Of a stretch of DNA of 26,568 nucleotides, positions 1 to 26,568 are shown piece after piece. Location of the stretch: the IMG/VR virus record IMGVR_UViG_3300028857_000025, positions 1 through 26,568 of that record; one strand, 5' to 3'. Origin of the DNA: a virus (taxonomy: Duplodnaviria; Caudoviricetes). The position numbers and the translations under genes were made by a program. A model generated the notes under the pieces. That model did not search any database and had not been told where the DNA came from. It was given only the letters and a program-made list of their open reading frames with translations. How positions within the stretch are numbered: the first letter of the stretch is position 1; each line of letters begins with the position of its first letter.

Positions 1-975
1 GGTAAGAGTTCTATTCTCAAGGAGCTGGCCAAGCTCCACCCCAACCATGTCGCCGCTTATGTGGACATATCAACCAAAGATACCGGTGATTTGCTTATCC
101 CCCGCATCACGACCATTGATGGCACACCCGTGTCCGAGTTCGTGCCCAACTCTGAATGGGGCTTGCAACATGGCAAGCCACTGATAGTCATGCTGGATGA
201 GTTGGGTAAGGCGTCGAAATCTGTCATGAACTCGTGCCTTAGGGTGATGTTGGAGCGCAAGATAGGCACACATGCTTTGCCTGAGGGCTCTATCGTCTTC
301 GCGACGACCAACCTGACCGCAGAAGGGCTGGGGGATAACATGCCAGCGCATGCTCGAAATCGTATCGTAACCGTACGAATGGCTAAACCAAGCCCGATGG
401 ACTGGCGCATGAATTTTGCGGAGCATAACGGTGTTCACCCCGTTGCCATTGCAACGGTTTTAGAATTTCCGGAGATGTTCGCGAGTTTCCAGGACTATGA
501 AAAACCCGAACAGAACTCGTATATTTATGACCCTCGCAGCCCACGCAGAGCATTCGTGACGCCACGAAGTCTGGAGCGTGCCAGTGATATTCTCCATGCC
601 TGCTCAGCACTGAACGAAGATGTGCTGGTACACCTGCTACAAGGTGCAGTTGGCGAAAGAGCAGCTCAAGACATACTTATGATTTTAAAACTTGATAATA
701 GCCTACCCACCTTCGCCTCCATCGCCGCCAGTCCCGAGACAGCCAAAATAAGTAAATCCGGGGCGTCCCTCTGTCTCATTGTCAGCAAGCTCATCGGTAA
801 CTGCACCAAAGAGAACATGGACAATGTATTGATTTACCTGGACCGGCTACCCCGCGAGGCGATTGCTTTGTTTATGCGGGGCATCATGAGTTCCAATAGC
901 CCGAAGCGACCCATCGCGGTCACCAATCGGAAATTTACCGAGCTGGCCGTTCGTTTAGGTTTTCTCTTCTCTTAA
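1..975 (+). CDS. MoxR-like/AAA_5 ATPase (5'-truncated by window edge)
   Basis: The frame is open from base 1 (GKSSILKEL = end of Walker A). Walker B VMLDE, sensor-like FATTN and an arginine-finger region (NRIV) follow. Adjacent to a VWA-like gene, the typical phage pairing. Confidence 0.85.
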   Translation, partial: GKSSILKELAKLHPNHVAAYVDISTKDTGDLLIPRITTIDGTPVSEFVPNSEWGLQHGKPLIVMLDELGKASKSVMNSCLRVMLERKIGTHALPEGSIVFATTNLTAEGLGDNMPAHARNRIVTVRMAKPSPMDWRMNFAEHNGVHPVAIATVLEFPEMFASFQDYEKPEQNSYIYDPRSPRRAFVTPRSLERASDILHACSALNEDVLVHLLQGAVGERAAQDILMILKLDNSLPTFASIAASPETAKISKSGASLCLIVSKLIGNCTKENMDNVLIYLDRLPREAIALFMRGIMSSNSPKRPIAVTNRKFTELAVRLGFLFS

Positions 976-985
976 TACCTTATAG

Positions 986-1012
986 CCAAGGTTATAACGG
1001 TTATAACCTTGG
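986..1012. promoter_or_regulatory. Perfect 13-bp inverted repeat, possible operator or RNA hairpin
   Basis: CCAAGGTTATAAC-G-GTTATAACCTTGG, immediately before the AGGAG Shine-Dalgarno at 1014-1018. Confidence 0.55.
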
Positions 1013-1025
1013 TAGGAGACATAAC

Positions 1026-1193
1026 ATGATAATTACAATGAAAGAAGAGGACCTGCGCGCTATCCTCGAAACATTTAAGCTTACGCCGCAAGAGATTGAC
1101 CGTATGCTTGATGATATCAGGCTCCCGGAAGGGCACACTTTAACAGCGGATGACTTTGAAACCGTTGAAGATTTTGGGAGAACAACGCCATGA
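1026..1193 (+). CDS. Hypothetical 55-aa acidic protein (not in ORF track)
   Basis: AGGAG SD, ATG 1026, MIITMKEEDLRAILETF...; the TGA overlaps the next ATG (ATGA coupling at 1190-1193). Confidence 0.7.
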   Translation: MIITMKEEDLRAILETFKLTPQEIDRMLDDIRLPEGHTLTADDFETVEDFGRTTP

Positions 1194-2353
1194 GCTTATC
1201 AACAGCAGACAGAATAACTAAGCAACATATTTGGCTGATGGGGCACAAACCCACTATGCATTACTCAGGTATTGTTATGGTGGGCGACGTGGACATATCG
1301 GATGCGCTGCCCACGGCGGGCACCAATGGTCGTGATGTAACTTATAATCCACAGTTCGTGGACTCTCTCACCGAGCAGCAACTGCGGGGCTTGGTGCTGC
1401 ACGAGGCAGGGCACAAAGCTTACCAACATCTCTTTTTATGGCAAGAGCTGTACAAAGAGGATGCCAAGCTGGCGAACATGGCTTGTGATTATGTTATAAA
1501 TCTTGAAATCTATGACCTTGACCCACGCGGGGTTGAGATAGCTCTGCCCCCTAACCCCTGCCTGGACGAGAAGTATCGGGGCATGGACACGAAACAGGTG
1601 TTTGAATTACTCAAGCAAGACAAAGCCAATGGGGGCCAAGGCGGCAAGGGCGAGCCGATGGACGACCATCAATGGGAAGACGCCCAAGCCTTGCCTGAAG
1701 AAGAGCGCCAAGCCTTGGCCAAGGAGATTGACAATGCCATACGCCAAGGCGTTTTTATGAGCGGAAAGCTCGGTGGCGATGTCTCCCGTGGCTTCAATGC
1801 CTTGCTGGAGCCTAAGGTCGACTGGCGCGACCAGCTCCGGGACTATGTAAGTACCGTAACAGCCGGTCGTGGGGACAGCACTTGGGCACGCCCTAACCGC
1901 CGTTTTATGGCCATGGACTTGTATTTACCCAGCCAAATCAGTGAGTCTATTGGCAATATCGTCGTGGGTATCGACACGAGCGGCTCGATATCGGGCGAAG
2001 CCATCACTGCGGCGCTGTCTGAATTAGTTGGCATCTGTAATAACACCACGCCCGAACGAGTTGACCTTTTATATTGGGACACTCGCGTCGTTTCACATGA
2101 AACCTATTTCGAGGGCGACTATGAGAGCATTGCAACGTCCACGAAACCTGCGGGTGGCGGCGGTTCGAGCTGCGTCGAAGTGTTCGAGTATATCAAAGAC
2201 AACAAGCTCGACCCGTTAGTGTGTATCCACATTACTGATGGCTTCATTGAGTACCCGCAACTACCCCCCAACTATCCGGTGCTGTGGGTGATATGCAACG
2301 GTAGTGACCACCACCAACCGCCGTTCGGGAGCTTTATCAGGGTGAAGCTGTGA
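1190..2353 (+). CDS. DUF2201-like putative metallopeptidase with C-terminal VWA-like domain
   Basis: TAGTNGR, LHEAGH (HExxH), NMACDYVIN, WxRPNRR, MIDAS-like IDTSGS, GGGGS and ITDG motifs. Confidence 0.85.
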   Translation: MSLSTADRITKQHIWLMGHKPTMHYSGIVMVGDVDISDALPTAGTNGRDVTYNPQFVDSLTEQQLRGLVLHEAGHKAYQHLFLWQELYKEDAKLANMACDYVINLEIYDLDPRGVEIALPPNPCLDEKYRGMDTKQVFELLKQDKANGGQGGKGEPMDDHQWEDAQALPEEERQALAKEIDNAIRQGVFMSGKLGGDVSRGFNALLEPKVDWRDQLRDYVSTVTAGRGDSTWARPNRRFMAMDLYLPSQISESIGNIVVGIDTSGSISGEAITAALSELVGICNNTTPERVDLLYWDTRVVSHETYFEGDYESIATSTKPAGGGGSSCVEVFEYIKDNKLDPLVCIHITDGFIEYPQLPPNYPVLWVICNGSDHHQPPFGSFIRVKL

Positions 2354-2387
2354 AGGCTTCATCCCCCACTACGTGGGAGACTCAGTC

Positions 2388-2651
2388 ATGAAACACCTGG
2401 CCGTGATTTATAATCCTACTATGTATACTTGGTCGATGCTGTATTGCTCCCCGCATTACCCCATCGCCAATTCCTTAAGCACAGTAACGGTCAATGCCTA
2501 TAGTTTACCTGAGCTGGTCGCTGAGAAGGTCGCCATGCTCAGGCTGGTTGCGATAGGCGACACCGTGCCGGACATTGGAAAACGGGTGGACGAGCACAAG
2601 TTCGCCGTCCATCTTCCTGACGATTATGGGATAAAAGGGTTGGAGCTATGA
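2388..2651 (+). CDS. Hypothetical protein, paralog 1 of tandem triplet
   Basis: GGGAG SD upstream of ATG 2388; shares the AML(R/K)...(D/E)xVxx(I/V)G motif with the next two ORFs. Confidence 0.7.
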   Translation: MKHLAVIYNPTMYTWSMLYCSPHYPIANSLSTVTVNAYSLPELVAEKVAMLRLVAIGDTVPDIGKRVDEHKFAVHLPDDYGIKGLEL

Positions 2652-2908
2652 AAAAAGTTTATGTATCACAAGAGTTTGAACCTTTGACGGGTACCCCTTT
2701 CCGTAGGGTACAAGTAAGGTCGCCTACTGTATCAGGCTCAGTAGAAATATCTGTCGATGAACTGTCGTCGGAAATCACTGACCGTATCGCAATGCTTCGT
2801 ATAGCGCCCGAGGAGGATGAGGTCATCGGAGTCGGCAGGAATCTGGGCGGTGACTTGTACTTCCTCTACTTCCCCGATGACTTCGACTTGACGAGGTTGC
2901 GGCCATGA
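2648..2908 (+). CDS. Hypothetical protein, paralog 2 of tandem triplet
   Basis: ATGA overlap with the previous ORF; contains RIAMLRIAPEEDEVIGVG. Confidence 0.7.
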   Translation: MKKVYVSQEFEPLTGTPFRRVQVRSPTVSGSVEISVDELSSEITDRIAMLRIAPEEDEVIGVGRNLGGDLYFLYFPDDFDLTRLRP

Positions 2909-3165
2909 CACTGCGTATCCACGTCAATTCCAAGGGAGATATCTACAGCTACACACGGCTTGACCTTATCTCCCTTGCGCTGGATGACCCGCTTACACCG
3001 TTGGTGATGGGTAATCTAGCGATGTTAAAATTAGCCGAGGTCGGTGATACGGTGGCCGATATTGGTGTTAAACTAACGCCATCTGTGTTCATTTGCTGCG
3101 AACTCTCACCCGGCCATAATCCTACCATTGAGGATATTTTGATTTTTATTAAGGCCCTTTCATGA
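2905..3165 (+). CDS. Hypothetical protein, paralog 3 of tandem triplet
   Basis: ATGA overlap; contains NLAMLKLAEVGDTVADIG. Confidence 0.7.
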   Translation: MTLRIHVNSKGDIYSYTRLDLISLALDDPLTPLVMGNLAMLKLAEVGDTVADIGVKLTPSVFICCELSPGHNPTIEDILIFIKALS

Positions 3166-3359
3166 AACCACTTAATTCTGATTTCACCCGCTGCTACGGT
3201 GACGGATGCCCTGAGAAGGCCAGCTGCCTGCGCTTTATGACGATGAAAATTGACCCGCCTAACACAGTTTTTTCGTATGCACTGTCCCTCAGGCGGCACC
3301 CTAACGAGACCTGCGAGAGTAAATTAGATGGCGACGTATCGGATATCCACCCCTTGTGA
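3162..3359 (+). CDS. Small Cys-rich phage protein
   Basis: ATGA overlap; DFTRCYGDGCPEKASCLRF plus a distal Cys, a pattern consistent with metal binding. Confidence 0.65.
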   Translation: MKPLNSDFTRCYGDGCPEKASCLRFMTMKIDPPNTVFSYALSLRRHPNETCESKLDGDVSDIHPL

Positions 3360-3558
3360 GTCCCTATTCTGCCACTTCGACGAAGCCCGGGGCATCTGCC
3401 TCGGCTGCTTCAGAACCCGCTATGACTTACGGCATTGGACGGGATATAACGATATTTTAAGGCAGAAAGTAATGATGCGTTCTTTTGAGCGCATGGATGA
3501 TTTCTTTATTGTAAATGAGCAGTTCTTTAATCGAAACCTTGACCATTACGACGGGTGA
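3328..3558 (+). CDS. DUF1289-like small Cys-cluster protein
   Basis: TPC...C..DEARGICLGCFRT..DL..W matches the DUF1289 pattern (SPCxxxC...GxCxGCxRT...W). Confidence 0.65.
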   Translation: MATYRISTPCESLFCHFDEARGICLGCFRTRYDLRHWTGYNDILRQKVMMRSFERMDDFFIVNEQFFNRNLDHYDG

Positions 3559-3567
3559 GGGTATTAT
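3539..3567 (+). promoter_or_regulatory. Putative sigma70 promoter upstream of pentamer array 1
   Basis: TTGACC (3539-3544), 17-nt spacer, TATTAT (3562-3567). Confidence 0.55.
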
Positions 3568-3575
3568 ATGAACCC

Positions 3576-3685
3576 TAAGCGCTGCCTTGCCCTGCTTAGC
3601 CTAGCTTAGCGATGCGCTGCAAAGCAAAGACTAATTAATTAGTGGTCTACACTCTCTGACGAGAGTGTTTTCCAGTAACTAATTA
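3576..3685 (+). repeat. Pentamer array 1: (NNWGC)x10 + AAAGA + hairpin H1
   Basis: TAAGC GCTGC CTTGC CCTGC TTAGC CTAGC TTAGC GATGC GCTGC AAAGC (3576-3625). Hairpin ACACTCTC-TGAC-GAGAGTGT (3649-3668) lies inside an outer stem TAATTAGT/ACTAATTA (3636-3685). Confidence 0.9.
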
Positions 3686-3696
3686 TAAGGTGTCTT

Positions 3697-4005
3697 ATGT
3701 CCTATTTAACGCCCGAAGGGCGAATCAAAAAGCAAATCAAAGCTATACTGGCTGAGTATGGGGTATATTATTTCATGCCAGCGCCCGGGTTTACTTGTAA
3801 AGTAGGCGTTCCAGACTATATATGCTGCCTTAATGGGCATTTCATAGCCATCGAAGCCAAGGCCGGGCGCAAGCTGCCGACGCTGCTGCAACAACGTGAA
3901 CTTGACTTAATCAACGCCGCAGGCGGCGTGGCTTTGGTGGTTAACGCCGACAACATACACGCTTTTCCCCTCATACTACAAGAGATAATGAAATGCAACT
4001 ACTAA
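3697..4005 (+). CDS. VRR-NUC domain nuclease
   Basis: TPEG.IK, GVPDYI, FIAIEAKAG, PTLLQ, INAAGG motifs of phage VRR-NUC proteins. Confidence 0.85.
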   Translation: MSYLTPEGRIKKQIKAILAEYGVYYFMPAPGFTCKVGVPDYICCLNGHFIAIEAKAGRKLPTLLQQRELDLINAAGGVALVVNADNIHAFPLILQEIMKCNY

Positions 4006-6791
4006 CTCTGGACGCAGAAACTTTTTATGCAAAAGATTATTCCCTAAGTAAGCTGACGACCGAGCAATATATAACAGATGACCGCTTCGAGGTTATCGGT
4101 GTATCCACCAAGATTAACAACGAGCCCGCACAATGGTTCTCCGGAACATTTGATGAGACGAAAGCATACCTAAACCAATTTGATTGGGATGATATTGCAT
4201 TAGTAAACCACAATAGTCTATTCGACTCAAGCATCCTTGGCCTGCGCTTCGGTATCCACCCTAAGAAGCTCATCGACACGCTAAGTATGTCAAGAGCAAT
4301 CCATGGCATCGAGGTCGGGGGCAGTCTGGCCAAGCTGGCTGAGCATTACCAGCTGGGTGTCAAGGGCACTGAGGTCATCAATGCCTTGGGTAAACGTAAA
4401 CAAGACTTTACTACTGAAGAACTAGCGCGCTATGGTGAGTACTGCAAGAACGACACCGAGCTAACGTACAAATTGTTTTACAAACTACTGCCGCACTTTA
4501 CTAAATCTGAATTAGACATTATTGATATCACCCTGAAGATGGCCACACGACCGTTGTTGGAATTGGATAAAGCCGTGCTGACCGCACACCTTGCCGACGT
4601 GCAAGCTAAAAAACAAGCGCTCATGGACAAGGTCATTGTCTCTCGAAAAGAGCTGATGTCCAACGTCAAATTGGCGCAACTGCTGATAGACTGTGGCGTG
4701 GAGCCGCCAATGAAGCTGTCGCCGACTACCGGTAAGCCGGCCTATGCGTTCGCTAAAACAGACGAGGGCTTCAAAGCATTACTTGACTCTGATAACCTTA
4801 TGGTACAAACTATTGTTGCTGCTCGGTTGGGTGTTAAATCAACGCTTGAAGAAACGCGATGTGAAAGGGTTATTGGCATTGCAGAAAGGAACAGGTGTTG
4901 TCCTTTCCCGCTGAAGTATTACAGTGCCGCGACAGGGCGCTGGGCGGGGGCAGATAAAATCAATGTCCAGAATTTCCCGCGTAAGTCGCCGTTAAAGCGA
5001 GCGTTCAAGGCCCCCGAGGGTTATGTTATTCTGGGCGCGGACTTAAAACAAATCGAACTGCGCGTGGGCCTCTGGCTGTCGTCGGAGTGGGAGAAACTGG
5101 ATATCCTGGCAGGCGGGCTGGACTTGTATAAAGTCTTCGCCTCAGAGGTACTGGGTGTTGCCTATGATGAGGTCACAGAAGACCAGCGCTTTATTGCCAA
5201 GACCTCCTGTATCGCAGAAGGACAGCTTGTCCTTACCCCAAGGGGTTTAGTGCCTATAGAAAACATTTTGGTAGACGATAGAGTATGGGATGGGGTAGAA
5301 TGGGTCTCACATGATGGGGTCATTTACCAAGGGGAGAGAGATGTCATCACATACCAAGGACTTACAGCCACTACCGACCATATTATATTTACGCAAACTG
5401 GTGAGACCCGCCAGTTCGGGGATGCCGCCAATTTATCAGCGCGTCTCGCTACTACCGGAGATGATAGGCGCCCGCTTAAATTCATGGGAGATAATCAGTA
5501 CCGAGATACAACAAACAGTGAAATCGGGGAGCATAAAGATACATGTGCGCTGCGTTTGTGGCAGAGAGCAGTGGGCGTATGTAGAGGCCATTATCAGAGG
5601 GCAGTCCAGACGATGCAAGCCTTGTGCAACACGAACTCGGCACCAAAGGCAAGGTCATCTGATTGTCTGGGACAAGGTTACGGAGCTTATACAAAAACGG
5701 GCAACAGCTATGCAACAAAGATGCTGCAATCCTATGGACAAAGGCTACGCCAATTACGGAGGACGAGGGATTCAGTTTTTGTTTGGCTCAACGAAAGAGT
5801 GTGTAGAGTATATCAAAACGTTGCCTCTCTGGGATTCCGGGTTGGAGGTGGACCGAATCGACAACAATGGACACTATGCAGTAGGGAACTTGCGTATGGT
5901 GTCCCGCAAGGTACAGACCAGCAATCGTCGAAATACGATGTGGATTTCGTGGCGAGAGGAAATGCTTCTGGTAGCGGACTGGGCAGAATCCCCTTACGCA
6001 CTGAGAGTAACCTGCAAGTATGTTCAGCAGGGTTTAACGGGGGAACAAATTATCCAGACCGCATGGGACTCAGTGGCGAAGAAATGCAAGAATTGGCGGG
6101 GGATAAAAAGAAAGTTAGAGTCTATGACATATTAAACGCCGGCCCTAGGCATCGCTTCACGGTGTCTAACGTGTTAGTCCATAACTGTCTGTCATTGGTT
6201 TTTGGGGTGGGCGCGGCGAAGCTGCAAGCGGCTATTCTCTCGGGTATAGGTTTGGATGTGGGCATCGTCGAAAGTAAACGGATAGTGGAATTTTACCGAG
6301 ACAACCACCCCGGTGTGAGAGCAGCATGGTCGGCGTGTGGTAACGCTATTAAGTTATTAACCACAGGCGGTGAGGGGATGATACTAACCGATAATTTAAT
6401 CAAGGTCGAAGGGCGCAAGGGTATCCGGCTACCGTCAGGACTGTATTTAAAATACCCTGAGCTACAGTATTCTGAAGATGCGCAGACCCGGAAGCGGGAA
6501 TATAAATACAAAATTAGAAGCAGTTGGGATAGATTGTACAGCGGTAAGTGTTTTAACAATATTACTCAGGCAACTGCACGCTGTATCTTTGCTGAGGCGC
6601 TACCCAAAATCAATAAGCATTACCCTATTGTATTATTGATTCACGACGCCGCCTATGTCCTGGTGCCGGAGGGGGGTGTAGAGGAGGCGAAGCAGATTTT
6701 AGAAGAAATCATGTGCCAGCCGCCGGACTGGATGCCGGATATTCCCTTGGAGGTTGAGTTTCATTATGGCCGAACTCTTTTCGATTGTTAG
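3993..6791 (+). CDS. polA: Family A DNA polymerase with 3'-5' exonuclease domain, intein-containing precursor (932 aa; ~606 aa after splicing)
   Basis: Exo motifs LDAET, HNSLFD, YCKND; TGRW; motif A DLKQIELR; motif B RFIAKTS/CLSLVFG split by the intein; motif C IHDA. Confidence 0.93.
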   Translation: MQLLTLDAETFYAKDYSLSKLTTEQYITDDRFEVIGVSTKINNEPAQWFSGTFDETKAYLNQFDWDDIALVNHNSLFDSSILGLRFGIHPKKLIDTLSMSRAIHGIEVGGSLAKLAEHYQLGVKGTEVINALGKRKQDFTTEELARYGEYCKNDTELTYKLFYKLLPHFTKSELDIIDITLKMATRPLLELDKAVLTAHLADVQAKKQALMDKVIVSRKELMSNVKLAQLLIDCGVEPPMKLSPTTGKPAYAFAKTDEGFKALLDSDNLMVQTIVAARLGVKSTLEETRCERVIGIAERNRCCPFPLKYYSAATGRWAGADKINVQNFPRKSPLKRAFKAPEGYVILGADLKQIELRVGLWLSSEWEKLDILAGGLDLYKVFASEVLGVAYDEVTEDQRFIAKTSCIAEGQLVLTPRGLVPIENILVDDRVWDGVEWVSHDGVIYQGERDVITYQGLTATTDHIIFTQTGETRQFGDAANLSARLATTGDDRRPLKFMGDNQYRDTTNSEIGEHKDTCALRLWQRAVGVCRGHYQRAVQTMQALCNTNSAPKARSSDCLGQGYGAYTKTGNSYATKMLQSYGQRLRQLRRTRDSVFVWLNERVCRVYQNVASLGFRVGGGPNRQQWTLCSRELAYGVPQGTDQQSSKYDVDFVARGNASGSGLGRIPLRTESNLQVCSAGFNGGTNYPDRMGLSGEEMQELAGDKKKVRVYDILNAGPRHRFTVSNVLVHNCLSLVFGVGAAKLQAAILSGIGLDVGIVESKRIVEFYRDNHPGVRAAWSACGNAIKLLTTGGEGMILTDNLIKVEGRKGIRLPSGLYLKYPELQYSEDAQTRKREYKYKIRSSWDRLYSGKCFNNITQATARCIFAEALPKINKHYPIVLLIHDAAYVLVPEGGVEEAKQILEEIMCQPPDWMPDIPLEVEFHYGRTLFDC
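5208..6185 (+). mobile_element. Intein (326 aa) in polymerase motif B
   Basis: Block A CIAEGQLVLTPRG, block B TATTDH, block F/G VYDILNAGPRHRFTVSNVLVHN, followed by Cys+1. Removal restores motif B. Confidence 0.93.
5311..6135 (+). CDS. HNH-type homing endonuclease in the +1 frame inside the polymerase intein (true start uncertain: 5311, 5341 or 5461)
   Basis: MIGARLNSWEII...RCVCG...CKPC N-terminal module; MQQRCCNP...YANYGGRGI; LEVDRIDNNGHYAVGNLRMVSRKVQTSNRRN, the typical phage HNH-family signature. Confidence 0.85.
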   Translation: MMGSFTKGREMSSHTKDLQPLPTILYLRKLVRPASSGMPPIYQRVSLLPEMIGARLNSWEIISTEIQQTVKSGSIKIHVRCVCGREQWAYVEAIIRGQSRRCKPCATRTRHQRQGHLIVWDKVTELIQKRATAMQQRCCNPMDKGYANYGGRGIQFLFGSTKECVEYIKTLPLWDSGLEVDRIDNNGHYAVGNLRMVSRKVQTSNRRNTMWISWREEMLLVADWAESPYALRVTCKYVQQGLTGEQIIQTAWDSVAKKCKNWRGIKRKLESMTY

Positions 6792-6910
6792 GCAGTGTCT
6801 GTATTGTTGGCTACACGGCTTTGGCATGAAAACTGGAGCGGAGATTTGGCTTAGACGCCAAGGCATCCGCGAAAATTCTAACTATCATTTAGGCTCACAG
6901 AGGCGACCAC

Positions 6911-7117
6911 GTGAATGAAATAGAGATTAGTTTTCACAGTATTGAGTTAAGTATTTTTTATAATATCGACCCCAAGATTGGCTTGAATATTTTGTATATC
7001 TACCATTTCGATGAGGAAATCTCCTGTTATCTTAATTTCTACGCGGTTTCGGAAATCAAACAGGCGATTTGGGAGCATCTCGATTCTCCTGATACTCTTT
7101 CAATAGCAAATCAATGA
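6911..7117 (+). CDS. Hypothetical AT-rich protein
   Basis: 68-aa ORF with GTG start preceded by GAGG; no recognisable motif. Confidence 0.45.
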   Translation: MNEIEISFHSIELSIFYNIDPKIGLNILYIYHFDEEISCYLNFYAVSEIKQAIWEHLDSPDTLSIANQ

Positions 7118-7219
7118 GTTGTGTTAGGGGGAGTCCCAAATCTAATGATAGCTGCTTAAGGTTTTTGTGTGTCTGAACCTTAACCAGCAGAGAAACATAT
7201 TTTTTATTCATATATAAGG

Positions 7220-7247
7220 TTGCGTATTAAATTAGGGGGTGTATAAT
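7220..7247 (+). promoter_or_regulatory. Putative sigma70 promoter upstream of the triple pentamer-array locus
   Basis: TTGCGT (7220-7225), 16-nt spacer, TATAAT (7242-7247), with an AT-rich UP-like tract upstream. Confidence 0.55.
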
Positions 7248-7289
7248 ATTATATATGAAATTTATAGAGGGGGTTAATTTATGTGAGTC

Positions 7290-7614
7290 AAAGCTATGCA
7301 ATGCTTAGCCGTGCACTGCGATGCTGAGCGATGCCGTGCCTAGCTATGCTCTGCGGAGCAATGCAAAGCCTAATTAATTAGGGTACTGAGTCTTCTCACG
7401 AGGGCTTAGTGCGGTAATTAATTTACCAAAGCGCTGCTGTGCCTTGCTATGCGAAGCCATGCGGAGCAATGCAAAGGCTATTTTAATAATAGCGTACTAG
7501 CCATTCCAACGAGTGGTTAGTGCGGTATTGTACCACTGCGATGCAGTGCGATGCCTTGCAGTGCCAAGCTTAGCATAGCACAGCGAAGCAAAGGCCGTGC
7601 CTTTTAGGCACGGC
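7290..7614 (+). repeat. Composite locus: array 2 (x16) - hairpin H2 - array 3 (x9) - hairpin H3 - array 4 (x11) - GC hairpin
   Basis: NNWGC units at 7290-7369, 7428-7472 and 7535-7589. H2 GTACTGAGTCTTC-TCAC-GAGGGCTTAGTGC (7383-7412); H3 GTACTAGCCATTC-CAAC-GAGTGGTTAGTGC (7494-7523); terminal GCCGTGCCT-TTT-AGGCACGGC (7594-7614). Confidence 0.9.
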
Positions 7615-7636
7615 ACCCTATTTTTAGGAGAATCAA

Positions 7637-8326
7637 ATGTCAAAAATGTTGCCGTGGAGTTATTCGGGGCTAAGCCAATTTCAAGTATGCCCGTTGCAAT
7701 TCTACGAGCATCGCGTACGTAAAAGCGTACCGTTCATAGAGACCGATGCGATTAAGTACGGCAAAGCCCTGCACAGCGCGGCGGAGTTTTACATCAAGTC
7801 CAACATGCCCTTGCCTGCCGAGTTTGCGTTCATGCAGAGCTACCTGGATAAGCTAATAGCGTTGCCGGGCAAAAAATATGTCGAGCTACAGATGGGCATA
7901 GCTATCAAAGATTGGGCGTTTGTCCATTGTGATTACTGGGATTCAAGCTGCTGGTATCGGGGCGTCAGTGATTTTATTTCCGTTGACCACGATAATGAGA
8001 AAGCTTACCTGGTCGATTTTAAGACCGGTAAGAGTGCAGCCTATGCCGACACCACCCAGTTGGCATTACTGGCGGCGCTTATTTTTCTGCATTTCCCGAA
8101 GGTCAAAACGGTCAAAAGCATGCTGTTGTTCGTCAAGGCTGGACAAATTGTCAAAGCAGAGTATGATTTTGCCAGTCGGTTTACAGTGTTTGCGCATCTG
8201 AATCAGGACTTAAAACGCCTGAAAGCGGCGTACGAAAGTAACGTGTGGAATCCAACGCAGAACAATTTCTGCAAGCGCTGGTGTGCGGTACATACCTGTG
8301 TACATAACGGAGAATATAGTGAGTGA
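7637..8326 (+). CDS. PD-(D/E)XK nuclease (Cas4/RecB-like exonuclease)
   Basis: AGGAG SD; WSYS, N-terminal CP, G..LH, D...VDFKTG, QL and a C-terminal CKRWC....C cluster (Fe-S-like). Confidence 0.85.
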   Translation: MSKMLPWSYSGLSQFQVCPLQFYEHRVRKSVPFIETDAIKYGKALHSAAEFYIKSNMPLPAEFAFMQSYLDKLIALPGKKYVELQMGIAIKDWAFVHCDYWDSSCWYRGVSDFISVDHDNEKAYLVDFKTGKSAAYADTTQLALLAALIFLHFPKVKTVKSMLLFVKAGQIVKAEYDFASRFTVFAHLNQDLKRLKAAYESNVWNPTQNNFCKRWCAVHTCVHNGEYSE

Positions 8327-8540
8327 GGAAGAGGTAGCGTACTTAACGCTGGAGCATCTGAAAGCTATCCGCAAGACCGGCGAGCGTACCGCAGAGGACG
8401 TGAAAGATATCATACACCGTGTGTCCTCACTTGAGAGGTCAACGGCATTACTACACCTTGATTTAGCTCAAATCAACTATCGTCTGGATACTTTCGATGG
8501 GCGCTTGGGGCATATCGAGAAACGATTGGAGTTAGAATGA
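8319..8540 (+). CDS. Hypothetical coiled-coil protein (likely GTG start 8319)
   Basis: GGAG SD before GTG 8319; heptad-like RLDTFDGRLGHIEKRLELE. Confidence 0.6.
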   Translation: MSEEEVAYLTLEHLKAIRKTGERTAEDVKDIIHRVSSLERSTALLHLDLAQINYRLDTFDGRLGHIEKRLELE

Positions 8541-8782
8541 ATGAACTACCCACAAACGGCCCCGGCAAATACGATGATATTTGTACGGTGGCGCGAGAAA
8601 GAACCGATGCGCAAGCCGCCATTGTTATTATAATTAATGGCGTGTTGGGCAGTGGTTTCTCACTACAGTCGGAACATCCGGATGTAGTAGTCCAACTACC
8701 CGATATGCTTGAAACAATGGCTAAAGAAATACGTGAAATAATTACTGAGGAGAAGGCAGATGCCGTACAAAGACATGAATGA
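8537..8782 (+). CDS. Hypothetical phage protein
   Basis: ATGA overlap, 81-aa ORF in operon context. Confidence 0.65.
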   Translation: MNELPTNGPGKYDDICTVARERTDAQAAIVIIINGVLGSGFSLQSEHPDVVVQLPDMLETMAKEIREIITEEKADAVQRHE

Positions 8783-9023
8783 CCGCGACCCGTCACACGA
8801 GGCCCAGGTCGAAAAGAAAAACCCCAAAGCCGTGGCCGCACGCAAGAAACGGCAGCAGGCTAGACAATTGTACGATAAACTCGATATCCCTAGAAAAGGT
8901 AAGGATATTGACCATATTAAGGGCACCGAAGCCGGCAACGCCAAGAGCAATCTCAGGCTACAGACGCCGTCACAGAACCGGTCATTCCCACGTAATTCAA
9001 ATCACACTGCAAAGAGGAAGTAA
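8760..9023 (+). CDS. Small HNH endonuclease
   Basis: KGKDIDHI...GN.KSNLR....SQNRS HNH core; AGGAG upstream. Confidence 0.8.
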   Translation: MPYKDMNDRDPSHEAQVEKKNPKAVAARKKRQQARQLYDKLDIPRKGKDIDHIKGTEAGNAKSNLRLQTPSQNRSFPRNSNHTAKRK

Positions 9024-9024
9024 C

Positions 9025-9237
9025 ATGCAAATATCAACCAAGTCAGTGATATCACTGGCAGAGGAAGCGGGGCTCCCGCCCTCTTTAATCGAGCGCCACA
9101 CCGATGCTTTAACGCATTTTGCACTCCGCCTGCGCATGGCAGAACGGCGCGTTTGTCGTAATAAGCTGCGCAACTGGACCATAGACAAGTCCCTGAGCAA
9201 GCCGCCGCTACTTGAGGCGCTGACGGAGCATGATTGA
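9025..9237 (+). CDS. Hypothetical protein (start at ATG 9025 rather than 8779)
   Basis: GAGG SD at 9014-9017; begins right after the HNH stop and overlaps the helicase start. Confidence 0.6.
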   Translation: MQISTKSVISLAEEAGLPPSLIERHTDALTHFALRLRMAERRVCRNKLRNWTIDKSLSKPPLLEALTEHD

Positions 9238-11875
9238 GATAATACATGATAAGGTGTTATCCGTCACCACGGATAGCCCTGACGACATTACAACAGTAAT
9301 AGACAAGTACAAGATAGACAATGGCAAAGTGCTCATCCCCTTTAATCTGGGGAATGTTCACATATTAAAAAACATGGGCTTTACGGTACCGTCGCCCATT
9401 GAGACTCGGTATGGGTGGCCTGGACTCCATAAACCCTTTTCGCATCAGCGCAGTATCGCTTCGTTTTTGACCTTGAATAGGCGGGCGTATAACTTTGGCG
9501 AATTAGGAATTGGCAAAACGAAAAGCGCTATCTGGGCTGCCGACTACCTACTAAGTATAGGTGCTATACGGCGTGTATTGGTTATCGCGCCGCTTAGCAT
9601 CCTCGATTCTGCATGGAAGCAGGAGATATTCAGGACAGTGATGCATCGGTCTGTTGATGTGGCGCATGGCACAAAGGAGAAACGCGAGGCAATAATCAAT
9701 AGTAAAGCTGAGTTTATACTTATCAATTATGATGGCGTCGAGATTGTGATTGACGCTTTGGACCGAGGTAACTTTGATTTAATCATAATTGATGAGTGCT
9801 TTGTAGCTGGGACACGAGTTCTTACGCCTATTGGTTTTAGAGCTATTGAACAAATCGTAGAAGGTGATATAATAGAGACAAGTTGGGGGCCAAGACCCGT
9901 AACCAAAACGTTTCATAAACAATCATCCAACATAGTTGAAGTCGAGTTTGAAGATGGTATCAAAATTACCTGCACAGAAGAGCACCCTTTCTCAACCCGA
10001 AATGGTTGGGTCGCCGCAAAAGACCTCCTTGGTGAAATATGTACTACATCAAGAGAATTGTCACACCTGCGGGACGCCGTTCGAGCAGAAGGTGTTTGCC
10101 AACCAGAAGGCATCTCACTATTGTTCTCGCGCATGTTGGAAAGAGTCGTACTATGTAGATTTGGTGTGCGGGCATTGCGGAAAAAAGTATCGAAAGGTAA
10201 AGAGTTACTTAAGAACCAACCCTGCAAAATATTGCAGCACAAAATGTACGGCGCAAGCGCGCTCTGCAAAAGTTATGGGGGAGACAGTTATGTGTCCGGT
10301 CTGCGGAGGGGAGCATTTTGTACCCCACAGAGTGTTGCGGTATCGTCCAGCATTAACCTGTTCCCGTTCCTGCGCCAGAAAGTTAGTGTGGCAAACAGAG
10401 CGAAAGCGGATGATGGATGGCGTACAGAAAGCAGCGGAGAAGCATCGGGGCCAACCCTCACCTCTCAGGGGGATTCCCCATACAGAAGAGCGCAAGCAAC
10501 AACAGCGTGCGCTGGCAGTAGAGTTGGGGAGTCGGGAACCGTTCATGCGAGTGCGGGGCGGCAATGGTACGGGTATGTCAAGAGTAGAGTTACTAATGCG
10601 CTCAATACTCCCAGAAAGTTTCCAATACAACTATATTGTAAAGACATTACAAAAGCGTGGAAGCGGGTATCCCTATCACTACAAGCTGGATTTCGCAGAC
10701 CCTTTACAGATGATTTGTTTAGAAGTAGACGGGTACAGCCACAATACAATACAGCGTCAAGAACAAGACAGGAAGAAAGAGGCGTTGCTTCAGGACTTAG
10801 GGTGGTCAGTGTTACGCGTATCCAACAAGGATGTCCTCGCGATGTTTGGAATCTGGAAGTAGCGGGCCCTCATGATTATATCGTTGAGGATGTGCTAGTC
10901 CATAACTGCAACTACATAAAGAACGTCCAAACCCGCAAGCACAAGTTCATTAACAAGTTGATTAAAGCGGATACCTGGTGCTGGCTAATGACCGCTACAC
11001 CGGCTGCGCAGAGCCCTTGTGATGCCTATGGTCTGGCGCGTATGATAGACCCTAAATCAGTGCCTCGGTCTTATGGTGCATTTAGGGAGATGGTGCAGTA
11101 TAAAATCAATATGTTTATGTGGATAAATAAACCCGATGCAGAGCGAACAGTACACAGAGTTTTACAACCCGCAATTAGATTTACTAAATCAGAATGTTTG
11201 GATTTACCTGAGCTATTATATGAGACGCGTGAAGTACCTCTGACCGCACAGCAAAACAAGTATTACAAACTTCTAAAAAAGGAAATGATGATTCTCGCTG
11301 CGGGTACAACGGTCACTGCGGCGAACGCAGCGGTTCTGATTGGAAAGTTGTTGCAAATTTCAGCGGGCAACTGTTATGATGAACGTGGGGATATTATTGA
11401 GTTTGATATCTCCAACCGATTCAGAGAGCTGTGTGATATCATCCGTGAGACGCGTAACAAAACGATAGTGTTTGTGCAGTTTAGGAACTCCATCGAGCGA
11501 ATCATGCGGATGCTGCAGGATGAAGGCATTACTTGCGAGGCCATTCACGGGAAAATCCCCATGAATAAGCGGGATGTCATCTTCTCTGATTTCCAAAACA
11601 AACCCGACCCGCAAGTGTTAATCATCCAGCCGCAAGCTGCGGCACACGGTGTGACATTGACAAAAGCGGATACGACAATATGGTTCGGGGTACCCATGTC
11701 CTTTGAAATTTACCAACAAGGGAATGGGCGTACGCACCGCGCCGGACAACGCAACCAATGTACTGTTGTCCATTTGATAGGTAGTGATGTTGAGAAGAAA
11801 GTATTGAACGCGTTGGACAAAAAGAATATGTCCGCAACGACTCTATTGGCATTATTTAAAGAGGTAATAAAATGA
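9230..11875 (+). CDS. SNF2-like SF2 helicase, intein-containing precursor (881 aa; ~511 aa after splicing)
   Basis: Motif I GELGIGKT, VIAPLS, INYDG, motif II IIIDE/CN split by the intein, MTATP, HGVTLT, Q..GRTHRAGQ. Confidence 0.92.
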   Translation: MIEIIHDKVLSVTTDSPDDITTVIDKYKIDNGKVLIPFNLGNVHILKNMGFTVPSPIETRYGWPGLHKPFSHQRSIASFLTLNRRAYNFGELGIGKTKSAIWAADYLLSIGAIRRVLVIAPLSILDSAWKQEIFRTVMHRSVDVAHGTKEKREAIINSKAEFILINYDGVEIVIDALDRGNFDLIIIDECFVAGTRVLTPIGFRAIEQIVEGDIIETSWGPRPVTKTFHKQSSNIVEVEFEDGIKITCTEEHPFSTRNGWVAAKDLLGEICTTSRELSHLRDAVRAEGVCQPEGISLLFSRMLERVVLCRFGVRALRKKVSKGKELLKNQPCKILQHKMYGASALCKSYGGDSYVSGLRRGAFCTPQSVAVSSSINLFPFLRQKVSVANRAKADDGWRTESSGEASGPTLTSQGDSPYRRAQATTACAGSRVGESGTVHASAGRQWYGYVKSRVTNALNTPRKFPIQLYCKDITKAWKRVSLSLQAGFRRPFTDDLFRSRRVQPQYNTASRTRQEERGVASGLRVVSVTRIQQGCPRDVWNLEVAGPHDYIVEDVLVHNCNYIKNVQTRKHKFINKLIKADTWCWLMTATPAAQSPCDAYGLARMIDPKSVPRSYGAFREMVQYKINMFMWINKPDAERTVHRVLQPAIRFTKSECLDLPELLYETREVPLTAQQNKYYKLLKKEMMILAAGTTVTAANAAVLIGKLLQISAGNCYDERGDIIEFDISNRFRELCDIIRETRNKTIVFVQFRNSIERIMRMLQDEGITCEAIHGKIPMNKRDVIFSDFQNKPDPQVLIIQPQAAAHGVTLTKADTTIWFGVPMSFEIYQQGNGRTHRAGQRNQCTVVHLIGSDVEKKVLNALDKKNMSATTLLALFKEVIK
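9797..10906 (+). mobile_element. Intein (370 aa) in the helicase DExx (Walker B) motif
   Basis: Block A CFVAGTRVLTPIG, block B TCTEEHPF, block F/G VWNLEVAGPHDYIVEDVLVHN, followed by Cys+1. Confidence 0.93.
9936..10862 (+). CDS. Zn-finger + DUF559/Vsr-like endonuclease in the +1 frame inside the helicase intein (start uncertain: 9936, 9954, 10002 or 10032)
   Basis: Three CxxCG...CSxxC repeats, a NUMOD3-like GIPHTEERK segment, and the catalytic region YKLDFA...CLEVDGYSH...DRKKEALLQDLGWSVLRV. Confidence 0.85.
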   Translation: MKSSLKMVSKLPAQKSTLSQPEMVGSPQKTSLVKYVLHQENCHTCGTPFEQKVFANQKASHYCSRACWKESYYVDLVCGHCGKKYRKVKSYLRTNPAKYCSTKCTAQARSAKVMGETVMCPVCGGEHFVPHRVLRYRPALTCSRSCARKLVWQTERKRMMDGVQKAAEKHRGQPSPLRGIPHTEERKQQQRALAVELGSREPFMRVRGGNGTGMSRVELLMRSILPESFQYNYIVKTLQKRGSGYPYHYKLDFADPLQMICLEVDGYSHNTIQRQEQDRKKEALLQDLGWSVLRVSNKDVLAMFGIWK

Positions 11876-12051
11876 CAGCAAGCGAAATAGAAGATTTTAA
11901 TGATTTATTATCTGATGCTGAGATGAACGCCAGCACGGATTGGGAACTCGAATTCACCGGTAGTATGAGGGCGCATTATAAAAAATATGGCGATGACACC
12001 TATGTGTCCGCCAAGCAATTACATCACCTGGAGAAGATTGCAAATGTGTGA
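11872..12051 (+). CDS. Hypothetical 59-aa protein (not in ORF track)
   Basis: GAGG SD, ATGA overlap with the helicase stop; MTASEIEDFNDLL...WELEFTGSM...SAKQLHHLEKIANV. Confidence 0.65.
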   Translation: MTASEIEDFNDLLSDAEMNASTDWELEFTGSMRAHYKKYGDDTYVSAKQLHHLEKIANV

Positions 12052-12163
12052 GACGTTACATTTGATATCCATTGTACTGCTTATTGGCGCTATCGGTATG
12101 ATGTGGGTGCTACACAGTGTAGGCAAGGCGCTGAATAAACAAGATGAGCGGGATAAGAGTTGA
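12044..12163 (+). CDS. Small putative membrane protein (39 aa)
   Basis: GGAG upstream; MCETLHLISIVLLIGAIGMMWVLHSVGK..., one hydrophobic helix with a charged tail. Confidence 0.5.
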   Translation: MCETLHLISIVLLIGAIGMMWVLHSVGKALNKQDERDKS

Positions 12164-12188
12164 CAAACTAGCTTTACAACTGTATAAT
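12160..12188 (+). promoter_or_regulatory. Consensus sigma70 promoter
   Basis: TTGACA (12160-12165), 17-nt spacer, TATAAT (12183-12188). Confidence 0.85.
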
Positions 12189-12222
12189 AATCTCACAGTC
12201 AACAACTAAACAGGACAAGACT

Positions 12223-12615
12223 ATGCCCGATGTAGAAAAGATAGTATCCGTCTATCTGAAAATCAGAAACAAGAAAGCGGAAATCACCAAGGCTTATGAA
12301 GCGCAGATAGCAGAGCTTGACGCTAAACAAGATATGCTCCAAAGCGCATTGCTTGATTTGTGTAAAGAACTGGGCGTTGAATCAGTTCGTACAGAATCCG
12401 GCACTGCCTTTAGGACTATCAAAGAACGAGTCTTCGTATCGGATTGGGCAGCTGTAGAGCAATTCATCTACGACAATGACGCGTTTGATTTGGTCGAGAA
12501 AAGGCTTGCCCAGAACGCGGCTAAGTCATGGATAAAAGACTTCCCAGACAAACCTATCCCGTCTGTGGTTGTAGACAGAAAGTTTACTATAACGGTTAGG
12601 AGAGGTAAGCCATGA
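12223..12615 (+). CDS. Hypothetical phage protein with N-terminal coiled coil
   Basis: AGGA SD, first gene after the consensus promoter; 130 aa. Confidence 0.8.
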   Translation: MPDVEKIVSVYLKIRNKKAEITKAYEAQIAELDAKQDMLQSALLDLCKELGVESVRTESGTAFRTIKERVFVSDWAAVEQFIYDNDAFDLVEKRLAQNAAKSWIKDFPDKPIPSVVVDRKFTITVRRGKP

Positions 12616-12998
12616 GCGATTATTCTAATAATGAACTGTTACATCCGGACCTTCCTGAACCGGACATTTTCTTAACCGAAAAAGAAGTCAGGGAAATTTT
12701 AGGGTTATCCCGGCAGTCTTGTTATAATATGCGCCGAGCCGGCATCTTCACCAGCCACTATATCAAAGGCAAAGTGAAATACTCGGCCAAAGAAGTCGAA
12801 GCGTACATTGAGCGCAAATCATTGCCTGATATCCGTGTGACGCCAACAATCAGAACGCGTGCCAAACCCGGCGAACCGAAGAAGGAAAGAGTTTATACCA
12901 AGCCTGCCCCGTCTGTTGCCAAGATGAGCAAGCGCACCCCACCCCCTGCTACGATGCCAGAACCATCGTATGAGGACTTTGATAATTACTTTATATAA
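12612..12998 (+). CDS. Excisionase/MerR-like (HTH_17-type) DNA-binding protein
   Basis: FLTEKEVREILGLSRQSCYNMRRAG...GKVKYSAKEVEAYI. Confidence 0.75.
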   Translation: MSDYSNNELLHPDLPEPDIFLTEKEVREILGLSRQSCYNMRRAGIFTSHYIKGKVKYSAKEVEAYIERKSLPDIRVTPTIRTRAKPGEPKKERVYTKPAPSVAKMSKRTPPPATMPEPSYEDFDNYFI

Positions 12999-13007
12999 GA
13001 GAGCACC

Positions 13008-13985
13008 ATGAGCAACTTAAGCATATTTAAAAACGGCGGCGGCGTCCCTGCCCATCTTCAAAAAAGAGAGCTGTCTGCCGCCACCAAAGCCTTGATGGGT
13101 GGTTTTGAAAACCGCCGTATCTCTATCCGGGGCGGGGTCTTCCGCAAGGTCATCAATGGTCAGGAGGTGGGTTCCATCCCCGAACGGGCACTGAACGTGG
13201 TCATTGTTGGCGTCGCCGAGCATACTTCCCGGCAGTATTACAAAGCCGCCTATCAGGAGAATGCCGACCCGGTGGCACCGGACTGCTACAGTGCTGACGG
13301 CATCACGCCGATGGCAACAGCGACGGCGATTCAAGCAGCCACCTGCGCCGCCTGTCCACAGAATATCGCAGGCTCAGGCCAAGGTGATTCCAAAGCCTGC
13401 CGCTTCCAACGCCGCATTGCGGTGGTCTTGGAGAAAAACCTGGAAGATGGTGAGGTTTATGAAATGACGCTGGCAGCGACCAGTCTGTTTGGTGGCAAGG
13501 GCAAGCCTGACCCCGACAAGATGGGCATGCGCCAGTACGCCAACTTTTTGGGTGGTTACGGCGTCAACATCGACGCCGTGGTCACTGAATTGCGCTTTGA
13601 TTTGGACGCCGCCACCCCGAAATTACTGTTCGCGGCATTAAGACCGTTAGAGACGGATGAGCTGTTGCTGGTTGAGGAATATTCCAAATTGCCGGAGACT
13701 ATCCAGGCTATCACATACAGCTTTGGTGGGGTGGTGGTGAAACCGGCGGCTGCCGAATTGCCCTTTATCCAGCCTCGCCCAGCTCCTGCCCCCGCAGCTG
13801 CGTCAGTGCCTGAGCCAGAGCCCGTCGTTCCGGCACGCACAAGGGTCACTCGAAATCGCCCCGCCGCAGCCGCTGCGCCTGCCCCTGAAGTCATTCCGGA
13901 GCCGATACGCCGTGAAAGCCACGCCGCGCCGCAACCCGCCTCGACAAATATTGATGAGCTGCTATCGGAGTGGGGCGACGAGTGA
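13008..13985 (+). CDS. Putative ssDNA-binding/annealing protein
   Basis: Replication-module position; Cys cluster (PDCYS..CAACP..KAC), Pro/Ala linker and acidic aromatic tail IDELLSEWGDE typical of phage SSBs. Confidence 0.6.
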   Translation: MSNLSIFKNGGGVPAHLQKRELSAATKALMGGFENRRISIRGGVFRKVINGQEVGSIPERALNVVIVGVAEHTSRQYYKAAYQENADPVAPDCYSADGITPMATATAIQAATCAACPQNIAGSGQGDSKACRFQRRIAVVLEKNLEDGEVYEMTLAATSLFGGKGKPDPDKMGMRQYANFLGGYGVNIDAVVTELRFDLDAATPKLLFAALRPLETDELLLVEEYSKLPETIQAITYSFGGVVVKPAAAELPFIQPRPAPAPAAASVPEPEPVVPARTRVTRNRPAAAAAPAPEVIPEPIRRESHAAPQPASTNIDELLSEWGDE

Positions 13986-13991
13986 TATAAT
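13983..13991 (+). promoter_or_regulatory. Putative extended -10 promoter upstream of array 5
   Basis: TGATATAAT matches TGnTATAAT. Confidence 0.5.
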
Positions 13992-14000
13992 TTTTCTTCC

Positions 14001-14075
14001 ATAGCGATGCGATGCCTAGCCTAGCTTAGCGTTGCGATGCGATGCTATGCAGTGCAAAGGCCACTTTAAAGTGGC
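14001..14075 (+). repeat. Pentamer array 5: (NNWGC)x11 + AAAGG + palindrome
   Basis: ATAGC GATGC GATGC CTAGC CTAGC TTAGC GTTGC GATGC GATGC TATGC AGTGC (14001-14055); GCCACTTTAAAGTGGC at 14060-14075. Confidence 0.9.
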
Positions 14076-14081
14076 AAGAAC

Positions 14082-14105
14082 GAGCGGCTTAGGCCGCTCC
14101 TTTTT
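14082..14105 (+). terminator. Putative intrinsic terminator before the primase gene
   Basis: GAGCGGC-TTAG-GCCGCTC followed by CTTTTT. Confidence 0.65.
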
Positions 14106-14126
14106 CCTCTTCGGGACACATCAAAA

Positions 14127-16925
14127 ATGGACCCACATGATTTCCTCAGCTCCATCCTACCCAACACCGGCCCGTACTGTTTCACCCTCATTAAGAACGG
14201 CCTCGTTAATCAACAATTCATTGATGCTATCCCCACTGATGCCGAGCTCGTAGAGTTCGCCAACGACTACGCCGACCACGATATTTATTTCGCCGTCGCC
14301 AGCTTCCAAACCAAAACCAGCCGCACCCAAGCCAATGTCGCCCAACTTAAATCCTTATGGATTGATTTGGACGTCGGCGGCAAATCAGCCTATGCTACCA
14401 AGAAGGATGCCAAACAAGCGCTTGATAAATTCGTCGCTGCTGCCGGGCTTCCTGCACCTACGCTGGTAGACTCCGGTGGTGGTGCACATATCTATTGGCC
14501 ACTAACACAGGCTATTGATATCCCTGAGTGGAAGGCGTTGGTTCTGGCATTACTAAGCAAAGCGACGGAGCACGGGTTTAGCATTAAAGACATCGGTGTT
14601 TCCAAAGACAGCGCCCGCATTCTACGGGTTCCCGGAACAACTAACCATAAGTTCGACCCACTGCGACTCGTCGCCGTTATCAAGACTGGCACACCAACCG
14701 ACCCGACTGTACTGGGGAGTTTGCTTAGCGTCGGCGCACCCATCCCGAATAATCCCAAAGTTAGAACGAATCTAACTTCACAGGCGGTAAGTAAACTCTC
14801 TCCGTTAACCCGCGCCTTGATGTCTCACCAAGGCCAGCAATACGGGCAGGTGATTACCCGGTCGATGCAGGGAACAGGTTGTGTGCAGTTGGCTAATGCT
14901 TATATCAATCAGGATGATTTAACGGGTATGCATTGGTGGAGCGTGATGTCTATCCCGCAGTTCACCGAGCAACGCCAGGAAGCGGTGCATAACCTCTCCT
15001 ATCAGCACAGCAACTATTCAATCGAAGCCACCTTGCTTAAGGCCGAGCGCACCGACGGGCCGTATGCCTGCGCCAAGATAAGCGAGCATCGTCCGGAGCT
15101 CTGCACCGCCTGCCCTCATTACGGGAATATCACTTACCCTTTTTTGCTCGATAGGACCCCCCGCCCGGAGCAGGTCCACCCACTCAATGAAGACATTGCC
15201 CGCAGCGGCTTACCCCCCATAGTTTATCCGTATTTACCCGGCGCGCGGGCGGGTATTTATGTTAAACAATTTATCCCTAACAAAGACGGCGACGGTGGCT
15301 CCATGGCCATCAAACACGTCTACAATCATACCTTTTACGTGTCAGGGCGCTGCCTTGACCCGCACGAGGGAGAGCTGGTCCACATGAAACTGATACGCCC
15401 CCACGACGGTGTTAAGGACTTTTCCGCGCCGTTATCCGAGATTACCGCCAAGGAGAAATGCAGGGAGCACTTCTCCAAACAAGGCATGGCCGCAGATGCG
15501 TTTAAAATGAAGATGCTGATGGAATACACCACCGAGTTTTGCAGTTACTTACAAGAGATCGACAAAGCCGACAATATCCGTGTCCAGTTCGGTTGGCATG
15601 ACAATGACACCTGCTTCATTGTCGGCAACCGGGAGATTCGCAAAGACGGCATCTATTACTCAATGCCCTCCAACGATACCCTGCAAGCCTCTGTCCAGTT
15701 TACCAAAGTCGGTACCTTGGCGGCATGGCAATCGGTCGCTCAGCGCTACGCAGGGCCTGATAATGAGGTACGGGCATTTGCCTTAATGATAGGCTTGGGC
15801 TGCCCGATGTTCAAATACTTGGGTCACGGCGGCGCTATCCTGCACTTGACCAACACACTATCGGGTGTCGGTAAGTCTGCCGCCCAAGGCTTGGCATTGA
15901 GCGCCTGGGGTCACCCCGACAAGGGCATGAGTCTGATGAAAGACACCCTGAACATGCGTCTGCATCGCCTGGGTGTGATGAACAATGTGGTGTTCTGCAT
16001 GGATGAAATCACCCAGATGACCGCCGAAGAAGTCGGTACCCTGGCGTACTCGATTAGCCAAGGCCGAGGCAAAGGCCGCATGGAGGCGTCGGCCAACCGT
16101 GAGCGGGCCAATAACACCACCTGGAGCGTGCCGTGCATTACCTCGGGCAACGCCAATATCCATGACGTCTTAAAAGCCAACAGCATGAACTCCGATGGCG
16201 AGGTCATGCGGGTGCTGGAGATGCGCGTCGAGCCCATCACCGGCATCACCAAGGAAGAGTCTGACCGACTGTTTATTGATGTCCTGCAGAACAACTACGG
16301 GCATGCGGGGGAAATCATTGTCCAGTATATCCTCAACCATCGGGAGGAGTGCTTCACGCGTCTGAAGGCCATCCAGAAAGAGTTTGATTTGGCCATGGGC
16401 TACCTTAACCCCGAGCGCTATTATTCATTGCTCACAACCACAGCCTTATGGGGTGGGGAGATTGGCAACATGCTCGGCCTGATTGATATCCCGCTGGCGC
16501 CTATTGTAGATTACTTGATGAAACAAAACACAGACACCCGTAGCGAGGTGCGTACGCCTGAGCAAATATCGGGTAATACCATCGGGACATTTATCAACGA
16601 GCACGCCGGCAATCATACCTTGGTGATTGACATGCGCCCGTCGAATATCCCCGGTGACCTACGCCCGGCGGTACAAATGCCGCGTGGCGAGCTGATGATA
16701 CGCATTGAAACCGATACCAAAATGATTTATATCACCACTACCAGCCTGCGCAGTTGGTGCAGCAAGAAGCGGGTGTCGTTCAATGACACCGTCGAGGAGC
16801 TCAAGACCAAAGGTGCTTTGATAACCACCGGTCAAGTGAAGATGGCCGAAGGCACGCAGACATCATCGCCCGCAGTACGGGCGCTTATTTTAGACAAGAC
16901 AATTTTAGATGAGATGGGGTTATAA
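14127..16925 (+). CDS. Primase (AEP/RepB-like N-terminus) fused to DUF927/helicase-like domain
   Basis: WIDLD, DSGGGAHIYW and RILRVPGTTN primase motifs; Cys cluster CAKI..CTACPH; QFGW, Walker A SGVGKS, MDE, GRGKGR, W...ITSGN, NNYGHAG of the DUF927 type. Confidence 0.85.
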   Translation: MDPHDFLSSILPNTGPYCFTLIKNGLVNQQFIDAIPTDAELVEFANDYADHDIYFAVASFQTKTSRTQANVAQLKSLWIDLDVGGKSAYATKKDAKQALDKFVAAAGLPAPTLVDSGGGAHIYWPLTQAIDIPEWKALVLALLSKATEHGFSIKDIGVSKDSARILRVPGTTNHKFDPLRLVAVIKTGTPTDPTVLGSLLSVGAPIPNNPKVRTNLTSQAVSKLSPLTRALMSHQGQQYGQVITRSMQGTGCVQLANAYINQDDLTGMHWWSVMSIPQFTEQRQEAVHNLSYQHSNYSIEATLLKAERTDGPYACAKISEHRPELCTACPHYGNITYPFLLDRTPRPEQVHPLNEDIARSGLPPIVYPYLPGARAGIYVKQFIPNKDGDGGSMAIKHVYNHTFYVSGRCLDPHEGELVHMKLIRPHDGVKDFSAPLSEITAKEKCREHFSKQGMAADAFKMKMLMEYTTEFCSYLQEIDKADNIRVQFGWHDNDTCFIVGNREIRKDGIYYSMPSNDTLQASVQFTKVGTLAAWQSVAQRYAGPDNEVRAFALMIGLGCPMFKYLGHGGAILHLTNTLSGVGKSAAQGLALSAWGHPDKGMSLMKDTLNMRLHRLGVMNNVVFCMDEITQMTAEEVGTLAYSISQGRGKGRMEASANRERANNTTWSVPCITSGNANIHDVLKANSMNSDGEVMRVLEMRVEPITGITKEESDRLFIDVLQNNYGHAGEIIVQYILNHREECFTRLKAIQKEFDLAMGYLNPERYYSLLTTTALWGGEIGNMLGLIDIPLAPIVDYLMKQNTDTRSEVRTPEQISGNTIGTFINEHAGNHTLVIDMRPSNIPGDLRPAVQMPRGELMIRIETDTKMIYITTTSLRSWCSKKRVSFNDTVEELKTKGALITTGQVKMAEGTQTSSPAVRALILDKTILDEMGL

Positions 16926-16930
16926 AAACT

Positions 16931-17128
16931 ATGTGTAATTGCGCAGAAGAAATTAATGTCAAATTAGCCGATATGAATTTACGCTTGGTCGGCGCGTTTA
17001 TTCTTTCAAAAGACATGGAGTTAACCTATAAGTTGTGTGTCGCTACAGAAAAGATTGACACTAAAATCCGTAAAAATCCGCCCTCTGTAACGGTTACTTT
17101 TTGCCCGTTTTGTGGGGAGAAGCAATGA
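16931..17128 (+). CDS. Small Zn-binding protein
   Basis: MCNC ... FCPFCGEK. Confidence 0.7.
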   Translation: MCNCAEEINVKLADMNLRLVGAFILSKDMELTYKLCVATEKIDTKIRKNPPSVTVTFCPFCGEKQ

Positions 17129-17484
17129 CCACCATCACCCGCAAAGAGATGGCCGAGCTGGCCGGTATTACTCTGGAAGCCGTAGCGTCCTACGCACGCG
17201 GCAAGCACAGTAGGCTCCCCAAAATACACCATCGTGTCAAGAACACGTTTTACTATGATAAAGTCGAGGCCGAGAACTGGGCGGCGAATTATCGGGAGAT
17301 GGTGCAGGCCAAAGCCGAAGGGACGTTTCAATCCAAACCCGAAGGCCTGCCGATGCCGTTCCAACTGTCTATTGACCAAAGAATTGACTATAGATTACGG
17401 CTTATGAAAGCCCGACACAATAAACCACAAACTATCAAAGTAGAAGTAAAGGAGCTAAATATATGGGCGTTATCCCGAAATTAG
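17125..17484 (+). CDS. HTH DNA-binding protein (likely ATG 17125)
   Basis: ITRKEMAELAGITLEAVASY helix-turn-helix pattern; GGGGAG SD; ATGA overlap. Confidence 0.65.
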   Translation: MTTITRKEMAELAGITLEAVASYARGKHSRLPKIHHRVKNTFYYDKVEAENWAANYREMVQAKAEGTFQSKPEGLPMPFQLSIDQRIDYRLRLMKARHNKPQTIKVEVKELNIWALSRN

Positions 17485-17687
17485 AAGACCTATGGAGTCG
17501 TATCGAAAATCAAATGCATGAAGATGGCTTTTCAGATATGTCCGTTACCGCCGCAAAAGTTGGTTTCTATAAAGGGTTTATCCTATCATTGGAGACACAG
17601 AAGGAACTGCGCATGTGCCTATCGTCGTTTGAAATGGACAGGGTCATCCATGATTGGGACGTAGAAGCCTACCATGCCCTTGTTTAA
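17463..17687 (+). CDS. Hypothetical protein
   Basis: AAGGAG SD upstream; 74 aa. Confidence 0.6.
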   Translation: MGVIPKLEDLWSRIENQMHEDGFSDMSVTAAKVGFYKGFILSLETQKELRMCLSSFEMDRVIHDWDVEAYHALV

Positions 17688-17919
17688 CCCGACAGAGTAT
17701 CAAGGTTTGAGGCTCAAACTAGCGTGGGATGAATTGGAGATTGGCTTCTCATTTTTCATCCCGTGCTTAGACACGGAGACAATGCTCCGCACCATCTATA
17801 CCGAAGCGGAGCGTAGGGGATATAAGCTTATCCACGAAGAACGTACAGAAAATGGTATGGCTGGCGTCCGTTGGTGGAGGGTTCCTCTTACGGACGATAC
17901 ACCCGATTATACGTCCTAG
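17674..17919 (+). CDS. Hypothetical phage protein
   Basis: WDELEIGFSFFIPC...GVRWWRV pattern typical of small phage proteins; last + strand gene. Confidence 0.65.
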   Translation: MPLFNPTEYQGLRLKLAWDELEIGFSFFIPCLDTETMLRTIYTEAERRGYKLIHEERTENGMAGVRWWRVPLTDDTPDYTS

Positions 17920-20900
17920 AGGCGCTCTCGGTAATCCGCTTTATCTGTGCATCAATGCGTTCGAGGCGCGCACGCTTAGCTTCTGGCGATATTCTATCAT
18001 TCGGCGTCGCCATGATTTTGTCCTTTTGCGCTGTTAGATCGTGTATTTTTGCTGTTTTTTGGTTTACTTCTCGTTGCACGCTGTCAGATAACAACCGGCG
18101 GTTATCCGCACGCCCCAAGGCCAGATTGGCCTCCCGCCGCTTAAATTCCCGCGCTTCTTTGGTCTTGCCCAATGCCTCGAAGCGATTCACACTGGCCTTA
18201 GCTTCCCGCGCCGCGCCTCCCAAGGTATAGAAATCATCCACCCCCTGCGTCATCCGGTCGTTACGCAGCGGCATGCCCGGAATGTCTTTCGCTGATTTAC
18301 CGTAACCGATATTAAACTGGTCTTCACGCGTGGCCGTATACGGAATATCCAAGCCGGCCCGTAGCGCCATGTCGGTCACCATCATGGTCGTTGCCCCTGC
18401 ATAGCCAAAATAGCCCTTAATAAAATGGTCGACCAAAAACGGTGACAGGCCGGCATGACCTAATAGTTTAGCCAGCTCTGAGGTCTTCTCGTTGTACTGC
18501 AGTTCCGGCGTCCCCGATAAATGCTTGTAGCGCTCGGGGATAATCGGGCGGTTGGTGTGGAAATCAATACCCGTGATATTCTCCAAGACCGGCTTGATAA
18601 CTGTCGGCCCCATCGGTGCCCCGGCTAATATGCGCACTGTCGTATCCAACATAGCTTGACGGGTCTGATACGGGTTCTCACTACCCTTATCCATCAGATA
18701 TCGGTACACATGGTTCATGGCAATAAACGACAGTGAGAATACGTCCGCCCGCACCGTCATCGCATAGTCTGATTTAGAGCCGAACGGGTAGATATGGGTG
18801 TCGCGCTCCTGGATATCTTTCTTCTTGAACTCGTCGTCATCCCCCAACATCATGTTGTATAAAAAGGTAAACGTTGCCACTTGTGCCGAGGTGGCTGCCA
18901 AGCGCATCAGCGCTTCTTTGCGGGCAACGGGCGAGATGCCGCGCCCCGAGATGATATTGAGCTGGGTGCGGGTTGCCTGTAAATACGCCCCTAAAAACGG
19001 CGTCACTTGCATGAACGCACTTAAGGTCGCATTGGCACCCCGCTTCCTGAAGTTAATCACTTCAAACGCTCTTTGTTGGGCTATCATCTGCGCATTGGGT
19101 TGGCCTTTCATCTCTTTCATGGTACGCACATAGATGCCTTGACGGATGGCATTATCACCGACATTGGCGAAGTGCTCCAGTGCCCTATGCAGTGCCGCAA
19201 ACGGACCTTTCTTAGCACGGCCATGCATGGCTAACTCGTGAATATGCTCGGTCGCCATACTGACGGTATCTTTCTGTCCGACAATGCCGATGCCTTTTAA
19301 GTGCTCATGCGCATCGGTCGTGCCTTTCAACGTACCGGTCCACTCCTTGGCGATATCAATTAATAGCGCACCGGGGTTTTTGACCCCTGACGAGAACATC
19401 GCCGAGTAAGCGTCTTGCGGTAATTGATTTATCGTAAACAACGGGTCCAGTACGATGGCATTGCGCAGTCGGTTAGCGAACTTGGCGGCCATGGTTAAGG
19501 TAGGCAGGGCTACGGTATTGACGCCGTTAAACGCCGAGGTTAACAAAGGGTCTTCATACTCCCAATACTCCTCACGCCCGTGCCGATAGACTTTAATGCC
19601 GCCGTTCTTGGTATTGGCCGCCGGCTTAACGGCACCGGGGTAAAAGTGCTTGGCGACAACCTCTTGGAGCTCCAGATTCTTGGCGTTCTTCACGCCTTTT
19701 ACAAAGCTGTTGAGAATCCACTTCTCCATGTTCTCAACCATGTCTTTGACTTCCCGTTCGGAGCCTTTGATGGCATGCTCCTTTTGATTTGCCATTAAGC
19801 TCCGACCCCGTCCGCCCGCCATATAGCCATAAAATGCATCCGGGTCTTTCGCATCCATGAGCCGGTTGAACGGCACATACATCGTCGCGTCCATATAGGC
19901 TTTGGCCTGCTTCTCAGAATAGCGGCCCGTATCGACCAGGAACTTGACCATATAAGCCCGTACCCCATGCCACTCTTTCAGTGCCTCGGCGTACTCGGGA
20001 TGGTCGGCCAAGACTTTAAGCGCCGTGGCAATCTGGTCATCCGTCATGTGCTCTACATCCGCACGCCGCAAGATATTGGCGAACTTACGCTCAGCCATGG
20101 CTTTAACCTTAGGGTCGGTAGCCATATCAATGGCTTTCCGATAGGTCGCCGCCTGCTCACGGAACTCTTTGATACGCAGTGCTGAGGCAATATCGGTGAA
20201 AATGCCACTGACCGTCTCAAACGGCTTGCCTTGCTTCTTGGCATGCTTGGCCAGGATATCTTTCATCTTGGTGATGGAGAACTGCCCGGCCTTGGCCTCC
20301 CACTGCATCGTGTTTGGGTTGTAGTGCAACTCGCCTTGGATAGCGCCTTGGGCTGCCAGTGAATTGACATACACGGTCTGGCCTTGGAACGCCTGCGCCA
20401 TAATCTTCTGTACCTCCGGCGTCGCCAAGCCCATCGCTTCCAAACGCGGCCGCAGTTGGTTATACAATCCCGAGCTGTAGTCGAACAGTTCGTTCTCTAT
20501 CTTGAGCACGGTGCGTTTTAGATTGGTCGAACGCGAGGGAATAGGCTTAGGTGGATTGGCTTTTAGGTGCTTCTCCCGCGCCGCTGCAAGCCGCTCCGCT
20601 TTTGCTGTTACGGCGGCTTCTTCAGACGAGGACAGCGCGTACGCTGTGTCAGCCCGTGAACCTGCATATTTCAACGCCGACACCGCTAATTGCCGTGCGT
20701 CAGCCTCGGTGAACTTACTGCCAATGCCCAGATTAGCCCGCGCCCAATTACGGACGGCTGATATCAATCGGCGAACCAATGAGTGCTTGGGTGCGTGCTC
20801 AACCAGATGGGCTAAGGCTTCTTCGGGAATCAAATGGCTTGGAGTGGACTTCGGTACCGCTTCACGCGCAGCGATAAACGCCGGGTCTTGACTGTTCATC

Positions 20901-23272
20901 GCTTCGGCTTTGTACTGCTCCCAGAGCTTGGGCCCGACCAGTTTGGCCATCCCGGCGTGTACGCCCGCTTCATGGAGCATCACGCTCTCAATAGTATTAG
21001 GCGTGAGTCGATTTGCTATGAAATGAGAAACGCCTGCTGCATCGACCATACCCTTCACATTGGGCGGATGGTTCTCGCCGGGGAGCGTCGCTTGGGTATC
21101 ATGGAACACCGCCTTGCCGCTGGCTATCATAGCCTTGAGTTCTTTGGGCAAATGGCGCTCTAATGACTTAGCTGTGTGTTGGGTCTCGGGCTCGGTGGAC
21201 AAAGCAAAGGACTCAGGCTGGAACGCCTTACCAGTCTCCTGCAGCTTAGCCCACGCTTCATTCCGCTTGGCGTCTGCTTCAGGGCTTGGGTTATCTTCTG
21301 CCTCATTCTTTGCCCGAGTCCCTTCCTGATGGGCTTTGGCGACATCAGAGAAGGTTGGCTTTGGCGCGGCTTCTGAGGACGGGGGTATAGTCCCCAATAC
21401 AGAACTTGCCTTTGGAGCAGATTGTGGTGTGGGAGCAACTTGGGCAATAGGCACTTCGGTTTCCTGCGCTGTCGCCGTAGTGTCCGGTGGCGGCTCCTGG
21501 GTCTCGGTAGTAACTGGAGTTTCTTCCGGTTTGGTTGTCGTTGTTTCGCTTTCCGGTGTCCATGGCTCGTTTTTACCTCGTAAAGTGGGTTCGGGAATTT
21601 CTTGGCTCTTTAATACCTGTTCCGCTGCATTGATATGGGAATCAAACTCTTCGTAGTCGAAATCATCCGGTGCGTGTTCATCGACCGCAGCTTTTGCCGC
21701 GTCAATGCCTTCTTGCGTGGTCAGGTCGGCGTCCATTAATGATTTGAACAATTTGGATTTGGGCGCAACGCCGAAATCCTCGACGCGAGCGGCTTTTTTC
21801 TTGGCGTTGTTCTCTTCGTCGACGGCTTTGGCTTGCTTAGTCTGCGCGGCTAAGTCGGGTGGTGTGGTCTCGGTATCACCCGACTGTGGCGTAGCGGGTG
21901 TAGCGGGCGTACTGACACCGCCGGCAGCGCCGGGTATCAAAGCCCCGAAGAACCCTGAGGCGCCGGCCTCTTTAGCTTCTTGTCCTGCTTCCGGTCCGGT
22001 GATGGGCAGCCCTGCTTGCGCCCGCTCTAATTCCGATTGTGTCGCGCCGACGCCGGCTTCCAAGGTACCTGACTTAACGGCATGTGTGCCTATACGGGTG
22101 AGGAGGTTCTTTTTAACCTCTTGCTCAACACTATCCCTAAACACGGCTTTGGCTTTCTTGCCTAAGCCTAGTGTAAAGCGGTCGGTGACGGCATCCAAAA
22201 AACCTGCGGGAATCGAGGCGGCCAAAGCATCTCCAGAAGATAAATCCTCCGCTTTGGATTTCTCCAATGCTTGCCGATGCATCATATCGCCGAACTGCTG
22301 CACAATATAAGCCCCTACTGTAACGGGGAGCGCCAATAATGGATTAACGGCGCCTGCGGCCAAGCCCATACCTAATGCCGGTGCCATGCCCGGTACAGAC
22401 TCAGCGGTCTTCTCCATAGCAAAGCCCGGTAACTCTTTAGCGGCTGCCAAAGCACCGTCTTTGGAATAGATATCCTGAATATTTTGAAACGTCTGCGACG
22501 CTCTACCCGATTGTGGCTCTTGTGATTTGGACTTGATGCCCTCCATCTGTGCTTGTGCTTCGGGGCCATTGCCCAAGGCCGAGCTTATGCCTAACCCGAT
22601 GCCCTGCGTTGACTCTTTAAGCCCTTCCCAGCCCCGACTGAGCGCCGAACTAAAGCGTCCGGGTTGCTCGCCTTGCGGATTGTCTTGAATTTGCTGCAGC
22701 TCGTTAATGCGCTCAAACTTGGCTTTAAGCTCAGGCGTCAACGGTGCTTCCTCGACATCTGCCAAGTCCTCTAGCGTAGGTATGGCTTTTCGCGGTGGCG
22801 GTGCTTCGCCCGACTGAATGCGCTTGAACTTGGCAATCAGCTCCGGCGTTAACGGCGCTTCTTCAACGTCGGCTAAATCGTCCAACGTAGGTAGTCCGGT
22901 TGGCTGGGCTTGGGGTTGCGCACCGGCTAGCTGCAAGAACTGCAGGCCTTTGCCGACATAGTTCCGGGTCTCTCTATAAGGCGGCACGCCGCCATGCTTT
23001 TGGACAGCACCGGGGCCGGCATTATAGGCCGCCAGTGTCAGTGCCGGGTCACCGCCATGGGTATCATAGAGTGCATCAAGGTATTCATGCCCTACCCGCT
23101 CGCGCTCAGCAACCGAGTTATTACGAATGGGCGTGATACCGTAACCAGGCGACCGCGCCGTCGCGTCCATGACCTGCATCGGCCCACGTGCACCTTTACC
23201 TGACACGGCATTAGCCTTGCCTCGGGACTCCATCCACTCGACGGTTTTGTGAAGCTCTTTAGGCGCAGCCAT
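17888..23272 (-). CDS. Large polyvalent/internal virion protein: N-terminal lytic transglycosylase, central zincin-like motif, C-terminal LPD38-like domain
   Basis: SLT motifs MES, GPMQVM, LAAYNAGPGAV, ETRNYV; VMLHEAGVH...EEALA; C-terminal PVLENITGIDFHTNRPI..TSELAK..SPFLVDHFIKGYFG. Confidence 0.8.
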   Translation of the reverse strand: MAAPKELHKTVEWMESRGKANAVSGKGARGPMQVMDATARSPGYGITPIRNNSVAERERVGHEYLDALYDTHGGDPALTLAAYNAGPGAVQKHGGVPPYRETRNYVGKGLQFLQLAGAQPQAQPTGLPTLDDLADVEEAPLTPELIAKFKRIQSGEAPPPRKAIPTLEDLADVEEAPLTPELKAKFERINELQQIQDNPQGEQPGRFSSALSRGWEGLKESTQGIGLGISSALGNGPEAQAQMEGIKSKSQEPQSGRASQTFQNIQDIYSKDGALAAAKELPGFAMEKTAESVPGMAPALGMGLAAGAVNPLLALPVTVGAYIVQQFGDMMHRQALEKSKAEDLSSGDALAASIPAGFLDAVTDRFTLGLGKKAKAVFRDSVEQEVKKNLLTRIGTHAVKSGTLEAGVGATQSELERAQAGLPITGPEAGQEAKEAGASGFFGALIPGAAGGVSTPATPATPQSGDTETTPPDLAAQTKQAKAVDEENNAKKKAARVEDFGVAPKSKLFKSLMDADLTTQEGIDAAKAAVDEHAPDDFDYEEFDSHINAAEQVLKSQEIPEPTLRGKNEPWTPESETTTTKPEETPVTTETQEPPPDTTATAQETEVPIAQVAPTPQSAPKASSVLGTIPPSSEAAPKPTFSDVAKAHQEGTRAKNEAEDNPSPEADAKRNEAWAKLQETGKAFQPESFALSTEPETQHTAKSLERHLPKELKAMIASGKAVFHDTQATLPGENHPPNVKGMVDAAGVSHFIANRLTPNTIESVMLHEAGVHAGMAKLVGPKLWEQYKAEAMNSQDPAFIAAREAVPKSTPSHLIPEEALAHLVEHAPKHSLVRRLISAVRNWARANLGIGSKFTEADARQLAVSALKYAGSRADTAYALSSSEEAAVTAKAERLAAAREKHLKANPPKPIPSRSTNLKRTVLKIENELFDYSSGLYNQLRPRLEAMGLATPEVQKIMAQAFQGQTVYVNSLAAQGAIQGELHYNPNTMQWEAKAGQFSITKMKDILAKHAKKQGKPFETVSGIFTDIASALRIKEFREQAATYRKAIDMATDPKVKAMAERKFANILRRADVEHMTDDQIATALKVLADHPEYAEALKEWHGVRAYMVKFLVDTGRYSEKQAKAYMDATMYVPFNRLMDAKDPDAFYGYMAGGRGRSLMANQKEHAIKGSEREVKDMVENMEKWILNSFVKGVKNAKNLELQEVVAKHFYPGAVKPAANTKNGGIKVYRHGREEYWEYEDPLLTSAFNGVNTVALPTLTMAAKFANRLRNAIVLDPLFTINQLPQDAYSAMFSSGVKNPGALLIDIAKEWTGTLKGTTDAHEHLKGIGIVGQKDTVSMATEHIHELAMHGRAKKGPFAALHRALEHFANVGDNAIRQGIYVRTMKEMKGQPNAQMIAQQRAFEVINFRKRGANATLSAFMQVTPFLGAYLQATRTQLNIISGRGISPVARKEALMRLAATSAQVATFTFLYNMMLGDDDEFKKKDIQERDTHIYPFGSKSDYAMTVRADVFSLSFIAMNHVYRYLMDKGSENPYQTRQAMLDTTVRILAGAPMGPTVIKPVLENITGIDFHTNRPIIPERYKHLSGTPELQYNEKTSELAKLLGHAGLSPFLVDHFIKGYFGYAGATTMMVTDMALRAGLDIPYTATREDQFNIGYGKSAKDIPGMPLRNDRMTQGVDDFYTLGGAAREAKASVNRFEALGKTKEAREFKRREANLALGRADNRRLLSDSVQREVNQKTAKIHDLTAQKDKIMATPNDRISPEAKRARLERIDAQIKRITESASRTYNRVYRP

Positions 23273-23273
23273 C

Positions 23274-26054
23274 TTAGGTTCCTTGGTTGAATTTCAAAAA
23301 CGCCTTGACTTCGGGAGGGCTTAGTTTGGTGCCATGGAAATCATAACCTCCACCCCCGCTGGTGCTCCCCCCGCCTTGCTTCATCTGCTCCATCACGCCA
23401 TTGAGCGCCTCTTCTGATTTACTCTTATACTCGGCGACGTCCTGCTTTTTAAGCACCATCTTTCTGTTGATTTGTTCTGTGCTTAATTTAGAAGTATCCT
23501 CACCCGCCAGTACAATGGTAGGGTCATCACTTTGGAGTATGGCGTCGGCGTTCTTTATTTGTGCGTTATACTGCCCCATTAGATTATCGAGATTGGTGTT
23601 CTTGGCGCTGTTCGGACTATTCGTCATCTGCGCCGTTGTAAACTTGGTCATATTATCGGCGTAGTTACGGTTATTCTGATTGAACTGCTCCATCTCTGAC
23701 TCAGCAAATTTAGCATCAGCAGCGGCTTTGAGCCTTTTATCAGACCTAAGTGTTTCTGCCGCTTTCTCACGTTCAGCAGCGGCTTTCTCGGTATCACCTT
23801 TATGCTCTAAATGGTCAGCCCAATCAATCTGGAACTGCGCCTCGGATAGGGTGCGGGACAATTTCTCCTGGTCATCTTTATCTTTCAAGAAGCCCGGCAT
23901 GGTTTCGGTTAATGCTTTAAGCCCTGCAGAGATGACCGGTCCTGGTGTCGAGCCCCAATGCGCGAAGAAGTCCGCCATGCGCAAGTTGAACTGGCGCTTG
24001 GACTCGTCGGCGGTATTGGCGCGTTGCCCCATGATTTCTTGACGACGTTGCAGTAACGCTTCCGGTGTCTCATACGGTGTGTCTTGCAGATTATTAAGTT
24101 TCGCTTGGTCTTCGGCAATCATCGGGTCAAACGGACTGCCGGCGGCTTGTGGAGCGGCCTGCGGGATACCTTGATTAAGTGGTGGTGCCTCTTGCCAATT
24201 ACCTTCTCCTCCGCCTGCACCCGTGGGTGTCATGGAGCCTTGTAGCTGCGGGATACCTGCGGGTGCAGGCTCGGCTTGTAATGGCTGTGGTACATTTAAC
24301 GTCGGCTGCTCTGTGGGTGCAGCTTGTACCGAGTCTATACCGCCCGAGAACGCACCTTTGATAGCTTCCCATGCACCGGCGACATCCATCTTGCCGACGA
24401 CATCACGGACCGGCTTTTTCAAATTCTCCATAATAGAATCAGAGCCGCCGCTGTCCAGCACTTGCTTGGCCTGCACATCGCCGTTCTCGGCGCGGACGGC
24501 CAGATACTTGTCCATATCAGATTTTTCAGAAGCGCCCTCAGCAATACCAACCAAAGCACCGGCTGCACCCAAGCCCTTGCCTAACGTAGAGGCGACTTTG
24601 CCCAAGCCTTTCTTAACGGCTTGACCGGAGATACTTTGGCCTTCTTCTGTCCAGGAGCTAGGGGGCTTAACGGCCTCTATCCCTGGCGTTGGCTTAGGTG
24701 CGGCTGCCGTCTCTTGTGCCAGTAGCTGCTCTCTTGCTTGGCCTGCGTTCATCGGTTGACGGGGCTGACCGGCACGGGCATTTTTAGCGGCATCTATGCG
24801 TGCCTGCTCACGTGCGGCACGGGCCGCCTCTATTTCAGGTTTGAGTTTAGTTAGCTGCTCTTTCATCGTGCCGCCCTGTGCAAACGCAACAATGCCGCCA
24901 CCGGCCATGGTCTTTTCAGCCAATAGCTTTTTAGCCATCTGCCGCTCAATATCACTGGTGGTGGTCTGGATAATCTCTTGCAGTTGCTCGGGGTTCATCT
25001 GGTCTAAATCAGACTCTATAGCGCCCCCGACGTTATAACCGACAATGCCGCCCTCTTTCTTATAGGCGTTGTACATGCTGCCCATGGCACCGATACCACC
25101 GAATAGTTGCGACATCATGTTAGGTTGGGCTTGATAATTCTGTTGTGTCGAGCCAGTCTGAGCAACGGGAAAGCCGTGTATCAGACCGGACAGCCAGTTC
25201 ATCTGGTCCATCGGGTAGGCTTGCGCCTTGTTGTAATTATTGGTAGCCGCGTCGATGACCTTCTGTTGCTGGTCTTGCTGCATGCTGCCGAACTGCGCTT
25301 GGGTGTTCAGGATATCGCGCTGGGCGCCGAGCTGGCCCGCACCAAGTGTGCCCAAGCCCATCCCTGCCTGGATGCCGGCGTTCATGCCCTGGATGCCGAA
25401 CTGATAGCCTTGCATGCCTAAGTTGGCGCCGAACTGCTGCGCTTGCTGGGCATTCTGGAAGGCTTTCTCCGCGCCGGTGGACTGGATGCCGGTGATGGCC
25501 TGATTGCGATTGCGCTCGTTCTCCGCGCCCATGATGGCCTCACGACTACCCCCAAAGGCGCCATTGCGCGTTGCTGCGGCTTGCTGCTCTTGCCCGGTGA
25601 TATCATATTGCCGGTTGGCTTGCCCGGTCTCGTAGTTCACGACATTGTTCATGTACGGTGACATGAAGCCTTTCAAGGCATTAGGGTCGGTCGCCATCTG
25701 GTTATATTGATTACCGGCATTGGCCGCCTGCATGCCGATACCCAGAGCGCCTGCGCCCGAGCCACCGACCATCTGGCTGCCTTGCTGGAACTGGCCGGGG
25801 ACTTGTAGATTGCCTGCGCCCTGGATGGCTTGGTTCTGCAGGCCTGACAGCGGTGCGACATAGTCGTTGGGATTCGTGCTGTACGGCTGGTAGGACTGTA
25901 GACCGGAAACATTACCCTGCGCGTCACGCTGGTAGACTTGGCCTTGTGCACTCGACATCATCGTATTGAAATACGGCTGCATGAAGTCGGGGATTGAGTT
26001 TGTATTGATGGTTTGGGTGGTATTGGTGGGGGTCTTCGGCGCACTGGAGCCCAT
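23274..26054 (-). CDS. Putative internal virion/DNA ejection (pilot-like) protein
   Basis: 926 aa, Gln/Gly/Ala/Asn-rich N-half with GAFGGSR motif; AGGA SD; directly upstream of the SLT-bearing large protein. Confidence 0.7.
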   Translation of the reverse strand: MGSSAPKTPTNTTQTINTNSIPDFMQPYFNTMMSSAQGQVYQRDAQGNVSGLQSYQPYSTNPNDYVAPLSGLQNQAIQGAGNLQVPGQFQQGSQMVGGSGAGALGIGMQAANAGNQYNQMATDPNALKGFMSPYMNNVVNYETGQANRQYDITGQEQQAAATRNGAFGGSREAIMGAENERNRNQAITGIQSTGAEKAFQNAQQAQQFGANLGMQGYQFGIQGMNAGIQAGMGLGTLGAGQLGAQRDILNTQAQFGSMQQDQQQKVIDAATNNYNKAQAYPMDQMNWLSGLIHGFPVAQTGSTQQNYQAQPNMMSQLFGGIGAMGSMYNAYKKEGGIVGYNVGGAIESDLDQMNPEQLQEIIQTTTSDIERQMAKKLLAEKTMAGGGIVAFAQGGTMKEQLTKLKPEIEAARAAREQARIDAAKNARAGQPRQPMNAGQAREQLLAQETAAAPKPTPGIEAVKPPSSWTEEGQSISGQAVKKGLGKVASTLGKGLGAAGALVGIAEGASEKSDMDKYLAVRAENGDVQAKQVLDSGGSDSIMENLKKPVRDVVGKMDVAGAWEAIKGAFSGGIDSVQAAPTEQPTLNVPQPLQAEPAPAGIPQLQGSMTPTGAGGGEGNWQEAPPLNQGIPQAAPQAAGSPFDPMIAEDQAKLNNLQDTPYETPEALLQRRQEIMGQRANTADESKRQFNLRMADFFAHWGSTPGPVISAGLKALTETMPGFLKDKDDQEKLSRTLSEAQFQIDWADHLEHKGDTEKAAAEREKAAETLRSDKRLKAAADAKFAESEMEQFNQNNRNYADNMTKFTTAQMTNSPNSAKNTNLDNLMGQYNAQIKNADAILQSDDPTIVLAGEDTSKLSTEQINRKMVLKKQDVAEYKSKSEEALNGVMEQMKQGGGSTSGGGGYDFHGTKLSPPEVKAFLKFNQGT

Positions 26055-26137
26055 GAGATTTGTCCTGATACAAAGTTATGTGCACGCCAAGGCGGCGTGA
26101 GTGGGTCTACATTTGTATCAGCAGTGCTGATTTTGAT

Positions 26138-26163
26138 AGCAAGGGCGGAACCCCGCCCTTGCT
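26138..26163. terminator. GC-rich stem-loop (possible terminator or processing site)
   Basis: AGCAAGGGCGG-AACC-CCGCCCTTGCT; no strong U-tract on either strand. Confidence 0.45.
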
Positions 26164-26196
26164 TAATGCTACCTAGGTAGCATTTAAAACATTTTA

Positions 26197-26568
26197 CTAC
26201 TTAACTAACTTAAGCGCGCTCTTGGCAGAATTGTCCTCTATTCGCTTTGGTTGGTATTTATCATAGAGTATTGTTTTTACTTTGGCATTATCTTCAAGCA
26301 CTTCATATAGCTTGAGGTAATCATCCAGTACCCTTCCGCGTACCTCTATCATATCGTCAGACATCTCGTCTTTCTTAAGCATCTTAGGGAAACCGAACAG
26401 ATTACTCACAGCCTTGTTTACTACCGTATTAGCTTTGATGTAACTTAGCTCCTCTTTACTCAAATCATCTGGCAAAAGACGACTCAATGCTTCCATAGCT
26501 TCGAGTTGATGCTTCTTCGTCCCCGTGCGTAACTGGACTATCCTTAGTTGGTCTTCGAGATACTGCCA
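26197..26568 (-). CDS. Putative antirepressor-like/DNA-binding protein C-terminus (5'-truncated)
   Basis: The frame is open to the window edge (WQYLEDQLRI...EAMEALSR); YIKANTVVNKAVS..FGFPKMLKK resembles C-termini of phage Bro/KilA-type proteins; lower GC than neighbours. Confidence 0.5.
   Translation of the reverse strand, partial: WQYLEDQLRIVQLRTGTKKHQLEAMEALSRLLPDDLSKEELSYIKANTVVNKAVSNLFGFPKMLKKDEMSDDMIEVRGRVLDDYLKLYEVLEDNAKVKTILYDKYQPKRIEDNSAKSALKLVK

Follow-up and report, generated by a model that had tools for sequence, protein, structure and literature searches.

The window analyzed here, a 26,568-nt stretch of DNA, is a fragment of a phage genome that encodes a DNA polymerase A with an intein, a PD-(D/E)XK nuclease, an SNF2 helicase, a DUF927 primase and virion proteins. 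Five arrays of NNWGC pentamers, with 9-16 units each, are found on its + strand. What is the role of these arrays, and where in them does the information reside? The preliminary description, made from the sequence, proposed an RNA module composed of promoter, array and hairpin that is read by an oligomeric protein. Our analysis indicates that this was right, judging by the kinship of the arrays with others linked to Vipr proteins. The same description knew of no function for such an element and placed the signal in the fixed triplets. VIPR guides, non-GGY variants of them and solo guides are in fact described in the accessible parts of 2026 preprints, and it is the variable NN that carries information, decoding to codons of phage genes.

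Arrays of WGC/NN units

The arrays in the window are located as follows.

3576..3625, + strand: guide array A1, 10 WGC/NN units
7290..7369, + strand: guide array A2, 16 WGC/NN units
7428..7472, + strand: guide array A3, 9 WGC/NN units
7535..7589, + strand: guide array A4, 11 WGC/NN units
14001..14055, + strand: guide array A5, 11 WGC/NN units

All 57 pentamers fit NNWGC, with T at position 3 in 34 of them and A in 23. WGC is found in every unit and GGY in none (0/57). The next-longest NNWGC run in the window has 3 units, and the longest run per shuffle measures 2-4 units in 200 dinucleotide shuffles of the window. These results confirm the coordinates, unit counts and + orientation reported earlier, as well as the claim that 57/57 pentamers fit with A or T always at position 3. 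The view that the arrays are not slippage microsatellites is upheld. A sixth array of the same kind, A6, with 9 units, is located outside the window in the same phage. It sits between two virion-region genes and is antisense to both. The guides of this phage are thus dispersed over four loci (A1; A2-A4; A5; A6). Near A1, a small endonuclease gene matches the phrog_93 endonuclease. The 325-aa gene upstream of A5 is without assigned function in the annotation. The preliminary description gives VRR-NUC/polymerase as the DNA-metabolism gene downstream of its first locus.

Promoters, tails and transcription

Promoter-like sequences are found upstream of the arrays.

3539..3567, + strand: sigma70-like promoter of A1, TTGACC-17-TATTAT, a consensus match only
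7220..7247, + strand: promoter-like site before the A2-A4 cluster, TTGCGT-16-TATAAT, below the consensus-scan threshold
13983..13991, + strand: extended -10 of A5, TG-n-TATAAT, overlapping the upstream stop codon, read from the sequence

The A1 site ends 8 nt upstream of its array. The A2 site is located 42 nt upstream and is absent from the consensus-scan list. No good -35 was found before A5, which has the extended -10 alone. A6 has its own promoter-like TTGCCA-17-TATTAT. For the sigma70-like promoter claimed at each locus, the evidence is good at A1, moderate at A2 and confined to the extended -10 at A5. The consensus scan returned 31 promoter-like sites where shuffles gave 22.6 +/- 5.3, a difference that is weak evidence alone.

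Each array is followed by a tail.

3626..3671, + strand: A1 tail, with AAAG, a short hairpin, a second hairpin and a T run (folding z -3.5)
7370..7427, + strand: A2-A3 spacer/tail, three hairpins (folding and tail alignment)
7473..7534, + strand: A3-A4 spacer/tail, three hairpins, aligning with the tails of Vipr-linked arrays (tail alignment)
7590..7624, + strand: A4 tail, with AAAG and a terminal GC-rich hairpin at 7594-7614 (folding)
14056..14105, + strand: A5 tail, with AAAG, a hairpin, a terminator-like hairpin and a T run (folding)

Hairpin folding of the five tails has z-scores between -3.5 and -6.8. As had been noted, all five arrays end in GCAAAG(A/C/G)C before their tails. Covariance models of Rfam gave no match at E<=1 in the whole window. 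The idea that the spacers contain a hammerhead or another ribozyme was dropped because of this result and because the spacers fold as three plain hairpins. Each of four RNA runs yielded 3-4 short, sparse contigs, one of which overlaps 7563-7713.

Kinship with VIPR guide RNAs

VIPR is a newly described RNA-guided system that is proposed to predate CRISPR. In the accessible parts of the preprints, each of its guides (vrRNAs) is made of 9-16 pentamers, in which GGY is fixed and NN varies, followed by a structured tail (10.64898/2026.04.26.720920). There is one Vipr per pentamer, and the pairing of NN with the target DNA skips each third base (10.64898/2026.04.26.720920;.720927). The papers' argument is that synonymous changes give no escape when the wobble base is passed over. 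YNNNG is among the alternative repeat consensus forms (10.64898/2026.04.26.720920), and WGT/NN, TGH/NN and other triplets are located beside Vipr-like folds (10.64898/2026.10.21.760802). Solo guides are known in vipr-null phages and satellites (10.64898/2026.10.15.759431).

We searched viral contigs for runs of eight WGC units with AAAG at the end, a survey that the preliminary description had suggested. The 85 stretches obtained represent 84 loci, which include plain microsatellites and repeat copies of one phage; 73 hold varied arrays. In 41 of the 84 loci (repeats of one phage included), no more than 1.5 kb separates a varied WGC array from a gene of one protein family, whose members have 176-245 aa. 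This is the Vipr family. Its profile matches PDB 36pp, ‘SUSP1 Vipr protein’, with an E of 3e-45, and one member is 39% identical to the SUSP1 protein, which carries the residues named in the VIPR paper (H17, K33, R138, D177, W178 and R179). The predicted structure of one member (pLDDT 96) matches Csm3/Cas7-type RAMPs.

As three stacked hairpins, the tails of A2 and A3 can be aligned with those of Vipr-linked arrays, with compensatory changes in 13 of 23 pairs; the alignment contains 10 tails hand-picked for the three-hairpin architecture, 2 of them from the window. Arrays of AGC with similar tails and Vipr are also found in Dechloromonas and Methylomarinum MAGs, at 2 of 8 bacterial genome loci. 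TGC makes up 60% of the window units, and Vipr-linked arrays elsewhere are mostly AGC. Among 33 Viprs with the loop resolved, from mutually related loci chosen by the WGC pattern, Asp177 is present in 0/26 with A-rich arrays versus 3/4 with G-rich arrays. Asp177 is the residue that reads the first G, and its distribution hints that A-first repeats and Asp177-less Viprs form orthogonal Vipr-guide pairs.

From the structural and sequence similarities, the window arrays very likely encode VIPR guide RNAs in which the repeat is WGC/NN. The unit numbers of A1-A6 (10, 16, 9, 11, 11 and 9), with variable NN, fall within the 9-16 units of vrRNAs. GGY is lacking, yet the defining paper admits related consensus forms, and WGC therefore marks a variant. 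The window repeat fits the alternative YNNNG consensus given in the accessible part of that paper (10.64898/2026.04.26.720920).

Guides that spell neighboring genes

To decode the guides, NN-x-NN-x was read as codons with the wobble base skipped, following the published 1-nt-skip rule. A2 decodes to the DNA polymerase A 740 bp upstream (12/16 amino acids), and A5 to the upstream 325-aa gene 315 bp away (10/11). A6, read on the other strand, decodes to the start of the adjacent gene (8/9); this site overlaps the gene start and the promoter of the array, and its own allele scores 13/18 at the base level. The three neighbor matches are the best sites in the genome. Their significance was assessed within 1 kb: each has p=0.0005 in 2000 unit shuffles, and their level is reached in 0/259 other phage windows. 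Three of the six guides thus spell the gene beside them. The own sites in the window are listed here.

6504..6551, + strand: own mismatched A2 allele in DNA polymerase A, 12/16 codons compatible, 21/32 bases (66%), 4/4 Arg/Leu/Ser codons swapped
13653..13685, + strand: own mismatched A5 allele in the 325-aa gene, 10/11 codons compatible, 17/22 bases (77%), 3/4 Leu/Ser codons swapped
3958..3987, + strand: own counterpart of a weak target for A1, where the small endonuclease gene ends, 12/20 (15/20 in the related contig L097, p 0.013)
7649..7690, + strand: start of the PD-(D/E)XK nuclease, with a six-codon A3 match read on the other strand (p 0.005); also one of two A4 candidate sites
14235..14267, + strand: own counterpart of the rival, better-scoring A4 target, primase N-terminus, 14/22 (17/22 in the relative L167)

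By total score against their own genome, A1, A3 and A4 have p values of 0.99, 0.10 and 0.50. DNA-level support for the A3 match was sought in relatives and not found; close relatives score 8-10/18 at the homologous site. For A4, the post hoc match to the primase 6.6 kb away scores 17/22 in L167, versus 16/22 for the adjacent nuclease in distant relatives and 12-13/22 in the two closest. A4 fits the distant primase better than its neighbor, so adjacency of guide and target is not universal.

No perfect DNA target for any window guide was found in exact-pattern scans, apart from non-homologous matches. A2 has two exact matches, in L128 and L129, which lack polymerase homology, both spell the same peptide and are probably due to chance; the one translated, in L128, is the portal gene of an unrelated prophage. 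Two exact matches for A5 and four for A6 are non-homologous and were rejected. A pattern of A2 shaped to the polymerase had 0 matches. Skip lengths other than 1 nt were scored at the base level only and gave no clear match: self-targeting with skips of 0-2 yielded nothing above 77%, and among the 84 array loci, skips of 0-3 yielded background only besides the own alleles. Sites near Vipr genes in the 8 bacterial genome loci were also at background. When guides from other loci were compared with the window phage, the best match was 14/16, from a short guide.

Codon swaps and relatives with an empty site

Swaps between the codon families of Ser, Leu and Arg are the only synonymous changes visible to a guide that skips the wobble base. 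At Ser/Leu/Arg positions where the own allele agrees with A2, A5 or A6, it uses the other codon family in 9 of 11. From its own codon usage 4.5 are expected (p=0.006), and against between-relative switch rates of 0.26-0.42 the p values are 0.0002-0.009. A count over all six guides, 14/19, was reduced to 9/11 by leaving out three of them, since the sites of A1, A3 and A4 are either weak or ambiguous. The own alleles score low at the base level because these codons belong to the other family.

Relatives without the array match the guides better. L099 matches A2 at 26/32 (81%) and L167 matches A5 at 19/22 (86%), each with p=0.0003. Both values exceed the 80% cut-off of the VIPR papers, and those of the own alleles are below it. 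L099 and L167 have the same gene order, with the array absent. The site between polymerase and nuclease varies: it is empty in L099, holds other genes in L127, and contains a full vipr with GGY arrays in L097. The L097 arrays, at the position of A2-A4, carry similar tails, and an L097-type contig co-occurs with the window phage in DNA run X6, from which the DNA of the window may itself derive. Among 77 further relatives, a WGC-type array is found in none and a GGY VIPR in 2. Contigs of relatives span the A5 site in DNA runs.

A replicate in an unrelated phage

L051 is an unrelated VIPR phage. One of its guides spells the end of the neighboring portal gene at 13/14 codons, with 3/3 Ser/Arg codons swapped; the portal gene uses CGN in 29 of its 31 Arg codons. 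The decoded 24-base pattern has 19 exact matches, every one of them in a portal homolog at the same position. The relatives score 24-27/28, versus 21/28 for the own allele. Neither Vipr nor array is found in the 19 fetched flanks, 2 of which extend less than 1 kb downstream. In the 9 that were aligned, similarity to L051 ends about 45-80 bp past the target. The L051 locus has the appearance of an insertion immediately beyond the target.

We surveyed 151 Vipr-linked guides, most of them from loci selected through the WGC pattern and the rest from a small number of additional loci. Of these guides, 5 match neighboring DNA at p<=0.01, with about 1.5 expected, and 146 are without a match. Targeting of neighbors is therefore not a general habit of VIPR. 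L051 is the clear case among the five, which do not include L097's own guides. Neighbor matches were also viewed at L023, L011, L034 and L007.

A layout typical of free-standing homing elements, in which the element is beside its target, the own allele differs and relatives are empty, is found for A2 with L099, A5 with L167, and L051 with its 19 relatives. It does not apply to A4 if its target is the primase.

Search for vipr in the extended genome

IMG/VR contig 3300030838_000016 contains the window with 100% identity, and overlapping records extend the phage to 71,690 bp. CheckV completeness values imply a genome of about 71-72 kb; the same region is present in a 71,832-bp metagenome contig. 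A search for vipr with hmmsearch --max in six frames of the 71,690 bp gave a best E of 0.46, versus 1.5e-50 for the SUSP1 control; positive controls were recovered in the vipr searches. The glycine-loop motif is present in 0/37 ORFs of 140-300 aa in the 71.7 kb. A complete VIPR, with a vipr gene in the locus or the genome, is thus not found within 71,690 bp, and the window guides are therefore solo guides. No terminal repeat was found in the 71,690-bp assembly, so a vipr could still be located elsewhere in the genome.

Proposed mechanism and alternatives

The matches suggest, quite probably, that the guides are aimed at alleles of relatives. We also consider it reasonably likely that solo WGC/NN vrRNAs load a borrowed Vipr and target sensitive alleles of relatives, with the own copies spared by mismatching codons. 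The guide RNAs would be transcribed early and processed. They would then load in trans onto a Vipr from a co-infecting phage or a prophage. The guide-Vipr complex would bind the rival allele of the shared gene and, from what the VIPR papers describe, silence it by DNA binding. Mismatches in the own allele would confer immunity. The guide may be located beside the immune allele because both must be inherited together, and this linkage would keep them together through recombination, as in intronless homing. A mixed infection would probably end with a blocked rival allele and with over-inheritance of the segment that carries guide and immune allele.

These steps lead to a tentative further proposal, to which we give somewhat less than even weight. 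Protein-free guide cassettes of 100-150 bp may integrate next to a conserved gene and use the Vipr of another phage. In a co-infected cell they would block or break the allele of the rival and be copied together with a recoded immune allele, which amounts to homing. The main gap here is that Vipr is reported to bind and silence rather than to cut, and that the products of silenced replication genes might be provided in trans. In the accessible parts of the VIPR papers Vipr alone is reported to bind and silence, and cutting is not reported (10.64898/2026.04.26.720920;.720927). No nuclease linked to the guides was found.

Nowhere in the genome do the guides find better matches than at the own sites adjoining the arrays. 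This would also be expected if partial pairing weakly repressed the phage's own replication genes whenever a Vipr is present, and the 17/22 match of A5 and the overlap of the A6 site with a gene start and the array promoter fit such autoregulation. We regard it as quite unlikely, however, since the own mismatches fall on Ser/Leu/Arg swaps above chance and the relatives with empty sites match the guides better, as do those of L051 (24-27/28 against 21/28). The guides could instead be mainly decoys that soak up a rival Vipr, like the solo guides of satellites, or relics of a deleted VIPR locus, with the gene matches reflecting past targets or local acquisition and being of no present consequence. 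Anti-VIPR solo guides have been published (10.64898/2026.10.15.759431, in its accessible part), the place of A2-A4 is taken in L097 by a complete vipr and by GGY arrays with similar tails, and a perfect present-day target was not found. Against both versions, all 57 units are intact, and the arrays have their own promoters and terminators at four separate loci. A relic would leave the directional codon swaps in the own allele unexplained, and mere competition for Vipr was insufficient in the accessible part of the satellite paper (10.64898/2026.10.15.759431). Decoys or relics are therefore an unlikely explanation.

The preliminary description favored regulation in cis, with a ring protein on the WGC triplets of a leader RNA switching hairpins of the downstream replication gene. 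Its model was the TRAP protein of Bacillus, whose RNA sites consist of about 11 (G/U)AG triplets spaced by 2 nt, with spacers that carry no code. Arrays between promoter and gene at three loci, with hairpins at their ends, gave this idea its appeal. Unlike TRAP sites, the window arrays have the triplet WGC and spacers that decode to gene sequence. The same repeats and tails flank Vipr genes elsewhere, A6 is antisense to both of its flanking virion-region genes, and L099 and L167 keep the gene order without the array. TRAP-like regulation is thus unsupported and extremely unlikely.

Comparison with known systems

The proposed targeting of rival alleles by solo guides can be compared with what is published. 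Like the vrRNAs of SUSP1 type II, the window arrays have 9-16 units, variable NN, a structured 3' tail, an intergenic position in a phage and a 1-nt skip in the codon register. They differ in the WGC triplet, the three-hairpin tail, the lack of a detected vipr or vap gene and the dispersal over four loci. Their apparent targets are homologs of the phage's own genes, whereas those of VIPR in the accessible published text are satellites and prophage regulators. As with the solo or orphan vrRNAs in the accessible part of 10.64898/2026.10.15.759431, a borrowed Vipr would be needed and the self-match is below the rival match. The solos described there occupy the site of a lost vipr or belong to satellites, and their targets are REP elements, satellites, vipr and other vrRNAs; the window solos, in contrast, adjoin and spell replication and virion-region genes. 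They also differ from the arrays in 10.64898/2026.10.21.760802, for which targets and dispersed solo copies are not described in that text's available passages. The word ‘WGC’ is absent from the accessible text of that preprint; the repeat logos in the figures of the VIPR literature (Fig. S17, Fig. S10) may show a WGC/AGC consensus.

Free-standing homing endonucleases such as T4 SegF are a case of intronless homing (review PMC13565253, accessible part). Like them, the window guides adjoin a conserved gene and would recognize the allele of a relative, the own allele would be spared by substitutions, and relatives have an empty site. In contrast to homing endonucleases, recognition would be by an RNA and a borrowed protein, and cleavage and a spread by gene conversion are hypothetical here. 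The terms ‘homing’ and ‘allele’ have 0 occurrences in the accessible texts of 10.64898/2026.04.26.720920 and 10.64898/2026.10.15.759431. Use of VIPR guides for homing was not found in the accessible literature of 2026, whose target tables may hold neighbor-gene targets.

The guide family is known; apparently new are solo, dispersed guides with the WGC repeat, several of them beside a gene for which rivals seem to carry the targeted allele. The natural uses of VIPR are barely mapped. This phage indicates that guides can be scattered as stand-alone cassettes adjoining the genes they spell, in the layout of homing endonucleases. Its apparent escape from the wobble-skipping code makes use of Ser, Leu and Arg, amino acids with six codons each. 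If the homing proposal is true, swaps of codon family at these residues would be the natural escape route from that code, and the guides would constitute an RNA-guided gene drive between phages.

A VIPR locus in a relative, at the position of the window's guide arrays

A complete VIPR system is found in a close relative of the window phage (L097), at the position occupied in the window by the probable guide arrays A2 to A4, between the genes for DNA polymerase A and the PD-(D/E)XK nuclease.

L097:3919-5100, complete VIPR at the A2-A4 position

Its Vipr has 207 residues, belongs to a different clade and carries a Thr at position 177. The neighboring arrays are of the GGY type, with scattered WGC units. 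This locus is a candidate source from which Vipr could be supplied in trans. No targets were found for its own guides.

The region directly 5' of A2 in the window (7268-7286) contains a ribosome-binding-like GAGGGGG followed by ATG TGA, a start-stop. It is possibly a minigene, or what is left of a gene that has been lost, for example vipr. In the A2 tail, the middle hairpin (7378-7398) has a sequence run in common with the hairpins 5' of the guides in the VIPR locus of SUSP1 (L085, ~2240-2620), which is perhaps a common processing signal.

Diversity of VIPR-type loci and paralog-like genes

Very long AGC/WGC arrays are observed in L007, L008, L070, L083 and L084, with runs of up to 36 units or many guides parted only by an AGGC step, similar to the arrays that the VIPR paper describes as staggered. 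Another locus (L032) contains two Vipr genes: the one next to G-rich arrays encodes Asp177, and the one next to AGC arrays lacks it. These may possibly be two orthogonal systems within one genome.

Three tandem, paralog-like genes of 86-92 residues (window 2373-3165) have a common ‘AML(R/K)...D...IG’ segment and no Pfam match. Two copies of an antirepressor-like gene (window 26197-26568 and L054:6457-7095) are 90% identical in their 3' halves and differ in their 5' halves.

Inteins and homing

Two window genes carry insertions.

3993-6791 with 5311-6135, polymerase; insertion with a nuclease ORF (HNH) in another frame, same strand
9230-11875 with 9936-10862, SNF2 helicase; insertion with an intein match and a nuclease ORF (DUF559) in another frame, same strand

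Inteins are also present in another relative (L127), at different positions. Together, these sequences indicate that homing by proteins is common among phages of this family.

A further cassette is found in an unrelated VIPR phage (L051).

L051:9361-10714, complete AGC-type VIPR cassette, inserted adjoining the portal gene

Its target in relatives appears to be the portal gene it adjoins. This phage provides a cleaner test case for homing-like behaviour than the window.

Follow-up and report, generated by a model that had tools for sequence, protein, structure and literature searches.

Can one stretch of phage DNA encode both an intein within a DNA polymerase and, in another reading frame, an endonuclease-like gene, and if so which of the two frames is selected for its protein? 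The question is raised by positions 5208-6185 of a 26,568-nucleotide stretch of viral DNA (the window), where an earlier reading of the sequence (the original prediction) had proposed a polymerase intein overprinted in the +1 frame by an HNH homing endonuclease. We consider it probable that this segment combines a class-1 intein, placed in motif B of a phage family-A polymerase, with a selected HNH-like gene in the +1 frame (from 5341 or 5461 to 6135), which is likely translated on its own and predicted to be a homing nuclease, the host frame over that gene being just a stop-free spacer with predicted disorder. The features are collected in Table 1.

Table 1. Features of the polymerase, intein and nested gene in the window. 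Slashes mark the intein boundaries; motif residues of the nested protein are counted from ATG 5461.
Feature	Position	Strand	Remarks
Family-A DNA polymerase precursor ORF, 932 aa, with 3′-5′ exonuclease domain	3993-6791	+	profile matches
N-extein / C-extein	3993-5207 / 6186-6788	+	parts of polymerase precursor ORF
Class-1 intein, 326 aa, in polymerase motif B (QRFIAKTS/C...LVHN/CLSLVFGVG)	5208-6185	+	
N-terminal splicing domain, intein residues 1 to ~96, blocks A and B	5208-5495	+	pLDDT 92-98
Intein-frame spacer, residues 98-287	5499-6068	+	no stops, unconstrained, predicted without structure
C-terminal splicing domain, residues 298-326, blocks F and G, VYDILNAGPRHRFTVSNVLVHN	6099-6185	+	pLDDT 97
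Shine-Dalgarno-like GGGGAG, 4 nt before ATG 5341	5331-5336	+	formed by intein codons G-E-R-D
Nested +1-frame HNH-like endonuclease ORF, 264 codons from ATG 5341	5341-6135	+	TAA 6133-6135 inside block F
Alternative start ATG 5461, 224 codons	5461-6135	+	conserved homology begins there
Four-cysteine motif, likely zinc ribbon: C31, C33, C52, C55	5551-5625	+	(nearly) invariant, 35 homologues
Predicted beta-beta-alpha core, E129-N155, EVDRIDNNGHYAVGNLRMVSRKVQTSN	5845-5925	+	strands 129-132, 144-147; helix 149-154

The polymerase precursor and its intein

The host ORF matches the profiles of family-A DNA polymerases (DNA_pol_A, PF00476, E 6e-21), of 3′-5′ exonucleases (PF01612, E 3e-8) and of phrog_17 (E 2e-79). 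Its intein begins with Cys1 (CIAEGQLVLT, C1 at 5208-5210), has TATTDH as the TxxH of block B, and ends in LVHN directly before the C-extein, with C+1 at 6186-6188. The splicing blocks are intact, as had been read from the sequence: C1, T55, H58, D307, G312 and N326 are invariant in 43 related inteins. These catalytic residues, and the insertion within the essential motif B, suggest that the host protein would be restored by protein splicing. When the polymerase was compared to phage records by blastn, the sole match was 174 nt of the N-terminal splicing domain, found in six Streptococcus phages. Elsewhere in the window, at 9797-10906, lies a second intein with a Vsr-like ORF in its +1 frame.

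The structure predicted for the intein frame has the gp41-1, Ssp DnaB, Mtu RecA and Npu DnaE inteins or related HINT-type domains among the best listed PDB fold matches, the best having an E-value of 2e-3 (slightly above the 1e-3 line) and a probability of ~1.00. In the same prediction, residues 98-287 have pLDDT below 50 and zero secondary structure, and neither Pfam, NCBIfam nor PHROG matches the intein frame outside the splicing block, in agreement with the claim that its middle holds no LAGLIDADG or HNH motif. That middle had been described as some 225 codons of filler, a description borne out in kind (pLDDT below 50, relaxed dN/dS) and shortened in length to ~190 residues (98-287).

Two other arrangements were considered for the insertion and rejected. 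A fractured gene with a split intein does not fit a host that is a single 932-codon ORF and not two ORFs. As to a group I intron, Rfam matched no intron between 4900 and 6500 at E ≤ 1 (the only match there being a sub-threshold chance one), and the host frame is stop-free where stops would be expected.

Frame offset in the window and its relatives

An HNH domain that was originally in frame could appear in the +1 frame if sequencing or assembly had introduced two compensating indels. This is extremely improbable. Three other IMG/VR contigs are 100% identical to the window over 3.8-6.7 kb without gaps, and the contigs of two DNA runs (X1, covering 3900-6436, and X14, covering 4894-6900) show 0 differences and 0 gaps, which excludes at the level of contigs the indel artefact that had been named as a possible refutation. 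The same offset is seen in relatives. Among the 80 nearest to the intein, 54 have a full nuclease in the +1 frame (48 distinct DNAs), 7 have remnants of it, 14 are mini-inteins and 5 are truncated at the end of a contig; in none of the 80 is the nuclease found in frame, in +2 or on the opposite strand. Nor was the domain found in frame in any of the 120 best intein-bearing proteins, and a search for longer proteins with an in-frame nuclease found none, though this last is weak evidence by the tool's own account. The layout is not an assembly error, and the +1 ORF is conserved, as the original prediction would have it.

Identity of the nested protein

The longest +1 ORF (5311-6135, 274 aa) contains the YGGRGI and DRIDNNGHY..GNLR motifs. 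Its protein matches PHROG families labelled HNH endonuclease (phrog_374, E 2e-21; phrog_3377, E 4e-19). Neither Pfam nor NCBIfam gives an HNH match, the lone Pfam row being a chance one to Gliadin (E 0.02), and a profile search of PDB sequences returned nothing relevant. The protein is absent as an exact sequence from the protein collection, and a scan of genome contigs with it gave no confirmed relative.

The predicted structure of the protein is confident (mean pLDDT 93.6) and has 89 matches at E ≤ 1e-3 among viral structures, several of the best being named HNH or homing endonuclease and many being nameless. Against the PDB, Foldseek finds nothing at E ≤ 1e-3, with PacI and Gme HNH at E ~2-2.6. 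PacI, an HNH enzyme, is the best PDB match; within model residues 67-159 it aligns over 81 residues with an rmsd of 3.5 and a Z of 5.5, a score under the noise level that the tool states. Since solved HNH structures match weakly, the HNH label draws on PHROG and on the annotations of viral proteins. Together with the purifying selection described below (dN/dS 0.05-0.16), the PHROG matches, confident fold and viral structure matches uphold the claim that an out-of-frame endonuclease-like gene is real.

Within the predicted core, D131, R132, N143 and N155 are conserved in 35 homologues and Arg132 is invariant. The catalytic first His of H-N-H is absent; N143 and N155 are kept, and Arg132 stands in its place at the end of the first strand, a position that we take to be that of the canonical first His from our reading of the model and from the usual form of the motif. 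The invariant Arg, the missing Pfam and NCBIfam matches, the weak match to a solved HNH enzyme and a literature search on the motifs of this nested 'DRIDN' family that found no relevant paper all speak for a different role, in which the nested protein, though real and selected, serves the phage as a DNA-binding or other useful protein, the mobility of the intein being driven otherwise. We regard such a role as unlikely. Its nearest relatives by structure are proteins from phages, several of which bear the names given above, and the distribution of the gene described further below also argues for homing.

Selection in the two frames

Over the overlap, the polymerase frame contains 0 stops. When the synonymous codons of the +1 ORF were permuted 20,000 times and stops counted in the polymerase frame, a mean of 8.4 was expected and 0 of the 20,000 shuffles were stop-free; the third frame has 19 stops over the same DNA. 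Host frames free of stops are also seen in Streptococcus phage Javan255 (0, with 16.2 expected), Gardnerella phage vB_Gva_AB1 (0, with 9.5 expected) and EBPR siphovirus 2 (4.4 expected, P 5e-4), the first two being records that share the window's architecture. In a +1 layout, a host-frame stop can arise only where a nuclease codon with T as its last base precedes one that starts with AA, AG or GA, and nuclease codons have T as third base in 0 of 3220 cases before AA, AG or GA compared to 2101 of 8347 elsewhere. The host frame is thus selected to stay open, as had been argued from the chance of so long a stop-free run, and synonymous choice alone would suffice to avoid such stops, making an open frame cheap.

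Substitutions fall differently on the two proteins. They peak at nuclease codon position 3 in 21 of the 21 informative pairs (22 were compared). The check proposed with the original prediction, dN/dS in both frames across homologues, gave 0.05, 0.05, 0.11 and 0.16 in the nuclease frame for the four pairs with measurable dS, whereas the host frame over the same DNA gave 1.03-2.40 and the host gene upstream 0.03-0.43. In a set of 23 distinct inteins of 309 aa, variability is highest at host position 3 over codons 1-58, shifts to host position 1 over codons 61-285 and is back at host position 3 from codon 289 on, and the substitutions in the N-terminal splicing domain (5208-5495) likewise peak at polymerase-frame codon position 3. 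The frame under selection switches from polymerase to +1 and back to polymerase, and over the overlap the host frame is kept open but without selection for its amino acids. The phrase 'true dual coding' used in the original prediction therefore goes too far: both frames are open, but amino-acid selection in the overlap is confined to the nuclease frame, and the dual coding is one-sided. For this phase analysis identical DNAs were merged into one, as they were for the layout counts and the start-codon analysis.

Start of the nested gene

Of 47 distinct full-length inteins, 44 have a +1-frame ATG at intein nucleotide +133 or +145, mostly after a Shine-Dalgarno-like motif, and ATG 5341 of the window is at the same position as the relatives' motif-ATG pair. 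This coincidence supports a separate internal start, as proposed earlier. The GGGGAG of the window forms an anti-Shine-Dalgarno duplex of -8.6 kcal/mol, weaker than and nearer to its ATG than those of relatives (median -10 kcal/mol in related full inteins). The nuclease start, motif and ATG alike, would be built from the intein's own conserved codons, namely those for K/R-E-V and Y-D/E-G in most relatives and for G-E-R-D-V in the window, which would lead to ATG 5341. The codons that form it are over-used (GAG in 34/38, 0.51 expected; TAT in 33/36, 0.41 expected; both ignoring shared ancestry). Mini-inteins keep the motif-ATG pair about as frequently (7/9) as full inteins do (44/47), so it could be a by-product of conserved intein residues. 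For the subgroup to which the window belongs, the switch in selection phase comes only around codon 85, that is at ATG 5461, so the start would be either 5341 or 5461.

No other signal is conspicuous. RNA folding of 5290-5400 gave a z of -0.36 and thus no sign of a hairpin that sequesters it; promoter-like sites number 3 compared to 1.7 expected (not significant), and terminator-like sites 1 compared to 1.2. In the RNA libraries X20 and X21, 151-nt contigs match parts of 5207-5759, which is no proof of transcription.

A +1 shift by the ribosome, the other route that had been suggested for expression, would give a nuclease fused to the N-extein plus the intein's N-terminal part. The +1 frame of the window, open from 5299 and so from upstream of the nuclease homology, is consistent with programmed frameshifting of this kind. 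In many relatives, however, a stop closes the +1 frame 1-2 codons before the conserved ATG (intein nt +145), and a Shine-Dalgarno-like motif lies upstream of that ATG. Frameshifting is therefore without support, and we know of no shift site for it; we hold it to be very improbable.

The weakness of the window's Shine-Dalgarno-like motif, with no prominent promoter-like or structural signal, might instead point to a +1 ORF that is here an intact but unexpressed relic of ancestral selection, in an intein now inherited vertically. Such decay has a parallel in two identical relatives (L116 and L121), which have a premature stop in the nuclease frame and a host frame that is still open. In the window, however, the ORF is intact, and in a co-occurring strain-variant contig 8 of the 10 listed differences lie at nuclease third positions by our own reckoning of the frame; intact nuclease ORFs also predominate among relatives. 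A relic is thus quite improbable, and we prefer a nuclease that is still translated from its own start.

Distribution and mobility

The layout is real and common in phages. From the side of the nuclease, 23 of its 80 relatives are nested, including all 10 of the closest, and 57 are free-standing. The 23 host ORFs comprise 14 that match DNA polymerase A, 3 that match SF2 helicase families (E ≤ 0.001) and 6 with no Pfam match, five of which have intein boundaries while L061 is doubtful. The boundary and start-codon analyses excluded L061, whose 233-aa host ORF has no intein marks and is probably a chance one, and L025, which equals L024 in the overlap.

These data bear on the choice between homing and some other use of the nested protein. 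The intein is absent from 70 of the 80 nearest polymerase relatives, the layout accompanies it into at least 4 different genes, and intein and nuclease co-diverge (Mantel r 0.70 between their distances, with 0 of 2000 permutations as high). Shortened inteins retain remnants of the ORF only, which is the decay expected of a homing gene. All of this argues against a non-homing role and in favour of a homing nuclease.

Proposed mechanism

For this reading we propose that a ribosome-binding site inside the intein would allow the nuclease to be translated separately from the polymerase, at levels that should be low as initiation would occur within a translated ORF. Polymerase alleles that lack the intein would be cut or nicked by the nuclease at motif B, and through the ensuing repair the intein and the nuclease gene would be copied in together, while the spacer would leave with the intein upon splicing. 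The module may go back to a phage gene for a free-standing homing endonuclease that inserted itself into a mini-intein, an origin compatible with the 57 of 80 nuclease relatives that are free-standing and with the lack of any in-frame form among those found.

A broader interpretation, to which we lean with some reserve, is that a large clade of phage inteins (an estimated ~970 viral stretches) has overprinting as its ancestral and stable design. Ribosome-binding motif and start would then be embedded in conserved splicing codons, the two proteins would form a co-diverging mobile module present in at least 4 replication genes, and one phage could carry two such modules with unrelated nucleases.

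As gene callers keep the long ORF of the polymerase and overlook the nested one, this type of homing endonuclease is under-counted. The view of intein evolution in which splicing came first and the endonuclease later is supported here by many loci rather than a few. The case also shows that a host frame can be preserved via synonymous choices alone, and a single stretch of DNA where the selected frame switches twice within 1 kb can be used to test methods for detecting overlapping genes. Should the nested protein indeed cut the motif-B DNA of family-A polymerases without the canonical His, it would represent a variant active site for the HNH superfamily.

Comparison with known systems

This kind of layout is already in print, in papers from the Gogarten laboratory of 2025-2026. 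Features examined for inteins with out-of-frame endonucleases (including those of Phillips et al. 2026) are all found here: the layout itself with its uninterrupted host frame, purifying selection in the nested frame together with relaxed selection in the middle of the host frame, and a sporadic distribution, with 70 of 80 polymerases intein-less. Several known systems share some of these.

Fractured genes (Dassa et al. 2009, PMC2677866), in the portion of that paper available, also have a free-standing type of endonuclease gene inside an intein-coding region of phage-like DNA, its end likewise overlapping the C-terminal part of the intein. There, the host is divided into two ORFs whose products are united by trans-splicing, and the enzymes belong to the GIY-YIG or Vsr-like types, whereas here the host frame is continuous. 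An intein with HNH_3 in a phage nucleotide-metabolism gene is alike in combining an intein and an HNH-type endonuclease, but HNH_3 lies there inside the intein polypeptide and here the enzyme has a separate frame.

A similar hidden gene is found in ShiLan (Genes 2025, PMC11855218), where, according to the accessible text, an HNH gene lies in another frame of a stop-free host ORF. As that text describes no detectable splicing domain, the insert would remain in the host protein, while here the host would be rescued by the intein. The same text gives no ribosome-binding site for ShiLan and proposes leaderless GTG initiation, in contrast to the Shine-Dalgarno-like motif before the ATG here.

The cyanobacterial dnaX intein has a LAGLIDADG enzyme in a +2 ORF of a cellular gene, compared to an HNH-like gene in a phage polymerase here. 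Both have an overlapping ORF under purifying selection and a raised dN/dS in the middle of the host frame, and for both a sporadic distribution, mini-intein relatives and an origin by secondary invasion have been noted or proposed.

The survey of actinophages to which the original prediction referred does exist (Gosselin, Arsenault and Gogarten, bioRxiv 10.1101/2025.01.02.630785). In the part of the preprint available, the out-of-frame enzyme on the same strand is endonuclease VII-like (frame 3), HNH enzymes are described in frame only, and LAGLIDADG and Vsr-like enzymes antisense; the hosts are actinophages, with Pol III alpha as the DNA polymerase family named. The present cases differ in coming from non-actinophage viral contigs, in having an HNH-like gene in +1 (in +2 in a sister lineage), in their hosts (motif B of family-A polymerases, SF2 helicases and other genes) and in a start signal embedded in the splicing domain. 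Common to that account and the window are a contiguous intein whose splicing blocks are intact, an endonuclease ORF that lies between these blocks in another frame, and an intein-frame middle with no recognisable structure. The preprint likewise proposes that a free-standing endonuclease gene invaded an intein, and it reports signs of continued transfer.

Polymerase intein with a nested gene

The 26.6 kb viral record contains a family-A DNA polymerase ORF that is interrupted within motif B by an intein, which begins with Cys1, carries a block-B TxxH and ends in His-Asn before the next Cys. An alignment of 43 related inteins shows no variation at these residues (Cys1, TxxH and the terminal His-Asn). 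Rfam finds no intron at the insert. The predicted structure of the intein frame is confident at residues 1 to about 95 and 298–326 (pLDDT 92–98), with inteins or related HINT-type domains as its best listed PDB matches. Residues 98–287 fall below a pLDDT of 50 and form no secondary structure in the model, and this middle part had no match in family searches (Pfam, NCBIfam, PHROG).

Features of the window (positions in nucleotides; a slash marks a splice junction)
Feature	Position	Strand	Length	Remarks
ORF	1190-2353	+		phrog_1314 "HNH endonuclease", E 8e-84
Family-A DNA polymerase ORF	3993-6791		932 aa	3'-5' exonuclease domain
Polymerase intein	5208-6185		326 aa	splits motif B, QRFIAKTS/.../CLSLVFGVG
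Open +1 frame in polymerase intein	5299-6132
SD-like GGGGAG	5331-5336			then ATG 5341 (+133 type)
Small ORF	8760-9023	+	87 aa	overlaps ORF 8779-9237; HNH_3-like motif DIDHIKG...N..NL
SNF2/ResIII-type helicase ORF	9230-11875			interrupted after motif II, IIIDE/CFVAGTRV...VLVHN/CNY
Second intein	9797-10906		370 aa	in helicase ORF
+1 ORF of second intein	9936-10862		308 codons	repeated CxxC motifs and DUF559/Vsr-like domain

The protein read from the +1 frame has an N-terminal four-cysteine motif and the motifs RC.NP...Y.NYGGRGI and EVDRIDNNGHY..GNLR......N, and PHROG families that carry the label HNH endonuclease match it (E 2e-21). With its structural model (mean pLDDT 93.6, from an alignment with 34 homologues), 89 models of viral proteins match at E ≤ 1e-3; among the best are several with the names HNH endonuclease, HNH homing endonuclease or AP2-domain protein, and many of the 89 are without a name. 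Among solved structures Foldseek gave no match at E ≤ 1e-3, and a wide structure search placed the HNH enzyme PacI first, a weak match below the tool's noise level (Z 5.5, model residues 67–159). Because an invariant Arg stands at the first-His position of HNH enzymes while both Asn are retained, we describe the protein as HNH-like and as a putative nuclease.

Chance, assembly error and strain variation

A frame left open by chance is not what codon shuffling yields: when the synonymous codons of the +1 ORF were shuffled 20,000 times, the polymerase frame acquired a mean of 8.4 stops and was never stop-free (0/20,000); 19 stops fall in the third frame. Compensating indel errors were a further possible source of the layout. 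In IMG/VR, three more contigs, drawn from other assemblies, agree with the window at 100% identity over 3.8–6.7 kb, and all sampled words of the window are present in 19 peat-metagenome DNA runs, which may share one campaign or include the source. Contigs from two of these runs span the entire intein without differences or gaps. A co-occurring strain variant, seen in a 151-nt contig of sequencing run X1, differs gap-free from window positions 5884–6026 at 14 of 143 nt, with 8 of 10 listed differences at nested third codon positions as we reckon the frame.

Selection on the two frames

When phage records are searched by tblastn with the +1 protein, the best matches lie within annotated DNA polymerase genes, in six Streptococcus phages, Gardnerella phage vB_Gva_AB1 and EBPR siphovirus 2. 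Three of these loci were examined; in each, the polymerase frame is open and the homologue lies in another frame, +1 in Javan255 and vB_Gva_AB1 and +2 in EBPR siphovirus 2.

Of 22 pairs of related loci that we compared, one was identical; in each of the other 21, the overlap has its substitution maximum at nested-frame codon position 3. For the four pairs with unsaturated dS, dN/dS in the nested frame is 0.05–0.16. Read in the polymerase frame, the same DNA gives 1.03–2.40, compared to 0.03–0.43 for that frame upstream. The same switch is seen along 23 distinct inteins of 309 aa, where variability is greatest at polymerase position 3 in codons 1–58, at polymerase position 1 (nested position 3) in codons 61–285, and from codon 289 onward back at polymerase position 3. 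Given this pattern, the polymerase frame across the intein middle is merely kept open. T is never found at the nested third position before AA, AG or GA (0/3220, against 2101/8347 elsewhere), and synonymous choice therefore suffices to keep that frame open.

Probable start of the nuclease

An ATG in the +1 frame lies at intein nucleotide +133 or +145 in 44 of 47 distinct full-length inteins, opening an ORF of 190–305 codons in all but one case. It is mostly preceded, by about 8 nt, by a GGAGGT-like motif with a median anti-Shine-Dalgarno (SD) duplex energy of -10 kcal/mol. The motif and the ATG are formed from the intein codons for K/R-E-V and Y-D/E-G, and the codons that create them are over-used (GAG 34/38 against 0.51 expected, TAT 33/36 against 0.41, uncorrected for shared ancestry). 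Against such an embedded signal, mini-inteins keep the motif and ATG about as often as full inteins (7/9 vs 44/47), and within the subgroup that includes the window intein, selection changes phase only around codon 85, the site of ATG 5461. The internal start originally proposed thus retains two candidates, 5341, which matches the conserved +133 position, and 5461, and the sequence places the probable start at one or the other. The alternative of a +1 frameshift fusion is unlikely, as the +1 frame is closed by a stop just before the ATG in many relatives. Scans for promoter-like and terminator-like sites and for RNA structure gave no conspicuous signal.

Spread and decay

A search with the intein region returned 3250 proteins at E ≤ 1e-3; among the best 120, the middle aligns to that of the window intein in 22 others and none has an in-frame nuclease. 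Among 80 viral loci with relatives of the nuclease, these are free-standing in 57 and nested in a long same-strand ORF in 23 (17 in +1 and 6 in +2, one doubtful), the nested ones including all 10 closest relatives. The 23 host ORFs match DNA polymerase A (14) or SF2 helicase families (3) at E ≤ 0.001, or have no Pfam match (6), and intein boundaries are proper in 25/25 loci examined. The 80 nearest relatives of the N-terminal splicing domain divide into 54 (48 distinct DNAs) with a full +1 nuclease, 7 shortened inteins with a nuclease remnant, 14 mini-inteins and 5 truncated by contig ends; an in-frame, +2 or antisense nuclease occurs in none of them. Of the 80 nearest relatives of the N-extein, 70 lack an intein at the motif-B site; in 7 the intein has a +1 nuclease (two of these are the window sequence itself) and in 3 a +2 nuclease. 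Splicing-domain and nuclease distances are correlated over 62 loci (Mantel r 0.70, 0/2000 permutations as high). Taken together, the nesting counts, the remnants and mini-inteins, the patchy presence and the correlated distances indicate a composite element whose parts move together and whose nuclease is lost through deletions, where the movement itself is what we infer.

Several loci show particular forms. In shortened inteins of 124–187 aa (L100, L102, L106, L112, L113, L120 and L122) the +1 frame holds only the nuclease N-terminus, at about profile positions 3–55, the four-cysteine part; these look like deletion intermediates between full intein and mini-intein. The identical loci L116 and L121 have a premature stop in the nested frame, leaving 62 codons from the conserved ATG with the host frame open, an apparent early step of nuclease decay; their close relative L118 has a nested ORF of 254 codons. 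In L139 and L141, also identical, the polymerase frame stops inside block F, a C-terminal splicing block, about 875 nt after the intein start and directly after the nested ORF, and the sequence beyond is unrelated, as if a rearrangement had broken the DNA at the nuclease gene's 3' edge. A sister lineage (L003, L035, L047, L056, L059, L060 and L178–L180) has a related HNH-like gene in +2, distinguished by an additional insert and by its C-terminal tail, in related inteins at or adjoining the same motif-B site; this may reflect either a separate invasion or a frame change through paired indels.

Second overprinted intein

The intein in the helicase ORF likewise holds a +1 ORF, which matches PF04480 above the cut-off (E 2.7e-7). 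Its host frame has no stops where 9.2 are expected (0/20,000 shuffles free of stops), against 17 in the third frame. Just upstream of the helicase ORF, the ORF at 8760-9023 may be a free-standing endonuclease gene, with PHROG HNH matches at E about 1e-5 and a Pfam HNH_3 match below the cut-off (E 0.006). The HNH label of the ORF at 1190-2353 looks doubtful, because Pfam finds DUF2201 metallopeptidase-like and VWA-like domains there instead.

Comparison with published systems

The first proposal of such an arrangement is credited to Gorbalenya 1998 by Phillips, DeSimone and Gogarten (bioRxiv 10.64898/2026.09.14.751524), who describe a +2 LAGLIDADG ORF with frame-specific selection in a cyanobacterial dnaX intein. 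Related arrangements are an out-of-frame HNH gene in a methylase without any splicing domain (Arsenault et al., PMC11855218) and split inteins with free-standing endonuclease genes (Dassa et al., PMC2677866). In our literature search, of incomplete coverage and excluding preprint supplements, no paper turned up that describes an HNH-like gene out of frame within a family-A polymerase intein. Nor did the accessible parts of the published descriptions contain a start signal encoded within the splicing domain, or the predominance of an overprinted nuclease in a large intein clade.

The out-of-frame layout is of a recently described kind, and it is real, under selection and widespread; the original prediction was largely right. 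Gosselin, Arsenault and Gogarten (bioRxiv 10.1101/2025.01.02.630785) report actinophage inteins with endonucleases in separate frames, which in the accessible text are endonuclease VII-like in frame 3 and LAGLIDADG or Vsr-like in antisense, with HNH in frame only. Our second intein differs in having its Vsr-like gene in +1, where full-intein Vsr-like genes in that text are antisense only. For the origin of such inteins the same text proposes an invasion like that suggested for the window intein.
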